A DNA stretch of 64,000 nucleotides, from the IMG/VR virus record IMGVR_UViG_2541047715_000004; one strand, written 5' to 3'. The position numbers and the translations under genes were made by a program. Positions within the stretch are counted from its first letter, which is position 1, and each line of letters begins with the position of its first letter. The notes beneath the pieces were generated by a model. That model did not search any database. It worked only from the letters and a program-made list of their open reading frames with translations, and was not told the DNA's origin. Below are positions 1-64,000 of the stretch, one piece after another. The stretch comes from a virus. Its lineage: Duplodnaviria > Heunggongvirae > Uroviricota > Caudoviricetes.

Positions 1-1
1 G

Positions 2-649
2 AGCACCACAACAAAAGACCTGATGACGCTGAAATGGGATGCGCTAAATATTCTGGTAAATGCCGTCATTAATGGCAGTCTTGGAGTTGGTACGACGAAT
101 GCGTTAGGTGGTAGCTCTATTGTTCTTGGTGATAATGACACCGGATTCAAACAGAATGGTGATGGTATTCTGGATGTTTACGCTAATAGTCAGCGAGTAT
201 TCCGCTTTCAGAATGGAGTTGCTATTGCTTTTAAAAACATTCAGGCTGGTGATAGTAAAAAGTTCTCGCTATCCAGCTCCAACACCTCCACAAAGAATGC
301 AACGTTTAATTTATGGGGTGCTTCAACCCGTCCAGTAGTTGCAGAGTTAGGCGATGAGGCAGGATGGCATTTCTATAGCCAGCGAAATACAGATAACTCG
401 GTAATATTTTCTGTTAACGGTCAGATACAGCCCAACAACTGGGGGAATTTTGATTCACGCTATGTAAAAGATGTTCGCCTGGGTACGCGAGTTGTTCAAT
501 TGATGGCGCGTGGTGGTCGTTATGAAAAAGCCGGACACGCAATTACCGGATTAAGAATCATTGGTGAAGTAGATGGCGATGATGAAGCCATCTTCAGGCC
601 AATACAAAAATACATCAATGGCACATGGTATAACGTCGCACAGGTGTAA
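2..649 (+). CDS. tail fiber protein, C-terminal part (gene starts upstream of window)
   Basis: Reading frame open to window start; Gly/Ser/Asn/Thr-rich sequence; immediately followed by a Tfa-type chaperone gene. Confidence 0.55.
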   Translation, partial: STTTKDLMTLKWDALNILVNAVINGSLGVGTTNALGGSSIVLGDNDTGFKQNGDGILDVYANSQRVFRFQNGVAIAFKNIQAGDSKKFSLSSSNTSTKNATFNLWGASTRPVVAELGDEAGWHFYSQRNTDNSVIFSVNGQIQPNNWGNFDSRYVKDVRLGTRVVQLMARGGRYEKAGHAITGLRIIGEVDGDDEAIFRPIQKYINGTWYNVAQV

Positions 650-1180
650 ATGATGCAGCATTTAAAAAATATTAAGTCTGGAAATCCTAAAACGAAAGAA
701 CAATATCAGCTAACAAAGAATTTTGATGTTATCTGGTTATGGTCCGAAGACGGAAAAAACTGGTATGAGGAAGTGAAGAACTTTCAGCCAGACACAATAA
801 AGATTGTTTACGATGCAAATAATATTATTGTCGCCATCACCAAAGATGCCTCCACGCTTAACCCTGAAGGTTATAGCGTCGTTGAGGTTCCAGATATTAC
901 AGCCAACCGCCGCGCTGATGATTCCGGTAAGTGGATGTTTAGGGACGGAGCTGTGGTTAAACGGATTTATACGGCAGACGAGCAACAACAACAGGCCGAA
1001 TCACAAAAGGCCGCGTTGCTTTCTGAAGCTGAAAGCGTTATTCAGCCACTGGAACGCGCTGTCAGGCTGAATATGGCGACGGATGAGGAGCGTACACGAC
1101 TGGAGTCATGGGAACGCTACAGCGTTCTGGTCAACCGTGTGGATACAGCAAAGCCCGAATGGCCACAAAAGCCTGAATAA
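650..1180 (+). CDS. tfa: tail fiber assembly protein (Tfa-like chaperone)
   Basis: 176 aa; start abuts stop of fiber gene; N-terminal region typical of Tfa/gpU/gpG family chaperones. Confidence 0.65.
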
Positions 1181-1342
1181 AAATTAAGGCCCGCTATCGG
1201 GCCTTGTCTCATTCATCATATTCAGCAATTGACCAAAAGGGTTGAGGAGCTTGAAACGAAGTTAAATTCACCTAAAGAATAAACAACTTCAATCGGGGCT
1301 GGAGCTAAACCAGCCCCTGCTTAAAAGTATAAGGATATATTT

Positions 1343-1597
1343 ATGAGCTATGGTGCACAGGTTTGGTCGCCATCAAGACAGGAGATGGTCAATGCGTTGG
1401 CCCCTGTTTATTACCTCGATTATTTTACTCCCTCTGGTTCAGGAAGTAGAACATATGAGGTTGAGGCGGGATTGGGAATCGACTATTACATAATGGACGT
1501 AACCAATGGAAAGTACACAAGTCTTACGGTTTCTGGAAATACCATTTCGTGGTCTGGAGCTAGTGGTAATTTAAACATATTGGTTTTTCAAAAATAA
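1343..1597 (+). CDS. hypothetical protein, paralog of 59078..59359
   Basis: 84 aa; shares ...FxPxxxDxFTxSGSxxTY...ISWSG... pattern with ORF 59078..59359. Confidence 0.45.
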   Translation: MSYGAQVWSPSRQEMVNALAPVYYLDYFTPSGSGSRTYEVEAGLGIDYYIMDVTNGKYTSLTVSGNTISWSGASGNLNILVFQK

Positions 1598-1690
1598 TGT
1601 ACGGAAGCAAGATATATCGATCTGACGGGAAGGTCTGGATGTCTCCTTCTTTGTCTCCTATCGTTTTTTCAGAGAAAGCAGGTTGTTTCT

Positions 1691-2206
1691 TTGTCCGGCG
1701 GAACAGAGTTTAACACCAAAATATCTCCAGATCGTTCACCGATTATTTTTGTTGCCTATTCGAAAGCTGTTTCATTAATAGCCAACAGAATAGTGCGTAA
1801 CAACCAGGTGATTTACAGTTTCGGAGGTCAGGGTAGCGACTCTAGTGCCACGATATACGTATTTTCGAAAGGTATAGCCAAAAAAGAAACTTGGGGCATG
1901 AGTTTTTTCAATGCACAAGGGGAGGAAATCTATAATACGGCAAATATCCCACTTTCATTTACCTTTCTTAATAATACGGAGTGGAACAGCTCTGGAGGGC
2001 ATGTTTTTGATTACCCTCCAGCGATAATCCCAACATATGCGAATGTGTTCGCTGTTCCAGTACCGGGCGGAGCCATGACAATGGTTTATGGATATGCGGC
2101 ATATGGAAATACTGTTAGCTCGATATTCGTAAACCAACTTAATGGCGGCCATAGTTTTAGCGTAAATGGCAGAGTACCGGTAATAAATAGAAATCTGTAT
2201 AACTGA
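1691..2206 (+). CDS. hypothetical protein, paralog of 59362..59976; 5-prime end ambiguous
   Basis: ORF begins at TTG; an ATG at 1597 in another frame encodes the paralog-like N-terminus (SDGKVWMSP...CFFV) and stops after about 38 codons. Confidence 0.4.
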   Translation: MSGGTEFNTKISPDRSPIIFVAYSKAVSLIANRIVRNNQVIYSFGGQGSDSSATIYVFSKGIAKKETWGMSFFNAQGEEIYNTANIPLSFTFLNNTEWNSSGGHVFDYPPAIIPTYANVFAVPVPGGAMTMVYGYAAYGNTVSSIFVNQLNGGHSFSVNGRVPVINRNLYN

Positions 2207-2213
2207 TGAGTAA

Positions 2214-2447
2214 ATGATGAAAAGATTATTTCTAACAATAGCTGTTGTTCTCTCTCTTACTGGCTGCCAGAAATTGCCGACACCTATATGTTATGGTGAA
2301 GCTATCATTGGTGGACAGGAGACAGTCATACCCATATATGCTGTTAAAAAAGTGAACGACTATACCTTATACAAAGCGGGTAGCATCTATAACTGGCGAT
2401 GGGTTGGAGTAGGTGCTTTCTCATCAATCGGTTGCAATGCTGAATGA
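2214..2447 (+). CDS. small lipoprotein (candidate superinfection-exclusion / receptor-blocking protein)
   Basis: 77 aa; signal peptide with lipobox LTGC; three Cys; lies between fiber genes and lysis genes. Confidence 0.55.
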   Translation: MMKRLFLTIAVVLSLTGCQKLPTPICYGEAIIGGQETVIPIYAVKKVNDYTLYKAGSIYNWRWVGVGAFSSIGCNAE

Positions 2448-2516
2448 TAGGTAAGTACACACCTACAACAAAAGGGTGAAATGTGATATAAATCCGCCAT
2501 CCCGATTTGACTTTTC

Positions 2517-2852
2517 ATGGAGGAAAACATGTCGAACGAGATGGCGGGCGTTACAACAGAGCAAGTTGAGCGTATTGCCGCGATCGTTGCTCGGGAGGTT
2601 GTTGGCAAATTAGGTAAAGAACTACGTGAAGAAATTGGCCAGGAGGTCAATGATCAGCTGAAAACCTACTTTGGTGATATGACCCCGGCGCAACATAGTA
2701 TTCAACACTCCAATCTGGACAAACTCCTTAACCGGTTAGATTCCATCTCAAGTGGGTTCTTTGGCGGCATTGTTTCTAAAATAACGTCGTTCATTATTAC
2801 CGCACTGCTTTTGGGGTTAGCCGCGTATGGCGTAAAAAGTGGACTGCAATAA
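2517..2852 (+). CDS. membrane protein with C-terminal TM helix (possible holin/antiholin)
   Basis: 111 aa; hydrophobic C-terminus ITSFIITALLLGLAAYGV; first gene of a lysis-like cluster. Confidence 0.3.
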   Translation: MEENMSNEMAGVTTEQVERIAAIVAREVVGKLGKELREEIGQEVNDQLKTYFGDMTPAQHSIQHSNLDKLLNRLDSISSGFFGGIVSKITSFIITALLLGLAAYGVKSGLQ

Positions 2853-2865
2853 CAGGAGATCAAGG

Positions 2866-3558
2866 ATGAAGACTCCGAGAGGCATTCGTAATAATAACCC
2901 CGGTAATCTTGATAAAGGATCACCGTGGCAAGGTCTGGTTGCGAATCCAGACGAACCGCGCTTTTGCACGTTTAAAGACCCTGTTTGGGGGATTCGTGCG
3001 CTGGCGGTGACTCTAATTACCTACCACGACAAACGTCGCGCAAAAGACGGCTCAAGTATCGATACCATTCGTGAAGTTATTGAACGTTGGGCACCGCCGA
3101 ATGAAAACAATACTGACGCCTACATTAATGAGGTGTCTAAAGCCGTTGGTGTAACCGCAGACATGATCATCGATCTGCATGATTACGACATCCTTCGACC
3201 TTTGGTTGAGGCAATCATTCGCCACGAGAATGGCCGAGGCCCGCTAAAAACGCTGAACACCTGGTATGCGGCAGAAGTTATTGAGGAAGGTCTGCGTCGA
3301 GCTGGCGTTGTTAAGCCGGTGAAAACCGTGAAGGCTGTTCCTGTAACTAAAGAAACCGCAGGCGCAACTGTTACAGCAGGTATTGGTCTGGCGCAGCTGG
3401 CCGATGTTATGCCGCAGGTTTCCGCTGCTATGGATAAAGCACAAGGTCATATCTCTAGCGGGGATACAGTACGCATCATCTTCGGTATTGCCACTATTGT
3501 TGTGGCAGGATTCATTGCCTGGTCGCAGGTAAGAAAACACCAGAAAGGGATGGTCTAA
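2866..3558 (+). CDS. putative lysis protein / endolysin-like with C-terminal membrane anchor
   Basis: Start moved to ATG 2866 after AGGAG; conserved GIRNNNPGNL motif; C-terminal TM helix; followed directly by spanin genes. Confidence 0.35.
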   Translation: MKTPRGIRNNNPGNLDKGSPWQGLVANPDEPRFCTFKDPVWGIRALAVTLITYHDKRRAKDGSSIDTIREVIERWAPPNENNTDAYINEVSKAVGVTADMIIDLHDYDILRPLVEAIIRHENGRGPLKTLNTWYAAEVIEEGLRRAGVVKPVKTVKAVPVTKETAGATVTAGIGLAQLADVMPQVSAAMDKAQGHISSGDTVRIIFGIATIVVAGFIAWSQVRKHQKGMV

Positions 3559-3559
3559 T

Positions 3560-3811
3560 ATGCTAGGCAGCCTGATGACAAAGCTAAAAGTTGCTTTGAT
3601 TACGCTGGCTGCCGTTCTTTTCGTTCTTGTCGGCGCTTACACGATGGGCGGGAATGCGGCGCGACGAGCAATGGAAGAGAAGGCAAAACAGGAAGACAGA
3701 AAACGACTTCAAAGCACAGTGGATGTCAAAAATGAAACGGTTAATGAAGTGCGGCAAAAAGATGCCTCTGGTGTTCATCGCGAGCTGTTTGATAAATGGG
3801 TGCGTGATTAA
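3560..3811 (+). CDS. i-spanin (Rz-like)
   Basis: 83 aa; N-terminal TM helix then charged coiled-coil-like region; partner lipoprotein ORF overlaps its 3-prime end in another frame. Confidence 0.55.
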   Translation: MLGSLMTKLKVALITLAAVLFVLVGAYTMGGNAARRAMEEKAKQEDRKRLQSTVDVKNETVNEVRQKDASGVHRELFDKWVRD

Positions 3812-3959
3812 GACGCAGGCTCCAGGCGTGCTATTCTGCGATGCTGCAAATCCTATTTATGTGAGTAGAGAGGATTTTATGACTGAGGAAACGGAGCGAC
3901 AGTTGCTTATCCACAATACGATAGGTGAAAGGCTGTGTGAGTGGGGGCACCTGAACTGA
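3732..3959 (+). CDS. o-spanin (Rz1-like lipoprotein), overlapping Rz 3-prime end
   Basis: Internal ATG of ORF 3627..3959; MKRLMKCGKKMPLVFIASCLINGC signal/lipobox-like N-terminus. Confidence 0.45.
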   Translation: MKRLMKCGKKMPLVFIASCLINGCVIKTQAPGVLFCDAANPIYVSREDFMTEETERQLLIHNTIGERLCEWGHLN

Positions 3960-4183
3960 GTCGATGATTGATGAGTGGTCTCAGTTTACCTTTTATCCTA
4001 AAGATGGCATCTTCACTCATATACACGCCTGTTCACTCAAGCTCATGTTGAATCATTTAGTAATTTGATGTAGATTTATTAGGCATCCACGTAAGTGGGC
4101 ACATACAGGCTACGCATCCTCGTAGCCTTCAACCCCGAGAGGGGTGCCGCAATGACACTTGTGTTAACGGCTAAGGTGGACAC

Positions 4184-4567
4184 ATGCTGAACGAGAAACG
4201 TTCTATACAAACTATTCGCGATTGCACGAGTATTATCGAGACTCATGTGCTGAATCAGCACAAGCTTGAAGTACGTAAGCTCAATAATGACGCTATTGAA
4301 CCGGAAGACTCACGCTTCATCGTTACCTTCAAAGACGATGTTGAGCGCGCTGGTGCAAGCGTGAAGCCATTAGCTGAAGCAATTTACCTGAATGGTCGTG
4401 TTCGTTTTGTAGTCAAGCCAGCTAAACAGTACCCTGAGCTGTCTCGTTTTATCGAGGCTTTTTCGGAGGTTATTGAACATTCTATTCGCCGCTTCTTACG
4501 CAATCATGGTAGCATTGTCAGCACGGTTAAGGCTGATGATTCTGCTACAAAATGGCTCCTACACTAG
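4184..4567 (+). CDS. hypothetical protein (first gene of two-gene cassette)
   Basis: 127 aa ORF; overlaps next ORF by 16 nt. Confidence 0.45.
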   Translation: MLNEKRSIQTIRDCTSIIETHVLNQHKLEVRKLNNDAIEPEDSRFIVTFKDDVERAGASVKPLAEAIYLNGRVRFVVKPAKQYPELSRFIEAFSEVIEHSIRRFLRNHGSIVSTVKADDSATKWLLH

Positions 4568-5304
4568 ATAGCGCATATTCAAAAGATCTAAGCGAGTTTC
4601 CTCATAAAGGGGAGACTCGTGTTGTTCGTTTTGGCTTTCTTATCAATGAAGCCTCCCTCTATAAAATCTCAGAAATTGAAATCATTGAACCAGAAGATGA
4701 CATTTGCCTGTATGTCTCTATGGAACTTGTAGGTGCGCGCGACCAAGGCGACCTGAGCGAATTCATCTTAGATCGAGCGGATGAAGATGCCCCTGAAGAA
4801 GAGATTATCAAAGAGGTGCTCCAGTCCGGGCTTCTGGACGAAAACAAAAATACGATCGCTGGTAGGATAGCTCTGCGTGAATATAGTTTTGTTGAAGACG
4901 GCAATGAGATCGAATGTTACCAGGTAGCCGGTGTCGAAACTGTCAGAGAGCGTCGTCAGCGAGGATTGTGTCACCGTACCTATCTCTTTCTTCTTCATTG
5001 GTATGAGCATTTAGTCTGCGACGATACACAAACCATTCCTGGTGCTAAGATCTGGGCAGGGCCTCTCATGCGAACCGGCGATGTGCGTATATACAATGCC
5101 AAAACAGAAACGTTCGAGGATGTGTTAGGTGAGTACGGGATGGGGAAAGAAACCGGATTTTTGCCGTGGAACAGAGGATTGTTGCTTGATGCAGAGTTAA
5201 GCTCTTGGCTCCCAAACAAAGTGCAAGTTAACGTTCAGAAATTTATCGTACTTATCATCTCCCGCAAAACAAGAACTCCAGTAGGTTTATACCTAAAAGA
5301 TTAA
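4552..5304 (+). CDS. hypothetical protein (second gene of cassette)
   Basis: 250 aa ORF followed by strong intrinsic terminator. Confidence 0.45.
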   Translation: MAPTLDSAYSKDLSEFPHKGETRVVRFGFLINEASLYKISEIEIIEPEDDICLYVSMELVGARDQGDLSEFILDRADEDAPEEEIIKEVLQSGLLDENKNTIAGRIALREYSFVEDGNEIECYQVAGVETVRERRQRGLCHRTYLFLLHWYEHLVCDDTQTIPGAKIWAGPLMRTGDVRIYNAKTETFEDVLGEYGMGKETGFLPWNRGLLLDAELSSWLPNKVQVNVQKFIVLIISRKTRTPVGLYLKD

Positions 5305-5309
5305 AAATC

Positions 5310-5334
5310 AGGCGACTTTGGTCGCCTTTTTTGT
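5310..5334 (+). terminator. rho-independent terminator
   Basis: AGGCGAC-TTTG-GTCGCCT hairpin followed by TTTTTT. Confidence 0.75.
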
Positions 5335-5480
5335 TAACAGCCATTGATTCTCGCCTAAAAATTCTAAGGCAGCACCTACCATTTAACCTTTACACCACAG
5401 CCGTAGGCATTTAGGCTATATCACATATAAGAAAACAAGTTGTTTCAGACGATAATTATATACGCAAAGGGAACTCTCCA

Positions 5481-6149
5481 ATGACCAAGATCTTTGTGGT
5501 TGGCGGCACAAAGGGCGGGCCTGGCAAATCCACCGTTGCCCAGCAAATTGCCGTTTGCCTGAAAGTCAAAAAGAAGAAGAAGGTTTATATCACTGATATA
5601 GATATTCAGCGCACGACAACAAGCTGGTGTGAAGACCGTCGACAGAACGAAGACCTTGAGCTGATTCCTTTTGCATACGTTCAGGATGACATCATTAAGC
5701 ACCTAAAATCGCTTCAGGGTAGAGCTGAGTTTGTAGTGGTAGATGCTGGTGGCTTCGACTCCGAAATTCAGCGACAAGCGATGCTGATGGCTGACGTTAT
5801 CATTATCCCGCTGCGTCCTAAGCGTCGTGATTTGAAATCTTTACGTGACATCGATCCTATTATCGACAATGTTCGCAATGTAAACGATAAAGTGAAGGTC
5901 CGCGCGGTCATGAACCAGTGCCCGGCTTTGCCATCACAAGTGTCTCGCATTCTGGCGGCTAAAGAGATTGTTGAGACGTTTGGCATCGAGTCTGCGCCAG
6001 TCAATCTATATAACCGCAACGTCTATGATGATGCGGAAGAGTCTGGTCGTTCTATCTTTGAAATGACCGGTAGCGAGCGCGACAAAAAGGCGGAAGCCGA
6101 GTTTGAAGAATTTGTAGATTATCTGTTGAGTCTGGAGGAAGAAGAATAA
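5481..6149 (+). CDS. parA: ParA-family partition ATPase
   Basis: Deviant Walker A GGTKGGPGKST near N-terminus; 222 aa; followed by small RHH-like partner. Confidence 0.85.
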   Translation: MTKIFVVGGTKGGPGKSTVAQQIAVCLKVKKKKKVYITDIDIQRTTTSWCEDRRQNEDLELIPFAYVQDDIIKHLKSLQGRAEFVVVDAGGFDSEIQRQAMLMADVIIIPLRPKRRDLKSLRDIDPIIDNVRNVNDKVKVRAVMNQCPALPSQVSRILAAKEIVETFGIESAPVNLYNRNVYDDAEESGRSIFEMTGSERDKKAEAEFEEFVDYLLSLEEEE

Positions 6150-6508
6150 TGTCCATGAAAATGGGTGACCTAGCAAAGCGCAAAGAGCCTGATGCACCGG
6201 CTAAGAACACAACTCCTTTGCGCCAACCAGTCAGACCACAGGGACGCCCGACTCGTGGCAAAGAGAAAATTAAAAGCCGCACAATGTCACTGGAGGACGA
6301 ATACTTCGAACTGCTGGAGATGATGAAGTTCATCCCTCGCTTCGAGAAGTTCACTCGTTCTGACGTGATTCGAGCAGCCATTTTCCATCTGGCAGAGAAG
6401 TCACCGCAGGAAATCGAGGACATCGTGAAATTGAATGAGGCGATCACCGCTGCCGATGTCACGATGCGTACCGATGAAATTAAACGCGAGTTAATGAAGA
6501 AAGGTTGA
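6149..6508 (+). CDS. small partition DNA-binding protein (ParG/RHH-like)
   Basis: 119 aa; basic N-terminus then RHH-like segment; start overlaps parA stop. Confidence 0.5.
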   Translation: MSMKMGDLAKRKEPDAPAKNTTPLRQPVRPQGRPTRGKEKIKSRTMSLEDEYFELLEMMKFIPRFEKFTRSDVIRAAIFHLAEKSPQEIEDIVKLNEAITAADVTMRTDEIKRELMKKG

Positions 6509-6517
6509 TATAAATCT

Positions 6518-6547
6518 CTAAGGCTGGTCTGCATTGGACAGCCTTAG
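6518..6547. terminator. bidirectional hairpin between convergent genes
   Basis: CTAAGGCTG...CAGCCTTAG inverted repeat between 6508 and 6569. Confidence 0.5.
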
Positions 6548-6568
6548 AAATATTTCGTTCTATGAAAG

Positions 6569-7642
6569 CTATTCGTAGTTAAGCTCACCGAACAGACTGA
6601 ACATCAAGTCACCATCCAAAATTTCAAAGGGCAACTCGACATACTCATCCTTATGTCTCGGAATTGCGTTGCCGTCGTTAGGGGCATTCTTGGTATAACC
6701 TTTTACATGTTTACCGTTTTCTTTTGTATACGGCAGCACGACAATTCGACCGTGATTTTTTGAAATGATAGTTCCTTCTTTCCAGAGCGTATTGCCTCTT
6801 GAGGTGGTTTCGCTTTCGCTAGCAACTTTAACACTCCAACCTACCTGATTTTTGTCCTCAAACCAGAAAACAAAGTTGCCAACAACCAGTACCTTTTGCC
6901 CATTCCTGAGAGCTTCATCCAGCATTCTTTTTACGCTGGCGAGTTGCAGTAACCGGTTAGCACGCGGCAGAAGCATTGAGCGAATAGTCGCTTTTGTTTT
7001 TCCCCAATGTGCAGCACCTGATAAACCAAAACCTCTGGCTATGCGTTCTTGGTAGCAGATCTTCGCTGTCTTAGCTTTGTTGTTATATGAACATTCCCAA
7101 GTGTTAGGAGCAACGAGTTGAAGTGAAACTTGGAATTTGGGAAGAAAAACAAAATGTAAGTAAGGCATCTCGCTTAGCACGTCAAAAAGGGGTTGACGCA
7201 AAGTTTCGTAATCTGGGTTAATTATTAACTCATTTAATGTCACTCGCGGATCGTTGGCGTGTGCCTTAATTGCTTCGTTGAGCATTATATGCTCTTCATC
7301 CATGAGACGTGATTTGGCTTTGAGTGCTTTGTCAACTTTCAAACGCAATGACTTCTTTTGAAACATAGATAGAGGAAGTTTTTCAATGTCAAAGCTCACG
7401 TTTTTATTCAGCTCTAATGCCGCTTTTCTTGCTTCAGGATAGTTATCGTAGTCGTCATCAAAAGCGTGGTTTGGCATACCACGATCAACATATCGCCGAT
7501 ACCAAGCAAGGGTTCCATCATTACGGAGTTTCAGACAGAACATCGACCATTTATTCCGTTCATATTTAGGCTGAGGCCAAAAAGCCAGTTCGGGAAGGCC
7601 ATATCCTGGAAGTCTATTCATGCGCATGGTGACAATATCCAC
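6569..7642 (-). CDS. hypothetical protein (lone minus-strand gene)
   Basis: 357 aa ORF with no motif I recognise; opposite orientation to flanking operons. Confidence 0.5.
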   Translation of the reverse strand: MDIVTMRMNRLPGYGLPELAFWPQPKYERNKWSMFCLKLRNDGTLAWYRRYVDRGMPNHAFDDDYDNYPEARKAALELNKNVSFDIEKLPLSMFQKKSLRLKVDKALKAKSRLMDEEHIMLNEAIKAHANDPRVTLNELIINPDYETLRQPLFDVLSEMPYLHFVFLPKFQVSLQLVAPNTWECSYNNKAKTAKICYQERIARGFGLSGAAHWGKTKATIRSMLLPRANRLLQLASVKRMLDEALRNGQKVLVVGNFVFWFEDKNQVGWSVKVASESETTSRGNTLWKEGTIISKNHGRIVVLPYTKENGKHVKGYTKNAPNDGNAIPRHKDEYVELPFEILDGDLMFSLFGELNYE

Positions 7643-7744
7643 GAGGCTAAAACACTGATTCTAACATGATCTCCCTTGATAAATCTGTCAATGACATAGC
7701 ATCTGGGGTTGGAGTCAAATTATGTTGTTCTTGGTATCCATTAG

Positions 7745-7803
7745 GAGCCTGTTTCTGTATATAAATAATAAGTAACTTATTAAATATATACGGAAGCAGG
7801 TCT
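7745..7803. repeat. long GC-stem / AT-loop hairpin element, copy 1
   Basis: GCCTGTTTCTGTATATA...TATATACGGAAGCAGGTC inverted repeat with TATAAATA-containing loop; second copy at 55221..55281. Confidence 0.6.
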
Positions 7804-7907
7804 TTTAAAAGACACCACCAGAACAACTCCCTTCCGTTTTCACTTCCAAAAACTGCCACCAGTCGCTATCATCCGCTCATTGTGATAAGTAAGTAACTAC
7901 CTACCGG

Positions 7908-8657
7908 GTGAGCCACATGAGCCAAATCTTTTTCGATACCATCGACAACGACCAGTACGACTTCATGACAGAGTGGAATACCGCTGTTATGGACAAGTGG
8001 GTCGCTGAAAACATTGGTTTGTCGCGCTGTAAAGATGAGGCTGAACTCTTCGAGACGAAGTGGTTTGATTACCGCGACATGCATCCTCTTATGGCCACCT
8101 GTCTGTTTACGGAGGCATACAAACGTCAGTACTCAAATATCATGCTGACGCACGGTCGCGAACACTTTGAAACAGCTCCGTTCACCACCGGGTTAAAACG
8201 CCTGCCTTATCAGGAGTTGTCGACTGCCAATAAAACGTCTCTATGGAAAGCACGCCAGTTTGCTGACCGCTATTGCTGCTCATACGACTACTTTATCTCC
8301 ACCGTTCTTTCCGCAGCTGCACGACGGCTGTGGGACAAGCTGCCGCGCCCACAGCATTTATGGCAGCCAGAACTGATTGAGATATTTGAAGAGAAATTAG
8401 CCAGACGCGCAACAACCCGTCTGGATGACTCTCTGGTTAGCTTTAAGTATATGGGAGACATGCAGTTCAACCCGATTCAGGAAAGCTATTTTGAGTGGAT
8501 TCTGGAGCGTTTGCGCACCATCCCTCGCAGTAAGCGCATACGCGCAATTTTCTCCGCTATCTGGCTAATGGAAATCGTTCCAGAGCGCCTTATTTCCGCC
8601 CACTTTCCAGAAGAACTGGAAGAAGCACGGCGGTTTATTGATCCCCTATCTAATTAA
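7908..8657 (+). CDS. hypothetical protein
   Basis: 249 aa ORF upstream of helicase gene. Confidence 0.5.
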   Translation: MSHMSQIFFDTIDNDQYDFMTEWNTAVMDKWVAENIGLSRCKDEAELFETKWFDYRDMHPLMATCLFTEAYKRQYSNIMLTHGREHFETAPFTTGLKRLPYQELSTANKTSLWKARQFADRYCCSYDYFISTVLSAAARRLWDKLPRPQHLWQPELIEIFEEKLARRATTRLDDSLVSFKYMGDMQFNPIQESYFEWILERLRTIPRSKRIRAIFSAIWLMEIVPERLISAHFPEELEEARRFIDPLSN

Positions 8658-8700
8658 CTAATACTAGAAAACAATTTGTTTAAAAAACAAAGGAAAGCAC

Positions 8701-10041
8701 ATGACCGAACTTTGCCATACAGGACGCGGGCTGTCCGAAGAGTTTGATGAAGATTTCCAGAACAGACTGACGGCATATTTTTGTCGTGATCACGAGTTTC
8801 TTACTCGTGCGGGAGATCTGGTTGTGCCTAGCCAGTTTGCCAATGCGGCCAATGCCATATTGGTTAATATGGTTTCGGGCTATTACCGTATGTACAAGAG
8901 CGCGCCCTCTTCATCTGCAATTCTGGATATGCTTAAGCGTGCGAAACGCGATAAGACTATCCGTGAGGAACTATTCGCCGATGTTGTTGCTGCGTTTAAG
9001 CGCATTCTTGCAGAAAAATTGTCCGATACCTCGTACATGGTTGACCAGGTATCAACCTTCGCAAAAAGTGTAGCGTTTGATGATGCTCTGATTAAGGCTG
9101 CTGAACTGAAAGAGAAAGGCGACTTTCAGGGGGCGATGGCAATCATGGCCAAGGTTCAGCAGATTGGATCGAACGAAGCGACCGGAATCTATGACTACTA
9201 CACCTCCGCAAGTGAGCGATTGAAAGCGCGTGAATATGAGGCTTCAGAGGAGTATGTACCAAACAGTATTACAACTGGACTCCCTCTTCTCGATAGGTTG
9301 CTGTACCAAAAAGGCTGGGCAAAGCGCGAAATGGTGCTCTTCATGGGGTTCGCTAAATCCGGTAAATCGACCGCAATGGGTGAGTTTTCCATAAACGCAA
9401 CGCTTGCTGGCTACAATGTTCTGTATCTCTCGCTGGAGGTTCACACCACCATTTTATCCGACCGTTTTGATGCAAGATTGTCGGAGACAGAAATGTCCAA
9501 GCTGGTGGAACGGCGCGATGAGGTTCATCGTAAGTTGGCAGAGTTGGGAGCCACGAAGGGGATTGGTAGTTTGTGGGTGGTTGAGCGTCCGTCAGGAAGT
9601 ATGTCACCGGCAGATCTGGACCGTATGCTTAACAGCATGAAAGCCAACGGCATGGTACCTGACATGGTTGTTGTCGACTACGCAGATTTGATGCGTGCCA
9701 GTTATGACCTTCGTGATGATCGCGCCAACATTCGTAGTATCTACACCGATTTACGTGCTCTTTATGACAAGCATAACGTTGCTGGGATCACGGCATCGCA
9801 GACAAACCGTGAAGGTGGCGCGTCAGAAGTTGCCACAATGATGCACGCTGCCGACAACATCGAAAAAGTACGTATTGCTGACCTGGTAATAACGATCAAC
9901 AAAACCGAAGAAGAAGAAGCGAAAGGAGAGGCTCGTCTCTACTTTGCCGGTTCACGTAACCAGCAGGGAGGGATCAGCATTCGCGTTAAACAAAACCTCG
10001 AACAAATGCGCTTCATTGAGCGAATCTTAGACGTTACCTAA
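8701..10041 (+). CDS. DnaB-like replicative DNA helicase
   Basis: Walker A GFAKSGKST, Walker B-like VVVDYADLM, RecA-fold C-terminal domain; 446 aa. Confidence 0.8.
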   Translation: MTELCHTGRGLSEEFDEDFQNRLTAYFCRDHEFLTRAGDLVVPSQFANAANAILVNMVSGYYRMYKSAPSSSAILDMLKRAKRDKTIREELFADVVAAFKRILAEKLSDTSYMVDQVSTFAKSVAFDDALIKAAELKEKGDFQGAMAIMAKVQQIGSNEATGIYDYYTSASERLKAREYEASEEYVPNSITTGLPLLDRLLYQKGWAKREMVLFMGFAKSGKSTAMGEFSINATLAGYNVLYLSLEVHTTILSDRFDARLSETEMSKLVERRDEVHRKLAELGATKGIGSLWVVERPSGSMSPADLDRMLNSMKANGMVPDMVVVDYADLMRASYDLRDDRANIRSIYTDLRALYDKHNVAGITASQTNREGGASEVATMMHAADNIEKVRIADLVITINKTEEEEAKGEARLYFAGSRNQQGGISIRVKQNLEQMRFIERILDVT

Positions 10042-10122
10042 AAAATAAGCGTGGAGAACACCTCCACGCTTGATTCATTGGTGAAACAACTTTTCTTTTG
10101 CCAAACCACAAAAGAAAAACAC

Positions 10123-11304
10123 ATGAGCCTTTATGTTATATCAACATTTAGGTTGGTCACAATATTGCCTGTTAAAAGTGGAATTATCGTGAGCGAGCTG
10201 AAAGAGCTAATTACCGAATTAGATTTTGAACAATGGTTGGATACTGAAGGTATCGTTTATCGACGTGGAGGCGTGAGTACTCGCGGTCGTGAAGTGAATA
10301 TCAAGGAGTGTCCGGTATGCGGCAGCTCCAACTGGAAGGTATATTTCAATCTGACCAGTGGCGTCGGTAAATGCTTCGCTGGTGATCATCCCGAAGAGAT
10401 TCAGTTCAATAAGCTGGTCTTCCTCAAGCACTACAGCGGCAAATCACGACGACAGTTCGAGGAATATGTGCAGAACGCCCTTCTTTCCCAGGGGTGGGCA
10501 CCAAAGAAAGAAGAGCTAGTGCTTGCAAGCACAGTCGAGTTAGAGGAGCCAGTTGCACTCCCTCGTCATTACGAGCTTCCTATAGATGGCCGTCTTCCAG
10601 ACTATCTGGTTGAACGAAACATATCGCCTGAAATGGCAAAGTATTTTGACCTACGATACTGCGTCGAAGGCAAGCACGCCTATGTAGATCCGTATACAGA
10701 TCAGGTTAAAGGACAGATATTCGATATGCGAATACTGATACCGGTTTACGATCTGGATGGGGTAATGAAGACATTTCAGGGACGAGACATTACCGGTACA
10801 GCAGAACGCCGCTACCTCTTTCCTATGCAACTTCCAGCTTCAGGTAAGTTTCTCTACAACGGCCATAATGCAGTCGGCAAACAGACTGTAGTTGTCTGTG
10901 AGGGGGCGTTCGATGTTATGGGGGTTAAACGAGCTATTTTTGACGAAGAAACATTACGTGATTACGTGGAACCAATAGGAACGTTCGGGATGCATCTATC
11001 TGGTAACACCACTCAGGATGCAGAAGATCAGTTAGGCGCGTTCCTGACGCTCAAGGCGCGTGGATTACGTAATGTGATCATGATGTGGGATAGTGAAAAG
11101 CAAGCTATACGCAACACGATGGCCGCAGCCAGGCGACTGACCAGTATCGGTCTTAATGTCAAAGTTGCGTGTTTGGGTGAGGAAGGACTCGACCCGGGCG
11201 GTGCAACGCCAGAACAAATTATCAAAGCCTATTATCGGGCAAAACCGTATACCAAACAGTTGGAGTTGCAAAGCAAGGTTTTGGGCATTAAGGCTCTATC
11301 ATAA
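10123..11304 (+). CDS. DNA primase (zinc-ribbon + TOPRIM-like)
   Basis: CPVCGSSNWKV...KC zinc ribbon; VVVCEGAFDVMG TOPRIM-like motif; start set at ATG 10123 with conserved aaagaaaaacacATG context, downstream of hairpin 10047..10071. Confidence 0.6.
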   Translation: MSLYVISTFRLVTILPVKSGIIVSELKELITELDFEQWLDTEGIVYRRGGVSTRGREVNIKECPVCGSSNWKVYFNLTSGVGKCFAGDHPEEIQFNKLVFLKHYSGKSRRQFEEYVQNALLSQGWAPKKEELVLASTVELEEPVALPRHYELPIDGRLPDYLVERNISPEMAKYFDLRYCVEGKHAYVDPYTDQVKGQIFDMRILIPVYDLDGVMKTFQGRDITGTAERRYLFPMQLPASGKFLYNGHNAVGKQTVVVCEGAFDVMGVKRAIFDEETLRDYVEPIGTFGMHLSGNTTQDAEDQLGAFLTLKARGLRNVIMMWDSEKQAIRNTMAAARRLTSIGLNVKVACLGEEGLDPGGATPEQIIKAYYRAKPYTKQLELQSKVLGIKALS

Positions 11305-11379
11305 CAATCACCTTTAAAATAAGTAGATGATTACTTATCTTTCTGTGAGAATACTTTCATCTGTTAGCTAGGAGTTGGT

Positions 11380-12156
11380 ATGAAAGACGAAATTCAGAAA
11401 TTAGCCTGCGACATCATTGATAAAACTGGTTTAGAAATCAGCGAGAGCAATCGACTAGACATCATTGAAAAAGCGGTAAAAACAGCAATGGATCATATCG
11501 CCACTCGTTTGGTCGAGATCCCGCTACCGGGGCTACCTTATCTGAAGGTTAAGTTACACGTATGGGGTGAACCTTCTTGTGCACGACGTTCTGCATTAGT
11601 TGTTTTTATTAGCAAAGAAAACCCGCTCAGTCTTAAAGTGCAGGTTGGAGCATGGCTTGATGGCAGAGTGATCTACACAAATACCGTTTTTTGTCTTTCA
11701 AACGACGAAACTATTGAAGCGGCCATTCAAGAAGCAGTTCTAGCAATGCGCAGCAGCGGTTTGATGAAGAATAACTACGAAGAGTACTTGCGTTCGATAA
11801 GTGGTGAAAAGACATTATCTCTGAAAGCAGATTTCGTTACCCCGAAAAATCTGTTGGAAGTCTTGCTTAATAAAGGGGCTAATGATGCCGTAAATGTAAT
11901 CAGAGAGAGTGAGTATGCGTCTCTTTGCGACATGTGCAAAAGCCAGTTGGATCTGGTGCATATCGTTATTGATGCTGGGAAGGCATGTGATGGCGTAATG
12001 GCGGAATTTGCTTGGAAGGTGGTCAGGATTGCTAACGAATTACCGATGATAGAGCAAGAGGCTAAATCATACGCCACCAATCATATCACAGAGCTTCTTG
12101 CCCCCTATCGCTTAGAAAGCAATCAGCGCAAGATGATTAGCTGGGGAAGTTGGTAA
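11380..12156 (+). CDS. hypothetical protein
   Basis: 258 aa ORF. Confidence 0.45.
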   Translation: MKDEIQKLACDIIDKTGLEISESNRLDIIEKAVKTAMDHIATRLVEIPLPGLPYLKVKLHVWGEPSCARRSALVVFISKENPLSLKVQVGAWLDGRVIYTNTVFCLSNDETIEAAIQEAVLAMRSSGLMKNNYEEYLRSISGEKTLSLKADFVTPKNLLEVLLNKGANDAVNVIRESEYASLCDMCKSQLDLVHIVIDAGKACDGVMAEFAWKVVRIANELPMIEQEAKSYATNHITELLAPYRLESNQRKMISWGSW

Positions 12157-12211
12157 TCTCTCCGCGCGTCGTTTTTTACGCAAATAACGATAGGTAAGTA
12201 CAAGATTATTT

Positions 12212-12694
12212 ATGGCGGTAGTTGTGAAAGCTGATTTGTCAAAAATCCCCTCTATTTCAGGAAATAATGGTTATTCACTTCGTTGTGAGGAAGTAAAGAT
12301 AAACGGTGAGTCGGCATATTGCAGCTACTCCGTTTGCCAGCACACCATTCTTGCCTTCAAAGAAAACCGTCTTCCTCGAACTTCATTCCAGTCGTGCGCA
12401 ACCGCTATCAAAGCAGGCAAATGCAAGGCGTTAAAAATGATGGTTGAAGAGATTCGTAAAGGAGAATCTCTGTATTTCGAAGATATGACCGTGCTCATTA
12501 AGGAGGTTGAAGAACGGAATAAACAAGCCAGAACTTTAAAACGAAAACGTGACAGTGTAACGATTAATAGCATGGTTAAGAAGAGCACCACATCACAAAC
12601 AGCGATCACTGACGTGTATGCGGCGTTGCTTGAAGAAACAACAAAAGAAACACATGAGCAAATCGATCAACATATGGAGGTAAAACAACAATGA
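12212..12694 (+). CDS. hypothetical protein
   Basis: 160 aa ORF, Cys-containing N-terminal half, basic C-terminal half. Confidence 0.45.
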   Translation: MAVVVKADLSKIPSISGNNGYSLRCEEVKINGESAYCSYSVCQHTILAFKENRLPRTSFQSCATAIKAGKCKALKMMVEEIRKGESLYFEDMTVLIKEVEERNKQARTLKRKRDSVTINSMVKKSTTSQTAITDVYAALLEETTKETHEQIDQHMEVKQQ

Positions 12695-14013
12695 AAAAGT
12701 TGATCGCACTTAAGCATAAGCTGGACGAAATGAAAGCTATGGGAACCAATGCAAAAAAAGAGGCATTGGCCAACATGGATGACTTCGAGCAAAGCATGGT
12801 TTCATTGATGCTCAACCCTTTCATCCGTTTTGGGGTAAAGAAATACAAAGTGGCAGAGCCGCTTAGTGAGTCCATCCCAAGTGACGAAAAAGCCATTGAT
12901 GTACTGAATAAGCTGGCCTCTCGCGAGCTAACGGGGAACGCAGCAATAGCAGCTGTTGAGTCTATCGTGGCGTCAATGTGCGCCGATGGGCAGGACGTGT
13001 TCCGTCGTTTCCTCTTAAAAGACCCGAAAGCAGGTGTTGGGATTAGCCTATGCAACAAGGTTTTTGAAAATCCCATTCCGAAATTCGAGGTGCAGCTGGC
13101 GTCACCGTATAAAGAAAAAGGCGACAAATACCCCTTCAAGCCAAATCCTAAAGCAAAATGGCCGATGATTGGCAGTCTTAAGCTCGATGGTTTGCGAGTA
13201 ATTTGCGAGGTTATTGTTGACGAGGAAGAGGTTAACTTCCTTTCTCGTACTGGTAATCCAATCACGTCTCTCGATCACCTAAAGCCAGCAATGCTCGAAT
13301 TAGGCAAACTTTCAGGCCACAAACACATCTTCTTCGATGGTGAAGGAACTGCCGGTTCATTTAACCAGTCCGTATCTGCATTGCGCAAAAAGAACGTGCA
13401 GGCAATTGGCGCTATTTATCATGTTTTCGACTTCTTCCTACCGGAATGGCGAGCACAGGCTAAATCCAAAGAGTATGCAAAGACAGGTATGAAGCTGAAA
13501 GAGCGCCTGGCTATGCTGGTGGCGTTGTTCAAAAACGATCGCAGTGAAGGCTACACACAAGACATTCACCTGCATCCGTTCTATATCATCCATAGCCACG
13601 AAGACTTCATCGAACGCTTCATGAAACGCCTGGACGATAACGAAGAAGGGGAGATGGGCAAAGATCCGAACTCTGTTTACGAGTTTAAACGTACCCGCAG
13701 CTGGTGGAAGTTAAAAGACGAAGATTCAGAAGATGGTGAAATTATCGACTTTGAGCCGGGCGACCCGGACTCTGGTTTTGCCAACACACTTGGAAAAATT
13801 GTTATTCGTCTTGAAAACGGCGTCATCGTTCGTGCGAGCGGCATTAAGCATAAATATCTGGATGAGATCTGGAACAACAAAGAGAAGTACCGTGGTCGTA
13901 TTGTCGAGGTTCATTGTCACGAGAAAACACCGGACGGCAGCTTACGCCACCCACGACTGAAATGGCCGCGTTGCTTACGCGATACAGAAGATCGAATCGG
14001 AGATAAAGAATGA
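12691..14013 (+). CDS. ATP-dependent DNA ligase
   Basis: KxDG adenylation motif (SLKLDGLRV); 440 aa. Confidence 0.8.
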   Translation: MKKLIALKHKLDEMKAMGTNAKKEALANMDDFEQSMVSLMLNPFIRFGVKKYKVAEPLSESIPSDEKAIDVLNKLASRELTGNAAIAAVESIVASMCADGQDVFRRFLLKDPKAGVGISLCNKVFENPIPKFEVQLASPYKEKGDKYPFKPNPKAKWPMIGSLKLDGLRVICEVIVDEEEVNFLSRTGNPITSLDHLKPAMLELGKLSGHKHIFFDGEGTAGSFNQSVSALRKKNVQAIGAIYHVFDFFLPEWRAQAKSKEYAKTGMKLKERLAMLVALFKNDRSEGYTQDIHLHPFYIIHSHEDFIERFMKRLDDNEEGEMGKDPNSVYEFKRTRSWWKLKDEDSEDGEIIDFEPGDPDSGFANTLGKIVIRLENGVIVRASGIKHKYLDEIWNNKEKYRGRIVEVHCHEKTPDGSLRHPRLKWPRCLRDTEDRIGDKE

Positions 14014-14172
14014 TGCTCGGCTGGATGATTGCATTTTTAGCAGTTGGTTTTTTCATAGGTATTGTGGTGATGTCCAGTTGCATCAATGACTACATTAAAA
14101 GCGGTGTTATAGAAAGACGCGGTCGTATTTATCGCATTGTAGAAATAACCAACACCCTGAAGGAGATTAAGG

Positions 14173-14388
14173 ATGATCGTATTAAGTAAACGGGAGAAGG
14201 AAACGCTTCATGAAATCAGTAAGTGGCCGGAGTTCCCTGAGTACTGGAAGCCTAAAACGCGAGCTAAGTTAGAGCGTTTAGGGTTGGTTGCAAACGTTTC
14301 TGAAACGTGGTGTTCGGCCAACTACCAGTTAACTGATAAAGGGAAAGTATTGCTACAGCAATTAGTAGAATCAGGAGTGTTAAAATGA
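14173..14388 (+). CDS. hypothetical protein
   Basis: 71 aa ORF. Confidence 0.35.
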   Translation: MIVLSKREKETLHEISKWPEFPEYWKPKTRAKLERLGLVANVSETWCSANYQLTDKGKVLLQQLVESGVLK

Positions 14389-14533
14389 TTCCATACATCT
14401 AATTAGCTTTTATGGGTGGCTTCCTTATCGGCTTCGGCATCTGTCGTGATTTAATTAAGCAGGAACTTAAAACCAAAACACTGTGCATCGGAAAGCGTGT
14501 GTATCGGGTAGTTCATGAAACAAAGGTGAAAAA

Positions 14534-14824
14534 ATGAGCAATTTAACTTCTTGGGAATGGTGGTTGGCCACCTATTTCTTAGCGGCCGGAGTCGCATTCG
14601 CCTTTTACGTAGGTCAGTTAGTCGTAAAACTGTTGCTGATTAAATTTGCTAGTCATAAACGTATCGATGATGGTCTGTGGCGTCTTGGCACCCTAGTGGA
14701 AACTCGCTACGGGCAACTTAAGGAGAACGAAACCATTACTATCCAAGCGAAACGATTCACTGCCACCATTACAAGAACACCTAGTCGTAGAGTGGCCTTG
14801 ATCAAAAAAGTCACAACCGAATAA
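14534..14824 (+). CDS. small membrane protein
   Basis: 96 aa; N-terminal TM helix; two shorter unlisted ORFs (about 14009..14188 and 14412..14537) have similar hydrophobic N-termini and RxYRxVE-like tails. Confidence 0.35.
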   Translation: MSNLTSWEWWLATYFLAAGVAFAFYVGQLVVKLLLIKFASHKRIDDGLWRLGTLVETRYGQLKENETITIQAKRFTATITRTPSRRVALIKKVTTE

Positions 14825-15602
14825 AAACATATTGATAAGTATTTACTTACTTATCTTTTGTGTATAAGATGACTTTGTTTTCGTTGAGACGCGACTGTTT
14901 GAACTTAAATACAAGTGCAAACGAAGAAGTCTATCTGGCAGTAGCCTAATAAGCCAAACACCAGCGAGGTCAGTTTCCAGCCTCGTTACCGAAATGGGAC
15001 ACACTGAGCGAGTGTGATTGCAGAACGCAGGAGGGAACATTCATGTTCCCTCCGATGAAGTAACAGAATGGGCGGTTGGTATATTTTCAACTCCATATGA
15101 CTCCCGGATTCTTAGCCACTGACCGCCCATCCTGTTACGTCATTTTGTTCAATTATGTCGTTTATACTGGGTTAAAAAGCGGCGACGTAGCCCGGCTGGT
15201 ATGGTTAGCCAGCACACAACGTTGAGGCCATTACATTTTTATCAATTCTAAGGTTCTATTCACAGAGATACCGGCGAGCGTTGATATGTAACATGTTGGG
15301 CAAACATTCAATCGGAGTAGTGGCCTCAACGTTGTGAAGACGGGATTGTTGTGTAGGTTTAACCACTGTTGCCATTGGTGCCTGTTTTCACAACAAATGA
15401 TTCCATACATCACATTGTATAAATTACAAAGTAGGTGCTGTCCTCAGAAACATCATCTACTTAAAGATTTTGCCTTCTACTATTGAGCGAAGTCGAAAGC
15501 GTCTGGCACTAACGAAAAGTGCAAGTAGCGGTGCGTTTCCTGGCAGAAACTAAACCGTCGCGATTGGCACTGTTGAGTAATAAATACTGGCAGTGCTGAA
15601 TT

Positions 15603-15677
15603 GATGGTGTAGCTCAGCGGTAGAGCAGTTGGCTGTTAACCAACTGGTCGGTGGTTCGAATCCACCCACCATCGCCA
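15603..15677 (+). tRNA. tRNA-Asn (GTT)
   Basis: Cloverleaf by eye: acceptor GATGGTG/CACCATC, D stem GCTC/GAGC, anticodon loop CTGTTAA, T loop TTCGAAT, CCA end. Confidence 0.8.
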
Positions 15678-15682
15678 ATTTA

Positions 15683-15769
15683 GGGGAGTTAGTCCGTAGA
15701 GGTAGCGGTGTAGACTGTAAATCTACTGTCATTGCGACTCGGGTGGTTCGACTCCATCACTCCCCACCA
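15683..15769 (+). tRNA. tRNA-Tyr (GTA), long variable arm
   Basis: Acceptor GGGGAGT/ACTCCCC, anticodon stem GTAGA/TCTAC with loop CTGTAAA, T loop TTCGACT, CCA end; D arm atypical. Confidence 0.65.
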
Positions 15770-15773
15770 AATT

Positions 15774-15849
15774 GCCGGTTTAGCTCAGTTGGTAGAGCGC
15801 CTGCCTTGTAAGCAGGATGTCAGCGGTTCGAGTCCGTTAACCGGCACCA
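15774..15849 (+). tRNA. tRNA-Thr (TGT)
   Basis: Acceptor GCCGGTT/AACCGGC, D stem GCTC/GAGC, anticodon stem CCTGC/GCAGG with loop CTTGTAA, T loop TTCGAGT, CCA end. Confidence 0.8.
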
Positions 15850-16076
15850 ACACAACAGGAAAGAGCATTGAAAACCGCCGAGACTGCCCTGTTTTAAGCG
15901 TAAGTCCGTGCAAACGTCATACAGTGCTCTTTTCGTTGTGGTTGATGCGCAGACTGATGCGCGGAAAGAAATGCCCCAGCGACACACGAGGCGAGTTCAC
16001 ACACTGCAATGCAGTCAGTAGCCGGGGTCGCTAAGCCGGAGATCAGTACCGGTAACCACAACAATTGGAGAGTAGG

Positions 16077-16163
16077 GAGCATGGTGCTCAAGCGGTCTTG
16101 AAAACCGTCCCATTGCGCAAGCGATGATGGTTCGATTCCATTACTCTCCGCCAGACACAGCGT
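16077..16163 (+). tRNA. tRNA-Ser (TGA), long variable arm
   Basis: Acceptor GGAGAGT/ACTCTCC, anticodon stem GCGGT/ACCGT with loop CTTGAAA, T loop TTCGATT, CCA end. Confidence 0.6.
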
Positions 16164-16307
16164 TGAGCGGTTTGGCCTTTTAATCACCCAGATTAAGACT
16201 CCGCTAACATAAACCAGACCGCTCAACGCTGTGATAGACAATTACGGCAGACGTTCTTAACCATAGCTTGCTAACATCCTAGCAACACTTTTTTCAGCGC
16301 AAAATTC

Positions 16308-16330
16308 AAAGGGGCTTCGGCCCCTTTTTT
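16308..16330 (+). terminator. rho-independent terminator after tRNA cluster
   Basis: GGGGC-TTCG-GCCCC hairpin followed by TTTTTT. Confidence 0.8.
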
Positions 16331-16457
16331 ACTGGGTTGACTCCAGAATATTTCCAGGTATGGTTTTACCACTTTTGGGTCTTCATTTAGCAACGGCAGC
16401 ATTAGACTGCCTGCATGTGGGTGACAGGATGTGGCAGAAAAACATGGAGATAAGCCA

Positions 16458-17012
16458 ATGAATAAGCGCAACCTCAATATTCTTGCCTCTCTGGTAATCA
16501 TGCTCGCTCTGACGGGATGTAACGAATCGGAGATCGACAAAATTACCTTAATAGGTAGAGATAAAAGCGATCTTGCACAGAACTATAAAGCCCAGTTCCA
16601 AGAGCAAACACCCAGTATTGAGGTATTCGCTCTTCAAGATAAAAATGCACCGAATGAACAGGAACCACATACGCATGGAAATCTCATTGATGGAAAGGTT
16701 GAATCGTCTTTAACGACAAATGTCGGTAAGTATACGTTCATGCAGATCGGTGAAATGATGACAAGGGAGTACGGAAAACCGGTAGCAACGAAAGACAGAA
16801 TTTTCGACCAAGAAGCTATCTCAGGTATGGACTGTATTGAGACAAAGACCTGTGGTGCAGGCAAGTATTATGAAGTCTATCGAGGGAAGGATCGTTTAGT
16901 AATGGTGATTAACGGTGCAGGCTTTGTGAACGAAAAAGAGGGTGTAACATTGCTTTCTATCACCGATAAGATGATTAAAGTTTCACGCTTGAAAGAAGAC
17001 AAACGCAAATAG
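16458..17012 (+). CDS. lipoprotein of unknown function
   Basis: Start set at MNKRN; signal peptide with lipobox LTGC; about 184 aa. Confidence 0.55.
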   Translation: MNKRNLNILASLVIMLALTGCNESEIDKITLIGRDKSDLAQNYKAQFQEQTPSIEVFALQDKNAPNEQEPHTHGNLIDGKVESSLTTNVGKYTFMQIGEMMTREYGKPVATKDRIFDQEAISGMDCIETKTCGAGKYYEVYRGKDRLVMVINGAGFVNEKEGVTLLSITDKMIKVSRLKEDKRK

Positions 17013-17019
17013 CCATAGA

Positions 17020-17832
17020 TTGTTTAACACTGCGAGGTTAAATGTGAGTAACAGAGATGATTTTTCCCCATCGGTGAAGCGAACACTAGCCGAACGCGTA
17101 GGCTGGAAGTGCTCTTATCCTGGCTGCAACCAGACAACTGTAGGTCCAGATAGCAGTGATACAAACAGCAGGATTAATAATGGTATTGCGGCACATATTA
17201 CAGCAGCAGCGCCAGGTGGACCGAGATATGATCCTAGCTTAACCCCAGAACAGCGAAGCTCGATTGATAACGGTATATGGATGTGTCGTTCACATGGCGC
17301 ACTCATTGACTCTGACTACACTATCTATTCCGTTGAGCAATTGAAAAACTGGAAGCAGCTGGCCGAAACTCAACAATCTCTTCTGCTACAGATGACGCAC
17401 CAGGTGAGTCAGAACAATTACTCAGAAAGAGACGTCGGTGTTTTAAAAGCCATTACTGATATTTTTAATTACAACTACCTCCAAATGCTGAAGAGCGAAC
17501 AGTTCCGGGCAAAAGTTAGCACCGACATTACCGACCCTCTCTACGCATTTGATAATATTGCCCATAACCCCTTTTACAGCTTCAATGATGTTGTTTTAGA
17601 AACAATCCGTATGGAGTTGGTCGGGAAAGTGAACAACTTTTGGGCGCTGTTCAGAGAACATTCTGCTGGAGGGCTTGGGTATTATGATTATATCGATATC
17701 CCCCATATCAGACGTTTTTATCCTGATCAGGTTGAGCGCTATTACGGAATCATTAACCAAACACAAGATCTGGCGTATGAAATCAGCATAACGGCACAGA
17801 AATTACTCGAAATTAGAGCAAAACTGCCGTGA
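17020..17832 (+). CDS. HNH-motif nuclease-like protein
   Basis: CSYPGC ... AAHITAAAPGGPRYD ... NGIWMCRSHGALID arrangement typical of HNH zinc-finger nucleases; 270 aa with extra C-terminal domain. Confidence 0.55.
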   Translation: MFNTARLNVSNRDDFSPSVKRTLAERVGWKCSYPGCNQTTVGPDSSDTNSRINNGIAAHITAAAPGGPRYDPSLTPEQRSSIDNGIWMCRSHGALIDSDYTIYSVEQLKNWKQLAETQQSLLLQMTHQVSQNNYSERDVGVLKAITDIFNYNYLQMLKSEQFRAKVSTDITDPLYAFDNIAHNPFYSFNDVVLETIRMELVGKVNNFWALFREHSAGGLGYYDYIDIPHIRRFYPDQVERYYGIINQTQDLAYEISITAQKLLEIRAKLP

Positions 17833-18069
17833 GTCATGACGATATCCCTCTACATAGTAGAGGGATAATGCACAAATAATAGGTAATGACTTACCTATTA
17901 TTTGTCGGTATAGTTCTTTCATTATTCACTTAAAAGGACTCAATATGGGAAACAAACGTAAACAGGCGCGTCGCGCAGCTCATCAGGCACTGAAGTCAAA
18001 ACCATGTATCCACTACTGCGAAATTGGCACAATCATCGTTAATGAACAGCAGTTGCACGAGGTGAAGTG

Positions 18070-18315
18070 ATGAAAGTCGTTATCTACGGACGAGATAACT
18101 GTTCATACTGCAAACGTGCGGTCGAGCTGGCGAAGCAACTAAAGGGACATGGCTACGGTGATTATGAGTACATCGACATCACCACTGCCGGTATCGACAA
18201 GGAAAAACTTAGTGAAATTGTTGGTAAACCGGTAGAGACTATCCCCCAGGTACTGATCAATGGCCAACCGATTGGCGGATACACAGAACTGGCTGCATAC
18301 GTCAGCACCCTCTGA
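18070..18315 (+). CDS. glutaredoxin (NrdH/NrdC-like redoxin)
   Basis: CSYC active site near N-terminus; about 81 aa. Confidence 0.8.
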   Translation: MKVVIYGRDNCSYCKRAVELAKQLKGHGYGDYEYIDITTAGIDKEKLSEIVGKPVETIPQVLINGQPIGGYTELAAYVSTL

Positions 18316-18317
18316 TT

Positions 18318-18344
18318 TAAACGGCTCACAAGAGCCGTTTTTAT
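18318..18344 (+). terminator. rho-independent terminator
   Basis: AACGGCTC-ACAA-GAGCCGTT hairpin followed by TTTTATT. Confidence 0.7.
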
Positions 18345-18395
18345 TCCCACCAAACTCACTCCTGTTTCCCTTAAAATTCAAAAAACAACGTCTAA

Positions 18396-29111: not shown

Positions 29112-29171
29112 AGTTTTCCTTTGAAGATAGTTGGACAGTTTCTGCAAAAGGCGGCTAATGCCGCCTTGAAA

Positions 29172-29396
29172 TCATTTACAACGATCAACCATTCGTTTGA
29201 TCTGTTTGGCATGGTTTTCGGGATTACCCGGAGTCGACCATACGCTCATTTGGTGAGTTTTGTGTTCACCTTCTGGATTACCGCATCGCAGTCTGCAAAA
29301 ACAATGTGCAGCACCACCAGCTGCTACCCAGATCCAGCCTTTACTTAATGCATAGTCAATGGCTGCTTGAATATGCTTATTCGGATGTTGCTTCAT
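29172..29396 (-). CDS. small Cys/His-rich hypothetical protein
   Basis: 74 aa ORF directly upstream of the AlpA-like gene on the same strand. Confidence 0.35.
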   Translation of the reverse strand: MKQHPNKHIQAAIDYALSKGWIWVAAGGAAHCFCRLRCGNPEGEHKTHQMSVWSTPGNPENHAKQIKRMVDRCK

Positions 29397-29650
29397 TCGC
29401 CTCCGATAATAGTATTCTATTCACAGTGTTGACATCTGTCAACGGCGACTGAATTTCATCCGTTCATGCCACACCCCCATCCATCTCATGTATGTGACCT
29501 AAAGATGGTCAGCACAGCTTACCAAAATAAGACAACTAATTATCTTCGGTGATCTCAATATTTTCCCCTGAACAAAGTTGACATGACGCCATAAACCCGT
29601 TCTCTGTTTGATATAATTGATACAGATTTTATAAGTAGGAACCTATTAGA

Positions 29651-30082
29651 GTGAACACTGATATTTTTTCTAAAATCATGGCCGATCTGGAGTTCGACCG
29701 CGACAACCTTGAGGAAGTATGGCGTAAACAGCCACGGCTTTTAATGGAGTATGGGTCAAAACTAGCGCAGGCAGATCGAGATGTCGCAGAGGCAAAACTT
29801 AACCTTGAAGCTGTTGAAGCAAAGCTATACGACACAGAGCGTAAGAACTTGAGTATGAACGGCATTAAGTTCAACGAGTCTGTACTGGACGCTAAGGTTA
29901 AAACAAACCCACAGTATCTGTCTAAACGGCAGAAGTTGGATGAAGCACGGCACATCGCAGACATATACAAACATGCTGTCGCCGCCTTTTCGCATCGCCG
30001 AGACATGATCGTTCAGGCGTCAAAGATGGCCATCGTTGAATTAGAGCGATTAGGCTCTGAACGCTTTATTACTCCCCGTTGA
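29651..30082 (+). CDS. hypothetical coiled-coil protein
   Basis: 143 aa, charged, helical-looking. Confidence 0.4.
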   Translation: MNTDIFSKIMADLEFDRDNLEEVWRKQPRLLMEYGSKLAQADRDVAEAKLNLEAVEAKLYDTERKNLSMNGIKFNESVLDAKVKTNPQYLSKRQKLDEARHIADIYKHAVAAFSHRRDMIVQASKMAIVELERLGSERFITPR

Positions 30083-30199
30083 TTTTTGATAGATAATAAG
30101 TAAGTACTGATCTATCATTTAACAGCTCGAAAGAGCCACGAATGAACGAAAGCCCAACGCGCATAGCGCCATCGGCCAAATCACAACAAGGAGAAACAC

Positions 30200-31228
30200 A
30201 TGTCTAAGACATTACTTGATTTGCTTAACAAAACTCGTGAAGACATTGCCGCCAAACGTGGCAACAACGTTGATCTGACTCGCTTAAAAGACGGCGTCAA
30301 CTATATCCGCATCTTCCCGAATAAAGACGACCCAAACGGTAAGTTCTTCCAGACTTTCGGTATGCACTACGTTAAGTATCAGAACGAGGAAGGTAAAGAA
30401 GCAACCAACGCTTATATTTGTGAGCAACATACTCACGGTCGCGCTTGTCAGCTATGCGAAATGGTGATGGAAGGTCGCGCTCGTCACAAGGGTAACAAAG
30501 CAATGGAAGAACGCATCGGTCAAATGCGTGCCACTCCTCGCTACCTGGTCAACGGCATTCTTTCTGCTCGTGAGGATTTCGCAGATGCTGAGAAATGCCA
30601 GTTAATCGAGCTGCCGTCTACTGTATTCGATGATATCTGCAAAGCAATCACCGAAGACATCGCTGATGATATCGGCAATCCACTGAGCAAAGAGGAAGGC
30701 TACGCATTCCTGATTAAACGTACTGGCTCTGGTCGCGATACCAAATATGACGTCTCGCCTAAGCGTAAAGTCTACAAAGGCGATATCGAAGATAAATTCT
30801 GGAACACCCAGCATGATCTGATCGCATACGCAAATCAGGCTGATGAAACTCGTCTTCTGTCGACAGTTCGCACTATGGGTCGTCTGATTGGCATCGCTGC
30901 ACCAACTGCCGCAGCATCTGCACCAGCAATTTCCTCAACCGCGAAAACATCGGCTGCGGCACTACCTGGATTTGGCTCTGTCACTGGTCATACAGAAGGA
31001 GCGACGGCTGTAGCAACCGCGCACACACCGGCTTCTGAACCAACCAGTCTGGTTGATGAAGAAATCCTCCGTGCCGTTGAAACTGAATTTAAACCAGAGG
31101 CAAGTTCCGCTGCCGTTGCCGTATCAGTCAAAGAGTCTGAAGCAGTCGCAGCGACATCTGTAGCAACCGCATCTGCGACGGAAGATGAAGGTCTGGATGA
31201 CCTACTGAGAGAGCTGGACTCTCTGTAA
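30200..31228 (+). CDS. single-stranded DNA-binding protein, T4 gp32-like
   Basis: IRIFPNKDD...CEQHTHGRACQLC zinc-site-like H/C cluster; Ala/Ser/Thr-rich linker and acidic C-terminal tail EDEGLDDLLRELDSL. Confidence 0.65.
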   Translation: MSKTLLDLLNKTREDIAAKRGNNVDLTRLKDGVNYIRIFPNKDDPNGKFFQTFGMHYVKYQNEEGKEATNAYICEQHTHGRACQLCEMVMEGRARHKGNKAMEERIGQMRATPRYLVNGILSAREDFADAEKCQLIELPSTVFDDICKAITEDIADDIGNPLSKEEGYAFLIKRTGSGRDTKYDVSPKRKVYKGDIEDKFWNTQHDLIAYANQADETRLLSTVRTMGRLIGIAAPTAAASAPAISSTAKTSAAALPGFGSVTGHTEGATAVATAHTPASEPTSLVDEEILRAVETEFKPEASSAAVAVSVKESEAVAATSVATASATEDEGLDDLLRELDSL

Positions 31229-31244
31229 TCCCATTACGTGACCA

Positions 31245-31275
31245 GTAAGGCGTCTACGGACGCCTTACTTTTTGG
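31245..31275 (+). terminator. rho-independent terminator after ssb
   Basis: AAGGCGTC-TACG-GACGCCTT hairpin followed by ACTTTTT. Confidence 0.65.
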
Positions 31276-31288
31276 AAGGAATGTACCG

Positions 31289-32233
31289 GTGAATTATCTC
31301 TTCGTAGATGGCAATAGCCTGGGTTATTACCACCAACAATCTGACAAATTGCACAACGGCGAAATGGAAGTACAGGCTGCTTTCGGCTTTGTTAAGAACG
31401 TCCGTCGTTATGCCTCCATCCTCCATGCCCGACCTATGATTCTTTGGGATGGATTTAGTGACAAGCGTCGCGACTTTTACCCGGACTACAAAGCAAATCG
31501 CGACGACGATCCTGATATGAAAAAGATGAAGGAAGGCTTTGCTATCCAGAAGCCATACATCCTCAAAATGATGACCGCGCTTGGAGTTACCCAACTCATT
31601 GCAAAAGATGCAGAAGCGGATGATCTGGCCGGGCTGCTGGTATCCCGCATGGCACCGCAGCCAACCGTTGAACACATCTATCTGTTAACAGGCGATAGCG
31701 ACTGGCTTCAGTTAGTTCGTGAAAACGTAAGCTGGGTAAGCCTGCGTGAAGACGCCAAAAACAAGCAGGTTAATTTTGAGCAATTTGCGGAGCTGACAGG
31801 ATTCGCTACTCCTCGCGCATTTTTGGAAGCAAAAGCATTACAAGGCGATAAATCGGACAACATTAGCGGTGTTGGTGGCATTGGTGCTGGCGGTGCGAAA
31901 GAGCTGCTGCATGAATGGGGAAGTGTCGCAACGATGGTACGCGGCATCAACGACGGCTCAATCGTGGTTGACAAAGGACGCCATAAGACCGCCTTCAACA
32001 AACTAGCGAAGAATGCCTTCAACGAGAAAACAGGCTGTCGAATGCTCGAAGCGTTCAAGAGAAACATCACGCTAATGAACCTGATTGAGACGAAGTTTCC
32101 GCCTACCGAAATCGAAACAATCAAAGGCAATCGTGACGTGAAAGCATTCGAGCAACTGTGCTACGAGCTGAATTTCCGTTCGTTCCTTGAAGACCTTGAA
32201 GTGTTTGTTCTTCCATTCGAAAGGTATTGCTAA
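31289..32233 (+). CDS. 5-prime-3-prime exonuclease / flap endonuclease (FEN family)
   Basis: YLFVDGNSLGYY N-terminal motif and acidic-residue pattern of Pol I 5-prime nuclease / T4 RNase H family; start placed at GTG 31289 downstream of terminator hairpin (table ORF starts 31238). Confidence 0.75.
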   Translation: MNYLFVDGNSLGYYHQQSDKLHNGEMEVQAAFGFVKNVRRYASILHARPMILWDGFSDKRRDFYPDYKANRDDDPDMKKMKEGFAIQKPYILKMMTALGVTQLIAKDAEADDLAGLLVSRMAPQPTVEHIYLLTGDSDWLQLVRENVSWVSLREDAKNKQVNFEQFAELTGFATPRAFLEAKALQGDKSDNISGVGGIGAGGAKELLHEWGSVATMVRGINDGSIVVDKGRHKTAFNKLAKNAFNEKTGCRMLEAFKRNITLMNLIETKFPPTEIETIKGNRDVKAFEQLCYELNFRSFLEDLEVFVLPFERYC

Positions 32234-32499
32234 TGCTTAAATCGATTATTAATGGCGCTACAACCACCCCCACCCAACTGGCAAAAGAGATTGTCTTTTA
32301 TCACGGTGAGTACGCTGTCATCGCACTGCCGTCAATTCTAGGCGCTGCCGGAATGAAAGCGACAGATCGCGAGTTTGGATTAGTCAGCGAGCAGGTCGTA
32401 AAAATCCTCGCTCGTGTATCCAGACTCCTTAATCACGATGCGATTGTATTCGACGAATCCGCCGCTTTAAAACGAATCAACGAAACAAAAGGAGCCTGA
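32227..32499 (+). CDS. hypothetical protein
   Basis: 90 aa ORF immediately upstream of recombinase. Confidence 0.4.
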   Translation: MLMLKSIINGATTTPTQLAKEIVFYHGEYAVIALPSILGAAGMKATDREFGLVSEQVVKILARVSRLLNHDAIVFDESAALKRINETKGA

Positions 32500-32501
32500 T
32501 C

Positions 32502-34841
32502 ATGGCAAAAGGAAAATCCGCACTGGCACTTGCTCTGAAAAAGAAAATCGGTAGCAACGACGAAATTCAGAAAGTAACTCATTGGATTGACACAGGCTTT
32601 CCTCCGTTAAACAAAGCTATTTCCGGTCGTTACGATGGCGGTTTCCCATGTGGTCGTATCGTAGAAGTATTCGGGCCACCAAGCGCGGGGAAATGTGTTA
32701 CCGCAGACACCATGCTGCTGACGGAGCGTGGAATGGTAACAGTGAAAGAGTTGTTTGAGATTGAAGGGTACAAAGCGACATGCACTACTCGCGATGTAGA
32801 GCATAACGTTGGACTCATCAATGAAAATGGCGTGATAGAGAAGACCTCACACCTGACATGGAACAACCGTCGCAAATTCAAGCGTATTAAGCTGGCATCA
32901 GGCGGTTATATCGAGGCTACGTTCCGTCACCCAATCCGTGTGGTTGACGACTTAGGTAATGTCGTCTGGCGACATGCTGAAAAAATCAGTGTAGGCGACA
33001 CGATTCCTTCAATGGTTGGCACACATCAATTCGGCGATCAGCACCTGGATGCCAATATCGCAAAACTGATGGGCTATTTAATTGCTGACGGATACGTGGC
33101 CTCTGAAAATTCAGTGAATTTTTCTAACACAGATCCTTTCATCAAGGATGAGTACTACCGCCTCATTTCGCTGGTATCAGACAAGATGCCAGTTACGAGA
33201 AAACATAACGGCTCGGAAGACCATGTGCTGTTTAGCAAAGAGGTGCGTTCGCTGCTTTTTAAAGAATATGGTCTGGAGTATGAGAAAGCTGCTGGCAAGC
33301 AGGTTCCGTTGAGTGTGCGTCGCGCCAATAGCGAGGCTCAAATTGCATTCCTTCGCGGCTACTTTGAGCTGGAATGCCACGTCAATGATGGTCGCTGCAT
33401 TGAGGTTGTGAGCGCGAGTGGGCTGCTGCTACAGCAAATTCGCCTCATGCTCCTGAATCTGGGGATTACGTCAACTATCTCTGAAAAACACGTCGCGGGT
33501 TATGAAAATACATATTACCGGCTGTCATTCAGTGGCTCTAATTACGACCTTTTTCTGTCAACGATTGGTTTCGAATCTCCGGCACGTTTATCAGTGGCAA
33601 CCAAACGGGACATTGGTTTTGACCGCACTTACTCAGGCTATGTTCCGCACATCAGCGGCTTAGTGAAATCACTCTACGAGTCGCTCACCAAGACCACCCG
33701 TGAAGACTACGCTCTGGTAGACCACGTTATTGGCCGCGGCGATCGTGTCGGAATAGACAAACTGCGAGAAATCTATGTCTCCTTCATTGGCAGAAAGAAT
33801 CGTTTTAACGAGCATCTGTTTGCACAACTGGCAGCGGTAATTGGCTCTAACTTGTTCTACGACGAAGTCGTGGCTATTGAGGAAGGTGAAGCACCAACGT
33901 TCGACGTAGCGATGCCGGAAACACACTCTTTCTGGTCTAACGGGATTATCAGCCACAACACATTCCTTGCAACAGCAGCGATGATCTCCGCTCAAAAACA
34001 AGATGGTCTGGCGGTATTCCTCGATCATGAAAACAGTTTTGACGTTGGCCTGGCTGTAGCCAATGGCCTGAACGCAGATGAGGATGACGGTCAGTGGGTA
34101 TACAAGCAGCCAGATACCTTCGAAGACTCTGTAGAGTTGATCGGCACAATACTTAAATTGGTTCGTGATGAAGAGCTTATCCCCGAATCAGCACCTATCT
34201 GTATCGTGGCTGACTCTCTTGCGTCTATGGTTCCGAACTCCAAAGCCGAGAAGTTCGAAAAGATGGCTGAAGGCACAGCCAAAGACAAAGATCAGCTAAA
34301 CATGAACGACAATACGGCACTGGCTCGTGCGACGAGTGCGAACTTCCCTACTCTGGCTTTGTGGGCACGCAAATACAACGCCTGCATCATCTTCTTGAAT
34401 CAGGTTCGCACAAAAATCGGTGTAATGTTTGGCGACCCTACTACGTCGCCAGGTGGAGATTCACCGAAGTTCTACGCTTCTGTACGTATCCGTCTTGGTG
34501 CATCGGTGATGAAGGATGGTAAAGAGAAGATCGGCCAGGACGTAGGCGCAGAATGCATCAAAAACAAAGTTGCACCACCGTATGGCAAATGCACCTGGAA
34601 ATTCTACTTCGATCCTACTCGTGGCCTCGACGTTATCGAATCGCTCGTCGAGTACATGCTGGAAGAAGGATACCTGCCAAAGAACGCCAGCGGGCGAGTT
34701 GAAATTGGTGACAAGAAATACACCAAATCGCAGATCGTCGAGATGTATCGGGAGAAGCCACTGGCTGAAATCATTGCGGCTTTGCAGGCAATCGACGACC
34801 GAAGAGCAAAAGACAACCCCACCGAGCCAGTAGAAGAGTAA
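32502..34841 (+). CDS. RecA/UvsX-like recombinase containing an intein
   Basis: Exteins (64 + 293 aa) rejoin to GPPSAGK-TFLATAAM Walker A; RecA-like C-terminal region. Confidence 0.8.
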   Translation: MAKGKSALALALKKKIGSNDEIQKVTHWIDTGFPPLNKAISGRYDGGFPCGRIVEVFGPPSAGKCVTADTMLLTERGMVTVKELFEIEGYKATCTTRDVEHNVGLINENGVIEKTSHLTWNNRRKFKRIKLASGGYIEATFRHPIRVVDDLGNVVWRHAEKISVGDTIPSMVGTHQFGDQHLDANIAKLMGYLIADGYVASENSVNFSNTDPFIKDEYYRLISLVSDKMPVTRKHNGSEDHVLFSKEVRSLLFKEYGLEYEKAAGKQVPLSVRRANSEAQIAFLRGYFELECHVNDGRCIEVVSASGLLLQQIRLMLLNLGITSTISEKHVAGYENTYYRLSFSGSNYDLFLSTIGFESPARLSVATKRDIGFDRTYSGYVPHISGLVKSLYESLTKTTREDYALVDHVIGRGDRVGIDKLREIYVSFIGRKNRFNEHLFAQLAAVIGSNLFYDEVVAIEEGEAPTFDVAMPETHSFWSNGIISHNTFLATAAMISAQKQDGLAVFLDHENSFDVGLAVANGLNADEDDGQWVYKQPDTFEDSVELIGTILKLVRDEELIPESAPICIVADSLASMVPNSKAEKFEKMAEGTAKDKDQLNMNDNTALARATSANFPTLALWARKYNACIIFLNQVRTKIGVMFGDPTTSPGGDSPKFYASVRIRLGASVMKDGKEKIGQDVGAECIKNKVAPPYGKCTWKFYFDPTRGLDVIESLVEYMLEEGYLPKNASGRVEIGDKKYTKSQIVEMYREKPLAEIIAALQAIDDRRAKDNPTEPVEE
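32694..33959 (+). mobile_element. intein with LAGLIDADG homing-endonuclease domain
   Basis: Starts with Cys (CVTADTML), TFRH block B, LMGYLIADGYV and FLRGYFELECHV motifs, ends ...GIISHN followed by Thr. Confidence 0.75.
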
Positions 34842-34844
34842 ACA

Positions 34845-34872
34845 CAAGGCGTCCTGTGGACGCCTTTTTATC
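34845..34872 (+). terminator. rho-independent terminator
   Basis: GGCGTCC-TGT-GGACGCC hairpin followed by TTTTTA. Confidence 0.7.
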
Positions 34873-34932
34873 TCTTGAAAATATATAAGTACTTACTTAT
34901 TATTTTCGCATAAAAACCACATAGGAAAACAC

Positions 34933-35133
34933 ATGATCAAAATCTATCTATTGGCAGTAGCCACAGGCCTTTCAGTGGCTCTCATCTACGGTTTACTGGT
35001 TCCGTCGCTGATTTCTACCAAGAGTGATTTAGCCGTCATGTTTGGAGTTGTCGTTGGTTTTGGTGCTCCTGTAATCGGTCTTATTGCTGGTCGTAAGTTT
35101 ATCAACTCATTAATCAAAGCAAAGGGGAAATAA
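34933..35133 (+). CDS. small two-TM membrane protein
   Basis: 66 aa, two hydrophobic helices; 4 nt upstream of SPFH gene. Confidence 0.45.
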   Translation: MIKIYLLAVATGLSVALIYGLLVPSLISTKSDLAVMFGVVVGFGAPVIGLIAGRKFINSLIKAKGK

Positions 35134-35136
35134 GTA

Positions 35137-35967
35137 ATGAAGAAAGGTTTACTTGCAGTTGCTCTGGCGGCTATTTGCACAATGGGTCTTACTGGCTGTG
35201 ATCGCGTGGAGCCTGGATACGTTGGCATCAAAGTAAACAAATTAGGTGAAGACAAAGGGATTGGTGAAGTGGTTGGCGTTGGTCGCCAATGGACAGGTCT
35301 TAACACCGAACTTTACGTATTCCCGACCTTCAAACAAATGAAGACCTACGACGAGCCGTTCACATTCCAGATGAGTGACGGTACTGCTATTGGTCACAAA
35401 ATTGGCGTTGCGTATCTGGTTAATCGTGACAAGGTAACGACGGTGTTCCAGACCTATCGCAAAGGCGTAGACGATATCACCGAATCAGATCTGCGTCAGA
35501 AAATTGCCGACTCTCTAAACCGTTTGGCCAGCCGTATGACCACTGACTCATTTATCGACGGTGGTAAGGCACAATTGCTGGACAACGCACTGAAAGATAT
35601 TCAGAAAGAGATGTCTCCGGTTGGTATTGAGGTACTGAGCCTGTCATGGGTTGGAAAGCCTGATTACCCAAAAACTGTCATTGAATCTATTAACGCCAAA
35701 GTAACGGCTAACCAGCGTACTCTGCAACGTCAGCAGGAAGTTGAACAACGTAAAGCTGAGGCGAATATGCTACGTGAACAGGCTAATGGTGAAGCTGATG
35801 CTATCCGTGCTCGTGCGCAAGCAGAAGCAGACGCCATTCGTCTGCGCGGTGAAGCTCTGCGTCAAAACCCGAACGTTATGGAACTGGAAGCCATCAATAA
35901 ATGGAATGGCCAGTTACCGCAGTACATGACTCAAGGGGCTAACACTCCTTTCATTACAGTGAAATAA
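35137..35967 (+). CDS. SPFH/band-7 domain lipoprotein
   Basis: Signal peptide with lipobox LTGC; SPFH-like core; Ala/Glu/Arg/Gln-rich coiled-coil C-terminal region. Confidence 0.65.
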   Translation: MKKGLLAVALAAICTMGLTGCDRVEPGYVGIKVNKLGEDKGIGEVVGVGRQWTGLNTELYVFPTFKQMKTYDEPFTFQMSDGTAIGHKIGVAYLVNRDKVTTVFQTYRKGVDDITESDLRQKIADSLNRLASRMTTDSFIDGGKAQLLDNALKDIQKEMSPVGIEVLSLSWVGKPDYPKTVIESINAKVTANQRTLQRQQEVEQRKAEANMLREQANGEADAIRARAQAEADAIRLRGEALRQNPNVMELEAINKWNGQLPQYMTQGANTPFITVK

Positions 35968-35982
35968 CTCCCCTAAAAAGTT

Positions 35983-36009
35983 CAGGCGTCCAGTTGGACG
36001 CCTTTTTTA
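35983..36009 (+). terminator. rho-independent terminator
   Basis: AGGCGTCC-AGTT-GGACGCCT hairpin followed by TTTTT. Confidence 0.75.
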
Positions 36010-36058
36010 TCGCAATTATCTTATTAAGAAAACAATTTGTTTAAAAGGATAAGAAAAC

Positions 36059-36484
36059 ATGGCAGCTATTAAGAAACTCTACGATGCCGCAAACGTGGCT
36101 CTGGATGTTATTGATGATGAAGTAGCAAAAGGCTTTCCTGAACCTGATTGGGCGCATCAGCTACGAAACGCTATCGCAGAAATGACCCCACCAGATCCAA
36201 CCCCCGACGAGACAGACTGGCAGCGATTCATCCGTATGTACGCTCAGGAAATAGGTCCAACGCCAACGGCAGAGCAGGCAATGCTGCTGAAATACTTCAA
36301 AGAGGCGGGAGAGGATTTACCAATTGATGACTCAGCATATTGGTTCCACTGCGCATGGCGTAAGTATGACGTGATATTCACACAAGGCATGGGAAGCAAA
36401 GATATGGTTGTGTGGCATCTACTCCATATAGACACAGCCGTTGACAGAGTTATTGAACAGTTTTTCCCTAAACAAGAAGATTGA
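36059..36484 (+). CDS. hypothetical protein
   Basis: 141 aa ORF preceded by AAACAATTTGTTT upstream motif. Confidence 0.45.
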   Translation: MAAIKKLYDAANVALDVIDDEVAKGFPEPDWAHQLRNAIAEMTPPDPTPDETDWQRFIRMYAQEIGPTPTAEQAMLLKYFKEAGEDLPIDDSAYWFHCAWRKYDVIFTQGMGSKDMVVWHLLHIDTAVDRVIEQFFPKQED

Positions 36485-36539
36485 TCGCCTATTCATAACT
36501 AACAAAATAAGTAAACACTAACCACAAAAGGAAAAACAC

Positions 36540-36815
36540 ATGAGAGTTTTAGTTCGAATCGTTACCAGCACTGTCTATGACGTGTTTCCGCTTTTTATGG
36601 TCAAAGCCGATGGCCTTAACGACGAAGAAACTGACGCGCTGATCCAGCGTATTCTCGTTGAATATACAGGTCATGACGCTGATTCAGTGATGGTTGATGA
36701 TGATGGTGTTTGTTGGCATAACGGCAACTGTTGGTACGTAGAAGAGACTCAACAAATCAGTGATGAAGATGCCGAACATCTTGAGCGTATTTTAAGCATC
36801 AGCACTTTTGAGTGA
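36540..36815 (+). CDS. hypothetical acidic protein
   Basis: 91 aa ORF. Confidence 0.4.
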   Translation: MRVLVRIVTSTVYDVFPLFMVKADGLNDEETDALIQRILVEYTGHDADSVMVDDDGVCWHNGNCWYVEETQQISDEDAEHLERILSISTFE

Positions 36816-37030
36816 GTTTACAGTAAAATTTATATAAGTTAGTATCTACCTATCATGAAGATTTTTATTGAATACTTGTTACTCATCGTTTCAATAGCTT
36901 TTGTCATCGACTGCATTTTCACTGGTGTCATTCGTAAAGTCTTTTCCCCGGTGCACGACGTAGTCATAAACGCTTTGGCTATCGTGCTCGTATTTAATTC
37001 AGCATTTGATGTAATCAAAGAGGTGGCAGC

Positions 37031-37366
37031 ATGAAGGCCATCCCATTCGCGCTGTTGTTCCTTTCTTCGATCGTTGTGGCCGACACCACTGTTTATCAGT
37101 GTGAAATGTCTGTAGCCGACGTTAAGAATGGCGCTCTTACCGACGTCATAAAAGCACCATATGGAGCGATGGTCGTAGACAGCGGCGACCAGTTCTATGT
37201 TGTGCGTGACGATCGAGTGTTGTCATCCCCATATCTCACAAATCGTAATGGCAAATTAACCGGCGTCGGAGAAGACCACTTCGTATACAACAAATACAAG
37301 GGCTTCTATGGCGTTCACGCTTCTCAGCAAAGCTACCTTTTCGATGACTGCAAGGAGGTTGGATAA
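37031..37366 (+). CDS. secreted hypothetical protein
   Basis: N-terminal signal peptide MKAIPFALLFLSSIVVA; preceded by unlisted 59-aa membrane ORF (about 36855..37034) overlapping its start. Confidence 0.45.
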   Translation: MKAIPFALLFLSSIVVADTTVYQCEMSVADVKNGALTDVIKAPYGAMVVDSGDQFYVVRDDRVLSSPYLTNRNGKLTGVGEDHFVYNKYKGFYGVHASQQSYLFDDCKEVG

Positions 37367-37578
37367 TGGCATTAACACTGGCAGGTCTGGAAATCGAGAA
37401 AACAAGCGGATACTGGCGTGCTAAGGGTTTCAAGCAGCCTGGCATTCTTGAGCGTCTGGAACGTGAAGATGGGTATATCGTCCACCAGCGGCGTGAATGG
37501 CGTATGTACGATCCAGAAACAGGAAAACTGACTACAAAAGCCGGAACACTTTGGGGTCTGTTGAAGAAAATACACTAA
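37366..37578 (+). CDS. hypothetical protein
   Basis: 70 aa ORF; hairpin GACTGCGG...CCGCAGTC downstream. Confidence 0.35.
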   Translation: MALTLAGLEIEKTSGYWRAKGFKQPGILERLEREDGYIVHQRREWRMYDPETGKLTTKAGTLWGLLKKIH

Positions 37579-37624
37579 ATGCAAACTGACTGCGGCACGT
37601 TCCGCAGTCATATTTCATAGTCGT

Positions 37625-38157
37625 CACCGCTGACAGCATACACAATCAACTGCCGCTGATAGCATATCGAGAGTCTATCTCACCGCTCACAGCATACTTT
37701 ACTCGATTTTTTACCGCTGACAGCATACTTAAGACATTGCATGAATAATGTGTACCGGTATGGGTATAACCAGAACAAAATTACCGCTGGCAGCATACGA
37801 AGGTCTGACATATGCCATTAATTACCGCTGATAGCATATCCAAACAAAAATTCCTCAATAAAACACCGCTGACAGCATACGTTCTATCAGGGAGCAGCAG
37901 GCAATAAATACCTTTCACTACAAGTAATCAGCGCAATGGGAATAGAATGTTAGTGAGCGCAAACCTATATGGAATGCACTCTTCGAGGTTAGTAACCACT
38001 GGGGAGGTATAAAAGAGCATTGAGTGGTGATAGATGATTTACCGCTCACAGCATACGTTTATCTCACTATACCGCTGGTAGCATATCTTTAACCGTTCAC
38101 AGCATACTTTTCAGAAAAATAGCCGCTGATAGCATACATTTCACCGCTGACAGCATA
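37625..38157. repeat. iteron array (about 12 direct repeats), incA-like control locus downstream of rep
   Basis: Repeats of CCGCTGACAGCATA and close variants (CTGATAGCATA, CTCACAGCATA, CTGGCAGCATA) spaced 20-50 bp, with a repeat-free gap 37880..38040. Confidence 0.8.
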
Positions 38158-39252
38158 TCAAAGCAGTTTGAGACTATTGGAAAGGATCTCAATCATCTTG
38201 ATATTTTCAGGCGTCAAATTCTGCGAAAGTTCGGTTATCTTATTGATAATGTTCTGTTTGGCATCAATTTCCCCGGCTTTCTCATCTGGTTTTTTGGGTT
38301 CGATGTCTTCAGGTTTTGGCGGTGCGACTTTGAGTTTTGGATTGCGGCTGTGAATCTGGATATAGATCGACCGCCCACGCTTAATCTCGCTGTATTCGAG
38401 ATAGCCCAAATCTTGGAGAGCTTTTAAGCCGTTACGTATAGTCTGATTCTGCGAGCTGACATTCCTGCTACTCAAATTGAGTCGCGCACGCAATCGAGCA
38501 AGCGATACCGGCGCAGGCTTGGTTGGAAGACTTTCGATGAAGGTGTACAGAGCCTGTGCTGTTTCTTTGCGTGGTAGCTTATTGATAACCTTTAACTGCA
38601 AAAGAACCTTATGGTCAAAGCGATATAGTTCGGCCAGCTTCGGTTCTGCATAGAACACCACCGTATCTTTCTGCTCGTTGTAGTCCACGCTATTGATGAG
38701 GTGCACCATCAGAAGCGAGATCTTGTTAGAGCCGTCGACGTTCTTTTCTTCATACGTTCTCTGGAAAGACAGAGTTGTACGCATGATCTTCAAAAGACTG
38801 TTTGTAAGCCGGTCGCGGAGTGTTTTGCGGATCTGTGACGATGGATAGCCACAAAACTTCGCAAATTTCGTGATGCTTAACTCGACACGACCATTAGGTT
38901 CGCCGTATTCTGCCAGCGAACGCACAACGCCCACCCACGTTTTGAAATCATGATCCATGTCCAGGCGAGGACCGGTTATCTTGATATCGGAATAGCCTTC
39001 AGAACGGGCTACTTCGAGCTGGACAAGCTCCTTTGAAGCATCGATCTCATTTGGCTTGTTACGTTTACTGTATTTTGTTCCCTTAAGCGTGGGGACGAAC
39101 AACCCCAGTCGCATCAACGCAATTGGTTGGACTGTATTGTTGCTATTAGGGACAAGTTCCCCTGTGTACAATTCAAGGGAACCTTCTTCAAAGTTGTCGA
39201 TGTTATCTTCTACTTCTTTGTTATTTTTACCTTTTTTATTTTTTGTGGACAT
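38158..39252 (-). CDS. repA: iteron-binding plasmid replication initiator (RepA-like)
   Basis: Gene flanked on both sides by direct iterons; start set at MSTKN (ORF extends to 39372 into iterons); no sequence motif recognised, call is from architecture. Confidence 0.65.
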   Translation of the reverse strand: MSTKNKKGKNNKEVEDNIDNFEEGSLELYTGELVPNSNNTVQPIALMRLGLFVPTLKGTKYSKRNKPNEIDASKELVQLEVARSEGYSDIKITGPRLDMDHDFKTWVGVVRSLAEYGEPNGRVELSITKFAKFCGYPSSQIRKTLRDRLTNSLLKIMRTTLSFQRTYEEKNVDGSNKISLLMVHLINSVDYNEQKDTVVFYAEPKLAELYRFDHKVLLQLKVINKLPRKETAQALYTFIESLPTKPAPVSLARLRARLNLSSRNVSSQNQTIRNGLKALQDLGYLEYSEIKRGRSIYIQIHSRNPKLKVAPPKPEDIEPKKPDEKAGEIDAKQNIINKITELSQNLTPENIKMIEILSNSLKLL

Positions 39253-39270
39253 GTGGACACCTTTGTCATT

Positions 39271-39375
39271 CAACCGCTGACAGCATACTTGATTTGCCGC
39301 TGACAGAATACTAAAAACAGTTGGCAGCATACGGTGAACCGCTGACAGACTATCAATTACCGCTGACAGCATACA
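39271..39375. repeat. iteron array (about 5 repeats) upstream of rep, origin-proximal
   Basis: CCGCTGACAGCATA, CCGCTGACAGAATA, GGCAGCATA, CCGCTGACAGACTA, CCGCTGACAGCATA. Confidence 0.8.
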
Positions 39376-39409
39376 TGAACATGACTTCAGACCAGTCGTG
39401 GCGCGGCTT

Positions 39410-39495
39410 ACAGCGATCGGGGATCTTATTTGATCTATATAAGGATCTATCTATGGATCTCTTTATTAGGATCTATCCTGTGGATATGTGAATAA
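39410..39495. promoter_or_regulatory. putative origin elements: GATC cluster and DnaA-box-like site
   Basis: Six GATC sites within about 60 bp in GGATCTAT-type repeats, then CTGTGGATATG (DnaA-box-like). Confidence 0.5.
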
Positions 39496-39573
39496 TTAAA
39501 ACAGGCATTTACTACCTTCGGCGCACCTGGTGGGTTATCGTTGCCTCGGCTAACAATCACAGAAAAATGACAT

Positions 39574-40218
39574 ATGGATCTAAAACGCACGCGCTGGGTT
39601 CGTCGTCTTGAAGACGGCTCCTACACTATCGAATCAAATTCCAACCTGAATAAGCAGAAGTTGCTTTGTGACATCTGCGGTATAGCGGCGAAGTGCCCGA
39701 TCTACGAAACCAGAATTAAACTTGATAAGGCTGGTGTGAATTTTCATTTAAACAGTTGCATCAGGTACGTTCCATTACTCGCATTTCGTAAACCGATCAT
39801 CGGATTGGATGCTCCCTACTTCAACACACTCCGTTCAGGTGTGACGTGGCGAGATCGTTTATCACCAGACAAGCTGATTTGCCTCGTATCCGCAGACACA
39901 GGGAAAATCATCCGTTTTGGGAAAGTAGACAAGGTTTACTCAGGCCCAGTAGACGAAATGTTGCGGAAACACAGCCGGTTTAATCATCTCTGTATGGGTG
40001 GTGAGAAAATCGAGAAAGTAGAAGAAGTGATCCGCAAATCCTACGGACACTTTCTGACCAAAGATAGCCTGCTCACCGCAATCTACATCAGACATGTAAA
40101 ACGTGAGTTCGACCTCGAATACCACAGCGAAGAAGAGCTTAACCTTGTTGACCCACGTCCAAAAGCTGGCGTCATAAGCATAAACGCAGCGCGTAAAAAG
40201 CCCACTGACGCGCTGTAA
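39574..40218 (+). CDS. hypothetical protein
   Basis: 214 aa ORF next to origin. Confidence 0.45.
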   Translation: MDLKRTRWVRRLEDGSYTIESNSNLNKQKLLCDICGIAAKCPIYETRIKLDKAGVNFHLNSCIRYVPLLAFRKPIIGLDAPYFNTLRSGVTWRDRLSPDKLICLVSADTGKIIRFGKVDKVYSGPVDEMLRKHSRFNHLCMGGEKIEKVEEVIRKSYGHFLTKDSLLTAIYIRHVKREFDLEYHSEEELNLVDPRPKAGVISINAARKKPTDAL

Positions 40219-40472
40219 CCCTCCAGATCGTATATTGGCGTAGATAGAATCTACGCCCCCTCAAAATAGCTCTCATAGCGTTCTACAGTGATCCTGTCTT
40301 ATTTTTAGTCATACAGACAAGCAAAGTTGCGCCACGATAAATAGGTATATACTTACTTATAAATTTTGTATATTAAGGCGCTCGTTTCATTCCTAATATA
40401 CCGTTATGCATAGTTGTTTACCTCCTCATTGCTCTTAGAATTTGTATCAAAATAACCACAAAGGAAAAATAC

Positions 40473-41558
40473 ATGACTTTGCCATACGGCGTCATTTCTG
40501 ACTGCCACTACCACAAATGGGATGCGTTCTCCACGACGAACGCTGAGGGGCTTAACTCCAGACTTGAAATACAGTTGGAAGCAACGAAAGAAGCAGCCAT
40601 CGCCATGAAGAAGGCCGGTTGTAAGTACATGTTGGTTGCCGGTGATACATTTCACGTCCGAGGAACTGTGTCCCCTTCTGTTTTGCATTACGTAACTGAA
40701 ACGTACAAGTGGATTATCAACGAGCTTGATCTGACAGTAGTAATGCTGGCCGGTAATCACGATCTTGAAACCAACGATTCAGTATATAGCGCCAACGCAG
40801 CAGCATCGCTGAGTTCTATCGGCGTGGTAATCGTATGTGGCAAGCGCCCACACTCAATAAAAATTGGTGATGTGACTGTCCACCTGATTAGCTGGCGTAA
40901 CAATCATGCGGAGCTTATCAGCGATCTGAAAGCATTACGTAAGAGCGTAGAAGGTGATAATCATGACGTTGTTATCCATACATCCATTAACAAAGCCATT
41001 CCAACAATGCCTGACGTCGGTATCGATGCGCAGGAGTTAAAGGATATCGGCTTTCGTCTCGTGCTTAGTGGGCATTACCACAACCACAAAGAGGTCATTC
41101 CTGGAGTTATCAGTGTCGGTGCACTGACTCATCAAAATTGGGGAGATGTTGGATCTCTGGCTGGCTACATGATCGTAAACCCGGACGGCAGTTTCAGTCA
41201 CTACGAAACCAGTGCGCCTAAATTCATTAACCTGGAAGATGATGTTGCTGATGACCAAATTCGCGGCAACTACGTGCGTTTCCGCGCCGTAATTGAGAAC
41301 GATGAAGAAGGCATTAAGTACCAGAACATCCTCAAAACAATGGGTGCAAAAGGTGTCGTGTGCAACTTCATCCGTAAGTCATCAATGATGGAAGGGACAG
41401 CCAGCACAACTGAAACCAGCAAAATCGATAGCCTGGGAGAGTCGGTATCTGCTTATTGCAAGATTGTCCACGATACTGACGGCGGATTTGATCTGAGCAA
41501 ATTGGATATTTTGTGTCAGGAAATCCTCACCGAAGCGGAGAGTTCGGAGGCTGTGTGA
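40473..41558 (+). CDS. sbcD: SbcD/Mre11-like nuclease
   Basis: Calcineurin-like phosphoesterase motifs GDTFHV, GNHD; 361 aa. Confidence 0.75.
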   Translation: MTLPYGVISDCHYHKWDAFSTTNAEGLNSRLEIQLEATKEAAIAMKKAGCKYMLVAGDTFHVRGTVSPSVLHYVTETYKWIINELDLTVVMLAGNHDLETNDSVYSANAAASLSSIGVVIVCGKRPHSIKIGDVTVHLISWRNNHAELISDLKALRKSVEGDNHDVVIHTSINKAIPTMPDVGIDAQELKDIGFRLVLSGHYHNHKEVIPGVISVGALTHQNWGDVGSLAGYMIVNPDGSFSHYETSAPKFINLEDDVADDQIRGNYVRFRAVIENDEEGIKYQNILKTMGAKGVVCNFIRKSSMMEGTASTTETSKIDSLGESVSAYCKIVHDTDGGFDLSKLDILCQEILTEAESSEAV

Positions 41559-41599
41559 AGCAAAGTCGTTATGGGAGCTTTCGAGACTTTGCCATCACG

Positions 41600-41791
41600 A
41601 TGAAAAGACTTGAACGAGGCCAGACGGTGATGTTTCACAAGCCCTACCCGCCACAAGGAAATCCCGTAGCGTTTTATCTTGGAAGGTTAACAAGAAAAGG
41701 CGTATTGAGGCGCAGATCCTTCCCGGCGCATACGGAGTTCAGATTGAAAGAAGGCCAAAAGCTAACACACGGTATCAGAGGTGTTATATGA
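41600..41791 (+). CDS. small basic hypothetical protein between sbcD and sbcC
   Basis: Internal ATG of ORF 41513..41791; stop overlaps sbcC start (ATGA). Confidence 0.3.
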   Translation: MKRLERGQTVMFHKPYPPQGNPVAFYLGRLTRKGVLRRRSFPAHTEFRLKEGQKLTHGIRGVI

Positions 41792-43704
41792 AGTTTTTAA
41801 AGCTCCAGGTTGAGAATTTTATGGCTATCGCCAGCGCGGAGGTCGAGTTAGATCAGCGTGGTTTAGTGCTTATTCAGGGTGTTAATAGTGATGATAGTTC
41901 CGCATCAAGTAATGGCTCAGGAAAGTCAACTCTAATGAATAGCCTGATGTGGTGTCTTTATGGCGAAACAGCTCATGGTGTGAAGGGTGACGATGTGTTG
42001 TCTACCGACCATGAAAAGAACTGTCGTGTTGCAGTAACCATCGAGGATGAAGGCAAGAGATACGCAATCATTCGTCACCGTAAACACAAAGAGTTCAAAA
42101 ATCGTCTTATCGTTCGTGGTGAAGATGGCGATATGACGAAAGGCAAAGATGCGCTGACGCAGGAGTTCGTCGAGCGTCTGATCGGTGCATCTAAAGAGGT
42201 TTTCATGGCTTCCATCTATGCGAGCCAAGAAGCTATGCCAGATTTACCTGGAATGTCCGACAAAAACCTCAAAACCATCGTAGAAGAAGCCGCTGGCGTT
42301 GACAGACTGACACGCGCCTACGCTATTGCTCGTGAGCGAGCTAATGCAGCTGCCGCACGTATGGATGTGGTTAAAACCAAATTGGAGTCGACAATCTCGA
42401 CCATTGAGGCAACACAGTCAGAAATTGAGTCAGCGAAAGCCTCCTCTGAATCATGGGAGCAAGAGCGTTCTAAACGTTATGACGATGCCCTGGCTGGGCT
42501 GGCCAGTGCCGAAGTTGAGTTAACGGAAGTTGAACTTGAGATCCGCACTCTTCCCGAACAGATACGTGATACCGAGAAGGCAATCGAAAGTGAGCGCAAA
42601 AAGTTAGCCTCAAAAGAAGAACATGACGCCAAGTTGCTCAAAGTTCGTGGTGCGATAACTGATATTCGGGCAAGCATCAAAGCTACAGAAAATAGTCAGG
42701 CTGATGCAATGAGCCGCGCGCGCAATTTTAAGACCAAAGCAGAAGAGGTTGGTACTAAAGTAGGATCACCATGCCCTACTTGTGGCAAAGCCTACTGCGA
42801 AGAAGATCTATCAACGGTGAAGGAGAATTTCATTGAACAAGCACGTCAGGAAATTGGTCAGGCGAAGACACTTGCAGAGGCAATGGCTAAACACAAAACG
42901 AATCTTGAGAAAGCGTTAAGCATTGAGTCTGCCCTTGTTAAAACGACACCTGATGTAACGGCTATCATTGCCCGGATTGAAGAGCTTACGAAACAACTCT
43001 CATCTTTGCGTCATCGTGAGAAGGAGGTTGTTGCTATTGAGTCTCTTGTGACTCGTGCTCGTACTGAGGTCGATCGTATATCAAAAGAGATTAATCCGTT
43101 TATTGCTCTTATCGCCAGACACGAAGATAACTTGGTATCCAGTAAGTCTACCTTCAAGTCCTTAAAAGATGAGTTGAAGGCTATTCAGGAACAAACGTTG
43201 CTATTGGAAAAAGCTCGTCAGGTCTACTCTCCTGCCGGGGTGCGTTCTCATATTTTGACGTCTGTTACGCCTTTCCTGAATACACGCACTGCCGAGTATC
43301 TCAATACGTTGTCTGACGGGAATATTACTGCTGAGTGGTCGACGATGGATGTCACTAAAAAAGGTGAGTATCGCGACAAATTCAACATTAGTGTGCAGAA
43401 GAAAGGTTCAAGTAAGTCGTTCCAGACCCTCTCTGGTGGTGAGAAGCGGAAGGTTCGCATTGCGTGTTCTTTGGCATTGCAGGATCTGGTTAGTAACCGG
43501 GCGAGTAAAAACATCGATTTGTTTATCGGCGACGAAATTGACGATGCACTCGATACAGCCGGTCTTGAACGCCTCATGGGTATTCTGGAGTCCAAAGCTC
43601 GCGAGCGAGGTACTGTGCTGATTATCTCCCATAAAGAGATGAAGTCATGGTTCCGGGAAACTATTACGCTGGAAGTTAAAGAGGGGCGCAGCTATGTCGT
43701 TTAA
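41788..43704 (+). CDS. sbcC: SbcC/Rad50-like ATPase
   Basis: N-terminal Walker A NGSGKSTLMN, long coiled coil with CPTCGK zinc hook-like motif, C-terminal signature LSGGEKRK and Walker B LFIGDEIDD. Confidence 0.8.
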   Translation: MKFLKLQVENFMAIASAEVELDQRGLVLIQGVNSDDSSASSNGSGKSTLMNSLMWCLYGETAHGVKGDDVLSTDHEKNCRVAVTIEDEGKRYAIIRHRKHKEFKNRLIVRGEDGDMTKGKDALTQEFVERLIGASKEVFMASIYASQEAMPDLPGMSDKNLKTIVEEAAGVDRLTRAYAIARERANAAAARMDVVKTKLESTISTIEATQSEIESAKASSESWEQERSKRYDDALAGLASAEVELTEVELEIRTLPEQIRDTEKAIESERKKLASKEEHDAKLLKVRGAITDIRASIKATENSQADAMSRARNFKTKAEEVGTKVGSPCPTCGKAYCEEDLSTVKENFIEQARQEIGQAKTLAEAMAKHKTNLEKALSIESALVKTTPDVTAIIARIEELTKQLSSLRHREKEVVAIESLVTRARTEVDRISKEINPFIALIARHEDNLVSSKSTFKSLKDELKAIQEQTLLLEKARQVYSPAGVRSHILTSVTPFLNTRTAEYLNTLSDGNITAEWSTMDVTKKGEYRDKFNISVQKKGSSKSFQTLSGGEKRKVRIACSLALQDLVSNRASKNIDLFIGDEIDDALDTAGLERLMGILESKARERGTVLIISHKEMKSWFRETITLEVKEGRSYVV

Positions 43705-44437
43705 ATTAAGCCGCTCGCAGTTTTTGCAGGTATTTGCAGTGATGCAGTCGATAAAACTGATCAATGGGCATACTTCCAATGGTGCGGCTCCACGTATTCT
43801 GTGGGGCAGCAACAATATTGACGGAGTACAATTCGCCGCGTTGCTTGGTCTAATATCCGAGACGCCATTGATGCAAAGTTTGAAATCACTACCACCTGGA
43901 TGTATTGCGCCGATCCTGATTAATCCTTTTGTTGAGGGGGGATATCTTCCCAACGTCGGGCCTGGGTTTATTGCATCCCATGAAACTGAAGATCTTAACA
44001 TTAATAGCGAAGGGTTCTTTGGGGGAATGGGTGCGCATCACTGTATGGCTTTCACGAACCTTATTCGACTTGCCAATAAGCGGGTGGATAGTTTGGCATC
44101 GCCAGGTGATGCTTTTACTGGTTTCCTTATCCAAAGGAGGGATAAAAAGTACAGTGCGGACAAACTACAGTTTGTTGGTAAGTATGGAGAAATGGTAGAA
44201 ATCGAACTTCAGCTCCCTCATGTTTTAGCAAACGATAGTGCAGACAGTCGGAGGCTATTGGGCATCATGCGTCATTTCATAGCAAGTGGTGTTAAACATG
44301 CCGCAGATAAACGTGTCACGCAGGAAAATGAGTATTCAGACTTTGCAAACTATCCCCAACCAACGTTGCAAACGGCAATAGTAGCCAATTCGTTGGAGGC
44401 GAGATTATTGGAAAACCCTATATGGGGAACATGGTAA
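43694..44437 (+). CDS. hypothetical protein
   Basis: 247 aa ORF. Confidence 0.45.
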   Translation: MSFKLSRSQFLQVFAVMQSIKLINGHTSNGAAPRILWGSNNIDGVQFAALLGLISETPLMQSLKSLPPGCIAPILINPFVEGGYLPNVGPGFIASHETEDLNINSEGFFGGMGAHHCMAFTNLIRLANKRVDSLASPGDAFTGFLIQRRDKKYSADKLQFVGKYGEMVEIELQLPHVLANDSADSRRLLGIMRHFIASGVKHAADKRVTQENEYSDFANYPQPTLQTAIVANSLEARLLENPIWGTW

Positions 44438-44446
44438 GGAGACTAT

Positions 44447-45016
44447 ATGAGTAAAAAAATCAGCGTAGTTGGTGTTGATCCCTCTATGAGCAACTTTGGG
44501 CTTGCTGTGGGCACTTTAGACCTTGAAACGGACGAACTTGAGATTCACGGCCTTACTCTTGTTGAGACTAAAGCGGGGAGTAACAAAAAGACCGTTCGTG
44601 TGAACAGTGACGATCTGCGCCGCGCCAGTGAAATATGGCGTGTTGCGAAGCCAATCATTGATAAGGCAAATATGGTTTTTTGTGAGCTACCGGTTGGGAG
44701 CCAAAACTCTCGTTCGCAGACGTCTTACGGTATTTGTATCGGTGTACTTGCGTGTGTGGATAAGCCATTGATCCAGGTTACTCCAAACGAAATCAAGCAT
44801 TTTGTCGGCAATAAACTTACTACATCGAAAGAAGAGATTATCCAGTGGGCTACGAAAAAACACCCTAAAGCACCGTGGCTGCGTCGTAAGCAATCTGGAC
44901 AGGATGTTCTCGTGAACAAAAACGAACATTTGGCTGATGCGGTGGCTGCCATCCATACCGGTATGCAAACAGATCAGTTCCGCCAGGTGCGCGATGTTCT
45001 TAAGTCTCTCATTTGA
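44447..45016 (+). CDS. RuvC-like Holliday junction resolvase (putative)
   Basis: N-terminal VVGVDPSMSNFGLAV resembles RuvC/YqgF-fold first catalytic motif. Confidence 0.45.
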   Translation: MSKKISVVGVDPSMSNFGLAVGTLDLETDELEIHGLTLVETKAGSNKKTVRVNSDDLRRASEIWRVAKPIIDKANMVFCELPVGSQNSRSQTSYGICIGVLACVDKPLIQVTPNEIKHFVGNKLTTSKEEIIQWATKKHPKAPWLRRKQSGQDVLVNKNEHLADAVAAIHTGMQTDQFRQVRDVLKSLI

Positions 45017-45089
45017 TTTCATTGATAGGTAAGTGCTTATCTATTAACATGGGCCACTATATTTAGTGGCCCTCTTTATTTGGTGATAC

Positions 45090-47405
45090 ATGATAAGCAT
45101 CGTAAAACGTAACGGCCAAACAGAGCCGTTATCCGAAGAAAAATACAACCGCGTCGTAATGTATGGCGTAGAAGGCATTCGTGGTGTAAGCGCATCCGCT
45201 GTAGCAATGGGAGCTGCGGCCAGCATTTTTGATGGGATTACCACCAGCCAGTTGCATGAGGCTTTGGTTAAATCTGCCGCTGATTTGATCTCACCAGAAG
45301 CACCAAATTACTCACAGGTGGCTGCCCGCCTGAACATTTTTAAAATCCGCAAAGATGCCTTCGGTCGTTACGACTATCCGAACTTCTACCAACACATTGT
45401 CAAGAACGTTAACAAGGGCGTTTATGACAAGGATTTGCTGACACATTATTCGTTTGAAGAGATCGAAGAACTCGGCAATTACATTAAGCCGAAACGTGAC
45501 GATCTTTTTGGCTATGCAGCTACGGTGCAGTTGCAAAGCAAATACCTCGTTCAAAACCGTGTTACTGGTGAGATTCACGAAGGCCCGCAACATATCTATA
45601 TGCTGGTGGGCATGTGTCTGTTCCAGAATTGGGAAGACGACTGCGCGGGCAAAACACGTATGGAGATGGTCAAAGGTTTCTATGACGTTACAAGTACGTT
45701 CAAACTGTCTCTGCCCACACCAATCATGGCTGGCGTCCGTACTCCAACCCGTCAGTTCTCCAGTTGTGTGCTGATTGAGTCTGGCGATAGTCTGAAAGGG
45801 ATTAGTGCAGCTTCAGCCGCAATTATCGACTACGTTTCACGTCGTGCTGGAATTGGTATTGGTTTTGGCCGTATCCGTGCGCTGGGCAGTGAGATCCGCA
45901 ATGGTGAAGCCACCCATACCGGAGTTATTCCATTCCTGAAGCATTTCCAGACTGCTGTTAAATCTTGCTCGCAAGGTGGTGTTCGTGGTGGCGCAGCAAC
46001 AGCGTTTTACCCGATCTGGCATCTTGAAGTTGAAAGTCTGCTGGTGGTGAAAAATAACCGTGGTATTGATGAAAACCGCGTTCGCCATCTTGATTACGGC
46101 GTCATGAGTAACCGTCTAATGTACCGTCGACTCGTCAGAAGCGAGAACATCACTCTGTTCAGCCCGCATGATGTGCCTGATATGTACGAAGCCTTCTTCA
46201 CAGACCAGGATCTGTTTGAAAAGCTGTACCATAAATACGAAGCCGATGATTCAATTCGCAAGAAGTCAGTACCTGCCATTGAGCTGTTCTCATCTCTGAT
46301 GCAGGAACGAGCGTCCACGGGCCGAATTTATATTGCGAACGTCGATCATATTAATGAGCATGGCGCTTTCATTCCTGCTCTTGCACCTGTCCGCCAGTCA
46401 AACCTGTGCATGGAGATCACTCTACCCACTCGTCCACTGGCATTTACCGACGACCCGAACGGTGAGATCGCGCTATGCACTTTATCCGCTTTTAACCTCG
46501 GAGCCATCCGTTCACTGGAGTCTCTTAAAGAGGTGGCGTTCTATGCCGTTGCTGCACTGGATTCGTTACTGGATTATCAAGACTATCCGATGGAGGCAGC
46601 CGAAGTGCCTGCCAAAGCTCGTCGTAGCTTGGGAATTGGTGTAACCAACTTTGCTTATTACCTGGCAAAGAATGGCGTTCGTTATTCTGATACCGCTGGC
46701 AATAAACTGGTGCATGAAACGTTCGAAGCTATCCAGTATTACCTTCTTGATGCCAGCTGCCGACTTGCTGAAGCAAAAGGTGAGTGTGACTGGTTTGAGC
46801 AGACCAAGTACGCAATTGGTCAGTTGCCGATCGACCATTACCGTTCTTCATTAGACGAAAGTGGCGAAACCAACTTTGAGTTAAAGATGCCGTGGGAAGA
46901 ACTGCGTGAACGTATTGCAAAATACGGCCTTCGCAACTCCACACTGACGGCACAAATGCCATGCGAGACTTCCAGCCAGATCACTAATTCCACCAACGGC
47001 ATCGAACCGCCTCGTGGCCCGGTGTCGGTGAAATCTTCTAAGGACGGCATCGTTAAGATGGTCGTGCCTGAGTTTGAAAAACTGAAGGAACAGTATGAAT
47101 ACCTGTGGGATATGCCGGACAACCGCGGCTATCTGACAAAGGTGGCGATCATCCAGAAGTTCTTTGACCAGGCTATTTCAGCCAATACCAACTATGACCC
47201 TTCTCGCTTTGAAGGCGATAAAGTCCCAATGATGACGCTACTGTCAGATTTGCTTCTCGCCTACAAGATGGGAGTTAAAACGCTTTACTACCACAACACC
47301 AGAGATGGGGCAGGAAAGCGTGATGACGACGAACCGCAGAATCCACTGACGCAAGCTGTAGCCGTCGAGCCAGAAGATGAGTGCGACGGAGCCTGCAAAA
47401 TCTGA
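45090..47405 (+). CDS. nrdA: ribonucleotide reductase class Ia large subunit
   Basis: 771 aa; N-terminal ATP-cone-like segment (VKRNGQTEPL); C-terminal Cys-x2-Cys-containing tail; followed by nrdB. Confidence 0.85.
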   Translation: MISIVKRNGQTEPLSEEKYNRVVMYGVEGIRGVSASAVAMGAAASIFDGITTSQLHEALVKSAADLISPEAPNYSQVAARLNIFKIRKDAFGRYDYPNFYQHIVKNVNKGVYDKDLLTHYSFEEIEELGNYIKPKRDDLFGYAATVQLQSKYLVQNRVTGEIHEGPQHIYMLVGMCLFQNWEDDCAGKTRMEMVKGFYDVTSTFKLSLPTPIMAGVRTPTRQFSSCVLIESGDSLKGISAASAAIIDYVSRRAGIGIGFGRIRALGSEIRNGEATHTGVIPFLKHFQTAVKSCSQGGVRGGAATAFYPIWHLEVESLLVVKNNRGIDENRVRHLDYGVMSNRLMYRRLVRSENITLFSPHDVPDMYEAFFTDQDLFEKLYHKYEADDSIRKKSVPAIELFSSLMQERASTGRIYIANVDHINEHGAFIPALAPVRQSNLCMEITLPTRPLAFTDDPNGEIALCTLSAFNLGAIRSLESLKEVAFYAVAALDSLLDYQDYPMEAAEVPAKARRSLGIGVTNFAYYLAKNGVRYSDTAGNKLVHETFEAIQYYLLDASCRLAEAKGECDWFEQTKYAIGQLPIDHYRSSLDESGETNFELKMPWEELRERIAKYGLRNSTLTAQMPCETSSQITNSTNGIEPPRGPVSVKSSKDGIVKMVVPEFEKLKEQYEYLWDMPDNRGYLTKVAIIQKFFDQAISANTNYDPSRFEGDKVPMMTLLSDLLLAYKMGVKTLYYHNTRDGAGKRDDDEPQNPLTQAVAVEPEDECDGACKI

Positions 47406-47511
47406 CATATGGTGGGGGATATCCCCACCTTCTCTTTGATTTGTAAGCCTTGTTTAAACACATAAGATAACAACTTGTTTAAACGCACCAAAAAAGAAAA
47501 AGGAAAAACAC

Positions 47512-48654
47512 ATGTCATATTCAACGTTCCGTTTGGGTGCTAATGATGCAACCAAAGAGCCTATGTTCCTCGGACAATCTGTCAACGTGGCACGTTACGA
47601 TCAGCAAAAATACCGTGATTTTGAAAAGTTGATTGAACGTCAATTGTCTTTCTTCTGGCGGCCGGAAGAAGTTGATATTTCGAGTGATCGTATCGACTTC
47701 AACACGAAGCTGCGGGACCACGAACGTCACATTTTTCTGAGCAATCTCCGTTATCAAACGTTACTCGATTCAGTTCAGGGACGTAGCCCAAATGCAACGC
47801 TTCTGCCGCTTATCTCTATTCCTGAACTGGAAACGTGGGTTGAAACATGGTCTTTCTCTGAGACTATCCATAGCCGCAGCTACACCCACATTATTCGTGG
47901 CATGGTGGACGATCCGAGTATTGTTTTTGACGGTATTGTTACGGATGAAGAAATCATCAACCGAGCGATCAGTATCTCTGCTGAATATGACAGGCTTTAT
48001 GGGATGACCTGCGAGCGCCAGTCGTTAGGTGAGAAAGAGTTTGAACGTCTGTACGTAAATGAATATGGCTGGGAGCCATACCCTTTGCACCGTCAGCTTT
48101 TCCGCACGTTGGTGTCCATTAATGCGCTTGAGGCGATCCGTTTCTATGTAAGTTTTGCATGTACGTTTGCCTTTGGCGAACGGAAGTTGCTTGAGGGTAA
48201 CACCAAAATTATGCGCTTTATTGCCCGTGATGAAGCTCTGCATTGCGAAGGAACTGAACGCATGATCCGCTTCATGCGTACCGGTCGCGAAGGCTTATTG
48301 TGGAAAGAGATTGCTGCTGATGAAGAAAACGTCATTTACGACACCATGAAATCAGTCGCCGAACAAGAAATGAACTGGGCAGACTATCTCTTCAAAGACG
48401 GTTCGATGATTGGTTTAAACGCGGATATTCTGAAGACCTATGTAAAATACCGCACCAATCTGGCTATGAATCGTCTTGGCCTGAAGGCTTTATTTCCAGA
48501 AGTTACCACAGATCCGCTGGTCTGGATGAACAAGTGGTTGTTAACCGACACACTGCAAATTGCACCACAAGAGGCAGAGCAAAGCACATATCTGGTAGGT
48601 CAGATCGATTCTACCGTGGATAAGGCTTCTCTAAGCCAGTTTGCAGACCTGTAA
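47512..48654 (+). CDS. nrdB: ribonucleotide reductase class Ia small subunit
   Basis: 380 aa; position and size immediately downstream of nrdA, consistent with a di-iron/tyrosyl-radical R2 subunit. Confidence 0.85.
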
Positions 48655-48731
48655 ACCGATACAAAGCATTATGTGGCCTGGCAACGCTGGGCCACAATGG
48701 ATCACAAGAATTAAGAAGGAACAAAACTAGT

Positions 48732-49601
48732 ATGAACTTTACCAAACTGACTGACCACCTGAAACTTGCCACCGATCGACTCATTGGATTTAAGCCAGAA
48801 CCATATGAGTTGCATGAAGGCCATGGTGTAGCCACTGAAAGTATTTACAAGATGGTCGATCAGTTTCATGAACTCTTCCAGCATCCGAGACGCGTTATGC
48901 CGACACCAGAGCTGCTTCGTCTCCGTGCAAGCCTGATTCATGAAGAAGCTGTAGTGGAAGGTATTCCAGCCGCAATGAATGGGGATATTGAGCAACTGCT
49001 GGATGCAATGGCCGACTTTTTATACGTTGGTGTTGGTACGATGGTCGCCATCAAAGGTGGTATTTCTACCGGCATGACCTATTACACGCAGGAACAGAGC
49101 ATTGATCGCTTTATGCAGACAATTTTTGTGCCCGGTAACACTGTTTTCGATGATATGGCAATGCCATTTCAGGAAGCTCGTGAGGCGTCATGTATGCTCG
49201 AAGAGCTGGCAGATAAACTTGAGAACAAGACTGTTAAGGATTCTGAGCTGATTCAGGAACTGCGCCGTGTCATGAACAAAATCTATGTGGCGTGCATGAT
49301 GACCTATCGACTGGCTGATTTCCTCGGTATCAATGTAGTCGAGCTGGTTGGCGAAATTCATCGGTCTAACATGACAAAATTATGGCCTGCTGATGTAGAG
49401 GAACGTCGCCAGGCTGTGGCCAACTGCAAATACGACTCTTCAGACCTGGGATTTCGCCATGCTGATGGTACCGATAAGATGATCGGTTTTCGAATTTCCG
49501 ATGGAAAGATTCTGAAGTCTCCAACCTATAGTGATGTCGATTTATCCTCCTTTGTTGAGCAAGCTAAAGCCTCAGCAATGTACGGAATGATCAAAAAATA
49601 A
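48732..49601 (+). CDS. hypothetical protein, possibly MazG-like nucleotide pyrophosphohydrolase
   Basis: Helical, Glu-rich repeats; position in nucleotide-metabolism block; no firm motif. Confidence 0.3.
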   Translation: MNFTKLTDHLKLATDRLIGFKPEPYELHEGHGVATESIYKMVDQFHELFQHPRRVMPTPELLRLRASLIHEEAVVEGIPAAMNGDIEQLLDAMADFLYVGVGTMVAIKGGISTGMTYYTQEQSIDRFMQTIFVPGNTVFDDMAMPFQEAREASCMLEELADKLENKTVKDSELIQELRRVMNKIYVACMMTYRLADFLGINVVELVGEIHRSNMTKLWPADVEERRQAVANCKYDSSDLGFRHADGTDKMIGFRISDGKILKSPTYSDVDLSSFVEQAKASAMYGMIKK

Positions 49602-49771
49602 TTGTAGGTAGTTATCTATCTGTGTATATTTAACATGCGTAATAAAACTCTGGAATGACTATTCGTTTTGGTGGCCTATGGCCACCATTTTTTTATCTGT
49701 CTGGTCTTGTTCTCTCAATGAATGTAAACTCACACGATGAATAAGTAATTACTTATATTTGTGAGGTTTTT

Positions 49772-50875
49772 GTGTCACTCCTTTTGAATCGAGAGCATAC
49801 GAACGGTCAGGTAACAAACGCATCGTATGCAAAAGTTATTGAGACGGTGCTTAAAAGCGGCGTGCAGGCTGATGATCGCACAGGCACTGGTACTTTAAGC
49901 ACCTGCTACGTTCCCTCTTACTACATGCTTACTGGTGGGACTGTGCCGCTTATTTCTGGAAAGGCGGTAAATCTTAAGCCACTACTTGTCGAACTTGAGT
50001 GGTATCTGAAAGGCACGGGCAACATCCAATTTCTCAAGGATAACGGCGTTAAGATTTGGGATGCATGGGCCGATGAGAATGGCGATTTGGGGCCGGTTTA
50101 CGGTAAGCAGTGGCGTCGATGGGAAGATACCCGCATCGTGAGCCATAGTGAATATCTGAGCAAGATCGCTACTTTCCGTGAACGCGGGTACAAAGTCGAG
50201 GGATACCTGGGTATCAGTGAAGATCGCGTAGTGCTGTCCCGTGAAATCGATCAGCTACAGCGTATTGTCGATACACTGCGCACGAACCCTACCGATCGTC
50301 GCATCATGCTTAACGCATGGAACGTAGGCGAGCTTGAGGATATGAAACTGCCACCTTGCCACTTTGTCTTCTCTTTGTGGAGTCGTGAGCTGGATTTTGA
50401 AACCCGTTTAACGATGGCAACTGACATTGGTCTTCAACACAGTCGCCTCGGTTACGAGTCTATCTACACCAAGATGCTATACGATCTGGAGATGGACGGC
50501 AGTGTTACTGAAGCTGAACTGGATGAACTTGGAATCCCCAAACGCATCCTCAACTCCTGCCTCGTACAGCGTAGCGTAGACACTTTTGTTGGTATGCCAT
50601 TCAATATTGCTGGCTATGGCATTCTCACTCATTTTCTCGCGAAGATTACGGGTCACATGGCCGGTGCATTTGTGCATTTTGGCTTTGACGTGCATTTGTA
50701 CAACAACCACATGGAAGGTGTGTGTGAGCTAATGAAACGACAGGCTCCAGAGCATTCAGATCCGGTCGTTATTTTCCCTCATGAATGGTCAGAGTTGGAT
50801 GATTTCAAATGGGACGAGGTTTTAATTCTTGGCTATGACCCTCTACCGTGGATCAAGGTTCCAGTGGCGGTGTGA
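49772..50875 (+). CDS. thyA: thymidylate synthase (ThyA-type) with two insertions
   Basis: DRTGTGT, WADENGDLGPVYGKQWR and active-site LPPCH motifs match ThyA; 367 aa (about 100 aa longer than typical bacterial ThyA); GTG start. Confidence 0.8.
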   Translation: MSLLLNREHTNGQVTNASYAKVIETVLKSGVQADDRTGTGTLSTCYVPSYYMLTGGTVPLISGKAVNLKPLLVELEWYLKGTGNIQFLKDNGVKIWDAWADENGDLGPVYGKQWRRWEDTRIVSHSEYLSKIATFRERGYKVEGYLGISEDRVVLSREIDQLQRIVDTLRTNPTDRRIMLNAWNVGELEDMKLPPCHFVFSLWSRELDFETRLTMATDIGLQHSRLGYESIYTKMLYDLEMDGSVTEAELDELGIPKRILNSCLVQRSVDTFVGMPFNIAGYGILTHFLAKITGHMAGAFVHFGFDVHLYNNHMEGVCELMKRQAPEHSDPVVIFPHEWSELDDFKWDEVLILGYDPLPWIKVPVAV

Positions 50876-50876
50876 T

Positions 50877-51290
50877 ATGGCAAGAGGTATGTATGTCTTA
50901 TGCGAAATTGAAGGTGTGCTGGCAAATGCCAGCCATCGTAAATCAGTATCTGACGCGGATGCAGGCCAGCTCATTGCCGGTGATGAACTCATTTTCCCCA
51001 CCAGCCGTATGTTGCGTGGTTTTGCTCGCTCAGGGGCTGAAGTGGTGCTTATCAGTAGCCGCTCTGAAACTCTTGAAGCGCCAACTAAACGATGGCTGAA
51101 AGATTTTGGCGTTGATTATGACTGGCTTCATCTTGTACCGAATGGCACCAGTTATGAGAAGCATATTAAGCGCACATTAGCGGAGCATAAAGGCGATCTG
51201 CTTATCGCTGCGCTGGTGCACGATCCTCGACTCCGTGCCGCTTTAGCCGACTCTCACCATCGACCGGTCATCTATGAGGTGAGCAAATGA
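50877..51290 (+). CDS. hypothetical protein (possible degenerate HAD-like fold)
   Basis: Start overlaps thyA stop; YVLCEIEGVL resembles HAD motif I without the Asp pair. Confidence 0.3.
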   Translation: MARGMYVLCEIEGVLANASHRKSVSDADAGQLIAGDELIFPTSRMLRGFARSGAEVVLISSRSETLEAPTKRWLKDFGVDYDWLHLVPNGTSYEKHIKRTLAEHKGDLLIAALVHDPRLRAALADSHHRPVIYEVSK

Positions 51291-51763
51291 AGATGATCGC
51301 TGCTGTTGGCCGTAACTATGAGATCGGCATAGCGAATGAACTCCCCTGGCGTTGTTCTACCGATCTGAAGCTATTTAAGAGACTCACCAAAAACGCCACT
51401 GTCGTTATGGGGCGTAAAACGATGGAAAGTCTCAAACGCCCTCTTCCAGAGCGTCATAACCTCGTTTTGACGCGCTCTCATGGCTTTGTACCAAATGGAT
51501 TCTACCCTGCTGGTGTGGATGATGTGTTGCGATTACCAGAGCCTGTGTGGGTGATTGGCGGGGAACAAATTTACTCGCTATTCATGCCGCATGTTGAAGA
51601 GATTTGGCTCTCCCACATCGGCGTTGATGTACCAAACGCCGATGCATTCTTCCCGGCAAGCATGATGCGTAACTTAGGCTTTGTGCCTGTTGAAACAGCT
51701 TATACCCAACGAGCCAGCGAGGAAGAGCCTGGCTTTTCGCAGATCGTATACAGAAGGTCGTAA
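51287..51763 (+). CDS. folA: dihydrofolate reductase
   Basis: MIAAVGRNYEIGIANELPW N-terminal motif and GRKT segment; 158 aa. Confidence 0.85.
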   Translation: MKMIAAVGRNYEIGIANELPWRCSTDLKLFKRLTKNATVVMGRKTMESLKRPLPERHNLVLTRSHGFVPNGFYPAGVDDVLRLPEPVWVIGGEQIYSLFMPHVEEIWLSHIGVDVPNADAFFPASMMRNLGFVPVETAYTQRASEEEPGFSQIVYRRS

Positions 51764-52407
51764 TGGATTACCGGATTGGGATCACTGGTGCTCAGGGCAG
51801 TGGGAAAACAACCCTGGCAAAATATATCGACAAACATTACGGAATCCCTTACGTGGATGCTGGTGTCGGAAGTTTGATGAGCCGCCTCGGTGTTCGAGTA
51901 GGTGAGTCTATGCCTCTATATGAGCGGCTTCAGATTCAAATGGAAATAGCAAAGCATATAGAGCTACTTACGCGTGGTGTTGAAGGCTTTGTTATCGATC
52001 GCACACCTGCTGATGTTATGGCCTACACGTTGGATTTGGTCGGCCATACCAATGAAGATCGATGTATTGAGTTAGCCCTCGATATCGAAAAGTTTTGCCA
52101 CAAAACTGCTATTTCAAACTTTAACGCCATTGCTGGCTTACGCCCGGGAGTCGCTCTCTCAGAGCGAGATTACTTGCGATCACAACGAGCATCATTAGAC
52201 CGTCTGTATGTCGCTCGTATTGATGCGTTGATGTGCGGGGAACTGACAAAAATTCACCTGCATCCGCAAAGGGGGGATCTGCAAACCTTCGTCGTTTCCA
52301 ACCGATATCGCACGGTTGAAGCAAGAGCCAGATCAGTGATGAGAATGCTAGATAACGCTGTAGAAAAGATAGAAAACCGGTTCTGTGGCCGAGTGACCGT
52401 TCATTAG
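51763..52407 (+). CDS. P-loop NTPase (putative nucleotide kinase)
   Basis: Walker A GAQGSGKTT near N-terminus; 214 aa. Confidence 0.45.
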   Translation: MDYRIGITGAQGSGKTTLAKYIDKHYGIPYVDAGVGSLMSRLGVRVGESMPLYERLQIQMEIAKHIELLTRGVEGFVIDRTPADVMAYTLDLVGHTNEDRCIELALDIEKFCHKTAISNFNAIAGLRPGVALSERDYLRSQRASLDRLYVARIDALMCGELTKIHLHPQRGDLQTFVVSNRYRTVEARARSVMRMLDNAVEKIENRFCGRVTVH

Positions 52408-52468
52408 AAATTGTTCGCCTCTTCGACATTGCGACAATAAAACTCTCAAAATGGGTTAAGGATAAAAA

Positions 52469-52888
52469 ATGTTTAGTGAAATGTTGCTTGAAGATGAACT
52501 GGATCGGAAAACAACAGAGGCTTTGATTCGTGTAGCGGACGAACATTCCCGGTCGCTTATGAGCGATCGAGAGGCTCGTCTGGCTATTCGTGCCATATTC
52601 GAAACTGCGCAGGGGCTTGTTGGCGCACAAGTAGGTGAAGCCATTAACATCGCCATGTCTCAGTTCAGTGAAGACAGTAAAAAGCCTCTGTTTCCTATGC
52701 ATTTGATGCTGGCTGGTGGCACGGTGCTTTATATCTCTGTTTGTCTGGATAGCAACCAAATCAATATTCTCAACACTGCGTCAGGTAAGTGGAAAGATCC
52801 GATTGTCTGTGAAACCAGTGAAGAAACTTTGAAAAAAGCGGCTCAATTTGTACGTAGCGCACTACTTAAGGGCGCTAAGAAGTTGTAA
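52469..52888 (+). CDS. hypothetical protein
   Basis: 139 aa ORF. Confidence 0.4.
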   Translation: MFSEMLLEDELDRKTTEALIRVADEHSRSLMSDREARLAIRAIFETAQGLVGAQVGEAINIAMSQFSEDSKKPLFPMHLMLAGGTVLYISVCLDSNQINILNTASGKWKDPIVCETSEETLKKAAQFVRSALLKGAKKL

Positions 52889-52897
52889 GGAGTTCTG

Positions 52898-53455
52898 ATG
52901 ACAACGATTGTTGCAGGCATCGATATCGAGTCTACGGGACTGGATTTCCTTGCTGGTCATAAAATTATTGAAATCGCAATTACCCGCTATGAACTGGAGA
53001 CACAGAGACATATTGATAGTCTGGAGATGCGTTTTAACCCTCGCAGAAACATAGATCCGAAAGCTCAAGCCGTTCATGGCATTTCATTAGAACAGCTCGC
53101 AGCTGAACCTTTGTTGTCAAATCATGCCAGCGAAATTGGCGCTTATATGGGGGCATGTAGTGCGTGGATTGCTCATAACGGCGAAGCGTTTGATATACCA
53201 TTTATTCGACACGAGTTTTCAGGGTATGGAGTAAGACTGCCAGACGTTCCCGTTATAGATACTATGTTATCGGGATTGTGGGCCACAGAAGACGGTAAAC
53301 GTCCTCGCCTTGAAGAGTTGGCCTTCTCTCTTGGCTTTATATACGATCATGCCAAAGCACATAGTGCCTTATATGACACAAACTTAATGATGCAATGCTT
53401 CTTTAAGGCACGTAATAAGTACGGATTTTTTAAATTACCCTCTGAAATTGTGTAA
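52898..53455 (+). CDS. DnaQ-like 3-prime-5-prime exonuclease (DEDDh)
   Basis: Exo motifs IDIESTGLD, HNGEAFDIPF, HSALYD; 185 aa. Confidence 0.8.
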   Translation: MTTIVAGIDIESTGLDFLAGHKIIEIAITRYELETQRHIDSLEMRFNPRRNIDPKAQAVHGISLEQLAAEPLLSNHASEIGAYMGACSAWIAHNGEAFDIPFIRHEFSGYGVRLPDVPVIDTMLSGLWATEDGKRPRLEELAFSLGFIYDHAKAHSALYDTNLMMQCFFKARNKYGFFKLPSEIV

Positions 53456-53460
53456 AACAA

Positions 53461-53497
53461 AAGCCTACTTTAAAGAGAGTTTAAAGTAGGCTTTCTT
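53461..53497 (+). terminator. intrinsic terminator hairpin
   Basis: AAGCCTACTTTAAA...TTTAAAGTAGGCTT followed by T-rich tract. Confidence 0.65.
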
Positions 53498-53615
53498 TTA
53501 AAGAACAGCCGCCTTTCAATCATTTCCTGCCTGTATTTAATACTTTTCCGCCTGATAGGTTTAGTCAAAATGTAGCTATCGAAACGCAAATGTAACCAAG
53601 CAGAAGGAGACTTAC

Positions 53616-54425
53616 ATGAGTTCGGTTGAAAATGTAATGACAAATGATGATCTGGACGAGCTGACAGCCATGTTGCAATCACTTGATGAACCAGTAAAAA
53701 AAGCCGCACAGGTTGAAAATACTGATGATATTGACGATCTGCTGCTCGGCCTCGATGCTGGCGTAGCCATGAGTTCTGATGATGTTGCCGAAGAACTGTT
53801 CAATGAAGAAAAAGCAGGTGATTTCAGCTCTGCTTTAAATGAGTTGGAGTTAGCGCATGAGCCTATAAACGTAATTAACGCTGAAAGTGTTGAATCTGCC
53901 GAAAACGAGCCAGAACAATTGGGATTGATTGAGGTTGAAGAGTGTGTTGATGTTAATGATGAATTAAAAGTTCAACAGTCAAATGATAGCAACACAAATA
54001 AAAAAGCGCGTACTGCAAGAGGTCCTCGTTTTACTTTAAGTGATAAAGATGATTCGTTTTTCAATAAAGCAGGCTTAGAAACAGATATTTTCTTAGACGC
54101 TTACGAAAACGCGCCTGTCAAAGCAAAGGATAAGATATTAAACCTTCTTAATTGGTTTAGCGGAGGTCCAGATATTAGTGTTTACACGGTAATTTCCATG
54201 AGACACCTTCTCACAGAAAAGAAGGCTACAAGTAATAGTATTAAGATTGCTTTAATGAGCAATCCAGAAAAACCGTATCCGCTTAACACTGCGTCAACTC
54301 AGGCTGGGCAAATGATGGCTGTATTTCCAGCGACAGGAATTGCCGTTAGAGACGGTGGAAATCTAACATTGAACGAAGAATCACCGATCGTTAAGAAGTT
54401 TGTAGCGGAGTACACTATTGGATGA
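53616..54425 (+). CDS. hypothetical protein with strongly acidic N-terminal half
   Basis: About 30 percent Asp/Glu in first 115 residues; followed by terminator hairpin 54505..54545. Confidence 0.45.
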   Translation: MSSVENVMTNDDLDELTAMLQSLDEPVKKAAQVENTDDIDDLLLGLDAGVAMSSDDVAEELFNEEKAGDFSSALNELELAHEPINVINAESVESAENEPEQLGLIEVEECVDVNDELKVQQSNDSNTNKKARTARGPRFTLSDKDDSFFNKAGLETDIFLDAYENAPVKAKDKILNLLNWFSGGPDISVYTVISMRHLLTEKKATSNSIKIALMSNPEKPYPLNTASTQAGQMMAVFPATGIAVRDGGNLTLNEESPIVKKFVAEYTIG

Positions 54426-54608
54426 CGTCCCCCTACTGAAAATAAAGCCCATAGAGAGCTTTATAGTGCTGGGTAAGCCAATCACATATCCAGCACCACA
54501 AAAACGCGCCAGAGAGCTTCTCGTTTGCATTTCTGGCGCGTTTTATTTGATTGCCAGACATAAAATCAAATGCAAAAATAGGTAATCACTTACCTATCGA
54601 GAAAGACG

Positions 54609-55202
54609 ATGATTGCAGCCGAAAAAATCAAACAGCGAAAGCGCGACAACTCTCTTCGTGACCTCTGGAGAACACCTGACTGGCTGTTTTCTGCCATTCA
54701 ACGTTATCTTGGAGTGACATTTGATGTTGACGTTGCCTGCAACAAGGACAATGCGAAGCTGCCTAATTTCATAGGCGTTGAGCGTGATGCTTTGAAATCT
54801 GAATGGGGACAGCCAGGTACAATTGCCTTCCTCAATCCACCCTACTCCAAAATCTCCCCCTGGATTGATGCGGCTATACGTGAGCAGGCTCGCGGAGTTA
54901 CAACAGTGATGCTAATTCCTCAATCCCTCGATACAAAGTGGTATGAGCGTGCAACAGAGTGTGCGAATGAGACGATTATTCTGTCTGGTGGCCGCGTAGC
55001 GTTTGTCGAGCCTGACGTCAATTTGGGTCAGGTAGAAGTAAACATCAACCCCGGTGGCAGTATGCTCGTTGTTTTTCGAGGATTCTGTCAGGACGCTGGG
55101 CACTCTATAAGCAAGATCCCTTTGGACGTCATGAAAAGTCTGGGAGGGTATGATCCTGCGAATGTGATCAGGAAAAAAAGACAATCAAAGAAGGCTGCTT
55201 AG
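54609..55202 (+). CDS. DNA N6-adenine methyltransferase, orphan phage Dam type
   Basis: Catalytic NPPY motif (FLNPPYSKISPW); 197 aa; no adjacent nuclease gene. Confidence 0.7.
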   Translation: MIAAEKIKQRKRDNSLRDLWRTPDWLFSAIQRYLGVTFDVDVACNKDNAKLPNFIGVERDALKSEWGQPGTIAFLNPPYSKISPWIDAAIREQARGVTTVMLIPQSLDTKWYERATECANETIILSGGRVAFVEPDVNLGQVEVNINPGGSMLVVFRGFCQDAGHSISKIPLDVMKSLGGYDPANVIRKKRQSKKAA

Positions 55203-55220
55203 TTTGTTCTGGCGTCTGTA

Positions 55221-55281
55221 ATTAGCCTGCTTCTGTATATATAAATAACTACATATTAATTATTAATATACGGAAGCAGGC
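55221..55281. repeat. long GC-stem / AT-loop hairpin element, copy 2
   Basis: GCCTGCTTCTGTATATATAAATA...TATACGGAAGCAGGC; near-identical arms to copy at 7745..7803. Confidence 0.6.
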
Positions 55282-55364
55282 TGTTTTATATCAGAGACTC
55301 CCAGACCTGAACACCACTACAGAATCCACTAGAACCCCTTCCCAGACGCTTTAAAATCGATTTT

Positions 55365-55619
55365 ATGAACCACTTTAAGGAAACCAACATGTCATACCCG
55401 ACTAATGTCGTTGCGCTCGTAGAGAGCGATTTTCTGGCCCAGGCTCGTGAAATGATGAAAGATCGTGAGCAGGCTTTCAACTTGTACGAATGGGCAATTA
55501 AGTGCTTGCATCTTGGGGAGCATCGCGAACTTGTTGAACAGCTTTTAGGTGAGTTGATCAACGAGGTGTTTGCCTTGAATGTTCAACTACATGGTCGAAA
55601 AAATAATCAATCGAAATGA
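55365..55619 (+). CDS. hypothetical protein
   Basis: 84 aa ORF. Confidence 0.35.
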   Translation: MNHFKETNMSYPTNVVALVESDFLAQAREMMKDREQAFNLYEWAIKCLHLGEHRELVEQLLGELINEVFALNVQLHGRKNNQSK

Positions 55620-56205
55620 TAGATAAGTACAAACTATTCATAAAGTGAATTGTAAGTGCTAAGATCTGATAGTTTCCAGTCGTAGACTGGAGGCTCGACC
55701 TGATGGGTGGGGGTAAGCGTCACTGGCGTCAGGTTTAAAAAAGCTCACTACCAGCGTAGAACCGGCACCGTTTAGGGGTTGGGGAAGGGGGAACCAAAGT
55801 GAGCAGAGACAAGGGTCACTTTATGATTGTCGAGTCTGGGGTGTTTCGAGAGGTTGAATCCAGTACTCCCCTTCATAAAGTGTGGGAAGATCTCGGTTCT
55901 GGGGTGCTGTCATCCATAACTTCCCAAGCCTAAGCTGGCAGTAGACTTAGGTCATAACTTTTCAGGTTATGAAACGACCAGGTTGGTGAGGAAATTTTGT
56001 ACTCACCTCCCTGGGAGAGTATTACCTGAAAAGACAACCTCTCACTTCGTTCGAGGTGAACTTCACTCACTTCGTTCGTTCAGTTCAGGTTTATAAAAAC
56101 CTGTTCTGGGAAGTAATTTGTTTATTTTAATAATTATTAACACGCACGCGTGTGCGCACGCGCGAGGAAAAAAAAATCGGCGCGGCGCTTGATTCAGGAG
56201 TTTAT

Positions 56206-56796
56206 ATGACGACGAAGACACCAGCCCGATCGCAAGCAAAAACTCGCAAAAATGACAAAAACAAAAATTCTCCCCGCACCAATTCCACAACGCCTGTCGT
56301 AGAGTTCAATCCCCAGCTTAAAACCGTGAAAATCTTCAGTGATGGCTCTTGCCTTAAAAATCCGGGTGGCCCGGGCGGTTACGGTATAGTTCTCCAGTAT
56401 GGTGGTGAGGAACGCGAGTTCTCAGATGGTTTTCATAGCACCACCAATAACCGCATGGAGATGATGGGGGCACTTATCGGGCTGGAGCGTTTGAAATATC
56501 CATGCAACGTTATTTTGTACTCTGATAGCCAGTATCTGAAAAACGGCATGACACAGTGGATGAAATGGTGGAAACGCAATGGATGGATGACTTCTGACAA
56601 AAAACCGGTAAAGAATGTTGATCTGTGGAAGCGTCTGGATGAGGCCGCAAGTCGACATAATGTTCGCTGGAAGTGGGTTAAAGGTCACGCCGGGCATCGT
56701 GAAAATGAAATATGTGATCGACTCGCGAAGATCGCAGCTTTTTCAGCAGCAGATATGCCTCACAAGAAAGATATTGGTTTTGTTTATAACAAGTAG
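56206..56796 (+). CDS. rnhA: ribonuclease HI with basic N-terminal extension
   Basis: KIFSDGSC...GGPGGYG and C-terminal HAGHxxNExxDxLA RNase HI motifs; about 40-aa Lys/Thr/Asn-rich N-terminal extension; start ambiguous (table ORF from 56152). Confidence 0.8.
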
Positions 56797-56944
56797 TAAG
56801 TAAGTGTTTACCTATCATTTTAAATCATGTATCTTATCAGCGTCAGGATGACAATGTGTCGGTAAGACACAGTTCCAGGATGGAACGAGAAAGGCGGCTG
56901 GCGATCGCCAGCCGCAACTCTTTCTGACACTGGATGGAGTCCAC

Positions 56945-57439
56945 ATGGCACGTCAAACCTATTTCACTTCTGCAACTAAACGTCCTCGTTCTTTACGTCA
57001 AATTTTGGCCGAATTGTTTAGCGGTCGTGTTATGTCACGTCTTGATGAACTAGAGACTACCGTTCGGTTGCTGAATGAACGTTTAGATAATCAAGCGTCA
57101 GTTGTTGCGAACGTGGGGGCGATTGTTGCCTCTGGTTCTTCACGCGAAGCGAAAAGTACACGGCCTTTAGTGAAGGAGAAAAACAACAAGGACAGTTCGA
57201 ATGGAAAATTTTCAAAGAAAGAGGCTGAAACCAATGGCCTACGTTCTCATTATAGTTTCACTGGCGACGGTAGCCGTTCCAGCCGGCCAGAGCCTTTTGA
57301 TGCCGGGTTCATCCATCACCACACCTCCGTCGACGACAATTACCACCACTCCAGTAGAGCGTCCTGTCACTCTGGATGGGATGACGGTGGATGCGATACC
57401 TCAAGTTCATCCAGTTACTCAGGATCATGTTGTGACTAA
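56945..57439 (+). CDS. hypothetical protein (model uncertain; overlaps alternative-frame ORF 57201..57452)
   Basis: 164 aa ORF; C-terminal half low-complexity Ser/His-rich; alternative frame encodes signal-peptide-like Thr/Pro-rich protein. Confidence 0.3.
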   Translation: MARQTYFTSATKRPRSLRQILAELFSGRVMSRLDELETTVRLLNERLDNQASVVANVGAIVASGSSREAKSTRPLVKEKNNKDSSNGKFSKKEAETNGLRSHYSFTGDGSRSSRPEPFDAGFIHHHTSVDDNYHHSSRASCHSGWDDGGCDTSSSSSYSGSCCD

Positions 57440-57448
57440 GGTGGTTGT

Positions 57449-57637
57449 ATGAACTGGCTTTCAAATCACTTTGGGAAAATTTGGCTGGCAATTCTGGCTC
57501 TCATGGCCGCCGGTTGGGTATCCAACATTATAAAACTCGTTTGCTCAGGTGATCTCCAGTTTCAGGCTGGCATGACCTTGGCTCGTGTAGTTGGGATTTT
57601 TATTTTTCCAGTCGGTTCGGTACTTGGTTATTTCTGA
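57449..57637 (+). CDS. small membrane protein
   Basis: 62 aa, two hydrophobic segments. Confidence 0.35.
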   Translation: MNWLSNHFGKIWLAILALMAAGWVSNIIKLVCSGDLQFQAGMTLARVVGIFIFPVGSVLGYF

Positions 57638-57730
57638 CGGTTGTTAGTGCATATGCATTGACCGTCTTTGCGTAAGCAATTTATGTAACCAGAAAACAAT
57701 TTGTTTTGACAAATAGCAAAAGGAAAACAC

Positions 57731-58156
57731 ATGTTAGGTTTCTTCAAAAAGAAAACTCGTAAAGCTGTTATCGAAGTCAAAAAAATGGAGAACCGTGATG
57801 CGGTTGAAGCCACCGTGTGGGGCGGGTACATGATCTCCTATGCCAACGGTACATGCGATGCAAAAGAAATTTCCATTCTTGAGAAAACAATTGCAGCTCT
57901 GCCTGCATTTTCTCCTTTTGCTGGTGAGATTGCCCAGATGAGCGCCAATATCCGCGCTCAATACGAAGCCTCACCGCGCCGTGCTAATGCCCAGGCTTTA
58001 CGTGAGCTGGCGGATGTGGCCGGGACTGATGATGCAGTAGATGTACTGTGTCTGTGCCTTGATATTGCCGACCAGGACGGCATTGATGAACCAGAAGAGC
58101 AGGCGCTGAAAAAGATCGCCCAGGCGCTTCAGTTGTCACTGGATGCTTATCTCTAA
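57731..58156 (+). CDS. TerB-like domain protein (putative)
   Basis: Helical pattern with acidic cluster DQDGIDEPEEQAL reminiscent of TerB family; an unlisted 52-aa membrane ORF (about 58156..58314) overlaps its stop. Confidence 0.4.
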   Translation: MLGFFKKKTRKAVIEVKKMENRDAVEATVWGGYMISYANGTCDAKEISILEKTIAALPAFSPFAGEIAQMSANIRAQYEASPRRANAQALRELADVAGTDDAVDVLCLCLDIADQDGIDEPEEQALKKIAQALQLSLDAYL

Positions 58157-58323
58157 TGCTTGAGAGATTCCGGCTTGTGACCGTCATTGCTCTTCTGGTG
58201 ATAGCGGTGTTGGTGGATTTTACGGGAAAGATGATGTCTGTCATTTCTGATGGCGTCCTCATTGGTCTGGCGATCTACTTCGCTTATCCGCTAGTCCGTA
58301 AAGCAACGTGTTAATGACAAGGG

Positions 58324-58352
58324 CCAAATGGCCCTTGTGTTTCGTTGACCGA
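58324..58352 (+). terminator. intrinsic terminator hairpin
   Basis: CAAGGGCC-AAAT-GGCCCTTG followed by TGTTTCGTT. Confidence 0.65.
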
Positions 58353-58453
58353 AATAGAGAGTTTGCACCTTTACGTTTAGCTTGCTCCCCTTTTATGCCA
58401 CATCACAATAAAGCCAATAAGAAAACAACTTGTTTAAGCATTAGGAAAAACAC

Positions 58454-59023
58454 ATGTGCAAGAAATGCAAAGCGATAGCTGATGAACAAAACGCCTTATT
58501 CGAAGAAATGGATGCTAATGAACTGGTCAAAATGTTAGCCATTCTTCGAGGAATAGAAGACGTTTCCATATTTGAGAGAGTGGTTACAGCACTTAATTTT
58601 GAGTCCACCTTTGAAGAGCCAACTCAGGTTGTAGCTTTAGCACATCATTTCGGTGTTCATTATCTTGCTGAAAAAGAGCGCGCTGATAAGTTGCAGGCGA
58701 CTTTGGATATGGTGAGCGAGACTCAACGAACTGATGACACTAACAAGAGTGAGGCGATTATTGCCAGCAAAGATCGTGAAATTGCTGGGCTTAAATCCTC
58801 TCTAACGATGTTGATGTCTGCGTTCAATCTTATGTCTTCTCAGGCGGGTTATAAAATGCCATCACTAAACAGCGATGATCCGATGGCCGTTCGTCAGCTT
58901 TTGGGAGCAATGGCCGACCAACTCGACGACACAAAGAGTCGCCTTGAAGACATGATGCGTGAGTTAAGCCATCGACATAACCTCGCAACACAACCACACA
59001 AAGTCTTTCAAAGCTCTAATTGA
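58454..59023 (+). CDS. hypothetical coiled-coil protein
   Basis: 189 aa ORF; preceded by AAACAACTTGTTT upstream motif. Confidence 0.45.
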   Translation: MCKKCKAIADEQNALFEEMDANELVKMLAILRGIEDVSIFERVVTALNFESTFEEPTQVVALAHHFGVHYLAEKERADKLQATLDMVSETQRTDDTNKSEAIIASKDREIAGLKSSLTMLMSAFNLMSSQAGYKMPSLNSDDPMAVRQLLGAMADQLDDTKSRLEDMMRELSHRHNLATQPHKVFQSSN

Positions 59024-59077
59024 TCTGATATGGCCGCATGATCGGCCATATTGTGTTGATAAAAACAAGGGTGAAAA

Positions 59078-59359
59078 ATGGCATACGGTACAGGGATTTA
59101 CAACAATAAAGGAATTAACGTTACTGGCTTCCTTACACCTATTTTTTTTCTTGATCGATTTACGGCGTCATCAGGCTCTAAGACGTACTCTAATCCGCCA
59201 CCGGGTAAATCACTACATGCCGTGTGGTCATTAATGCCTCTTAACAACGACAACTACATCAATTTACCTGTTCCAAATGTTACTATTAATGGAAATACGG
59301 TTAGTTGGTCAAATTTATATACGGGGCTTGGTTCTTACATATACACATACTGGGGATAA
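59078..59359 (+). CDS. hypothetical protein, paralog of 1343..1597
   Basis: 93 aa; shared FLDxFTxSxGSKTY...TVSWS pattern. Confidence 0.45.
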   Translation: MAYGTGIYNNKGINVTGFLTPIFFLDRFTASSGSKTYSNPPPGKSLHAVWSLMPLNNDNYINLPVPNVTINGNTVSWSNLYTGLGSYIYTYWG

Positions 59360-59361
59360 TT

Positions 59362-59976
59362 ATGTTCGGGATGTCAATTACTCAATCAGATGGAAGTTTG
59401 TGGATGAGTCCTGAATTTACTCCGCAAAATCTGATTAATAAAGGGACAATGTCTACATCTAAAGGTTCTGTTTTTCAAACATCAATCCCATCAAACAAAT
59501 CATGCTTTTTCTTCATAAAAAGCAGCAATAAGGCGAACATGATGTTTATTCATGAACATAGTAACGGATACAATGCTCTCAGATTGCATCAGGTAAATGG
59601 TAGCCCCGGAACAATAACAGTTTATGCTTTTTCTGATATGGTGTTACCACATTCTGGCTATGGCATTGCCATGTATAACAGCGCAGGCGCAATGGTGTAT
59701 CACGGTGAGATGATGCCCCTTGATGCAAAACTTATCACTATTACTGACCCACAATTTACAATAGATATGGGGTATCCGTGCGCAGTAATGCCTGCTATGG
59801 TTGGGGTTTATAACTATAGACGAACCGATTACGACAGACCTGTCTATGTAACTATGACCGGTGCAACTGGAAACCAAGTATATAACGGTCAATGGTATTC
59901 CGGTAATGTCACATGGGATATTAAGAAGATTTATACAAACAAAATCCTGGTTATAAATACCTCAAAGTATGATTAG
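59362..59976 (+). CDS. hypothetical protein, paralog of 1691..2206
   Basis: Start at ATG overlapping upstream stop (TAATTATG); shared SDGxxWMSP...CFF N-terminal pattern with region 1597..1715. Confidence 0.45.
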   Translation: MFGMSITQSDGSLWMSPEFTPQNLINKGTMSTSKGSVFQTSIPSNKSCFFFIKSSNKANMMFIHEHSNGYNALRLHQVNGSPGTITVYAFSDMVLPHSGYGIAMYNSAGAMVYHGEMMPLDAKLITITDPQFTIDMGYPCAVMPAMVGVYNYRRTDYDRPVYVTMTGATGNQVYNGQWYSGNVTWDIKKIYTNKILVINTSKYD

Positions 59977-60079
59977 CAAATACCTTTATTTAAAGGATTG
60001 CCTGTTAATTTCTATTTAGCACCTTTTCATTTTTGAAATAATTGCACTATTAAACAAATCTTTTCTTAATGGTGCAATT

Positions 60080-60556
60080 ATGAATACAGCTCTTTCCATC
60101 ATCGACGATACCAACTCAAACACTGCTATCGATTATCGTCAGGAAATGAACGTCATCCACGAAATCGTAGCCGAGTGCGAGAAAGAGATCGCCTTCATGT
60201 ATCAGGTTCACGACTTCGTTTATGGCGACGAACGCCACAACATGATTAATCGCCTGCTGCAACTGAACCATCGACCAGATGAAGAACGCTCACGTTTGAA
60301 TCGAGCTTGGCTGGATAAAGTCGATCTGGAATGGGTGAAACAGAATATTTGGGCCGAGTACTGGAGGAAGGTCACGGATATGACTAACGTTTTGCTGATC
60401 ATGCCAGCTTCCCGTCGCGACGAGTGGCGTGAGCAGTTTATAGAGGGCAAACAGGAAGTCATCAAAACTGACAGAACCGGCTACCAGATGAAGGTTAAAG
60501 AGTTCGTTGGTGTACCTGAGTTCAAAGTGGATACAAACATCCCTACGATGGTTTGA
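60080..60556 (+). CDS. hypothetical protein convergent with hsdR
   Basis: 158 aa ORF. Confidence 0.4.
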   Translation: MNTALSIIDDTNSNTAIDYRQEMNVIHEIVAECEKEIAFMYQVHDFVYGDERHNMINRLLQLNHRPDEERSRLNRAWLDKVDLEWVKQNIWAEYWRKVTDMTNVLLIMPASRRDEWREQFIEGKQEVIKTDRTGYQMKVKEFVGVPEFKVDTNIPTMV

Positions 60557-60614
60557 TCTGACAGCTATCTGCAATTTGCACAGATGTCTGCCAGATCTGG
60601 TTCAGATTAATACA

Positions 60615-63600
60615 CTATATCTGCCCACCTACTCCTTTGAACTTTTCAATAAACGTGACGATTTTCTGGAAAACGGTCTGTTTTTTCGTTTTATATTGCG
60701 GGTTTAACGGACTAAGTTTTGGTAATGTCTCGTTTAATTCTGTGCCATTTTCGGTGGCGTATTCGCGTTTTAAAGACGTGCGAATATAGCGTTTCGCCGC
60801 CTCTTCATTGAGATTTTCTTCTTTTATCAATGCTTCTGCTTCACGTTGCTGTTCGCGTTGAGCAAACGTAAAGAATGCCTCAATGATACTGGCTTTGTCT
60901 GGTAAATCATCCAGGTTCGTTTGCTGAATAAAATCGACCACCAGGCCCTCTTTCGCCCGGTTCCCCAGGCTTGAACGAATTAAGCGTTTGACCTCTTCGA
61001 TCATTTCGCCCTTGCCTTTATTTTGTCTGTTGTGTTCGAAAATCAGTCCAAGGATATAATCCAGGTTTATTTCCTGAGACTTCAGCAAATCGACCTCAAA
61101 AACTACGTCATCCCAGTCAGTGGTTGATTTCTCTTTTTTCTCAGCTTCTTTCTCACGGCGCTGCCAGTCGCGAATATCGTTATAGGCAGAACGATAATCC
61201 TGAATCTTGCGTTCAGCAGGGAGACGAATTGTTTGCAATTCAGCGAACTTTTCATCATCCACATAATGTTCTGCTTTGAATTTTTCTACCGCAACAGGAT
61301 CGCTAAGATCGATTTGTTGCAGGGCTTTCAGCGTGGCAAATTCATCATAGTTTTGCAGGATGTTCTCGGCACGCAGGTATTCACCAAACAGTTTTACGAA
61401 GTCTTTCTTCTCTTTTTCACTTTCAATACTGGCAGGGTCAGGGAACCGTTGTTCCAGTTCTGAAACTACTGCCATAAAGCCGCGTTTAGCTTCACCAGTG
61501 GCAGCATCTGTAAAGCCTTCCATATACTCAGCATAACTCTTTTCTAACACCACATTTTTAGTATTTTTATCACCAAACAGCGTTATGGCATCAATGGTTG
61601 AGCGTTCCAGATCCCGAAAAGTGACGATGTTACCGAAGGTTTTAGTAGCGTCATAAATGCGGTTGGTACGGGAGAATGCCTGCATCAGGCCGTGAAAACG
61701 CAAGTTTTTATCGACGAATAGCGTGTTCAATGTTGGAGCGTCGAAGCCGGTTAAAAACATCCCAACGACAATTAACAGATCGATATCCTGATTTTTAACC
61801 CGTTGGGCTAAATCACGATAGTAGTTCTGAAAACCGTTACTGTCGGTGCTGAAGTTAGTTTTAAAATAGCTGTTATACTCACGAATTGCAGCGTCAAGAA
61901 ACTCTTTAGCACTGCTGTCCATTGCGCTGGTATCAAAAGTTTCATCGGAAATTTCACCAATGGCATTTTGTTCTTCATTGGCGGCAAAGGAGAAGATTGT
62001 TGCAACACGCAGCGGTTTATAGGTAGCCGATTTATTAGCTGCTTCCTCTTGTAACCGTTTAAACGTCGCGTAATAGGCTTTCGCGGCATCCACGCTACTC
62101 ACTGCCAGCATGGCATTAAAGCCTTTGGAACCTGGGAAAGTACGGTGGGTCTTCTGGCGGAAGTTATTCAGAATATATTGCGTAATTTCCTGTATACGCA
62201 TGGGATGAAGAAATGCCTGCTGATTTTCAGCCGCACTCAGTTTTTTCTCGTCGGTTTCTGTCTCTAAAGATTTAAACTGTGGCCGCACATCGTTGTAGTC
62301 CACCTTGAATTTGAGCACTTTTTCATCACGAATCGCATCGGTAATTACATACGAATGCAATTCACGACCAAATACGCTGGCGGTCGTTTCTGAGCCTAAG
62401 GCGTTTTCCGGGAAAATAGGTGTGCCGGTAAAACCAAACTGATAATAGCGTTTGAATTTCTTCTTCAGGTTTTTCTGCGCTTCTCCAAACTGGCTGCGGT
62501 GACATTCATCAAATATAAACACCACTTGCTGATTGTATACAGGCAGGTCGCTTTCTGCTTTCATCAGGTTATTAAGTTTCTGAATAGTGGTGACGATAAT
62601 TTTGTTATCGTCCTTATCCAGATTGCGTTTAAGACCTGCGGTATTTTCCGAGCCGTTGACGCTGTCTGGCGAAAAACGCTTATATTCATTCATGGTCTGG
62701 TAATCGAGGTCTTTCCTGTCGACCACGAAGAAGACTTTATCAATAAAGTCCAGCTCTGTTGCCAGACGCGCGGCTTTAAAGCTGGTGAGGGTTTTACCTG
62801 AACCGGTAGTGTGCCAGATATACCCACCGCTTTCCGGTTTTGACCAGTTCTTCGCTGTAAAGGAACTCTTAATTTTCCACAGAATGCGCTCAGTGGCGGC
62901 AATCTGGTACGGTCGCATCACCAGTAGCGTTTGGCTAACATCGAATACGCTGTAGTTCACTAAGACATTAAGCAGGGTATGTTTCTGGAAAAAGGTGGCG
63001 GTAAAGTCTTTGAGGTCTTTAATCAGCGTGTTGTCTGATTTCGCCCAATTCATGGTGAAGTCAAAACTGTTTTTATCGCGCTTTGTCGTGTTGGCAAAGT
63101 AACGGGTATCGGTGCCGTTGGAAATGACAAACAGTTGCAGATACTTAAACAGAGAATTTTCGCTGTTAAAACTCTCTTTGCTGTAACGATGTATCTGGTT
63201 AAAGGCCTCACGAATCGCCACGCCGCGCTTTTTCAGTTCGATTTGTACCAGCGGTAAGCCATTAACCAGGATCGTGACGTCATAACGGTTAGCATGAGAA
63301 CCCGTCTGTTCAAACTGCTGGATAATCTGCACCTTGTTGCGCATGAGATTCTTTTTATCTATCAAATAGATGTTCTCAAGACGCTCGTCATCAAAAATAA
63401 AGTCGCAAATATAGTCGATATGGATTTTACGGGTCTTATCCAGGATGCCATCGCTCGGGTTATCCAGATACTGCTCCGTGAAACGCCGCCATTCGCTGTC
63501 ATTAAACACCACACCATTGAGGTTCTGAAGCTGTTCCCGAACGTTGGCCAGCATCGCCGACTGAGATTTTACGGAAATAAATTCATAGCCCTGATTCCGC

Positions 63601-63731
63601 AGATCCTGAATCAGTTCACGTTCCAGGTCCGATTCGCTCTGGTAGCTGTCGCCTGTTTGCTCGGCTTTGATGTACTTATCAAGAACGATAAAGTTATTGG
63701 ATTCAGCAATGGTGTGTGTCTGATGAGTCAT
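60615..63731 (-). CDS. hsdR: type I restriction enzyme R subunit (HsdR)
   Basis: 1038 aa; N-terminal PD-(D/E)xK-like nuclease segment ([19 protein letters not shown]), helicase motif I TTGSGKT, motif II FDECHRS. Confidence 0.85.
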
Positions 63732-63852
63732 AGCGCATCCTTTGTGCCGTCTGGCAAGGGCCGGAAGGGCTTTAAGGGCGACTTCCGGCGTGTAAAAAAT
63801 AGTCTCTATATAGACCGGATGTTAAGGTGATCCGGTCGGTAGCAATGGTCAA

Positions 63853-64000
63853 TTAGTTACTGATAGTTTCAGGTTTGGGAAAACTGAACAGTAAATCACG
63901 ATAGTACTCGTATTGTTTCTGGCGCAACTCGATTTCACGCGGAAGACCTTCGGTGATGGAATTGGTCAAAGCATCAAATTTATCCAGTAATTTCACTATT
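63853..64000 (-). CDS. hsdS: type I restriction specificity subunit (HsdS), 3-prime end only
   Basis: Minus-strand translation of window end gives ...[44 protein letters not shown]-stop, typical HsdS C-terminal helix; gene continues beyond window. Confidence 0.65.

What the first reader, a model, noticed from the sequence alone, without database searches (positions are those of the whole stretch)
8665..8685. Second conserved upstream motif GAAAACAA-N-TTGTTTAA immediately 5-prime of the ribosome-binding site of several genes
A palindromic AAACAA-N-TTGTTT element followed by a conserved aaaggaaaaacacATG start context occurs upstream of parA (about 5430), helicase (8665), ORF 36059 (about 36026), nrdB (about 47466), TerB-like gene (about 57690) and ORF 58454 (about 58418), with weaker copies before 20573, 22777 and 10123. 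The fixed position relative to the start codon suggests a shared operator for a transcriptional or translational regulator, defining a co-regulated gene set distinct from the ATAGGTAAGT class.
Basis: seen in the sequence. Interest (0 to 1): 0.5.

Follow-up and report, generated by a model that had tools for sequence, protein, structure and literature searches.

The report
Dispersed repressor operator of a phage-plasmid
A 13-base palindrome (AAACAAnTTGTTT) sits at a fixed place in about twenty promoters of an SSU5-type phage-plasmid and is most likely the docking site of one repressor that switches replication, nucleotide-metabolism, partition and packaging genes together; this kind of element is ordinary, but I found no description of this regulon or its binding protein.

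Summary
The motif is real. AAACAAnTTGTTT (≤1 mismatch) occurs 7 times in the window against 0.5 expected, always between genes and just upstream of a + strand gene. The window is an SSU5/pHCM2/Cyrano-type phage-plasmid. A complete close relative has 17 copies. A Klebsiella relative with 69% helicase identity has 21 copies with the identical core, at orthologous positions, while the flanks have diverged.

What is fixed is the distance to sigma-70 -10 elements. The centre lies either about +14 (all window sites) or exactly -38 from the predicted start. Some promoters carry both, 51 bp apart.

The RNA hairpin is negligible (-0.7 kcal/mol), no compensatory changes are seen, and no Rfam family matches.

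Best reading: a DNA operator for a dimeric repressor encoded by the element, defining a second regulon beside the GGTAAGnnCTTACC class. The binding protein is not identified. Candidates are the 119-aa ParA partner (window 6149-6508) and an FljA-family tandem-Hfq protein encoded outside the window. For the latter, an RNA-level alternative stays open.

It is a new member of a known kind and moderately interesting.

The parts
5430..5445 (+). Operator copy AGA-AAACAAGTTGTTT upstream of parA-like ATPase (ATG 5481); D-class (downstream of predicted -10)
   Evidence: Orthologous copies in Kluyvera, Buttiauxella, two MAG contigs and Klebsiella. parA operon is expressed in Cyrano lysogens.
8666..8681 (+). 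Operator copy AGA-AAACAATTTGTTT upstream of DnaB-like helicase (ATG 8701); the copy named in the finding
   Evidence: It is an invariant island with a variable centre base in 39 distinct orthologous upstream sequences. Transcript level steps up from CYRAN_31 to CYRAN_32.
20538..20553 (+). Operator copy AGT-AAATAATTTGTTT (1 mismatch) upstream of CobT-like gene (ATG 20573); TG-n-TACATT extended -10 24 nt upstream of the centre
   Evidence: The orthologous pMT1 copy is perfect.
36027..36042 (+). Operator copy AGA-AAACAATTTGTTT upstream of DUF7238 ORF (ATG 36059), 24 nt after an intrinsic terminator (35984-36003)
47465..47480 (+). Operator copy AGA-TAACAACTTGTTT (1 mismatch) upstream of nrdB (ATG 47512), after the nrdA terminator-like hairpin
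   Evidence: Transcript level steps up from CYRAN_69 to CYRAN_70.
57691..57706 (+). Operator copy AGA-AAACAATTTGTTT upstream of TerB-like gene (ATG 57731)
   Evidence: Orthologous copy in the Klebsiella relative.
58420..58435 (+). Operator copy AGA-AAACAACTTGTTT upstream of ORF 58454, downstream of terminator 58317-58338; CACAAT -10-like hexamer at 58404-58409
22757..22765 (+). Left half-site only (AGAAAACAA) fused to the Shine-Dalgarno sequence of gene 22777; not a full operator
6149..6508 (+). Candidate regulator: 119-aa protein translationally coupled to parA (5481-6149). It has a conserved N-terminal MGDLAKR tail and an invariant KIKSRTMS...FTRSDVIRAAI core. Its fold is unverified.
   Evidence: alignment; no fold or profile support; CYRAN_29 expressed in lysogens; 797 plasmid records

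Best explanation
The palindrome is a double-stranded DNA operator. A dimeric DNA-binding protein encoded by the phage-plasmid binds AAACAAnTTGTTT where it overlaps host sigma-70 promoters and blocks RNA polymerase.

In the window every copy is of the 'downstream' type. A -10-like hexamer ends 13 nt before the core, so the operator centre falls near +14 of the transcript start, between the promoter and the Shine-Dalgarno sequence. Elsewhere in the element the same palindrome lies in inverted orientation, centred exactly at -38 in front of strong extended -10 promoters (TGnGATAAT). A few promoters carry both sites 51 bp apart, about five helical turns, which would allow cooperative binding or looping.

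Together about 17-21 promoters form one regulon: parA, helicase, CobT-like, nrdB, TerB-like, many small early genes and terS. These are held low in the plasmid (lysogenic) state and are distinct from the regulon of the XRE-type master repressor (GGTAAGnnCTTACC).

Shown: the enrichment, the conservation and the promoter geometry.
Inferred: that a protein binds, that the effect is repression, and which protein it is.
For: (1) Enrichment. The window has 7 hits against 0.5 expected.

(2) Purifying selection on sequence. The core is invariant, the centre base varies freely and the flanks diverge in 39 distinct helicase-upstream sequences. The core is also kept in relatives with 70-80% helicase identity. 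A Klebsiella phage-plasmid has 21 copies and E. coli pHH12_P1 has 17.

(3) Quantised geometry relative to extended -10 elements. The hexamer starts exactly 26 nt after the centre in 9 of 9 cases (centre -38), or 24-26 nt before it in 6 cases (centre +13 to +15).
- 9 of 11 U-class sites have a strong -10 at +25 to +27. Control offsets give mean 0.45 and maximum 2.
- 9 of 23 D-class sites have one at -26 to -24. Control offsets give mean 1.3 and maximum 5.
- The spacer sequences differ while the spacing is kept.

(4) Paired sites lie 51 bp apart (pHH12 93439/93490, Kpn 93404/93455). Tandem pairs lie 25 bp apart before terS.

(5) Several window copies follow terminator hairpins within 20-45 nt, so a new transcription unit must start there.

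(6) In Cyrano lysogens, genes behind these promoters are near background even where the -10 is near consensus. Small step-ups occur at the helicase and nrdB sites.

(7) The RNA alternative is weak. The hairpin is -0.7 kcal/mol or absent, no better than shuffles. Variant sites break pairs without compensation. There is no Rfam match.
Against: - No transcription start site has been measured. All positions rest on predicted -10 hexamers. About half of the D-class sites, including nrdB 47468, have only weak or no -10 at the expected offset.
- The helicase -10 candidates shift between relatives.
- No DNA-binding protein could be assigned. The ParA partner gave no Pfam, PDB, Foldseek or hhalign support for a DNA-binding fold.
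- The only annotated 'repressor' apart from the XRE protein is an Hfq-fold protein.
- Many U-class promoters are paralogous cassettes, which inflates the count of independent observations.
- A centre at -38 could also suit an activator.
Confidence: 0.6

Rival explanations
1. It is an RNA-level operator. The motif acts in the 5' leader of the mRNAs and is bound by the phage-plasmid's FljA-family protein, a tandem Hfq-fold RNA binder. This protein would block translation or destabilise the message, as FljA does on the fliC leader.
For: - A full-length PF03614 (FljA) protein is encoded in the element. It occurs in 831 plasmid records, covering the enterobacterial SSU5-like phage-plasmids, and is absent from the Acinetobacter relatives, which lack the regulon.
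- It is expressed in lysogens (log2 7-8 against a floor of 2.3).
- The predicted structure is two Hfq-like domains.
- From my own knowledge (Yamamoto and Kutsukake 2006; that paper is not held here), FljA is reported to bind fliC mRNA.
- The Salmonella fliC leader, checked in the 43 metagenome loci, contains CAAGUUGU 19 nt before the AUG. This is the same geometry as the window sites.
- D-class sites and the AGAAAACAA half-sites fall in the predicted leaders.
Against: - U-class copies sit at a fixed -38 upstream of the -10 and are not in that promoter's transcript.
- The hairpin is thermodynamically negligible and shows no covariation.
- A matrix built from the phage sites does not rank the fliC leader highly: rank 21-41 with negative score. 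Only the central 8-mer is shared.
- The E. coli fliC leader lacks the 8-mer.
- The FljA-like proteins of the two clades are only 35% identical, yet the motif is identical.
Confidence: 0.2
2. It is a positive promoter element. The palindrome would be the site of a phage-encoded activator, or would replace the -35 element, switching on middle or late promoters during lytic growth (Mu Mor/C- or P1 Lpa-like).
For: U-class sites are centred at -38 in promoters without a recognisable -35. The right arm TTGTTT resembles TTGACA. The regulon includes terS and lytic replication genes that are silent in lysogens.
Against: - All window sites and most others lie downstream of the -10, near +14, where activators do not normally act.
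- The distance to the ATG (16-35 nt) leaves no room for a promoter downstream of the site.
- U-class promoters already have near-consensus extended -10 elements that should not need activation.
- TTGTTT is 19 nt from the -10, which is too far for a normal -35.
Confidence: 0.1
3. It is a dispersed centromere-like site for the partition machinery with no direct role in gene expression, or a chance by-product of A/T-rich leaders.
For: One copy lies in front of parA. The 6-1-6 palindrome format resembles ParB/KorB sites. The leaders are A-rich.
Against: - The chance explanation is excluded by shuffles.
- The strict register with -10 elements and with gene starts is not expected for pure centromeres.
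- The ParB-family gene is at background in lysogens and appears split in pHH12_P1.
Confidence: 0.05

Closest known systems
KorB/KorA global repressor network of IncP plasmid RK2 (operators OB TTTAGCGGCTAAA and OA GTTTAGCTAAAC; PMC11790492)
   Same: A short perfect palindrome (13 bp, 6-1-6 like OB) is repeated at many promoters around a mobile element. It couples replication, maintenance and transfer or lytic functions into one repressed regulon. By my knowledge, some OB sites centre near -39/-40, close to the -38 class found here.
   Different: The sequence is unrelated. No ParB-CTPase has been shown to bind it, and the ParB-like gene here is silent in lysogens. Most sites here are at +14, not upstream or distal. 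The host element is a phage-plasmid, not a conjugative plasmid.
Phage P1 C1 repressor with more than a dozen operators scattered over the phage-plasmid genome (own knowledge: Lobocka et al. 2004)
   Same: Both are phage-plasmids in which lytic operons, including a DnaB-type helicase gene, each carry their own operator instead of being controlled by one early promoter cascade.
   Different: P1 operators are asymmetric 17-mers (ATTGCTCTAATAAATTT). Here the site is a symmetric 13-mer, and it is a second regulon beside that of the XRE-type repressor.
Omega (pSM19035) and ParG (TP228): ribbon-helix-helix partition proteins that also repress promoters
   Same: A small protein encoded directly after a small Walker-type ParA is a candidate binder. 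Its own operon carries the site, and other promoters share it.
   Different: The fold of the 119-aa protein is unverified: hhalign to ParG gives probability 0.1% and Foldseek finds nothing. Omega and ParG sites are arrays of heptad or tetramer repeats, not single palindromes.
FljA-fliC post-transcriptional repression in Salmonella flagellar phase variation
   Same: A homologous protein family is encoded in the element. The sites lie 16-35 nt upstream of the AUG, as in fliC, and share a CAAnUUGU core.
   Different: Only 8 nt are shared. The -38 sites cannot work through RNA. The family members are about 34-35% identical.
lac O1-type operators centred about +11
   Same: The operator lies just downstream of the start site, inside the polymerase footprint, and some promoters have an auxiliary site on the same helical face.
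   Different: The protein family, sequence and biology are unrelated. This is an analogy of position only.

Membership tests
Repressor operator overlapping a sigma-70 promoter | Dyad-symmetric sequence conserved as sequence, not merely as pairing potential | tested here: met
   Both arms are near-invariant in more than 38 copies from two clades. The centre base varies freely. Variant sites break symmetry without compensation.
Repressor operator overlapping a sigma-70 promoter | Fixed register with core promoter elements, inside the RNA polymerase footprint | tested here: met
   Centres fall at -38 (9/9 exact) or +13 to +15 relative to starts predicted from extended -10 elements. Control offsets are far lower. 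The start sites themselves are predicted, not measured.
Repressor operator overlapping a sigma-70 promoter | A cognate DNA-binding protein | tested here: inconclusive
   Candidates are listed, but none has a verified DNA-binding fold.
Repressor operator overlapping a sigma-70 promoter | Target promoters repressed when the regulator is present | not testable with these tools
   Only indirect evidence is available: target genes are near background in Cyrano lysogens despite good -10 elements.
KorB/ParB-type OB site | Bound by a ParB-family HTH/CTPase protein that is also the partition protein | tested here: inconclusive
   ParB-N and ParB/RepB/Spo0J genes exist next to terS. CYRAN_119 is at background in lysogens, and the gene appears as two ORFs in pHH12_P1.
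KorB/ParB-type OB site | Sequence related to OB or parS | tested here: not met
   AAACAAnTTGTTT compared with TTTAGCGGCTAAA; only the 6-1-6 format is shared.
FljA-type translational operator (RNA) | FljA-family protein encoded by the same element | tested here: met
   PF03614, E 1.5e-84; PHROG 1444; Hfq-like tandem fold.
FljA-type translational operator (RNA) | All sites lie in transcribed 5' leaders | tested here: not met
   The U-class sites lie 26 nt upstream of the -10 hexamer.
FljA-type translational operator (RNA) | Resemblance to the experimentally defined target, the fliC 5' UTR | tested here: inconclusive
   CAAGUUGU is shared and the distance to the AUG is similar. The site matrix does not rank the leader highly, and E. 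coli fliC lacks the 8-mer.
Structured cis-regulatory RNA (Rfam-type) | Stable fold, covariation, or a match to a curated family | tested here: not met
   Folding energy is 0 to -0.7 kcal/mol for the palindrome, with z-scores near 0. There is no Rfam hit at any site.
ParG/omega RHH centromere-binding repressor system | Small protein after a type Ib parA, with a ribbon-helix-helix fold | tested here: inconclusive
   The gene position fits, and so do the N-terminal tail and the conserved core. The model has low confidence (pLDDT 64). There is no Pfam, PDB, Foldseek or hhalign support.
Phage-specific promoter (own RNA polymerase or sigma factor) | A phage RNA polymerase or sigma gene, and an asymmetric promoter consensus | tested here: not met
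   No such gene appears in the annotations of pHH12_P1, Cyrano or the Klebsiella relative. The core is symmetric and is accompanied by sigma-70 -10 elements.

The most novel reading that the evidence does not exclude
The palindrome, or its transcribed copy, is the target of the FljA-family tandem-Hfq protein that all enterobacterial SSU5-like phage-plasmids carry and express in lysogens. The protein would silence about 20 lytic and maintenance genes, possibly acting on both DNA and the 5' leaders. The Salmonella phase-variation repressor FljA, whose fliC target contains the same CAAGUUGU core, would then be a domesticated relative of a phage-plasmid lysogeny regulator.

A sibling version names the ParA partner as the binder. 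That would make this a KorB/omega-like combined partition and silencing system in a phage.
Probability: 0.15. Interest if true: 0.8.

Novelty: new member of a known kind. Interest (0 to 1): 0.45.

Why it matters
SSU5/pHCM2/pMT1-type phage-plasmids are very common in clinical E. coli, Klebsiella, Enterobacter, Salmonella and Yersinia pestis: about 800-900 plasmid records in one database. They carry resistance and virulence genes.

Their lysis-lysogeny and copy-control circuitry is essentially uncharted. My literature searches found no description of these operators.

The two dispersed operator classes give a concrete wiring diagram showing which promoters belong to which regulon. They also give a simple handle (a 13-bp site) for finding the second repressor, and a way to predict induction behaviour and to build reporters.

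Tried and rejected
- RNA hairpin. Six leaders were folded. The palindrome contributes 0 to -0.7 kcal/mol and z-scores are near 0. Rejected as a structural RNA.
- Rfam scan of the whole window. Nothing was found at the sites; the only hits were a cspA element and 3 tRNAs.
- Generic promoter scanner on two site regions. No + strand hit at its strict threshold. Geometry emerged only after aligning all copies.
- FljA link.
  - The primary papers are not held.
  - The fliC leader was recovered from metagenomes.
  - The position matrix did not rank it highly.
  - E. coli fliC lacks the 8-mer.
  - Kept only as a rival.
- Covariation test of regulator against motif. The motif is identical in a clade whose FljA-like protein is 35% identical and whose ParA partner is 51% identical. 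This does not discriminate.
- ParA partner as an RHH protein. The Pfam member scan, the PDB profile search, the AF2 model plus Foldseek and hhalign against ParG (sequence verified as 1P94) were all negative.
- Acinetobacter relative. It has a different ParA partner and different local repeats, and no regulon.
- Y. pestis pMT1. It lacks the ParA partner and keeps 6 sites, but the plasmid is too young to be informative.
- Resemblance of the parA upstream region to the SP6 promoter, and host transcription-factor consensus sequences recalled from memory. No convincing match and no phage polymerase gene, so dropped.
- IMG/VR helicase loci were almost all at least 92% identical. They were useful only for footprinting.

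Full report
WHAT THE WINDOW IS. The 6-kb stretch around the finding is 100% identical to about 110-kb non-mobilizable plasmids of E. coli, E. fergusonii and Shigella. It is 97-98% identical to Escherichia phage Cyrano and 80% to Salmonella phage SSU5. The window is therefore part of an SSU5/pHCM2-type phage-plasmid. Window position 1 corresponds to about 24138 of CP058914.1 (pHH12_P1), with a roughly 1.8-kb indel after about 28 kb. Nearly all genes are on the + strand. They include tail fibre and lysis genes, a parA-like ATPase, DnaB-like helicase, primase, ligase, three tRNAs, integrase, an XRE-type repressor on the - strand, CobT/CobS-like genes, DnaE, recombination genes, RepA, SbcCD, NrdAB, ThyX, DHFR, Dam, RNase H, a TerB-like gene and a type I restriction enzyme.

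THE OBSERVATION.
- AAACAANTTGTTT with at most one mismatch occurs 7 times, against 0.50 expected. None of 100 dinucleotide-preserving shuffles reaches 7.
- The copies are at 5433, 8669, 20541, 36030, 47468, 57694 and 58423. Each lies in a gap between annotated genes, immediately upstream of a + strand gene.
- Aligning them shows a longer, asymmetric unit, (t)AAGAAAACAAnTTGTTT(aa). AGAAAACAA alone is also enriched, 10 against 1.27.
- The gap between the core and the ATG is 16-35 nt, so the position relative to the start codon is not fixed.
- The 'weaker copies' before 22777 and 10123 are a left half-site fused to the Shine-Dalgarno sequence and a degenerate copy.
- The 'aaaggaaaaacacATG' context is the genome's general ribosome-binding context: 22 occurrences, of which 6 follow the motif.

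BEYOND THE WINDOW.
- The complete relative pHH12_P1 holds 17 copies with at most one mismatch. The additional ones cluster in a block of small genes at 93-99 kb, and a tandem pair lies in front of terS.
- At orthologous positions (parA, helicase) the core is kept in Kluyvera, Buttiauxella and two metagenome-assembled contigs with only 70-80% helicase identity, while the flanks differ.
- In 39 distinct helicase-upstream sequences, AGAAAACAAnTTGTTT is an invariant island. Its centre base takes all four values.
- A Klebsiella pneumoniae phage-plasmid of a separate clade (helicase about 69% identical) carries 21 copies of the identical core. K. oxytoca pCAV1015-111 has it as well.
- An Acinetobacter relative with conserved gene order but 37% helicase identity has no such regulon.

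DNA OR RNA.
- As RNA, the palindrome could only form a 5-bp A-U-rich stem with a 3-nt loop. Predicted energies are 0 to -0.7 kcal/mol, no better than shuffled sequences.
- Variant copies (AAATAA......ATGTTT...TTGGTT...TTGTTA) break pairs without compensation.
- No Rfam family matches.

PROMOTER GEOMETRY. I aligned all copies of the two complete genomes on the palindrome centre and asked where sigma-70 extended -10 elements lie. These were defined as TGn plus a hexamer with A2, T6 and at least 4 of 6 matches. Two sharp classes appeared.
- In nine cases the hexamer starts exactly 26 nt after the centre. This puts the centre at -38 from a start placed 7 nt after the hexamer.
- In six cases it starts 24-26 nt before the centre, putting the centre at +13 to +15.
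- Eight of 17 and 10 of 21 palindromes have such an element within 60 nt. About 2 are expected for random positions, with maxima of 8 and 9 in 1000 trials.
- With a -10 weight matrix, 9 of 11 'U-class' sites score at +25 to +27, where control offsets give mean 0.45 and maximum 2. Nine of 23 'D-class' sites score at -26 to -24, where controls give mean 1.3 and maximum 5.
- The intervening sequences differ from promoter to promoter while the spacing is kept.
- The AGA flank always faces the -10 element: AGA-core in D-class, core-TCT in U-class.
- Two promoters carry both sites 51 bp apart, and two carry tandem sites 25 bp apart.
- At U-class promoters the +5 to +13 position still holds a left half-site, (A)GAAAACAA.
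- All seven window copies are D-class. Most have an nnnAAT-type hexamer 13 nt (±1-3) before the core: TCTAAT, TACATT, AGCAAT and CACAAT, and in the same register CGCAAT at 36030. The copy at nrdB has none.
- Four window copies follow terminator-like hairpins within 20-45 nt, so a new transcript must begin about there.
- A site at a fixed -38 upstream of a -10 element cannot act through that promoter's RNA. This is the main reason I prefer a DNA operator.

EXPRESSION DATA. The supplementary table of PMC9928086 gives per-gene RNA-seq values for Cyrano in E. coli LF82 lysogens.
- Genes behind motif-bearing promoters are at or slightly above the floor, even where the -10 is TGcGATAAT-like.
- Modest step-ups occur from CYRAN_31 to 32 (helicase; log2 2.3-3.0 to 4.1-5.1 in most conditions) and from CYRAN_69 to 70 (nrdB).
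- The parA operon is clearly expressed (log2 5.2-10.8).
- This fits weakly leaking, repressed promoters at the sites. It does not prove repression.

WHO BINDS. This is unresolved. The divergent region between the XRE-type repressor (19624-20010, - strand) and the cro-like ORF carries a different palindrome, GGTAAGtgCTTACC. That class is itself enriched (9 against 1.26) and sits before the holin, glutaredoxin, nrdA and dam genes. It is presumably the master repressor's regulon, so the present motif needs a second protein. Two candidates stand out.

(1) The 119-aa protein encoded directly after parA (6149-6508).
- Its operon carries the operator, and it is expressed in lysogens (CYRAN_29, log2 6.3-10.8).
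- It is present in 797 plasmid records.
- Its KIKSRTMS...FTRSDVIRAAI core is invariant between the two clades, although overall identity is about 50%.
- By eye it looks like a ParG-type ribbon-helix-helix protein. Every test was negative or uninformative:
  - Pfam scan of the alignment members;
  - PDB profile search;
  - a low-confidence monomer model (pLDDT 64);
  - Foldseek;
  - hhalign against ParG, whose sequence I verified as PDB 1P94.

(2) A full-length FljA-family protein (PF03614, E 1.5e-84), encoded outside the window (CP058914 101514-102038, - strand; CYRAN_114).
- It occurs in 831 plasmid records, including Y. pestis pMT1.
- It is expressed in lysogens at log2 7-8.
- Its predicted structure (pLDDT 82.5) is two Hfq-like domains, with rmsd 1.1-1.2 Å to Hfq over about 57 residues.
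- By my knowledge of the literature, FljA binds the fliC 5' UTR and blocks translation.
- I recovered the Salmonella fliC leader from 43 metagenome loci. It contains CAAGUUGU 19 nt before the AUG. A matrix of the phage sites does not rank it highly, and E. coli fliC lacks the 8-mer.
- The FljA-like proteins of the two clades are 35% identical while the motif is unchanged.

I keep the FljA/RNA model as the main rival (0.2), mainly for the D-class sites, which also lie in the predicted leaders.

Other DNA-binding candidates were not pursued. These are an 88-aa protein before terS with a weak LexA-type wHTH hit, 78% conserved between clades, and ParB-family genes that are silent in lysogens.

COMPARISON WITH KNOWN SYSTEMS. 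Functionally this is what RK2 does with KorA and KorB (short palindromes OA and OB at many promoters; PMC11790492). It is also what phage P1 does with C1 (own knowledge): one repressor with many dispersed operators on a mobile element. The sequence, the two fixed positions (+14 and -38) and the co-existence with a second operator class are specific to this family. My literature searches found no description of them. I therefore file it as a new member of a known kind, with the regulator's identity as the open and potentially more interesting question.

LIMITS.
- All start sites are predicted.
- About half of the D-class sites have only weak -10 matches.
- Many U-class promoters are paralogous cassettes.
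- No binding or expression experiment exists for these sites.

Noticed in passing
window 20042-20055, 17882, 45028, 54581, 56799, 2450: A second dispersed palindrome class, GGTAAGnnCTTACC, gives 9 hits with at most 2 mismatches against 1.26 expected. It lies in the repressor/cro-like divergent region and before the holin, glutaredoxin, nrdA and dam genes. It is probably the operator set of the XRE-type master repressor (19624-20010, - strand). nrdA carries this class while nrdB carries the AAACAAnTTGTTT class.
   Followed up: partly
outside the window: CP058914.1 101514-102038 (-) = L003:27380-27901 (-); Cyrano CYRAN_114: A core gene of SSU5-like phage-plasmids (831 plasmid records, including Y. 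pestis pMT1) encodes an FljA-family protein. Its predicted structure is a tandem Hfq/Sm fold, and it is expressed in lysogens. The Salmonella fliC leader contains CAAGUUGU, the core of the motif studied here.
   Followed up: partly
window 27978-28396 (-): A full-length match to the Rfam cspA thermoregulator (185.7 bits). This is a cspA-like cold-shock gene with its long 5' UTR, lying in a stretch that is absent from the close relative CP058914.1.
   Followed up: no
window 32502-34841 (+): The 779-aa RecA-like gene is interrupted by an intein with a LAGLIDADG homing endonuclease domain. The Klebsiella and pMT1 relatives have an intein-less recombinase of about 355 aa.
   Followed up: partly
outside the window: CP058914.1 107743-107823; also pMT1 82925-82950: The terS leader has two copies of the operator 25 bp apart, followed by a terminator-like hairpin (gagcgcatggacgcgctc + T-rich) before the ATG. 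This hints at antitermination-type control of the late operon.
   Followed up: no
window 15603-15846 (+): Three tRNA genes in a row. The Cyrano annotation calls them Asn, Thr and Ser.
   Followed up: no
window 16458-17012 (+): This is the homologue of CYRAN_43, by far the most highly expressed Cyrano gene in lysogens (a lipoprotein-like 184-aa protein). It is in the opposite orientation in Cyrano. The region between the tRNAs and the integrase is rearranged between relatives.
   Followed up: no
L092 12098-12119 (Acinetobacter pORAB01-1): The distant Acinetobacter relative has a different ParA partner and different repeats (TCTATATAGA, two copies) in front of its parA. A 1-mismatch copy lies 37 nt before its CobT-like gene. 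This may be an analogous but independent operator system.
   Followed up: partly

What the first reader, a model, noticed from the sequence alone, without database searches (positions are those of the whole stretch)
14825..16245. Highly structured non-coding flanks and spacer around the tRNA cluster
The 775 bp before tRNA-Asn contains no credible ORF but several long perfect hairpins: GGAGGGAACAT-TC-ATGTTCCCTCC (15030..15053), a 17-bp stem GTAACAGAATGGGCGGT / ACCGCCCATCCTGTTAC (about 15060..15138) and a 16-bp stem CACAACGTTGAGGCCA / TGGCCTCAACGTTGTG enclosing about 90 nt (15215..15336). The 227-nt spacer between tRNA-Thr and tRNA-Ser has its own 19-bp inverted repeat (15851..15940), and a further 19-bp stem (16167..16242) precedes the terminator. 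T4-type tRNA regions are known to encode additional small stable RNAs, so these may be processed small RNAs co-transcribed with the tRNAs.
Basis: partly seen in the sequence, partly recalled or inferred. Interest (0 to 1): 0.5.

Follow-up and report, generated by a model that had tools for sequence, protein, structure and literature searches.

The report
Phage RNA mimicking and targeting tmRNA
The "structured spacer" beside this phage-plasmid's tRNA genes begins with a conserved RNA that carries a tmRNA-style degradation-tag template but no tRNA-like end. Its 5' end is complementary to the host's own tmRNA, which suggests that many enterobacterial phages tamper with the host's ribosome-rescue tagging system.

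Summary
The hairpins are real (RNAfold z -5 to -11) and conserved with compensatory changes in SSU5/pHCM2/pMT1-type phage-plasmids.

- **Tag template.** A sigma-70-like promoter (14842-14870) drives a ~340-nt RNA (about 14877-15213). It holds a start-codon-less ORF, GCA AAC ... GCC TAA (14917-14949, ANEEVYLAVA), with tmRNA-like resume context, a covarying pseudoknot and further conserved helices.
- **No tRNA-like domain.** ARAGORN and Rfam find none here or elsewhere in the window, so it is not a tmRNA.
- **Wide distribution.** The module occurs in unrelated phages (Felix O1-like, HK620/lambdoid late leaders, Klebsiella/Aeromonas siphoviruses), always in tRNA or late-leader regions. It is usually followed by long-stem hairpin cassettes like the window's Thr-Ser spacer.
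- **Coding constraint.** Tag codons vary synonymously, and the stop appears as TAA, TAG and TGA.
- **Antisense leader.** The invariant 5' leader is a collinear antisense copy of host ssrA (positions 53-106 in lambdoid types, 81-105 here). It covers the host resume codon.

Best reading (inferred): the RNA anneals to host tmRNA and blocks or replaces its tag template. No expression or interaction data exist. For the window's own subtype the complementarity is short and not significant alone.

The parts
14842..14870 (+). Sigma-70-like promoter: -35 TTTACT (14842-47), 17-nt spacer, -10 TAAGAT (14865-70)
   Evidence: Read from the sequence. The -35 block TAAGTATTTACTTA is invariant and the -10 is TAAGAT/TATGAT in all relatives. 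wV8 and KP591P3 have TTGACA-17-TATAGT/TAGATT at the same place. It matches 8 of 12 consensus positions, below the scan tool's 9/12 cut-off.
14877..14900 (+). 5' leader antisense to host tmRNA: box A GTTTTCGTTG (14877-86) and box B GCGACTGTTT (14891-14900)
   Evidence: RNAduplex pairs 14876-14901 with E. coli ssrA 81-105 as two 10-bp helices, dG -26.3. The local alignment to the reverse complement of ssrA maps to 82-104, as in all 14 module types. Box A forms a helix of 9 bp or more with the host in 81 of 87 unique leaders.
14907..14916 (+). Resume-codon context AAATACAAGT (most relatives have AAAGATAAAT or AAATATAACT, with U-5 A-4)
   Evidence: U85/A86 set the reading frame on E. coli tmRNA (PMC2481249). 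One- and two-nt indels just upstream in relatives show that no reading frame enters from upstream.
14917..14949 (+). Tag-template ORF GCA AAC GAA GAA GTC TAT CTG GCA GTA GCC TAA = ANEEVYLAVA*, followed by a second TAA at 14950-52
   Evidence: In 39 unique variants codons 3, 8 and 10 vary at the third position and codon 6 varies between Tyr and Phe codons. The stop is TAA (36), TAG (2) or TGA (1), and the next triplet is free.
14965..14999 (+). H-type pseudoknot PK-A: S1 CGAGG (14965-69)/CCTCG (14981-85); S2 TTCCA (14975-79)/TGGGA (14995-99)
   Evidence: Covariation across phages: S1 is CGAGG/CCTCG, TGAGG/CCTCA, CAAGG/CCTTG or CAGGG/CCCTG. S2 is CCGA/TCGG, CCAG/CTGG, CCAA/TTGG, TTCCA/TGGGA or CTCCA/TGGAG. 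The beta_tmRNA model aligns here.
15000..15016 (+). Hairpin CACACT/AGTGTG (S1 of a second pseudoknot in other phage types)
   Evidence: Six covarying stem versions, always 6 of 6 paired. The loop-to-downstream helix is GCCC/GGGC, GCCCAC/GTGGGC, GCCCTGA/TCAGGGC or GGCGGGAG/CTCCCGCC in non-SSU5 types. In the window type it is only GCG/CGC.
15030..15053 (+). Perfect 11-bp hairpin I10
   Evidence: z -5.7. Four pairs show compensatory changes: GC19/UA15, AU32/GC11, GC32/AU12, GC33/AU11.
15055..15143 (+). Long stem I1 (22-nt arms, 45-nt variable loop)
   Evidence: Compensatory pairs AU44/GC3 and GC43/AU3, plus many GC-to-GU exchanges.
15153..15213 (+). Helix TTATGTC (15153-59)/GACGTAG (15184-90) and terminal 6-bp hairpin GCTGGT (15195-15200)/GCCAGC (15208-13); likely 3' end of the core RNA
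   Evidence: GC44/AU3 in the terminal hairpin. In L024-type relatives homology ends after ...GCCAGCAC.
15215..15336 (+). Long hairpin I2 (20-nt arms, 82-nt loop), an optional add-on
   Evidence: z -6.8. Compensatory pairs GC28/AU15 and GC29/AU12. It is precisely absent in L113 and in L024-type relatives.
15331..15394 (+). Hairpin GTTGTGAAGACGGG/CCTGTTTTCACAAC
   Evidence: I7; z -3.3.
15603..15849 (+). tRNA-Asn(GTT) 15603-15677, tRNA-Tyr(GTA) 15683-15769, tRNA-Thr(TGT) 15774-15849
   Evidence: ARAGORN and Rfam.
15846..16062 (+). Thr-Ser spacer: cassette hairpin I4 (ACACAACAGGAAAGAGCATTG...CAGTGCTCTTTTCGTTGTGGT), then hairpins GCGCA/TGCGC (15947-62) and GCCGG/CCGGT (16035-53), then the CA-rich linker CCACAAC
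   Evidence: z -5.2. It is homologous to the sequence lying directly 3' of tag modules in lambdoid-type contigs: L048 87.5% over 112 nt, L033 and L076 80% over 135-142 nt. HK620, KP591P3 and pIS4-A show the same arrangement. It is absent in phage Cyrano.
16067..16153 (+). tRNA-Ser(TGA)
16156..16233 (+). Hairpin I3, placed right after the last tRNA
   Evidence: z -11.1. In SSU5, pHCM2 and Citrobacter relatives it follows tRNA-Asn and shows compensatory changes: CGTTGAGCGG/CCGCTCAACG versus CGCTGAACGG/CCGTTCAGCG.
16311..16330 (+). Intrinsic terminator GGGGC-TTCG-GCCCC-TTTTTT
   Evidence: Read from the sequence.

Best explanation
The flank is a phage RNA operon whose first product is a tmRNA-derived RNA without a tRNA-like domain.

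**Shown.**
- The RNA has a promoter-proximal 5' end.
- It carries a leader that is an antisense copy of the host tmRNA segment around its resume codon.
- It has its own resume context and a 10-codon tag ORF under coding-type constraint (AN..[Y/F]LAVA).
- A covarying pseudoknot (two in other phage types) and further conserved helices follow the tag.
- tRNA genes and long-stem hairpin cassettes lie downstream.

**Inferred mechanism.** The leader anneals to host tmRNA just 3' of PK1. In lambdoid types it also unfolds PK1. This masks the host resume codon and the first tag codons. The phage's single-stranded resume context and tag template then emerge 10-15 nt from the duplex end that faces the host tRNA-like domain. 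Ribosomes rescued by host Ala-tmRNA/SmpB would then add the phage-coded tag, changing ...YALAA to ...YLAVA. At minimum, host tagging would be blocked.

The long perfect stems (I2, I3, I4) most likely act as processing or stability modules of the polycistronic RNA, for example as RNase III-type substrates. This last point is inferred only.
For: **Family and structure**
- The window is an SSU5/pHCM2-type phage-plasmid and the region is conserved in Salmonella, Klebsiella, Cronobacter, Citrobacter, Enterobacter and Y. pestis pMT1 relatives.
- Weak tmRNA-family hits lie exactly on the tag and pseudoknot.
- The same module occurs in unrelated phages, always in tRNA clusters or in the Q-to-holin late leader.
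- PK-A and PK-B show compensatory covariation.

**Coding signature**
- Variation is synonymous and the stop is TAA, TAG or TGA.
- Indels upstream of GCA exclude read-in from upstream.
- U-5/A-4 is kept in 38 of 39 variants, and these positions set the frame on E. coli tmRNA.

**No tRNA-like domain**
- ARAGORN at default and at 90% and 80% thresholds finds nothing. At 70% it returns only spurious calls.
- An Rfam E-value scan of all 64 kb finds nothing tRNA-like besides the four tRNAs.

**Antisense leader**
- The optimal RNAduplex of 13 of 14 leader types falls on one ssrA site. dG is -36.5 to -49 and z -2.4 to -5.2 for lambdoid/KP types, -23 to -30 and z -1.7 to -2.7 for Felix O1 and L082 types, and -26.3 for the window.
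- Collinear alignment to the reverse complement of ssrA 53-106 beats shuffles (0-1 of 500) for Felix, lambdoid and KP types.
- Box A pairs with the host (9 bp or more) in 81 of 87 unique leaders but with its own tag in only 13 of 87. Box B pairs with the host (10 bp or more) in 41 of 87 and with its own site (8 bp or more) in 3 of 87.
- The 27-nt host target is exactly conserved in at least 120 species of gamma-proteobacteria.
- Box A sits within a few nt of the predicted 5' end.
Against: - No transcript, 5'/3' end, interaction or tagged-protein data were found.
- For the window's own (SSU5) subtype the complementarity is only two A/U-rich helices of ~10 bp. The duplex z is -1.7 (9 of 200 shuffles), and 59 of 500 shuffles reach the alignment score.
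- Other 30-mers in the window give stronger raw duplex energies with ssrA.
- In this subtype box A can pair almost as well with its own tag start.
- The sequence sets were retrieved with patterns that fix part of the tag (CTG, GTA), and many sequences are related, so counts are not independent events.
- Use of a base-paired foreign template by tmRNA has no precedent.
- The ribosome's helicase activity might simply unwind a 10-20-bp duplex.
Confidence: 0.45

Rival explanations
1. Pure anti-tmRNA inhibitor or sponge. The leader base-pairs with host tmRNA and blocks, or triggers cleavage of, its template. The tag-like part serves only as a decoy for factors that bind the tmRNA mRNA-like domain (S1, RNase R, the SmpB tail) and is never translated.
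For: Same antisense evidence as the best explanation. Duplexes of 20-45 bp are RNase III-sized. Lambdoid copies sit in the highly expressed late leader.
Against: It does not explain the codon-like variation, the maintained stop codon in three spellings, or the kept U-5/A-4 frame-setting context.
Confidence: 0.2
2. Processed small stable RNAs and processing spacers of a tRNA operon. The tmRNA-like stretch is a captured ssrA fragment with no role in trans-translation, and the stems only guide RNase III/E/P processing or protect tRNA precursors.
For: The region is co-linear with tRNAs. Long perfect stems flank the tRNAs. Cassettes are gained and lost between close relatives. Some cassettes hold decayed tRNA-like parts, such as the T-arm in KP591P3.
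Against: A neutral relic would not keep the tag frame, stop codon, pseudoknot covariation and antisense boxes across Felix O1-like, lambdoid, SSU5-like and Klebsiella phages. HK620 has the module but no tRNA.
Confidence: 0.15
3. Autonomous non-canonical (two-piece) tmRNA. A separate acceptor piece, encoded elsewhere or formed by a tRNA-like cassette, supplies the alanine-accepting domain.
For: Two-piece tmRNAs exist (established knowledge; Rfam alpha, beta, cyano and permuted families). ARAGORN calls a 'permuted tmRNA' in phage Moogle. Some cassettes contain T-arms.
Against: The Moogle call borrows pieces of genuine tRNAs. No G3:U70 acceptor/T-arm partner exists in the 64-kb window. SSU5 has only tRNA-Asn and HK620 has no tRNA. 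The predicted 5' end leaves no room for an acceptor strand.
Confidence: 0.1
4. DNA-level elements: inverted repeats acting as recombination linkers, cruciforms or MITE-like insertions that shuffle tRNA cassettes between phages.
For: Hairpins behave as indels. I2 is deleted exactly between the AACGTTG repeats in L113, and the spacer is absent in Cyrano. Arms share the termini CACAAC...GTTGTG.
Against: There is a strand-asymmetric excess of G.U over A.C (52 versus 22). Compensatory changes keep the pairing while the sequence drifts. Orientation is constant relative to the promoter and tRNAs.
Confidence: 0.05

Closest known systems
tmRNA (SsrA; Rfam RF00023 and the two-piece families RF01849, RF01850, RF01851, RF04321)
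   Same: A start-codon-less tag ORF beginning GCA AAC GA., an A-rich upstream context with U-5/A-4, the stop codon followed by H-type pseudoknots, and sequence similarity on the tag/PK2 region.
   Different: No acceptor stem, T-arm or CCA. No PK1. Scores of 11-29 bits against a gathering threshold of 47 or more. It has an added 5' domain antisense to ssrA. The tag ends in LAVA, not LAA.
Two-piece tmRNA of alpha-proteobacteria and others (template piece held to the acceptor piece only by base pairing; established knowledge)
   Same: It shows that the template need not be covalently joined to the tRNA-like domain. That is the logic proposed here for phage RNA plus host tmRNA.
   Different: There both pieces come from one gene, and the coding piece supplies the 5' acceptor strand. 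Here the partner would be the host's complete tmRNA, and the contact would be with its template region.
Complete tmRNA genes of phages (mycobacteriophages, Streptomyces BE-cluster phages; e.g. PMC5764925, PMC3029335, listed)
   Same: A phage-borne tmRNA-related gene next to large tRNA sets.
   Different: Those are announced as complete tmRNA genes (established knowledge; not re-examined here). This one lacks the tRNA-like domain.
Prophage-encoded anti-sRNAs and sponges such as AgvB and AsxR of EHEC (own knowledge)
   Same: A phage RNA that base-pairs with an abundant host non-coding RNA to neutralise it.
   Different: Here the target is tmRNA, not an Hfq sRNA. The RNA also carries a surrogate template. 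No Rfam match was found.
T4 species 1/2 stable RNAs (rnaC, rnaD), and the GOLLD and ROOL large RNAs found beside phage tRNA genes (own knowledge)
   Same: Structured non-coding RNAs embedded in phage tRNA regions and probably co-transcribed.
   Different: No sequence or Rfam similarity. None of those carries a tag template or an anti-tmRNA segment.

Membership tests
tmRNA (SsrA) | tRNA-like domain: acceptor stem with G3:U70, T-arm, 3' CCA | tested here: not met
   ARAGORN at default and at 90% and 80% thresholds finds nothing. At 70% it returns only spurious, overlapping calls on both strands. Rfam E-value scans of the region and of all 64 kb show no tRNA-like piece besides the four tRNAs.
tmRNA (SsrA) | Internal tag ORF without a start codon, entered at a resume codon, ending in a stop | tested here: met
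   14917-14949 encodes ANEEVYLAVA*. Upstream indels break any longer frame. The variation is codon-like, and the stop is seen in three spellings.
tmRNA (SsrA) | Pseudoknot PK1 between helix 2 and the resume codon | tested here: not met
   Only about 40 nt lie between the predicted 5' end and GCA. MAFFT against E. coli ssrA leaves the PK1 columns empty.
tmRNA (SsrA) | Pseudoknots 3' of the tag | tested here: met
   PK-A has compensatory changes in both stems. PK-B is clear in non-SSU5 types and weak in the window type.
tmRNA (SsrA) | Score at or above the Rfam gathering threshold | tested here: not met
   tmRNA_permuted scores 14.9-22.7 bits (threshold 47) and beta_tmRNA 14.4-17.3 bits (threshold 84).
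Two-piece / permuted tmRNA | An acceptor piece encoded upstream of the coding piece, and a coding piece that starts with the 5' acceptor strand | tested here: not met
   Upstream lies a 96-aa CDS and then a promoter. The ARAGORN 'permuted' call in Moogle uses fragments of real tRNAs.
Trans-acting antisense RNA against a host RNA (anti-sRNA type) | Conserved complementarity to a defined host RNA site, better than to its own sequence | tested here: inconclusive
   Met for the family. For the window subtype alone it is short and not significant. The physical interaction cannot be tested here.
T4-type small stable RNAs of tRNA clusters | Stable processed RNA species detected in infected cells | not testable with these tools
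   No expression data were found. The two Y. pestis pMT1 sRNAs reported in PMC3770706 map elsewhere.

The most novel reading that the evidence does not exclude
Many enterobacterial phages and phage-plasmids encode a guide-plus-template RNA. It docks by antisense pairing onto the host's tmRNA and re-programmes trans-translation, so that rescued proteins receive a phage-specified tag (AAN..[Y/F]LAVA) instead of the ClpXP degron AANDENYALAA. This would be a viral take-over of the ribosome-rescue and quality-control tag.
Probability: 0.35. Interest if true: 0.95.

Novelty: categorically new. Interest (0 to 1): 0.85.

Why it matters
tmRNA/SmpB is the universal bacterial ribosome-rescue system, and it has long been known to influence phage growth (lambda-immP22, Mu). 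No phage factor acting on tmRNA itself is known to me, and ten full-text searches found none.

The RNA described here combines an antisense anchor to the most conserved 27 nt of gamma-proteobacterial tmRNA with a surrogate tag template. That would be a new way for a virus to rewrite a host quality-control code, and it is directly testable.

The module is common and unannotated:
- SSU5-type copies occur in 258 of 5,426 complete E. coli genomes.
- Lambdoid late-leader copies occur in 137 of 5,426.
- Hundreds of Felix O1-like, Salmonella and Klebsiella phages used or proposed for therapy carry it.
- It is also on pHCM2 of S. Typhi and pMT1 of Y. pestis.

The result also explains why ARAGORN sporadically reports odd 'tmRNA' genes in Felix O1-like phages.

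Tried and rejected
- **Known RNA family.** Rfam at gathering and E-value thresholds found only tRNAs, a cspA 5'UTR elsewhere, and sub-threshold tmRNA hits.
- **Complete or permuted tmRNA.** ARAGORN at relaxed thresholds found no credible tRNA-like domain. The Moogle 'ssrA' call is an artefact of neighbouring tRNAs. The wV8 tRNA-like with G3:U70 is a decayed tRNA-Arg(UCU), which is intact in Moogle.
- **Small protein gene.** The 29-aa ORF 14860-14949 is not conserved upstream of GCA. The overlapping +2 frame (xTG CAA ACG ... TAG) takes non-synonymous changes where the tag frame takes synonymous ones.
- **Leader homologous to the tmRNA 5' D-loop/P2a region.** MAFFT suggested this. The antisense alignment scores higher for 13 of 14 leader types (L004 is the exception) and is longer and collinear in the Felix, lambdoid and KP types.
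- **Leader pairing with the module's own tag.** This is weaker and not at the homologous site, except in the SSU5 subtype.
- **Long-range closure of the tag module by flanking cassette arms.** Rejected, because arm variants match only their local partner.
- **Host-tracking test.** The L174 variant has box A GTTTTCAT, but no genome carries the matching ssrA variant and its host is unknown.
- **Expression evidence.** The pMT1 sRNAs from Y. pestis RNA-seq map elsewhere.
- **Literature.** Ten searches found no description of a tmRNA-like RNA lacking the tRNA-like domain, or of an anti-tmRNA RNA.
Full report
**1. The observation**

The window is an SSU5/pHCM2-type phage-plasmid. It is 100% identical to E. 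coli plasmid NZ_CP019013 over the region, 97-98% identical to Escherichia phages CMS-2020a and Cyrano, and ~84% identical over the first 400 nt to SSU5, pHCM2 and Y. pestis pMT1. ARAGORN finds tRNA-Asn, Tyr, Thr and Ser at 15603-16153.

They fold much better than dinucleotide shuffles, with z -5.1 to -11.1 and 0 of 200 shuffles as good.

Minor corrections are needed. The '17-bp perfect' stem has one A.C mismatch. The spacer stem has a bulge. The last stem lies at 16156-16233. A terminator sits at 16311-16330. No protein gene is annotated in this interval in SSU5, Cyrano or pHCM2, and relatives carry frame-breaking indels.

**2. The stems are conserved RNA structure**

In 47 unique SSU5-type sequences RNAalifold predicts 90 pairs, and 25 of them show both-sides changes. 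These fall in I10, I1, I2, the terminal 6-bp hairpin and the pseudoknot stems. I3 always follows the last tRNA of the cluster and shows two compensatory changes.

With detection that treats both strands alike, non-Watson-Crick positions in 86 long hairpins are G.U 52 versus A.C 22. This points to selection on the transcribed + strand.

I2 and the Thr-Ser spacer are optional. I2 is precisely missing in L113 and in L024-type relatives. Cyrano lacks tRNA-Tyr and the spacer.

**3.

Rfam E-value scans put weak tmRNA hits at 14825-15000. The sequence reads GCA AAC GAA GAA GTC TAT CTG GCA GTA GCC TAA TAA (14917-14952), which encodes ANEEVYLAVA**. Relatives encode ANEDTYLAVA, ANDNQYLAVA and similar tags.

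One- and two-nt indels lie just upstream, so the frame starts at GCA, as at a tmRNA resume codon.

Among 39 unique variants:
- codons 3, 8 and 10 vary only at the third position;
- codon 6 varies between Tyr and Phe codons (TAY/TTY);
- the stop is TAA, TAG or TGA;
- the following triplet is free;
- U-5/A-4 is retained in 38 of 39.

U-5 and A-4 correspond to the positions that set the frame on E. coli tmRNA (PMC2481249).

Downstream lies an H-type pseudoknot with covariation in both stems. A hairpin follows that is the first stem of a second covarying pseudoknot in other phage types.

A conserved -35/-10 pair (TTTACT-17-TAAGAT, 14842-14870) puts the 5' end at about 14877. wV8 and KP591P3 have near-consensus promoters at the same place.

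**4. It is not a tmRNA**

No tRNA-like domain is found by ARAGORN, even at relaxed thresholds. Rfam finds none anywhere in the 64 kb. PK1 is absent. The 'ssrA' that the Moogle genome announcement reports from ARAGORN (PMC4319497) is a 'permuted' call that borrows pieces of real tRNAs.

**5. The module is widespread**

blastn and pattern scans find the module in:
- Felix O1-like myoviruses, inside the tRNA array;
- HK620 and other lambdoid prophages, in the late leader between Q/qut and the holin;
- 46-49-kb Klebsiella and Aeromonas siphoviruses, upstream of their tRNAs;
- at least 120 IMG/VR contigs.

It is present in 258 (SSU5-type) and 137 (lambdoid-type) of 5,426 complete E. coli genomes, and it is unannotated there.

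In lambdoid and Klebsiella types the tag module runs directly into one or more cassettes of the form ACAACAGGTAAGAGCATT-[50-110 nt]-AGTGCTCTTTCCGTTGTGG. Small hairpins and a CA-rich linker follow. The window's Thr-Ser spacer is one such cassette.

**6. The leader is antisense to host tmRNA**

The invariant 5' motif GUUUUCGU is the exact complement of ACGAAAAC, which forms codons 3-5 of the host tag.

Aligned to the reverse complement of E. coli ssrA, all 14 leader types map collinearly to one site. The site is ssrA 53-106 in lambdoid and Klebsiella types, 80-106 in Felix O1 types, and 82-104 in the window. Scores beat shuffles (0-1 of 500) in the first two groups.

RNAduplex gives the same site for 13 of 14 types. 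dG is -36.5 to -49 for lambdoid/KP types. For the window it gives two 10-bp helices, 14876-14901 with ssrA 81-105, at dG -26.3.

Across 87 unique leaders:

| Pairing | With host ssrA | With own site |
|---|---|---|
| Box A, helix of 9 bp or more | 81 | 13 |
| Box B | 41 (10 bp or more) | 3 (8 bp or more) |

The phage's own -4..-1 context and codons 3-5 have diverged exactly where the leader pairs with the host.

The 27-nt target is identical in at least 120 species genomes of Enterobacterales, Vibrionales, Aeromonadales and others. That explains why the boxes are invariant.

Caveat: for the SSU5 subtype alone the complementarity is not statistically significant. In that subtype box A can also pair with its own tag start.

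**7. Mechanism**

Shown:
- a conserved, structured, promoter-proximal RNA derived from tmRNA;
- a tag ORF under coding-type constraint;
- no tRNA-like domain;
- a leader complementary to the host tmRNA resume region.

Inferred: the RNA docks on host tmRNA. The duplex end that faces the host tRNA-like domain and PK1 is followed, after 10-15 unpaired nt, by the phage resume codon. In E. coli the spacing between PK1 and the resume codon is 11 nt. The phage template could therefore replace the masked host template.

Two facts from established knowledge make this geometry conceivable. Two-piece tmRNAs show that the template need not be covalently linked to the acceptor domain. PK1 can be replaced by a simple helix.

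The universal change from ...YALAA to ...YLAVA would alter the ClpX-binding end of the tag while keeping the SspB-binding AAN[DE]..[Y/F] part.

The alternative is plain inhibition of tmRNA.

The long perfect stems are best read as processing or stability modules. What the variable cassette inserts do remains open; some contain T-arms.

**8. Comparison and verdict**

The closest relatives are tmRNA (membership fails on the defining tRNA-like domain), two-piece tmRNA, complete phage tmRNAs and prophage anti-sRNAs. Ten full-text searches found no prior description.

The underlying element appears to be a new kind of phage RNA. All functional steps await experiment.

Noticed in passing
window 27978-28396 (-): A full-length match to the cspA thermoregulator 5'UTR (Rfam RF01766, 185.7 bits). 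The phage-plasmid therefore carries a cspA-type cold-shock gene together with its RNA thermometer.
   Followed up: no
L003 (Y. pestis pMT1) 2495-3020; alignment A1: In pMT1 the homology to the tag RNA and I2 ends right after the I2 hairpin. There the caf1R-caf1M-caf1A F1-capsule locus begins. The capsule island therefore replaces the segment that holds tRNA-Asn in SSU5 and pHCM2.
   Followed up: partly
L011 (phage wV8) 1702-1785; L014 (Moogle) 1731-1807: wV8 has an unannotated, D-arm-poor tRNA-like sequence with a UCU anticodon, a G3:U70 pair and A73. It lies 120 nt after the tag module (Rfam tRNA model, 31.7 bits). In Moogle the same position holds a normal tRNA-Arg.
   Followed up: partly
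L012 (Klebsiella phage KP591P3) 1635-1733; L019, L123: Some hairpin cassettes enclose a T-arm (GAGGGTTCGAGTCCCTT or GGGTTCGAATCCC) stacked on the long stem. These are tRNA-like minihelices without a free CCA end.
   Followed up: partly
L113 versus window 15215-15336: I2 is deleted exactly between the AACGTTG words of its two arms. This suggests that loss or gain occurs by recombination at the palindromic arm ends.
   Followed up: no
window 14883-14889, 15220-15226, 16161-16167: The heptamer CGTTGAG occurs three times: in the leader, in the I2 5' arm and in the I3 5' arm. The arms of I2, I3 and I4 all start CACA[AG]C and end G[CT]TGTG.
   Followed up: no
window 14534-14824 (+): RefSeq names the 96-aa ORF just upstream 'C-type natriuretic protein' in SSU5 and several plasmids. 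This is an implausible label for a small phage protein that starts with a hydrophobic stretch.
   Followed up: no
window 15868-15877 and 16098-16107: The I4 cassette insert starts with TTGAAAACCG, which is identical to the anticodon-arm sequence of the adjacent tRNA-Ser(TGA). This hints that cassette inserts derive from tRNA pieces (D9).
   Followed up: no
L207-L286 (genome contigs): The 27-nt ssrA segment AAAATAGTCGCAAACGACGAAAACTAC is exactly conserved in at least 120 species across several gamma-proteobacterial orders. A few hits lie on tiny contigs of unrelated taxa (Streptomyces, Flavihumibacter, Siminovitchia) and look like contamination.
   Followed up: no

Follow-up and report, generated by a model that had tools for sequence, protein, structure and literature searches.

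The locus described here is best explained, at about even confidence, as two independent accessory genes: a solo candidate defence nuclease and an unrelated lipoprotein moron of the outer membrane. They lie side by side in an SSU5-like phage-plasmid, of which a stretch of 64,000 nucleotides was analysed (the window). The nuclease candidate, here called HNH-4HB, joins an HNH domain to a C-terminal helical bundle.

Two genes in a variable cargo slot

Both open reading frames predicted by the sequence-only reading are real genes of the + strand, with conserved homologues by the dozen, and the tRNA cluster upstream with its terminator is also there. Four tRNAs (Asn, Tyr, Thr and Ser) occupy 15603-16153. 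They are followed by a GC-rich hairpin with a T-tract at 16308-16333 (+ strand), the inverted repeat AAAGGGGC-TTCG-GCCCCTTT and then a T run. This intrinsic terminator forms the left border of a variable slot; homology to phage Cyrano ends at 16330. Just behind it, at 16337-16364 (+ strand), lies a sigma-70-like promoter candidate for a lipoprotein-HNH transcript (TTGACT-16-TATGGT), which is purely a consensus match. The stretch is 94-96% conserved in an Enterobacter plasmid (L016).

The lipoprotein gene (16458-17012, + strand) encodes 184 residues. A start at GTG 16431 had been proposed; ATG 16458 is likelier, with GGAG 9 nt upstream, and all other lineages are annotated from that methionine. 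The product has a signal peptide, the lipobox LTGC with Asn at +2, and two conserved cysteines in its mature part. The sequence MNKRNLNILASLVIMLALTG followed by C fits the Lgt/LspA lipobox pattern [LVI][ASTVI][GAS]C, and lipidation is predicted; the lipobox is conserved as LTGCN in all 13 full-length homologues. Pfam LPAM_1 stays below threshold (14 bits versus a cut-off of 20 bits). The protein matches phrog_15156 (E 6e-114) and belongs to a family of just 16 clusters, with identities of 59-61% or more, whose members are confined to SSU5-like and P1-like phage-plasmids of enterobacteria. Compared with L016, the mature part is just 50-78% identical and the sequence on either side 94-100%. Between allele classes dS is saturated, so that dN/dS is not estimated. 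Its AlphaFold2 model (pLDDT 54.7, from a shallow alignment of 14 sequences) was left out of the fold search. The lipoprotein probably resides in the outer membrane; that it serves a surface or exclusion function is a guess.

The HNH gene follows at 17044-17832 (+ strand), with a GTG start and a GAGG ribosome-binding site. It had been read as encoding 270 residues. The number is 262, counted from GTG 17044, which is the PGAP call in an identical plasmid and agrees with homologues that begin MSNRDDF. Because of this start, the gap to the lipoprotein gene is 31 nt instead of the 8 nt first given. The protein matches phrog_21516 (E 4e-181), and dN/dS against a close allele is 0.23.

That the pair is bounded by terminators holds on the upstream side only. 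Directly 3' of the HNH stop there is an 11-bp perfect hairpin (17843-17867, + strand), an inverted repeat that lacks a T-tract, and the terminator scan found no terminator at this site. The hairpin is kept in a plasmid that lost the HNH gene. Nor does the palindrome ATAGGTAAT close the pair, as had been thought. According to the promoter and repeat scans, this operator-like element with 15-bp arms (17872-17905) overlaps the promoter-like site of the next gene, the two together covering 17872-17914 (+ strand). Five further intergenic copies occur in the window, each upstream of a + strand open reading frame (6 matches versus 0.01 expected). The palindrome is still 93% identical in a plasmid where identity of the HNH allele falls to 57%. 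It is a dispersed operator-like element of the downstream phoH promoter, outside the cassette. Of phoH itself a 5' remnant is left, an open reading frame of 41 residues (17945-18070, + strand), whose junction with the sequence immediately before grxA falls at about 18041-18047. The remnant is the trace of a phoH-hyp-gp49 deletion in the lineage of the window and makes up the right part of the slot. The pair sits between the tRNA-cluster terminator and grxA/integrase, and the neighbours of the HNH gene in the window are the lipoprotein gene, the phoH remnant, grxA and the integrase gene.

What the slot contains differs among Cyrano, where a different gene occupies it, pHCM2, and the Citrobacter, Enterobacter and Raoultella relatives. 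The pair had been taken as accessory, horizontally exchanged cargo, and this is borne out: the full-length HNH gene is found in 76 PLSDB plasmids, compared with about 743 that carry the SSU5-type ligase at 60% identity or more. Universal conservation in the family, which would have spoken against a cargo role, was looked for by presence/absence comparison; the pair is carried by about 10% of the related plasmids, with clean deletion of the HNH gene in viable lineages. Among 5,426 complete E. coli genomes it is present in 20, always on a plasmid. The HNH gene is carried by pHCM2 of S. Typhi, and plasmids of E. coli and Shigella sonnei have near-identical copies. For pHCM2-like plasmids, carriers of the gene, DefenseFinder 1.3.0 is reported in a preprint to yield no defence system. 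If HNH-4HB works in defence, clinically common SSU5-like phage-plasmids, including pHCM2, would hide a defence function, which would bear on phage therapy and on competition between mobile elements.

The HNH-4HB protein

Residues 1-119 (17044-17400, + strand) form a His-Me finger (HNH) domain of the Cap5/SPARHA type with a linker helix, and the domain has the beta-beta-alpha-metal fold. The motif elements quoted in the sequence-only reading are all there, and none of them varies among 40 homologues: C23/C28, AAH51I, N76, C81 and H84. The zinc ligands are C23, C28, C81 and H84; in relatives the three cysteines are invariant and position 84 is His or Cys. H51 of the AAHI motif, which is the general base and does not bind the zinc, is invariant in 40 members of the family and in 19 wider relatives. 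N76, which aligns with N71 of AcaSPARHA, and D89 are likewise invariant. The second catalytic, metal-binding histidine of the helix is absent: H80 of AcaSPARHA and the second H of the Cap5 "HH" align with G85, and the 17 relatives sampled from the sub-clade all have G, A or S at position 85. In AcaSPARHA, H80 is catalytic and was mutated (PMC12738770). With a glycine in place of the catalytic histidine, the active site departs from the canonical form, and its activity could be weak or lost. D89, itself invariant and one helical turn further on, might substitute for the missing residue.

In PADLOC the head matches PDC-M68A (6e-25), a CBASS effector (8e-20), SAVED_HNH (8e-17) and SduA (1e-16); PADLOC and Pfam matches cover only residues 3-130. 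The head thus resembles those of immune effectors; its relatives are Cap5, SPARHA and the PADLOC models for CBASS, Shedu and PDC-M68A. The family spans several phyla. There are also relatives in which the same head is fused to a TIR domain or an AAA ATPase; in those it might be a DNA binder instead of the effector.

The C-terminal domain (residues 124-262; 17413-17829, + strand) is all-helical and resembles a four-helix bundle, with an AF2 pLDDT above 90 over most of its length. The geometry between the two domains is uncertain in the structure model (pTM 0.55). The earlier description of this domain as uncharacterised stands, as no Pfam or PADLOC model matches it. The fold search returned generic structural neighbours only, and its role as a sensor is therefore one that we purely infer. 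Its modularity is seen in its relatives, which come from an exhaustive HMMER profile search (a word-indexed profile search gave close relatives only). The bundle is common to proteins with other N-terminal effectors: transmembrane (TM) helices, TIR, Schlafen, kinase and other HNH domains. Among 150 cluster representatives, 18 have a Cap5-type HNH head, about 50 a single TM helix and about 30 an N-terminus of 81-135 residues, those scanned being other HNH families. Fifteen carry larger heads, including TIR, Schlafen/AlbA_2, protein kinase, DUF4062 and Mrr-like domains.

Homologues of the HNH gene turn up, on their own, where defence genes and mobile elements cluster. One lies in the tail-fibre hotspot of a P2 prophage, one is an integron cassette of V. 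parahaemolyticus, one belongs to an island with a P4-type integrase, and one shares an ICE slot with DarT-NADAR. Others adjoin a type II restriction-modification (R-M) system plus an AAA_15/21 pair, a type I R-M system, a reverse transcriptase with SLATT_5 and HipA, or ParE. This evidence consists of about a dozen loci and is not a statistical enrichment; the TM-4HB relative P0171 and the TIR-4HB relative P0218, both on short contigs, were left out of it.

The sequence-only reading did not recognise a described system here, and indeed PADLOC v2, Pfam and NCBIfam yielded no full-length match. Literature on PDC-M68 and on HNH defence genes of integrons and P2 hotspots contained no paper describing the HNH-4HB family. 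The family is uncatalogued: its head is of a known type, and its bundle is in no Pfam or PADLOC model.

How would such a protein work? In the lysogenic or plasmid state, a promoter of their own probably drives both the lipoprotein and the HNH gene as one transcript, and HNH-4HB would be present in the cell in an inactive form. The C-terminal module would sense an infection cue, be it a phage protein, a nucleic acid or a small molecule, or would relieve autoinhibition. This would make the HNH heads oligomerise, like those of Cap5 and SPARHA, and the assembled nuclease would cut DNA and block a superinfecting phage or a competing element, most likely by abortive infection. More tentative, and on balance rather doubtful, is a wider proposal: that the bundle of about 140 residues marks out a new and widespread family of immune sensors, each a single protein, which detect infection and switch on whichever head they carry (Cap5-type or other HNH nuclease, single-pass membrane helix, TIR, Schlafen or kinase), and that the copies in the window, in pHCM2 and in related phage-plasmids of Shigella and E. 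coli are working anti-phage genes of elements in which present catalogues find no defence. If HNH-4HB is such a gene, it stands for a compact family with a sensor module that is absent from Pfam, PADLOC and, indirectly, DefenseFinder.

Alternative readings

HNH-4HB could be a direct, non-abortive restriction nuclease, modification-dependent (type IV-like) or other, in which the bundle reads foreign DNA and the HNH head cuts it. We consider this unlikely. The HNH domains of McrA and ScoMcrA are among the weaker Foldseek matches, the gene adjoins R-M systems at two loci, and solo nucleases that combine cutting and reading without a methylase are known defence genes, e.g., the END nucleases (PMC12191111). 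The bundle, however, has no Pfam or PDB-specific match and resembles no recognised reader such as SRA, EVE, McrA-N or iEndoIII, although by its sequence it could be a reader of a new kind. Its occurrence on TM, TIR, kinase and Schlafen heads points more to a sensor or regulator of general use than to a module that reads DNA, and the closest HNH relatives, Cap5 and SPARHA, are collateral nucleases activated by oligomerisation.

Somewhat less probable again is a catalytically impaired head, the protein then being a DNA-binding regulator or an accessory of recombination, replication or packaging of the element. The glycine in place of the second catalytic histidine of the Cap5/SPARHA motif is compatible with this, as are the replication-type genes of the phage-plasmid nearby (ligase, primase, helicase, grx). 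The invariance of the general base H51 argues for a working enzyme, though, and a function for the element itself is hard to reconcile with a gene that only about 10% of the family carry and that is cleanly deleted in viable lineages. Homologues also occur where the SSU5 machinery is lacking: in integron cassettes, in ICEs and on chromosomal islands.

A toxin-like module for addiction or competition, which kills phage-plasmid-free cells or rival elements and thereby aids maintenance, is in our view improbable. Phage-plasmids do need stability functions, and toxin genes of the ParE, HipA and YafO type are found beside some homologues. Against this, a conserved small antitoxin partner is absent from all 22 loci, and an exported lipoprotein cannot neutralise a cytoplasmic nuclease. 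An unopposed toxin in a single-gene integron cassette would be lethal unless self-inhibited, and with self-inhibition this idea converges on the explanation we prefer.

Lipoprotein and nuclease had originally been regarded as one self-contained system, i.e., a two-gene unit for exclusion or abortive infection. Their arrangement looks the part: they are adjacent on the same strand, 31 nt apart, behind a single upstream promoter-like site, and in the enterobacterial SSU5-like plasmids examined (the window, L016, L017 and L028-L030) every HNH copy directly follows the lipoprotein gene. Yet each gene is found without the other. The lipoprotein gene is alone in a P1-like IncY phage-plasmid. In the SSU5-like plasmid of C. 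freundii P2 it is kept and the HNH gene is cleanly deleted, with its last 22 nt left. In p20170902CC-1, likewise SSU5-like, it is followed by a 431-residue gene in place of the HNH gene, for which Pfam and PADLOC gave no match. In an SSU5-like plasmid of Raoultella the HNH gene follows an unrelated coiled-coil gene instead. No lipoprotein homologue is present at 19 of the 22 loci with full-length HNH homologues, and outside common backbones no neighbour is common to the 22. The alleles, too, recombine independently. Against one Enterobacter plasmid, identity is 68% for the lipoprotein but 98% for the HNH protein; in a second pairing the values are 68% and 57%, and a recombination breakpoint lies between the two genes. 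The ranges differ as well, the narrow lipoprotein family of 16 clusters standing against an HNH family found across several phyla. A single functional system is, on this evidence, decidedly improbable; some functional link within the enterobacterial SSU5-like lineage is conceivable. The example teaches that adjacency in the cargo slot of a phage-plasmid does not make a system: two morons can be stacked there and reassort independently.

Finally, a selfish HNH endonuclease (homing or other) that is accompanied by a passenger gene, also considered in the sequence-only reading, is very improbable despite the presence/absence polymorphism at one site and the frequency of HNH nucleases among homing enzymes: the protein lacks phage-type DNA-binding modules (no NUMOD, AP2 or IENR domain in Pfam) and has almost no phage homologues (only 5 phage records match, in the N-terminal half only), its head is Cap5/SPARHA-like with best viral structural matches at E >= 9e-3, and in many unrelated elements the gene lies between genes of a cargo slot, not in or beside a conserved target gene.

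Comparison with known systems

Several known arrangements can be set aside quickly. Terminase-associated HNH proteins of packaging are poorly matched by a gene present in about 10% of the family, deleted in viable lineages and placed between a tRNA cluster and grxA. A type II toxin-antitoxin pair would call for an antitoxin, and none is conserved across the 22 loci; the adjacent protein is a predicted exported lipoprotein. Colicin-type operons comprise an HNH DNase with translocation and receptor domains, an immunity gene and a short lysis lipoprotein (about 50 residues); here the HNH domain is N-terminal in a 262-residue protein with no further domains, and the lipoprotein has 184 residues and is encoded upstream. 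END nucleases (PMC12191111) were also tried as a match; their reader is an inactive EndoIII domain, and no such hit was obtained here.

For the lipoprotein, the closest parallel is with the outer-membrane lipoproteins that phages encode as morons, T5 Llp, Cor and lambda Bor being examples. Like these, the window protein is a small lipoprotein, predicted to be exported, and the product of a stand-alone accessory gene of a temperate element. It has, however, no sequence similarity to any of them and, with 184 residues, is larger.

As to the nuclease, PDC-M68A matches the N-terminal 125 residues (6e-25), but only at profile positions 4-125 of 253. The C-terminal halves differ, and PDC-M68 is a multi-gene PADLOC candidate, in contrast to the solo HNH gene of the window. 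The match to Shedu SduA (1e-16) is limited to the N-terminal positions 15-132 of the model, and Pfam found no DUF4263, the PD-(D/E)xK nuclease domain of Shedu, in the HNH protein. Among solved structures, SPARHA HNH-APAZ (PDB 9om4) is the best sequence match (9e-11), with only residues 8-105 aligned; unlike SPARHA, the window protein lacks an APAZ domain, and no pAgo-sized open reading frame lies nearby. HNH heads of SPARHA and Cap5 are activated by oligomerisation (tetramerisation), and SPARHA degrades DNA collaterally (PMC12738770). With Cap5, the HNH-SAVED effector of CBASS (PDB 7rwk, 8fmf), the window protein shares the His-Me finger, the CCC(H/C) zinc site, the His of AHI, the Asn, the Asp and the linker helix, and also the order of an N-terminal effector and a C-terminal regulatory position. 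It differs in having HG where Cap5 has HH, thus lacking the second catalytic histidine, in the absence of a SAVED domain and of a CD-NTase gene nearby, and in its C-terminus, which is an unrelated helical bundle.

Swapping of effectors on a constant sensor is familiar from CBASS, Pycsar, Thoeris effectors and Avs-type proteins. The bundle of about 140 residues differs from these in having no NTPase, SAVED/CARF or known ligand and no partner gene that produces a signal. What it has in common with them is a constant C-terminal module under TM, TIR, nuclease, kinase and Schlafen heads. If our reading of HNH-4HB is true, the effector-swapping logic of CBASS or Thoeris effectors would operate here without a signalling partner, and the protein would offer a simple case in which to see a Cap5-type nuclease gated by a small helical domain.

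Genes and borders of the slot

The slot, defined as the region between the tRNA terminator and grxA, lies behind four tRNA genes (Asn, Tyr, Thr and Ser; 15603-16153) and a GC-rich hairpin and T run that form the terminator of the tRNA cluster (16308-16333). A sigma-70-like site matching the consensus (TTGACT-16-TATGGT, 16337-16364) is followed by two plus-strand ORFs: a lipoprotein ORF of 184 aa, which starts at ATG 16458 with a GGAG 9 nt upstream, and an HNH ORF of 262 aa, which starts at GTG 17044 and is preceded by a GAGG. Both are real genes, as the sequence-only reading had assumed. Each matches a PHROG family end to end (E 6e-114 and 4e-181, respectively), conserved homologues of both are numerous, and the dN/dS of the HNH gene, taken against one close allele, is 0.23. 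Their starts had to be revised. ATG 16458 is most likely the lipoprotein start; its Met is the annotated one in other lineages. GTG 17044 is the HNH start called by PGAP in an identical plasmid, and the HNH homologues all open MSNRDDF-like. In consequence, the HNH protein has 262 residues instead of 270, and the intergenic gap is 31 nt, not 8.

The 3' side looks different from what had been supposed. The hairpin behind the HNH ORF (11-bp stem, 17843-17867) lacks a T-tract. The cassette, described as bounded by terminators, thus has one upstream and none at its downstream end. An AT-rich palindrome with 15-bp arms (17872-17905), overlapped by a promoter-like site (17886-17914), had been thought to close the pair. 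In the form AATAGGTAA-N4-TTACCTATT, with up to 3 mismatches allowed, it occurs at six sites in the window (17878-17899, 34880-34901, 40340-40361, 45024-45045, 54577-54598 and 56795-56816), while 0.01 are expected. All six fall between genes, 30-150 nt before a plus-strand ORF, which suggests a dispersed operator of the element. The copy at 17872-17905 looks like an operator-like site that serves the next promoter downstream, and the six together seem to be the operators of a single phage-plasmid regulator. Further downstream are a 41-aa ORF (17945-18070, stop 18068-18070), which is a remnant of the 5' end of phoH with its junction at about 18041-18047, then grxA (18067-18315), the integrase (18526-19629) and, within the region read (15600-20010), a divergent HTH repressor gene. 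The 41-aa ORF and the start of grxA overlap by 4 nt.

The composition of the tRNA cluster differs among relatives: the window has four genes versus three in phage Cyrano, from which tRNA-Tyr (15683-15769) is missing. A spacer of 217 nt (15850-16066) separates tRNA-Thr from tRNA-Ser, and directly behind tRNA-Ser, before the terminator, is an inverted repeat of 20 nt whose arms are 95% complementary and 38 nt apart (16156-16233).

A cargo hotspot with two independent genes

The neighbours of the cassette (primase, ligase, tRNAs, grxA, integrase, repressor and cobT-like genes) are the typical set of SSU5-like phage-plasmids, and phage Cyrano shares this backbone. At the DNA level, the cassette matches plasmids of E. 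coli, E. fergusonii and Shigella sonnei at 99.6-100% identity, and those of Enterobacter, Salmonella and Citrobacter at 81-88%. The plasmids with a near-identical cassette are non-mobilizable; most measure about 110 kb, within an approximate range of 72-198 kb. Of the PLSDB plasmids, about 743 have an SSU5-type ligase (identity of 60% or more), 76 the full-length HNH gene and 108 the lipoprotein. The pair is present in 20 of 5,426 complete E. coli genomes, plasmid-borne every time and with both genes annotated as hypothetical.

The slot is a cargo hotspot. In phage Cyrano it holds a gp49-family gene only; homology to the window ends at 16330 and restarts at 18051. Enterobacter plasmids have lipoprotein, HNH, phoH, a small hypothetical ORF and gp49; in pHCM2 of S. 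Typhi and Citrobacter pA_CitB a 242-aa gene precedes the same set. The window's lineage has lost the last three, which Enterobacter, Citrobacter and Salmonella relatives keep, and has the lipoprotein, the HNH gene and the 41-aa remnant. C. freundii P2 carries the 242-aa gene, the lipoprotein and phoH; its HNH gene is precisely deleted, the sequence of 17017-17810 being absent, with the last 22 nt of the ORF and the hairpin retained. E. coli p20170902CC-1 has the lipoprotein followed by an unrelated 431-aa gene on the opposite strand. A comparison of presence and absence thus supports the view of cargo: the slot is variable, and the HNH gene is accessory and dispensable for the element. Transposon insertions near the tRNA loci of these elements have been noted in a preprint.

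The slot of an SSU5-like Raoultella plasmid (L024) contains a 203-aa coiled-coil gene, an HNH homologue (53% identical) and, before grxA, a gene with an Acb2/Tad1 hairpin domain (7006-7251; Pfam 3e-15), likely an anti-CBASS/anti-Thoeris sponge beside a candidate defence gene. The 242-aa gene, which is missing from the window, sits between tRNA terminator and lipoprotein in pHCM2 and Citrobacter relatives (L017 3194-3922, L028 1694-2422, L026 1694-2422). With its RNIMAH (Rx4H/RxxxxH) motif and a weak PADLOC HEPN match (RTasHEPN, 4.6e-4), this gene is possibly a further defence candidate missing from the catalogues.

Lipoprotein and nuclease had been read as one two-gene system. They are not a pair, but independent genes in a variable slot. 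Clustering of every ORF up to 4 kb from 22 full-length HNH loci gave no shared neighbour beyond the backbone genes that related elements have in common; just 3 loci, all enterobacterial and SSU5-like, had a lipoprotein homologue near HNH. The lipoprotein, in turn, occurs alone in C. freundii P2, p20170902CC-1 and P1-like IncY plasmids, in the last as a single-gene insert adjoining ref and cre that has nothing but the ORF in common. A search space of 5.8 billion proteins yields just 16 clusters of its family, none below 59-61% identity and all restricted to enterobacterial phage-plasmids, whereas full-length HNH homologues (35-58% identity) are spread over Klebsiella, Rouxiella, Morganella, Lelliottia, Shewanella, Pseudomonas, Vibrio, Massilia, Dyella and Firmicutes. 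Moreover, the alleles reassort. Between the window and an Enterobacter plasmid (L016), promoter and signal peptide are 94-96% and HNH 98-100% identical; in other plasmids a lipoprotein allele of ~68% identity is paired with HNH alleles of 93%, 87%, 81% or 57%. A joint two-gene system is therefore very improbable.

Asn at position +2 of the lipoprotein suggests sorting to the outer membrane. The mature part is 50-78% identical to that of the Enterobacter plasmid (16500-17000 vs L016 3700-4210) with saturated dS, the flanks 94-100%, as would fit an allele of old divergence that recombination brought into a young backbone. Our guess is an exchange of old alleles, as in surface or exclusion proteins.

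The HNH head and its modular tail

The AlphaFold2 model of the HNH protein (mean pLDDT 87.6) comprises an N-terminal His-Me finger with a linker helix (aa 1-119) and an all-helical, four-helix-bundle-like tail (aa 124-262); we call it HNH-4HB. The nuclease-like head had been recognised correctly. PADLOC matches (PDC-M68A 6e-25, CBASS endonuclease effector 8e-20, SAVED_HNH 8e-17, SduA 1e-16) cover residues 3-130 only, and the head is of the immune-effector type, Cap5/SPARHA-like.

For the tail, no match turned up in Pfam, NCBIfam or PADLOC, and its structural neighbours in the PDB are generic four-helix bundles only. Its profile retrieved 156 proteins from 1.84 billion representatives. Among the best 150, a Cap5-type HNH head is found in 18, a single N-terminal transmembrane helix in about 50, an N-terminus of 81-135 aa in about 30 (other HNH families, PF01844 and HNH_3, in those scanned) and a larger head in 15, including TIR, Schlafen/AlbA_2, protein kinase, DUF4062 and Mrr-like nuclease. 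PADLOC classifies tail-fused heads as defence-type (ZorE, ThsB, SpbK, PD-T4-6, PDC-S60), and never matches the tail itself in these proteins. Such a pattern, a small module kept constant while the killing heads are exchanged, is characteristic of immune sensors or regulators. The commonest architecture (~165 aa, one N-terminal transmembrane helix, consensus M-x-D-W-I-Q-W...; P0163, P0171, P0180 and some 50 more) might represent a sibling of the nuclease that acts on membranes.

The contexts of full-length homologues are mobile or defence-type throughout. Solo copies are found in a P2-like prophage, between tail-fibre genes and gpU/tape measure, and as a single-gene superintegron cassette in V. 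parahaemolyticus, which shows the protein to be a self-sufficient unit. Others lie in a P4-type integrase island with AlpA, beside an MvaI/BcnI R-M system with an AAA_15/21 pair, beside a type I R-M system, RT plus SLATT_5 and HipA, or ParE, and in the cargo slot of Pseudomonas ICEs, where DarT-NADAR is present in some cases and absent in others. This ICE slot opens with an XRE-type HTH gene (L009 5702-5998, L020 4025-4342), which may be its local regulator; it ends 3 bp before the homologue in L009, and the DarT-NADAR genes intervene in L020.

Proposed modes of action and known systems

The HNH-4HB protein would be held inactive in the cell until the tail senses an infection cue or autoinhibition is released. 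Oligomerisation of the HNH heads, on the model of Cap5 and SPARHA, would follow, and the resulting DNA cleavage would abort the infection when a phage superinfects or a rival element enters. We infer this sensor-gated mechanism with about even odds. A direct, restriction-like action of the same immune nuclease is rather unlikely.

The active site bears on another alternative. Cap5/SPARHA-type heads are switched on by tetramerisation, and catalytic residues are H53 in MllaSPARHA and N71/H80 in AcaSPARHA (PMC12738770). Invariant in the HNH-4HB family are C23, C28, C81 and H84 (the zinc site), H51, N76 and D89. G85, however, aligns with AcaSPARHA H80, and position 85 is G, A or S across the whole sub-clade, TIR- or AAA-fused members included; the active site is therefore non-canonical. 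A catalytically impaired or non-immune role is nevertheless unlikely: H51 is invariant without being part of the zinc site, which speaks for retained catalysis, D89 possibly being the substitute metal ligand, and the gene is dispensable for the element. An addiction role is quite improbable, since an exported lipoprotein cannot be the antidote to a cytoplasmic nuclease. A homing endonuclease is extremely improbable.

The sensor-gated nuclease would not be a described system, as had been suspected. According to a preprint, pHCM2-like plasmids, which carry the gene, yield no defence system with DefenseFinder 1.3.0; the family is thus apparently uncatalogued. Many comparable candidates exist; HNH-4HB is marked by its clear modular signature and its clinically common phage-plasmid hosts. 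Its likeness to Cap5 and SPARHA is confined to the head. The defining second domains and partner genes of CBASS, SPARHA, Shedu and PDC-M68 are missing, which places it outside these systems, as a candidate single-protein design that would unite effector and sensor.

Follow-up and report, generated by a model that had tools for sequence, protein, structure and literature searches.

Dispersed-operator control, in which one protein acts at many copies of a short sequence scattered over a genome, is a known style of regulation in phages. It also exists on plasmids: KorB, a member of the ParB family, acts at the palindromic OB sequence, which is present at about a dozen intergenic positions of the IncP plasmid RK2, and brings about global silencing. 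In phage phiC31, a 17-bp inverted-repeat operator is found with early promoters and is involved in the autoregulation of the repressor gene; the c repressor is said (work of Ingham, Wilson and colleagues, 1994 and 1995) to bind conserved intergenic inverted repeats genome-wide. In the phage-plasmid P1, a single repressor, C1, acts at about 22 operators at dispersed genomic positions (PMC8546580). Cluster A mycobacteriophages (L5-type) have about 30 stoperators in short intergenic gaps throughout the genome, those of the late genes included, and the L5-type repressor blocks promoters and also stops elongation (PMC9283540, PMC6550527).

The stretch of DNA analyzed here, referred to in full as the window (64 kb), belongs to an SSU5-like phage-plasmid and is about 98% identical to Cyrano, a phage of E. 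coli LF82. Enterobacteriaceae and Acinetobacter often harbour phage-plasmids of the SSU5-like type. For this group we found no description of dispersed-operator control, and a literature search found no mention of the motif strings or of SSU5 operators; a phage-plasmid preprint of 2026 deals with a different family. The window contains a family of dispersed intergenic palindromes, and we consider it probable, though by no means certain, that these are operators through which an element-encoded DNA-binding protein with two-fold symmetry, most likely a 128-aa XRE-type regulator, exerts global repression.

The palindrome family and its placement

The consensus of the family is the 20-bp sequence ATA[A/G]GTAAGT·ACTTAC[C/T]TAT. 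Eleven sites in the window have at most four mismatches to ATAGGTAAGTACTTACCTAT, compared with none in 100 Markov shuffles. Using a position weight matrix (PWM) refined on two related genomes and a cut-off score of ≥14, we detected 20 sites in the window (Table 1), 29 in Cyrano and 27 in SSU5, where about 0.2 would be expected by chance. The dispersed family proposed in the preliminary description is therefore real, and 12 of the 14 coordinates given there match strong sites, whose cores start at 7885, 11319, 12190, 14835, 17879, 30096, 34881, 40341, 45025, 49737, 54578 and 56796. The other two do not: the copy placed at about 7767 sits in the loop of a different and much longer hairpin element (7748-7800), which has a twin at 55224-55282, and the one at about 22697 is weak and overlapped by a better site at 22716. 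The sites at 2447, 36834, 49600 and 55619 are additional to that list.

In the annotated genome of Cyrano, 27 of the 29 sites are intergenic, while only 13% of the genome is non-coding; in the window, 17 of the 20 site centres are non-coding, against 9.4% of the sequence. Many sites begin 0-15 nt past a stop codon, in agreement with the placement between a stop codon and the following start that had been noted previously, and the motif itself holds stop codons in two of the three frames on both strands. Sites lie ahead of early as well as late modules. The consensus is a perfect palindrome through its centre and has no significant left/right bias (sign test p=0.44). An orientation asymmetry like that of the cluster A stoperators was not found, the two halves being equally conserved and the flanks symmetric.

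Lack of positional conservation in related elements had been named beforehand as evidence that would speak against such a family. However, 17 of the 20 site positions in the window have a counterpart in SSU5, and at these positional orthologues the identity of the motif exceeds that of its flanks (0.84 versus 0.70, p=3e-4), so this ground for doubt falls away. Judged by this comparison, the dispersed palindromes appear to be under purifying selection. Relatives with a G+C content of 58-63% carry the same motif at the same gene junctions, although their proteins are just 30-58% identical.

Table 1. Positions of the palindromic sites and of associated genes in the window (PWM, position weight matrix score)
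Feature	Position	Strand	PWM	Remarks
Site ATAGGTAAGTACACACCTAC	2447..2466		25.7	Operator-like; overlaps stop codon of ORF 2214-2447; 50 nt upstream of holin-like gene (2517); SSU5 orthologue at 27474 is a perfect palindrome
Site ATAAGTAAGTAACTACCTAC	7885..7904		25.5	3 nt ahead of ORF 7908-8657; SSU5 orthologue 33600
Site ATAAGTAGATGATTACTTAT	11319..11338		24.1	In sigma-70-like promoter spacer (TTTAAA ... TATCTT)
Site ATAGGTAAGTACAAGATTAT	12190..12209		20.2	Left half perfect, right half degenerate; 2 nt before ORF 12212
Site ATAAGTATTTACTTACTTAT	14835..14854		28.8	Upstream of tRNA cluster (15603-15846); identical in SSU5 at 41773
Site ATAGGTAATGACTTACCTAT	17879..17898		26.0	Copy singled out in the preliminary description; within 30-bp palindrome; in window-specific insertion, absent from Cyrano and SSU5
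Gene for 128-aa XRE-type helix-turn-helix regulator, candidate binder	19624..20010	-		Weak Pfam HTH_19 match
Core palindrome GGTAAGTGCTTACC (20042-20055), proposed autoregulatory operator	20039..20058			From promoter scan
Divergent 70-aa ORF	20262..20474	+		First gene of rightward cobT/cobS/dnaE operon
Motif-like sequence, uncertain member	21368..21387		19.0	Inside cobT-like gene (coding); SSU5 bears a better copy at the matching position
Weaker site ATAGATAATGATATATTTAT	22716..22735		17.6	Overlaps still weaker 22699-22718 (PWM 9.3)
Site ATAAGTAAGTACTGATCTAT	30096..30115		30.4	Upstream of gp32-like SSB gene
Site ATATATAAGTACTTACTTAT	34881..34900		27.8	After terminator 34846-34866; identical in SSU5
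Site ATAAGTTAGTATCTACCTAT	36834..36853		27.2	1 nt before ORF 36855; identical in SSU5
Site ATAGGTATATACTTACTTAT	40341..40360		27.3	Upstream of sbcD-like gene; SSU5 orthologue 63080
Site ATAGGTAAGTGCTTATCTAT	45025..45044		30.7	Upstream of nrdA; between stop codon and terminator-like hairpin 45051-45072; SSU5 orthologue 67775
Weaker site AATTGTAGGTAGTTATCTAT	49600..49619		16.0	At stop codon of ORF 48732-49601; SSU5 orthologue 72357
Site ATGAATAAGTAATTACTTAT	49737..49756		20.1	15 nt upstream of thymidylate synthase gene
Site ATAGGTAATCACTTACCTAT	54578..54597		28.3	11 nt upstream of adenine methylase gene
Site ATAGATAAGTACAAACTATT	55619..55638		22.1	Good left half only; SSU5 orthologue has both halves
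Site GTAAGTAAGTGTTTACCTAT	56796..56815		30.8	Overlaps stop codon of ORF 56152-56796

Half-sites, promoter context and transcription

Public RNA-seq data of Cyrano show that the XRE gene is expressed in lysogens and that the plus-strand genes are near background. CYRAN_34, downstream of the equivalent of site 11319, has a transcript level 2-3.4 log2 units higher than that of its upstream neighbour in every condition, and in MB6 the levels of CYRAN_56 (downstream of the equivalent of site 34881) and CYRAN_60 (equivalent of 36834) exceed those of CYRAN_55 and CYRAN_59 by 3.6 and 3.65 log2 units, respectively. Under macrophage stress, CYRAN_56 and CYRAN_60, which lie directly downstream of promoter-embedded sites, go up by 5-6 log2 units, and CYRAN_46, the divergent 70-aa ORF, rises from log2 4.3 to 10.8 in macrophages. 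Across the gap equivalent to site 12190 the transcript falls by 2.4-4.3 log2 units. The RNA-seq data did not reveal a general step-up of transcripts at the sites but, if anything, step-downs in lysogens. Gaps containing the motif have larger expression steps than all co-directional gaps (p=0.003) but do not differ from other gaps of ≥40 nt (p=0.24); the lysogen step-downs are thus indistinguishable from those at other long gaps and only suggestive.

The sites contain 6.70 Watson-Crick pairs on average, compared with 6.73 when the right halves are permuted among the sites (p=0.6); the half-sites are independent and show no covariation, as expected for a dimer on DNA. This result bears directly on the possibility that the sites act in RNA, be it as the AT-rich attenuator hairpins that the preliminary description offered as an alternative, as terminators, as RNase III processing sites or as binding sites of an RNA-binding protein, for instance the FljA-like one that is conserved in Cyrano and SSU5. 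Such a role would agree with the stable folding of about five of 16 window sites (-7 to -11.5 kcal/mol, z down to -6.6), with the T-rich tracts after some sites and with the frequent drop of the lysogen transcript across motif gaps (B6, p=0.0016 versus all gaps), but the remaining 11 sites fold weakly or not at all, and the high-scoring sites 30096, 36834 (predicted free energy 0 kcal/mol), 56796 and 7885 do not fold. Moreover, T-runs downstream (19 of 67 sites) are mirrored by A-runs upstream (22 of 67), the palindrome is continuous through its centre, which a loop would not need, the terminator scan did not call the dispersed sites, and no Rfam family matches them. Together with the lack of covariation, these observations largely refute a hairpin, terminator or attenuator, and we consider any action of the sites in RNA very unlikely. 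A further possibility is that the motif itself is a promoter element, read by RNA polymerase holoenzyme with the host sigma-70 or a phage sigma factor. Elements resembling a -35 and a -10 occur together, in line with operators that overlap promoters, at eight sites in the direction of the genes and at one in the reverse direction (15 versus three in the high-GC group), although the context is canonical for sigma-70 at only about 12-20% of the sites. The site at 34881 fills the spacer of the best sigma-70 promoter of its region (TTGAAA-17-TATTAT, 10/12 promoter positions match), that at 30096 sits in the spacer of TAGATA-17-TATCAT, a sigma-70-like ATGACT-17-TATAGT overlaps site 17879, promoter-like elements overlap site 36834, and a TG-extended promoter-like -10 ends where site 54578 begins. 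About half of the sites have a -10-like TAnnnT at motif positions 18-23, preceded in a subset by a -35 at a distance of exactly 17 bp; elsewhere in the window, sigma-70-like sites are depleted, and a sigma-70-family gene is present in distant relatives (Shinella, high-GC contigs) and in Acinetobacter pDD520. Nevertheless, the resemblance to a -10 is equally frequent on the forward and reverse strands (32 versus 34, and 42 versus 36) and is therefore a by-product of the palindrome. A screen from -60 to +100 round 66 E. coli-type and 116 high-GC sites gave no conserved element beyond positions -4 to +23, by which a fixed-distance promoter architecture was rejected, and an HMM of the sigma-70-family sequences found no homologue in the window, Cyrano or SSU5, by which a phage sigma factor was discarded as the reader. 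The motif also differs between two elements of one host species, and some sites are separated from a start codon by only 1-3 nt or are followed directly by a terminator. We regard it as improbable that the motif is a promoter element in its own right.

The XRE-type regulator and other candidate binders

The XRE protein matches Pfam family HTH_19 below the cut-off (E=7.8e-4; 19.7 bits versus 30.2), and an NCBIfam scan of it gave no match. A profile built from seven homologues matches PDB entry 8bny, annotated as "immunity repressor" (E=1.3e-4). The single-sequence AlphaFold2 model (pLDDT 75) has helices at residues 11-22, 28-34, 41-47, 55-64 and 69-78, and Foldseek relates it to C.AhdI, the lambda repressor N-domain, Stl and a Salmonella phage repressor with probabilities of 0.97-1.0, every E-value being >0.04; the model thus suggests a lambda/C-protein-like HTH fold. 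Homologues were counted in 995 plasmid records, and they are present in every sampled motif-bearing lineage, from Enterobacteriaceae to Acinetobacter and Rhizobiaceae, except for phage SSU5. The HTH is conserved among them.

As in dispersed-operator regulons, a related candidate operator is present in the control region of the candidate repressor itself. The preliminary description had recognized a palindrome near the XRE gene but placed it at 20050-20068, whereas it is located at 20042-20055, where it immediately follows the -10 of the XRE promoter (TTTACA-16-TAATAT, minus strand) and covers the transcription start. The sole exact occurrence of GTAAGnnCTTAC in the window is this core, and the block is kept in lineages with 66% identity of the XRE protein, in contrast to the remainder of the leader, which has diverged. 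The copy lacks the strongly conserved outer ATA/TAT (PWM 9.6) and may therefore be read differently from the dispersed sites. Full or switched sites adjoin the XRE gene in Shinella, in contig 3300046474 and in Acinetobacter. The product of the divergent 70-aa ORF is a possible Cro-like partner; a family search of it gave no match, and the small divergent gene is syntenic in the Acinetobacter and Shinella relatives.

Two plasmids of Acinetobacter baumannii are informative about specificity. In the L245 plasmid every copy has the GTAAG..CTTAC version, in the L243 plasmid every copy has GTCAG..CTGAC, and for L243 this extends to three sites in the control region of the XRE gene. Since these relatives carry different versions, altered at all copies, the binder is encoded by the element. 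In L243, R replaces N39 at the start of the recognition helix, a correlation that comes from one lineage in which the XRE protein is just 30% identical to that of L245.

The same pair of plasmids speaks against a host transcription factor or nucleoid protein as the binder. Elements from many enterobacterial hosts share an unchanged motif, which would suit a host factor, but the motif is also the same where the host has about 60% G+C (Shinella and related) and differs between two elements of A. baumannii; a host factor was rejected for the latter reason and seems to us extremely unlikely. A more serious competitor, though on balance rather unlikely, is another protein of the element, such as the 70-aa Cro-like product, a lytic activator or a ParB_N protein acting as a KorB-like global regulator, with the XRE protein acting only at its own core. 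Phage SSU5 keeps at least 27 sites and has no homologue of the XRE gene; yet homologues of the integrase and of the small divergent ORF are missing from SSU5 as well. The two ParB_N-domain proteins of Cyrano, encoded outside the window, are conserved in distant motif-bearing relatives (about 37% identity), and in every case a site is found 14-37 nt ahead of the start codon of their operon. The outer ATA/TAT, needed at the dispersed sites and absent at the XRE promoter, could point the same way, and an activator would also explain why genes beside some sites rise under stress. On the other hand, the dispersed sites and those of the XRE region switched jointly in L243, the XRE gene of distant relatives is bordered by full sites, sites over spacers, -10 elements and starts occupy positions typical of a repressor rather than an activator, and both early and late modules have sites ahead of them. 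A single XRE-linked repressor with scattered operators, as first proposed, would accommodate the independence of the half-sites, the positions kept in SSU5, the co-occurrence with XRE genes, the operator at the XRE start and the joint switch in L243, although the sites could be shared with, or belong to, another protein of the element, for instance a Cro-like one.

Proposed mode of action and comparison with known systems

According to our model, the XRE protein would bind ATAAGTAAGTACTTACTTAT and fill about 20 sites in the window, and about 29 per genome, while the element is in its plasmid (lysogenic) state. The occupied sites would punctuate the plus-strand lytic genes for replication, recombination, nucleotide metabolism, methylase and lysis and, outside the window, the head and tail genes. 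Many sites coincide with core promoter elements, covering either the spacer together with the first part of the -10, or the -10, or the transcription start, and RNA polymerase would be excluded where these are occupied. Sites without a recognizable promoter, just past stop codons or before terminators, may act as roadblocks to read-through, and the regulator would repress its own gene through the weaker copy, reduced to the core, that covers the start of its promoter. The sites of SSU5 would fit a repressor-less lytic derivative, in which they would persist because they overlap promoters, but they would also fit a different binder.

The plasmid-state silence and the lytic switch of SSU5-like phage-plasmids are essentially undescribed. 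A defined operator with a candidate repressor would provide a testable map of their transcription units, would predict which elements are mutually immune and, since the repressor module is missing from phage SSU5, would explain why this phage could behave lytically. An immunity operator that stays this constant from alpha- to gamma-proteobacterial elements is unusual, which counts against the model. Tentatively, the XRE protein and the 20-bp palindrome might form an almost frozen code across the SSU5 supercommunity, the Acinetobacter AB group and Rhizobiaceae, with operators and roadblocks, family-wide homoimmunity and rare switches; we put this forward as a possibility that is more doubtful than not. 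If it holds, co-resident or incoming relatives would cross-repress each other, and concerted switches from GTAAG to GTCAG would found new immunity groups, with the change of N39 to R as a candidate determinant. Such a natural switch of specificity lends itself to the study of co-evolution between a regulator and its regulon of about 30 sites. The SSU5 supercommunity includes elements of E. coli and Klebsiella, pHCM2-like elements of Salmonella and pMT1-like elements of Yersinia pestis.

The phiC31 system, by its description, resembles the present one in that highly conserved inverted repeats recur between genes, whereas motif, protein family and host are unrelated. With RK2 the SSU5-like phage-plasmids share a ParB-type component, since ParB_N proteins are conserved in this group, but OB is 13 bp long and unrelated in sequence, and the ParB_N genes lie outside the window and are tied to the motif only by the one conserved upstream site. 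The similarity to stoperators is that several sites lie at stop codons without a visible promoter and that lysogen transcripts tend to fall across them, which suggests a roadblock function here too; stoperators, however, are 13-14 bp long, asymmetric, orientation-dependent and bound by a monomer, whereas the sites described here are symmetric. The operators of P1 are also asymmetric (ATTGCTCTAATAAATTT, 17 bp) and not 20-bp palindromes, the P1 late genes use a separate activator whereas the same motif lies ahead of early and late modules here, and the candidate counterpart of C1 is a short XRE-type HTH protein. Nevertheless, P1 too is a phage-plasmid, many of its operators likewise overlap the promoters of different operons, and in both systems copies are present at the gene of the repressor or candidate repressor.

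A palindrome family between genes

Megablast searches with 15000-23000 of the window returned Cyrano (pLF82 of E. coli LF82, OV696614) and other E. coli elements of 107-109 kb, all at 98% identity, and a wider search added Salmonella phage SSU5 (~79%) and Klebsiella phage-plasmids (~78%). These matches place the 64-kb window within an SSU5-like phage-plasmid. According to the annotation of Cyrano and SSU5, the lytic genes lie almost all on the plus strand, and the genes expressed in the lysogen (toxin-antitoxins, RepA and a putative repressor) are mostly on the minus strand (PMC9928086).

The palindrome at 17879 reads AAATAATAGGTAATGACTTACCTATTATTT. Counting mismatches against the 20-bp consensus ATAGGTAAGTACTTACCTAT, the window contains 7, 11 and 17 sites with at most three, four and five mismatches, respectively, compared with means of 0, 0 and 0.18 in 100 Markov shuffles. 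A weight matrix of 24 columns, built first on the window and then refined with Cyrano and SSU5, gave a clean separation: it detected 20 window sites, 29 in Cyrano and 27 in SSU5. These counts were stable over scores 10 to 16, and shuffled sequence gave 0.2 sites at score 14. The refined consensus, ATA[A/G]GTAAGT·ACTTAC[C/T]TAT, is perfectly palindromic through its centre. In the window, 17 of the 20 site centres are non-coding, as opposed to 9.4% of the sequence overall; in Cyrano, with 87% coding sequence, 27 of 29 sites nevertheless fall between genes, and the sites are spread over the regions for head, tail, lysis, replication and nucleotide metabolism. The dispersed intergenic family reported in the preliminary description is therefore present, and most of the positions listed there are correct to within a few bases. 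Two are not: the palindrome placed at 20050..20068 near the XRE gene actually lies at 20042-20055, and the copy at ~7767 is the loop of another element, a ~55-nt hairpin (-27 kcal/mol) with a twin elsewhere in the window (see table).

These hairpins form a second repeat class, CCTG(y)TTCTGTATATA...TATATACGGAAGCAGG, with a motif-like half-site in the AT-rich loop and predicted energies of -26 to -27 kcal/mol (z about -6 to -7). The transcript level of the Cyrano par operon drops sharply over the first copy, and the hairpins are possibly bidirectional terminators.

The preliminary description had named lack of positional conservation in related elements as one sign against its reading; 17 of the 20 window sites have an orthologous site in SSU5. 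The orthologous 20-mers are 84% identical, versus 70% in the 30-nt flanks on each side (Wilcoxon p=3e-4), and a half that is degenerate in the window or SSU5 is often intact in the other genome (2447, 55619). Two exact-pattern scans of IMG/VR retrieved many SSU5-like contigs and also contigs of 58-63% G+C, with several sites each, which have no nucleotide similarity to Cyrano or SSU5. The latter encode homologues (30-58% identity) of terminase, portal, capsid, helicase, primase, DnaE and UvsW, and in them [A/G]TAAGTAAGnnCTTACTTA[T/C] occupies equivalent junctions: it separates terminase from portal, follows the capsid gene in front of a terminator, and precedes the ParB_N genes. We regard the retention of an AT-rich 20-mer between genes of 60% G+C genomes as strong evidence of function.

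Other features of these elements are collected in the table. The window-specific insertion, missing from Cyrano and SSU5, carries its own perfect palindrome copy (17879), and the hsdR gene appears to be cargo in place of the Cyrano sequence there. The conserved FljA-like protein of Cyrano, encoded beyond the window, shows a weak Hfq-like match at its C-terminus; FljA is a post-transcriptional regulator.

Features of the window and related elements (window coordinates unless stated)
Feature	Coordinates	Strand	Description
Insertion	16431-18070		ORFs of 193 and 270 aa without Pfam match, small ORF
XRE gene	19624-20010	-	128-aa putative helix-turn-helix regulator
Half-site GGTAAG	20162		XRE/small-ORF intergenic region
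Half-site CCTTACC	20229		XRE/small-ORF intergenic region
Small divergent ORF	20262-20474	+	70 aa
ORF at sigma-70-family gene position	24015-24218		67 aa
cspA thermoregulator	27978-28396	-	Rfam, full-length, 185.7 bits; upstream of cold-shock-protein-like ORF
hsdR	60615-63731	-	Type I restriction enzyme R subunit, 1038 aa; HSDR_N, SWI2_SNF2, EcoR124_C
~55-nt hairpin	7748-7800
~55-nt hairpin	55224-55282
~55-nt hairpin	L006:42840-42880		Cyrano record, 3' end
FljA-like gene	Cyrano 100780-101301 (L006:35281-35802)	-	PF03614 'repressor of phase-1 flagellin', E=1e-80
Sigma-70-family gene	L244:24762-25418		Shinella NZ_CP132310
Sigma-70-family gene	L245:15101-15766		A. baumannii pDD520
Sigma-70-family gene	L146:5346-5990

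DNA site, RNA hairpin or host factor

The palindromes had alternatively been viewed as AT-rich attenuator hairpins, and T-runs do follow the motif in 19 of 67 sites; these are matched by A-runs 5' of the motif in 22 of 67. Neither half is better conserved than the other (p=0.44). Among 53 unique sites, the mean number of Watson-Crick pairs per site was 6.70, versus 6.73 ± 0.13 after permuting the right halves (p=0.60), and no significant covariation was found at position pairs between the arms. Since the halves of a site match each other no better than they match those of other sites, there is no sign that arm pairing mattered. RNA folding of 16 window sites gave only ~5 stable structures, the top matrix sites (30096, 36834, 56796 and 7885) folding at 0 to -2 kcal/mol and being no more stable than shuffled sequence. 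Neither a terminator scan nor an Rfam search of the window called the palindrome sites. Together, these results reject attenuator hairpins for the family as a whole; its members behave like DNA recognition sites with two-fold symmetry, both halves approaching the consensus independently.

The decisive comparison on what reads the sites involves two Acinetobacter baumannii phage-plasmids, and it bears on RNA structure as well as on a host factor. In pDD520 (NZ_CP075322), AGTAAGnnCTTACT occurs 12 times and the GTCAG..CTGAC type is absent; NZ_CP155459 lacks the GTAAG type and matches AGTCAGtaCTGACT nine times, with no more than one mismatch. These mutually exclusive versions are a natural specificity switch of a whole regulon. 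Because the change is symmetric and affects all copies within one host species, both a host factor and RNA structure are ruled out. It shows that the element encodes a protein with changed specificity. Three of the nine switched sites lie in the divergent control region of the XRE gene of NZ_CP155459, which ties the dispersed copies to that region. In the alignment, FKRPN of its XRE protein stands opposite YKNxN or FNNAN of GTAAG-type elements, placing an N-to-R change just ahead of the modelled recognition helix (residues 41-47). As the two Acinetobacter proteins are only 30% identical overall, this change is a lead only for the possible basis of the switch.

Promoters and expression

Sigma-70-like sites are strongly depleted in 1-60000 of the window (6, 21 and 14, versus ~30-33 expected, per 20-kb segment), and several of the few plus-strand matches overlap the motif. 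No conserved element was found at a fixed distance outside the motif. At motif positions 18-23, a -10-like TAnnnT occurs as often on one strand as on the other, and hence belongs to the palindrome. A -35-like hexamer directly 5' of the motif (positions -6 to -1), combined with the -10, strongly favours the gene direction, with 8 cases versus one in reverse for E. coli-type genomes (p=0.04) and 15 versus 3 for high-GC genomes (p=0.008). This arrangement is obvious in the high-GC relative, as in ggcTTGCAA-GTAAGTAAGCACTTACT-TACAAT; a second class there has gcgcTATAAa adjoining the motif on its 5' side. A subset of sites thus overlaps promoters of convincing appearance, lying in the spacer and -10 or covering the start; such positions are those of a repressor. 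Elsewhere, sites with no visible promoter are found 1-3 nt from a start codon or directly before a terminator hairpin.

Distant relatives encode a sigma-70-family protein of ~215 aa between the genes for a MoxR/CobS-like ATPase and dnaE. An HMM search of the window, Cyrano and SSU5 revealed no homologue, and the window has only a small ORF at this position.

The per-gene Cyrano table (PMC9928086 supplement) puts lysogen transcripts of the XRE gene at about ten times background and those of plus-strand genes close to it. In the 6-h samples from macrophages, values climb from log2 4.3 to 10.8 for the small divergent ORF and by 5-6 log2 units for CYRAN_56 and CYRAN_60. The latter two, ~3.6 log2 units over their upstream neighbours, directly follow predicted promoter-embedded sites (34881, 36834); CYRAN_34, after the site at 11319, exceeds its upstream neighbour by 2-3.4 log2 units in every condition. 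Relative to all co-directional gaps, motif gaps show larger absolute expression steps (p=0.003) and, in lysogenic conditions, drops (B6, p=0.0016); compared with other gaps of at least 40 nt, neither step size nor drop differs significantly. The expression data, which are close to background, agree with sites that delimit transcription units and give a hint of a roadblock function.

The XRE-type regulator and comparison with known systems

The sites persist in SSU5 although this phage lacks homologues of the integrase, of the XRE gene and of the small divergent ORF, which initially counted against the XRE protein as binder. By tblastn, XRE homologues occur in 995 plasmid records from E. coli, Klebsiella, Enterobacter, Salmonella (~107 kb, pHCM2-like), Yersinia pestis (pMT1-like), Acinetobacter and Shinella, adjoining an integrase in most records listed. 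High-GC contig 3300046474 encodes a homologue of the same length (36% identical) with full motif sites on both sides, and that of the Shinella plasmid is likewise flanked. The XRE-type helix-turn-helix is supported by profile and by fold, both below curated thresholds; an alignment of seven homologues preserves this segment, with S24, Q28, A32, G36, N41 and G49 invariant. In the window, the minus-strand XRE promoter TTTACA-16-TAATAT is immediately followed by GGTAAGTGCTTACC. The block "TTTACA-17-TAATAT-c[g/a]GTAAGCACTTACC" is kept where XRE is only 66% identical and the rest of the leader has diverged, and GTAAGnnCTTAC has its single exact occurrence in the window behind this promoter. The two half-sites in the XRE/small-ORF intergenic region, ~60 nt apart, flank a presumed rightward promoter and are possibly split operators.

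We infer that a dimer of the XRE-type protein would bind the 20-bp palindromes, excluding RNA polymerase at promoter-embedded sites and possibly stopping read-through at promoter-less ones, and would regulate its own gene through the core-only site at its promoter; induction would free all units together. Since Cyrano induction is genotoxic (PMC9928086) and the XRE protein lacks an S24 cleavage domain, an anti-repressor route is likely. The comparisons establish the family, its symmetry as DNA, its conservation and its element-encoded specificity; which protein binds, in which direction it regulates and whether it acts as a roadblock are parts of the proposal. That the palindromes are operators for an element-encoded DNA-binding protein is highly probable; the full statement, dispersed operators of an XRE-type repressor, we favour with moderate confidence.

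A matching design is found in phiC31, with conserved inverted repeats. It is also found in P1 C1, with 22 dispersed operators (PMC8546580), and in the stoperators of cluster A mycobacteriophages (PMC9283540, PMC6550527). Dispersed-operator control by one phage repressor is thus already known; for the motif and SSU5-group operators, we found no description in the searchable literature. Stoperators are characterized by asymmetry and orientation, which the palindromes do not show. The system described here differs from all three in its 20-bp symmetric site and its protein family, and is set apart by the near-invariance of the palindrome across very distant relatives.

Follow-up and report, generated by a model that had tools for sequence, protein, structure and literature searches.

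A LAGLIDADG intein in the P-loop of the RecA-like recombinase of an SSU5-like phage-plasmid, probably spread by homing

A recombinase of the RecA family depends on its Walker A motif, or P-loop, and the locus described here raises the question of how a gene can carry 422 inserted codons at exactly that site. The window analysed, 64,000 nt in its whole length, is an SSU5-like phage-plasmid of Escherichia coli. An earlier note, made from the letters alone, had read the insert as an intein starting at Cys65 and occupying positions 32694-33959. These limits were correct to the base, as Cys65 begins at nt 32694 and Asn486 finishes at nt 33959, and the motifs that it quoted (CVTADTML, TFRH, two LAGLIDADG motifs and ...GIISHN followed by Thr) are all present in the translation. 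The features are collected in Table 1.

Table 1. Coordinates of the intein, its host gene and the upstream module in the window
Feature	Position	Strand	Basis
Upstream recombination/replication module	29651..32499	+	PHROG matches; Cyrano and SSU5 annotation
143-aa ORF in upstream module; UvsY-like mediator according to phage Cyrano annotation		+	Cyrano annotation
gp32-like SSB	30200-31228	+	upstream module
5'-3' exonuclease	31238-32233	+	upstream module
Small ORF	32227-32499	+	upstream module
Recombinase ORF with intein, 779 aa	32502-34841	+	ORF list
N-extein, aa 1-64, closing with ...FGPPSAGK (first part of Walker A)	32502..32693	+	ORF list, translation
Left junction flank, GCGGGGAAA	32685..32693	+	junction comparison, haplotype searches
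Intein, 422 aa / 1266 nt, precursor aa 65-486	32694..33959	+	profiles, AF2/Foldseek, absence from close relatives
Block A, CVTADTML, intein aa 1-8 (Cys1 = N-terminal nucleophile)	32694..32717	+	C[VL]xxDT conserved in allelic inteins
Block B, TFRH, intein aa 76-79 (Thr76...His79, TxxH)	32919..32930	+	aligned with (T)xxH of homologous inteins
Homing-endonuclease and subsequent helical region, intein aa ~117-385	33042..33848	+	approximate limits: model, PDB alignment
First LAGLIDADG motif, LMGYLIADGYV, intein aa 125-135	33066..33098	+	aligned with GYLIADG of TliVMA intein
Second LAGLIDADG motif, FLRGYFELECHV, intein aa 219-230	33348..33383	+	translation, TliVMA alignment
Blocks F/G, PTFDVAMPETHSFWSNGIISHN, with penultimate His421 and terminal Asn422	33894..33959	+	most conserved part of the allelic inteins
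C-extein, aa 487-779 plus stop, first residue Thr487	33960..34841	+	Pfam RecA, alignment to E. coli RecA 3cmu
Right junction flank, ACATTCCT	33960..33967	+	junction comparison, haplotype searches

The insertion is in frame and lies between the Lys and the Thr of Walker A (GPPSAGK↓T, the arrow marking the insertion point here and below). The insert is laid out as a Hint splicing domain in which a LAGLIDADG homing-endonuclease domain is embedded, and its C-terminus reads ...FWSNGIISHN (intein aa 413-422), followed by Thr. Both nucleophiles of a class-1 intein are present, namely Cys1 (Cys65 of the precursor) and Thr+1 (Thr487), the latter doubling as the Thr of Walker A. In the first LAGLIDADG motif the putative catalytic acid is Asp132. 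The second motif (FLRGYFELEC) is non-canonical, ending in Glu-Cys and not Asp-Gly; its putative catalytic acid, Glu227, aligns with the second-motif Asp of TliVMA, and ELE[CS] is kept in relatives that retain the endonuclease. A foreign origin of the intein on grounds of composition was considered and rejected, as a GC content of 0.482 against 0.491 for the exteins gives no compositional signal.

Profile searches gave scores far beyond chance for both intein and exteins. For the intein, Pfam Intein_splicing (PF14890) scored 46.6 bits (gathering score 35.8) and LAGLIDADG_3 (PF14528) 65.8 bits (gathering score 22.5). On the full 779-aa precursor TIGR01445 (intein N-terminal region) reached 35.4 with a cut-off of 24.5, and TIGR01443 (intein C-terminal region) 17.8 with a cut-off of 15.6. 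The best NCBIfam matches to the intein were RFC and aIF2 P-loop inteins, and phmmer aligned intein aa 117-283 to the endonuclease domains of TliVMA and PI-PkoII. An AF2 model of the intein (pLDDT 81, pTM 0.85; last 7 residues with pLDDT <50) found the TliVMA intein (7qss) as its best Foldseek match (E 8e-20, TM 0.68), other matches being PI-PfuI, PI-PkoII, PI-SceI and I-DmoI. TliVMA, PI-PfuI (1dq3), PI-PkoII (2cw7) and PI-SceI likewise are Hint domains into which a two-motif LAGLIDADG domain is inserted (Foldseek E 8e-20 to 4e-9, TM up to 0.68), but they are only 10-21% identical to the insert and belong to archaeal or yeast V-ATPase, RNR or polymerase hosts. By its sequence and its predicted fold, the insert is a complete class-1 intein with a two-motif LAGLIDADG homing endonuclease.

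The joined exteins form a protein of 357 aa that contains FGPPSAGKTFLATAAM. Pfam RecA (PF00154) scored 145.8 bits on it against a gathering score of 27 (E 2e-42), and PHROG 97, 'UvsX-like recombinase', matched the host protein with E 1e-91. The C-extein supplies the other parts of the RecA core, with Walker B and the L1/L2 loops, together with a C-terminal domain. In alignments with E. coli RecA structures GPPSAGKT stands opposite GPESSGKT, so that the insertion falls at the equivalent of the GK↓T of that protein; the alignment with 3cmu spans GPxSxGKT, the VDS/ADS Walker B and NQxRxKIGVMFGxPxTxxGG. T4 UvsX was matched with E 1e-5 only. TIGR02012, the bacterial RecA equivalog, scored 132.6 bits on the intein-containing precursor, below its cut-off of 325.3. 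Judged by these alignments and profiles the host protein stands nearer to bacterial RecA than to T4 UvsX, and on this evidence (the shortfall with TIGR02012 and the match to PHROG 97) it is a phage-type RecA-like protein and at most a putative ortholog of cellular RecA. The earlier description of a 'RecA/UvsX-like recombinase' can therefore be kept as to the RecA family, with the protein placed nearer to bacterial RecA than to T4 UvsX; of the three families that it named for comparison with the joined exteins, RecA and a UvsX-like PHROG were matched, and the matches reported from Pfam, PHROG and the PDB included no Sak4 family.

Such a protein could become active only by splicing. The 86.6-kDa precursor would be made first, and the recombinase would be unable to bind ATP in this form. 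The catalytic residues are intact, suggesting that splicing follows the usual steps: an N-S acyl shift at Cys1, attack of Thr+1 on the thioester, and cyclisation of Asn422 with the help of His421 and of Thr76 and His79 of block B. The 47.5-kDa intein would thereby be freed and the exteins ligated to a 39-kDa recombinase with an intact P-loop. The calculated masses (precursor 86.6 kDa, spliced product 39.0 kDa, free intein 47.5 kDa) agree with the sizes of about 86 and 39 kDa that had been predicted for precursor and product. Recombination may in this way be 'coupled' to intein activity, as the earlier note supposed, perhaps even as a form of regulation.

Nature provides the excised form of the gene. 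Intein-less alleles in CMS-2020a, SP15, SSU5, pMT1 and plasmids of Enterobacter and Klebsiella have GPPSAGKTFLATAAM, exactly the continuous P-loop predicted from conceptual excision, and in these alleles the N-terminus of the N-extein is identical or nearly so. Close intein-less relatives share 98-99.8% nucleotide identity in the exteins, SP15 being the closest at 99.8%. The insert is not a domain conserved in all homologs, since about 70% of them are without it.

Inteins are known at this site. Lys↓Thr is the 'classic' P-loop intein insertion of published surveys (PMC5050341), and the DnaB-b, MCM-a and RFC-a inteins share it, as do the TerL1-a inteins of mycobacteriophage terminases, which are also phage-borne and sit between the invariant Walker A Lys and a nucleophilic Thr (PMC5050341, PMC4760082). 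These four types, however, are found in other host proteins and have no close sequence relationship with the intein described here. The nearest relatives, with 28-45% identity, interrupt bacterial RecA at its equivalent GK↓T; the shared insertion point and this level of amino acid identity make them alleles of one intein family with one homing site. Those of loci P0007, P0009, P0012 and P0013 and of an Anaerolineae MAG (L013), for instance, have the insertion point in common with the present intein and read GPE(S/G)SGK↓C...SHN↓TT, but their hosts are canonical recA genes with a RecA_C domain and none is more than 45% identical. Remoter relatives (22-29% identity) occupy the GK↓T/S of FtsH, PhoH, RuvB, MutS and a RecD-like helicase.

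Two further comparisons concern strand-exchange proteins. The RadA inteins of Pyrococcus horikoshii and Thermococcus sibericus also lie in the Walker A/P-loop of a RecA-superfamily strand-exchange protein (PMC5790916). They are likewise class-1 Hint inteins with a necessarily inactive precursor, and the Pho RadA mini-intein was among the fold matches. They are, however, mini-inteins without an endonuclease, found in archaeal chromosomes and with documented temperature-dependent splicing, whereas the present intein has a full LAGLIDADG domain, resides in a phage-plasmid of enterobacteria and is polymorphic at the population level; the sequence similarity is marginal (E 0.1). The Mycobacterium tuberculosis RecA intein (PI-MtuI) is likewise a LAGLIDADG-type endonuclease intein within RecA, and splicing is needed for the function of RecA of this type (PMC5050341, PMC11377839). 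Its sequence nevertheless has no specific relation to the phage-plasmid intein, and NF007072, 'intein-containing recombinase RecA' of the M. tuberculosis type, scored 100.8 bits, far under its cut-off of 1024. The C-extein corresponds to positions 71-253 of NF007072, which places the M. tuberculosis-type insertion about 180 residues further downstream, at a different site.

The distribution of the intein was examined in plasmids and genomes. It is present in 248 PLSDB plasmids against 831 with a homologous recA gene (~30%), and in 120 of 5426 complete E. coli genomes (2.2%), where it was plasmid-borne every time. Chromosomal recA was considered as an intein target and rejected, as there were no matches in the chromosomes of these 5426 genomes. 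Three extein lineages can be distinguished (the E. coli type, the SSU5/Enterobacter/pMT1 type and the Klebsiella type), and within each some members carry the intein and others lack it. Between alleles that agree to only 81-90% in their exteins, intein identity is 96.8-100%, and dS is 0.09 for the intein against 1.2-1.9 for the extein. As judged from these comparisons the intein has recently jumped between diverged gene copies in plasmids of E. coli, Klebsiella and Enterobacter.

The junctions were compared in 6 intein-bearing and 6 intein-less alleles, each split explicitly at the protein junction. The left flank is GCGGGGAAA in five of the six intein-bearing alleles and GCAGGGAAA in the sixth, SJC33, so that GGGAAA is common to all of them; GGGAAA↓ACATTCCT is found in 6/6 regardless of background. 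In intein-less alleles of matched background the junction reads GGTAAA↓ACC or GGGAAA↓ACG. The Thr codon is ACA in every intein-bearing allele compared and in 0/328 contiguous intein-less alleles, and the flank haplotype of the intein-bearing alleles (GGGAAA↓ACA, with GCGGGGAAA↓ACA in five of the six) was likewise absent from these 328. Searches with two 80-mers for the haplotype that precise excision would leave gave no 100% match among 90 contiguous alleles of the E. coli type (best 98.8%) or among 238 of the Klebsiella type (best 96.3%, 3 mismatches). The comparison of matched backgrounds comprises these 12 sequenced alleles and the two 80-mer searches. Both junction flanks are probably co-conversion tracts.

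These two indicators, the intein-extein discordance and a junction haplotype seen in intein-bearing alleles alone, fit homing with short co-conversion tracts. The free intein would be a site-specific endonuclease whose target is the P-loop-coding sequence of intein-less recA alleles. Cutting would occur when two related phage-plasmids occupy one cell, and repair of the double-strand break off the intein-bearing copy would copy in the intein with a few flanking bases. A splicing intein in a RecA-family P-loop that spreads by endonuclease homing, primarily as a selfish parasite, is very probably the correct reading, in which the intein exploits a conserved, hard-to-mutate site. The earlier note's phrase of a mobile element nested in a mobile element has held up well, given the phage-plasmid nature of the window and the population-genetic signs of recent horizontal spread.

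Passive movement must also be weighed. SSU5-like elements are mosaic: the differences between the exteins of the window and of Cyrano are concentrated at the 3' end of the gene and the SJC33 extein is a hybrid, so part of the intein-extein discordance is due to ordinary homologous recombination. The intein could then be competent in splicing but have a dead endonuclease, and be carried about by homologous recombination alone. The non-canonical second motif (ELEC) is compatible with this, and the first motif has been lost in the distant allelic inteins P0007, P0012 and P0013, showing that endonuclease decay does occur in the family. However, passive recombination should leave longer and variable flanks, whereas the transferred tracts stop about 3-9 nt from the intein. 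At least three extein lineages that are 10-19% apart have been entered, and with such short flanks they would be a poor substrate for homology-driven transfer. Both acidic residues are retained and dN/dS across the intein is 0.15. A dead endonuclease is therefore considered unlikely.

The same low dN/dS, a sign of purifying selection, bears on whether the gene works at all. As RecA is supplied by the host, the phage-plasmids could rely on it and the intein-bearing gene could be a pseudogene that has lost splicing. Intein-bearing recA genes can decay, as an in-frame TGA within block G of the distant allelic copy L094 indicates, and truncated remnants of the gene exist. In contrast, reading frames are intact (779-780 aa), with every catalytic residue, in 6/6 copies compared, and stop codons were found in none of these six. 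Coverage of the intein is at least 80% in 240/248 plasmid matches and in 115/120 E. coli genome matches, and among the RefSeq matches listed 28 full-length ones are annotated as protein products. Loss of splicing is very improbable on these grounds.

Remnants of the recombinase gene truncated by IS elements were seen in larger plasmids. The truncated intein matches in E. coli plasmids were considered as natural endonuclease deletions, and this was rejected because they are IS-bounded remnants.

Because it interrupts the P-loop, the intein leaves the precursor necessarily inactive, and it might have been domesticated as a conditional switch gated by DNA damage, temperature, the change between lysogeny and lysis, or redox state acting on Cys1 and cysteines close to it. 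A P-loop RadA intein is documented to splice conditionally, and the same has been discussed for RecA (PMC5790916, PMC4760082, PMC11377839), and the present intein has four cysteines, at positions 1, 30, 228 and 235. Against this, the intein is missing from ~70% of homologous recA genes, including the almost identical gene of SP15, which implies that it is dispensable. The pattern speaks for recent invasion and against long vertical retention, and the sequence gives no specific indication of a sensor. Domestication as a switch thus seems quite unlikely.

A more speculative possibility, to which we give some limited credence, is that the endonuclease serves as a weapon against intein-less SSU5-like rivals in the same cell, whether co-resident or co-infecting, or that splicing is gated with the lifestyle of the element. 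As a weapon the endonuclease would cut the recombinase gene of the rival phage-plasmid. The seg/mob endonucleases, which cause marker exclusion in T-even phages, offer an analogy. If either idea were true, the intein would be more than a passive parasite. Both intein-bearing cultivable phages (Cyrano/pLF82 and PhiR41_1) and near-identical intein-less phage-plasmids occur in E. coli, so the cost or benefit of the intein should be measurable in a model host.

No further intein was found within the window. The order of genes in the upstream module is matched on a distant metagenomic phage contig, L094, the one with the interrupted block G.

No earlier description of an intein in SSU5-like elements, phage-plasmids or UvsX was found in the literature, and the paper on Cyrano/pLF82 does not mention it. 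Some RefSeq copies are already called 'intein-containing recombinase RecA', but most database copies bear a wrong name, be it 'hypothetical protein', 'LAGLIDADG family homing endonuclease' or simply 'RecA', and PHROG 9666 carries the label 'unknown function'. The annotation should be intein-containing RecA-like recombinase. The intein is an unpublished case of a well-known type of selfish element, clear but ordinary, and reveals no new mechanism; the practical value of the finding lies in better annotation and in experimental tractability. Being polymorphic among close relatives for which E. coli K-12 or LF82 can serve as culture host, the intein is a convenient natural system, suited to studies of homing frequency, co-conversion tract length, the target tolerance of the endonuclease and the fitness cost that an intein imposes when it sits in a recombinase.

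Translation of the interrupted recombinase gene gives an N-extein, the half of the recombinase preceding the intein, that ends ...RIVEVFGPPSAGK; the next residue, Cys65 (nt 32694), opens an insert of 422 residues, which ends ...FWSNGIISHN at Asn486 (nt 33959) and is followed by TFLATAAM... of the C-extein. Joining the flanks by conceptual excision gave a 357-residue protein with a continuous GPPSAGKT, and the calculated masses were 86.6 kDa for the precursor, 39.0 kDa for the spliced protein and 47.5 kDa for the intein. An earlier note, made from the sequence without database searches, had placed a LAGLIDADG intein at 32694-33959, inside the Walker A motif of a RecA/UvsX-like recombinase. The ORF and its translation agree exactly with these coordinates, and all the motifs it quoted were located in the translated insert.

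Features of the interrupted recombinase gene, its intein and the neighbouring genes
Feature	Position	Strand	Basis
DNA polymerase III alpha-like, 1168 aa	24193-27699	+	ORF list, annotation
143-aa ORF, 'UvsY recombination mediator' in Cyrano	29651-30082	+	Cyrano annotation
gp32-like SSB	30200-31228	+	PHROG matches, Cyrano/SSU5 annotation
5'-3' exonuclease	31238-32233	+	PHROG matches, Cyrano/SSU5 annotation
Small ORF, directly before interrupted recA	32227-32499	+	local gene order
Intein-containing recombinase ORF, 779 aa	32502..34841	+	ORF list, translation
CVTADTML	intein aa 1-8	+	motif location in translation
TFRH	intein aa 76-79	+	motif location in translation
LMGYLIADGYV	intein aa 125-135	+	motif location in translation
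FLRGYFELECHV	intein aa 219-230	+	motif location in translation
HN	intein aa 421-422	+	motif location in translation
Small membrane protein, then SPFH protein	after interrupted recA		local gene order

The identity of the host protein proposed in the earlier note was upheld by profile alignment. Pfam RecA matched the joined exteins with 145.8 bits (E 2e-42, cut-off 27) and the precursor with 125.5 bits, split into two pieces, and PHROG 97 'UvsX-like recombinase' was matched with E 1e-91. Among solved structures in the PDB the recombinase came closest to RecA proteins of bacteria (E 1e-31 to 6e-35); those of phage UvsX type matched much more weakly (9gbg 2e-9, 3io5 1e-5). The alignment with E. 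coli RecA shows conservation in the Walker B and L2-loop stretches and sets 'vevfgppsagktflataam' opposite 'veiygpessgkttltlqvi', so the insertion point is equivalent to GK↓T of E. coli GPESSGKT (arrow, insertion point). The TIGR02012 equivalog score, 132.6 bits against a cut-off of 325.3, fell below threshold when the intein-containing precursor, not the joined exteins, was scored. On that evidence, including a TIGR02012 score that comes from the precursor, the recombinase is a phage-type RecA-like protein rather than a demonstrated cellular RecA ortholog.

The insert exceeded the thresholds of Pfam Intein_splicing (46.6 vs 35.8 bits) and LAGLIDADG_3 (65.8 vs 22.5 bits), and scanning the full precursor gave both TIGR01445 and TIGR01443 above their cut-offs. 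A phmmer search of the PDB matched it to the endonuclease domains of the TliVMA intein and PI-PkoII, with GYLIADG opposite GYLIADG and Glu227 opposite the Asp of the second motif. An AlphaFold2 model of the intein (pLDDT 81, pTM 0.85; 11-sequence alignment) was compared by Foldseek; the best hit was 7qss (E 8e-20, TM 0.68), then 1dq3, 2cw7 and PI-SceI, all complete intein-endonucleases, while mini-inteins (Pho RadA and Mtu RecA among them) and I-DmoI matched its two sub-domains. This profile and predicted-fold evidence indicates that the insert is a complete bipartite intein. The translation shows the predicted catalytic residues all intact and the P-loop exactly restored on conceptual excision.

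The uninterrupted gene is found as a 357-359-residue ORF in CMS-2020a, plasmid SP15_P2, SSU5, Yersinia pestis pMT1 and Enterobacter and Klebsiella plasmids. All these alleles read FGPPSAGKTFLATAAM across the P-loop, like the GPPSAGKT of the joined exteins, and the predicted excision product therefore occurs in nature. Extein identity to the window is 98.2% for CMS-2020a and 99.8% for SP15_P2. The possibility that the insert is a conserved domain of the family is ruled out by these uninterrupted alleles in close relatives.

Intein DNA was found in 248 PLSDB plasmids, always at at least 90% identity, from Escherichia (123), Klebsiella (71) and Enterobacter (41), with further hosts in Citrobacter, Shigella, Cronobacter, Kluyvera and Salmonella. 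As the host recA-like gene is present in 831 PLSDB plasmids, about 30% of genes are occupied. The intein was present in 120 of 5426 complete E. coli genomes, exclusively on plasmids, with no chromosomal copy in any of the 5426. In a comparison of six intein-bearing alleles the inteins were 96.8-100% identical, the exteins only 81-90% between lineages; within each extein lineage, intein-bearing and intein-less members are 96-99% identical. Synonymous divergence in the same allele pairs was 0.09 for the intein vs 1.2-1.9 for the exteins, intein dN/dS was 0.15 and none of the six copies contained a stop codon. The population comprises intein-bearing and intein-less alleles, and the distribution and the intein-extein discordance are evidence of a mobile intein; with the anatomy, profiles, fold and intein-less alleles, this pattern supports the overall interpretation of the earlier note.

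The junction reads GGGAAA↓ACATTCCT in all six intein-bearing alleles, and the left tract reaches GCGGGGAAA in five of them. The junctions of matched intein-less backgrounds differ from this, being GCTGGTAAA↓ACC in Klebsiella W14, GCTGGTAAA↓ACCTTTTTG in Enterobacter FY-1, GCAGGGAAA↓ACG in E. coli CMS-2020a and GCGGGGAAA↓ACG in E. coli SP15. PLSDB was searched with the 80-nt precise-excision sequence (flanks joined without the intein) of E. coli and Klebsiella type. None of 90 contiguous intein-less matches to the E. coli type reached 100% (best 98.8%), and the best of 238 contiguous matches to the Klebsiella type was 96.3%, or 3 mismatches. These searches and the junction comparison imply that a few synonymous bases beside the intein travel with it and are unseen without it. 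This is the footprint expected of double-strand-break repair with short co-conversion tracts, and is hard to produce via generalised recombination alone. The Thr+1 codon is ACA in all intein-bearing alleles and ACG or ACC in all intein-less ones examined (window 33960-33967 compared with loci L001-L011). In SJC33 the intein lies on a CMS-2020a-like left flank (window 32685-32693 compared); co-conversion can therefore reach as little as 3 nt to the right of the intein and <10 nt to its left. Several target variants that differ at wobble positions evidently remain substrates of the putative endonuclease.

By analogy with established intein chemistry, Cys1 of the intein would perform the N-S acyl shift, Thr+1 would carry out trans-esterification and Asn422 would cyclise, aided by His421 and the block B Thr and His, leaving a 39-kDa recombinase in active form and setting the 47.5-kDa endonuclease free. 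With Walker A split by 422 residues, the precursor cannot act as an ATPase. LAGLIDADG biology and the population and junction pattern suggest that, where two related phage-plasmids occupy one cell, the endonuclease would cut intein-less alleles in the sequence coding for the P-loop, repair then copying the intein into the cut allele. As 70% of alleles lack the intein it is dispensable, and a regulatory role is therefore not indicated.

Class-1 inteins that carry a LAGLIDADG endonuclease and sit at the P-loop Lys↓Thr of RecA-superfamily proteins are a well-known kind. Insertion after the invariant Lys of the P-loop and before the nucleophilic Thr is termed the 'classic' intein site (PMC5050341), RecA ranks among the top bacterial intein hosts (PMC4760082) and the P-loop also houses the archaeal RadA intein (PMC5790916). 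In M. tuberculosis RecA the intein is inserted elsewhere; the window's C-extein aligns to NF007072 positions 71-253 with a score far below the cut-off of that profile. RefSeq already names some copies 'intein-containing recombinase RecA' (WP_022649903.1); most are 'LAGLIDADG family homing endonuclease', 'hint domain-containing protein', 'hypothetical protein' or 'RecA', and PHROG 9666 bears the label 'unknown function'. No published description of this intein was found in the literature on inteins, SSU5 and phage-plasmids, and the SSU5-group intein is rated new as an unpublished individual, though its kind is known. Its value is modest, resting mainly on an unusually clean natural polymorphism and on the existence of E. 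coli phage-plasmids, some with the intein and some lacking it, that can be cultivated.

With only the intein as query, a search across 5.8 billion proteins gave 13 matches; those outside the SSU5 group were inteins of 27-45% identity, which share the RecA site GPE(S/G)SGK↓C...SHN↓TT where both junctions are present. A species-level genome scan added an Anaerolineae RecA intein (45%) and, at 22-29% identity, inteins at GK↓T/S of FtsH, PhoH, RuvB, MutS and a RecD-like helicase and in non-P-loop hosts. Some RecA-allele inteins no longer have the first LAGLIDADG motif. A distant phage contig from a metagenome (L094; ERZ27257820 k141_7541) shares the window's PolIII-gp32-exonuclease-recA order and at 6001-8388 bears an allelic P-loop intein (44% identity). 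The Trp codon of its block G (FWSNG) is an in-frame TGA, and gene callers therefore divide the gene into two ORFs, one holding the N-extein with the intein and the other a RecA protein of 306 aa. A pseudogene, an error in sequencing or read-through of the stop codon could each account for this. On two larger E. coli plasmids (NZ_CP162200.1, 136 kb; NZ_CP116971.1, 165 kb) only the 3' part of the intein and the C-extein are present, bounded by IS3/IS30 fragments and adjoining a type III restriction-modification gene. They were rejected as natural mini-inteins and are IS-mediated remnants of an SSU5-like element.

Over both the recombinase gene and the remaining window, identity to the Escherichia phages PhiR41_1, Cyrano and CMS-2020a is 97.6-98.9%, and Salmonella phage SSU5 is a relative. 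Cyrano is the same element as pLF82, the SSU5-like phage-plasmid that E. coli LF82 maintains at ~5.5 copies per cell and that produces virions; the paper describing it makes no mention of an intein (PMC9928086). By its local gene order, the interrupted gene belongs to a recombination/replication module, for which it supplies the recombinase, and this module is carried by a mobile element. The PHROG matches of the 143-aa ORF are only to families of unknown function (phrog_2058); should the annotation in Cyrano prove correct, the locus is a full UvsX/UvsY/gp32-style module whose central recombinase resembles RecA and not UvsX. The polymerase III alpha homolog of L094 (269-3607) also has a C-terminal UDG-family Pfam match, a replicase fusion that is unusual and occurs in this group of phages. 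Two minus-strand ORFs, 28003-28314 (-) and 28548-29147 (-), one a cold-shock (CspA-like) protein and the other of 199 aa without assigned function, lie inside the otherwise plus-strand replication/recombination block and may be a moron or regulatory insert.
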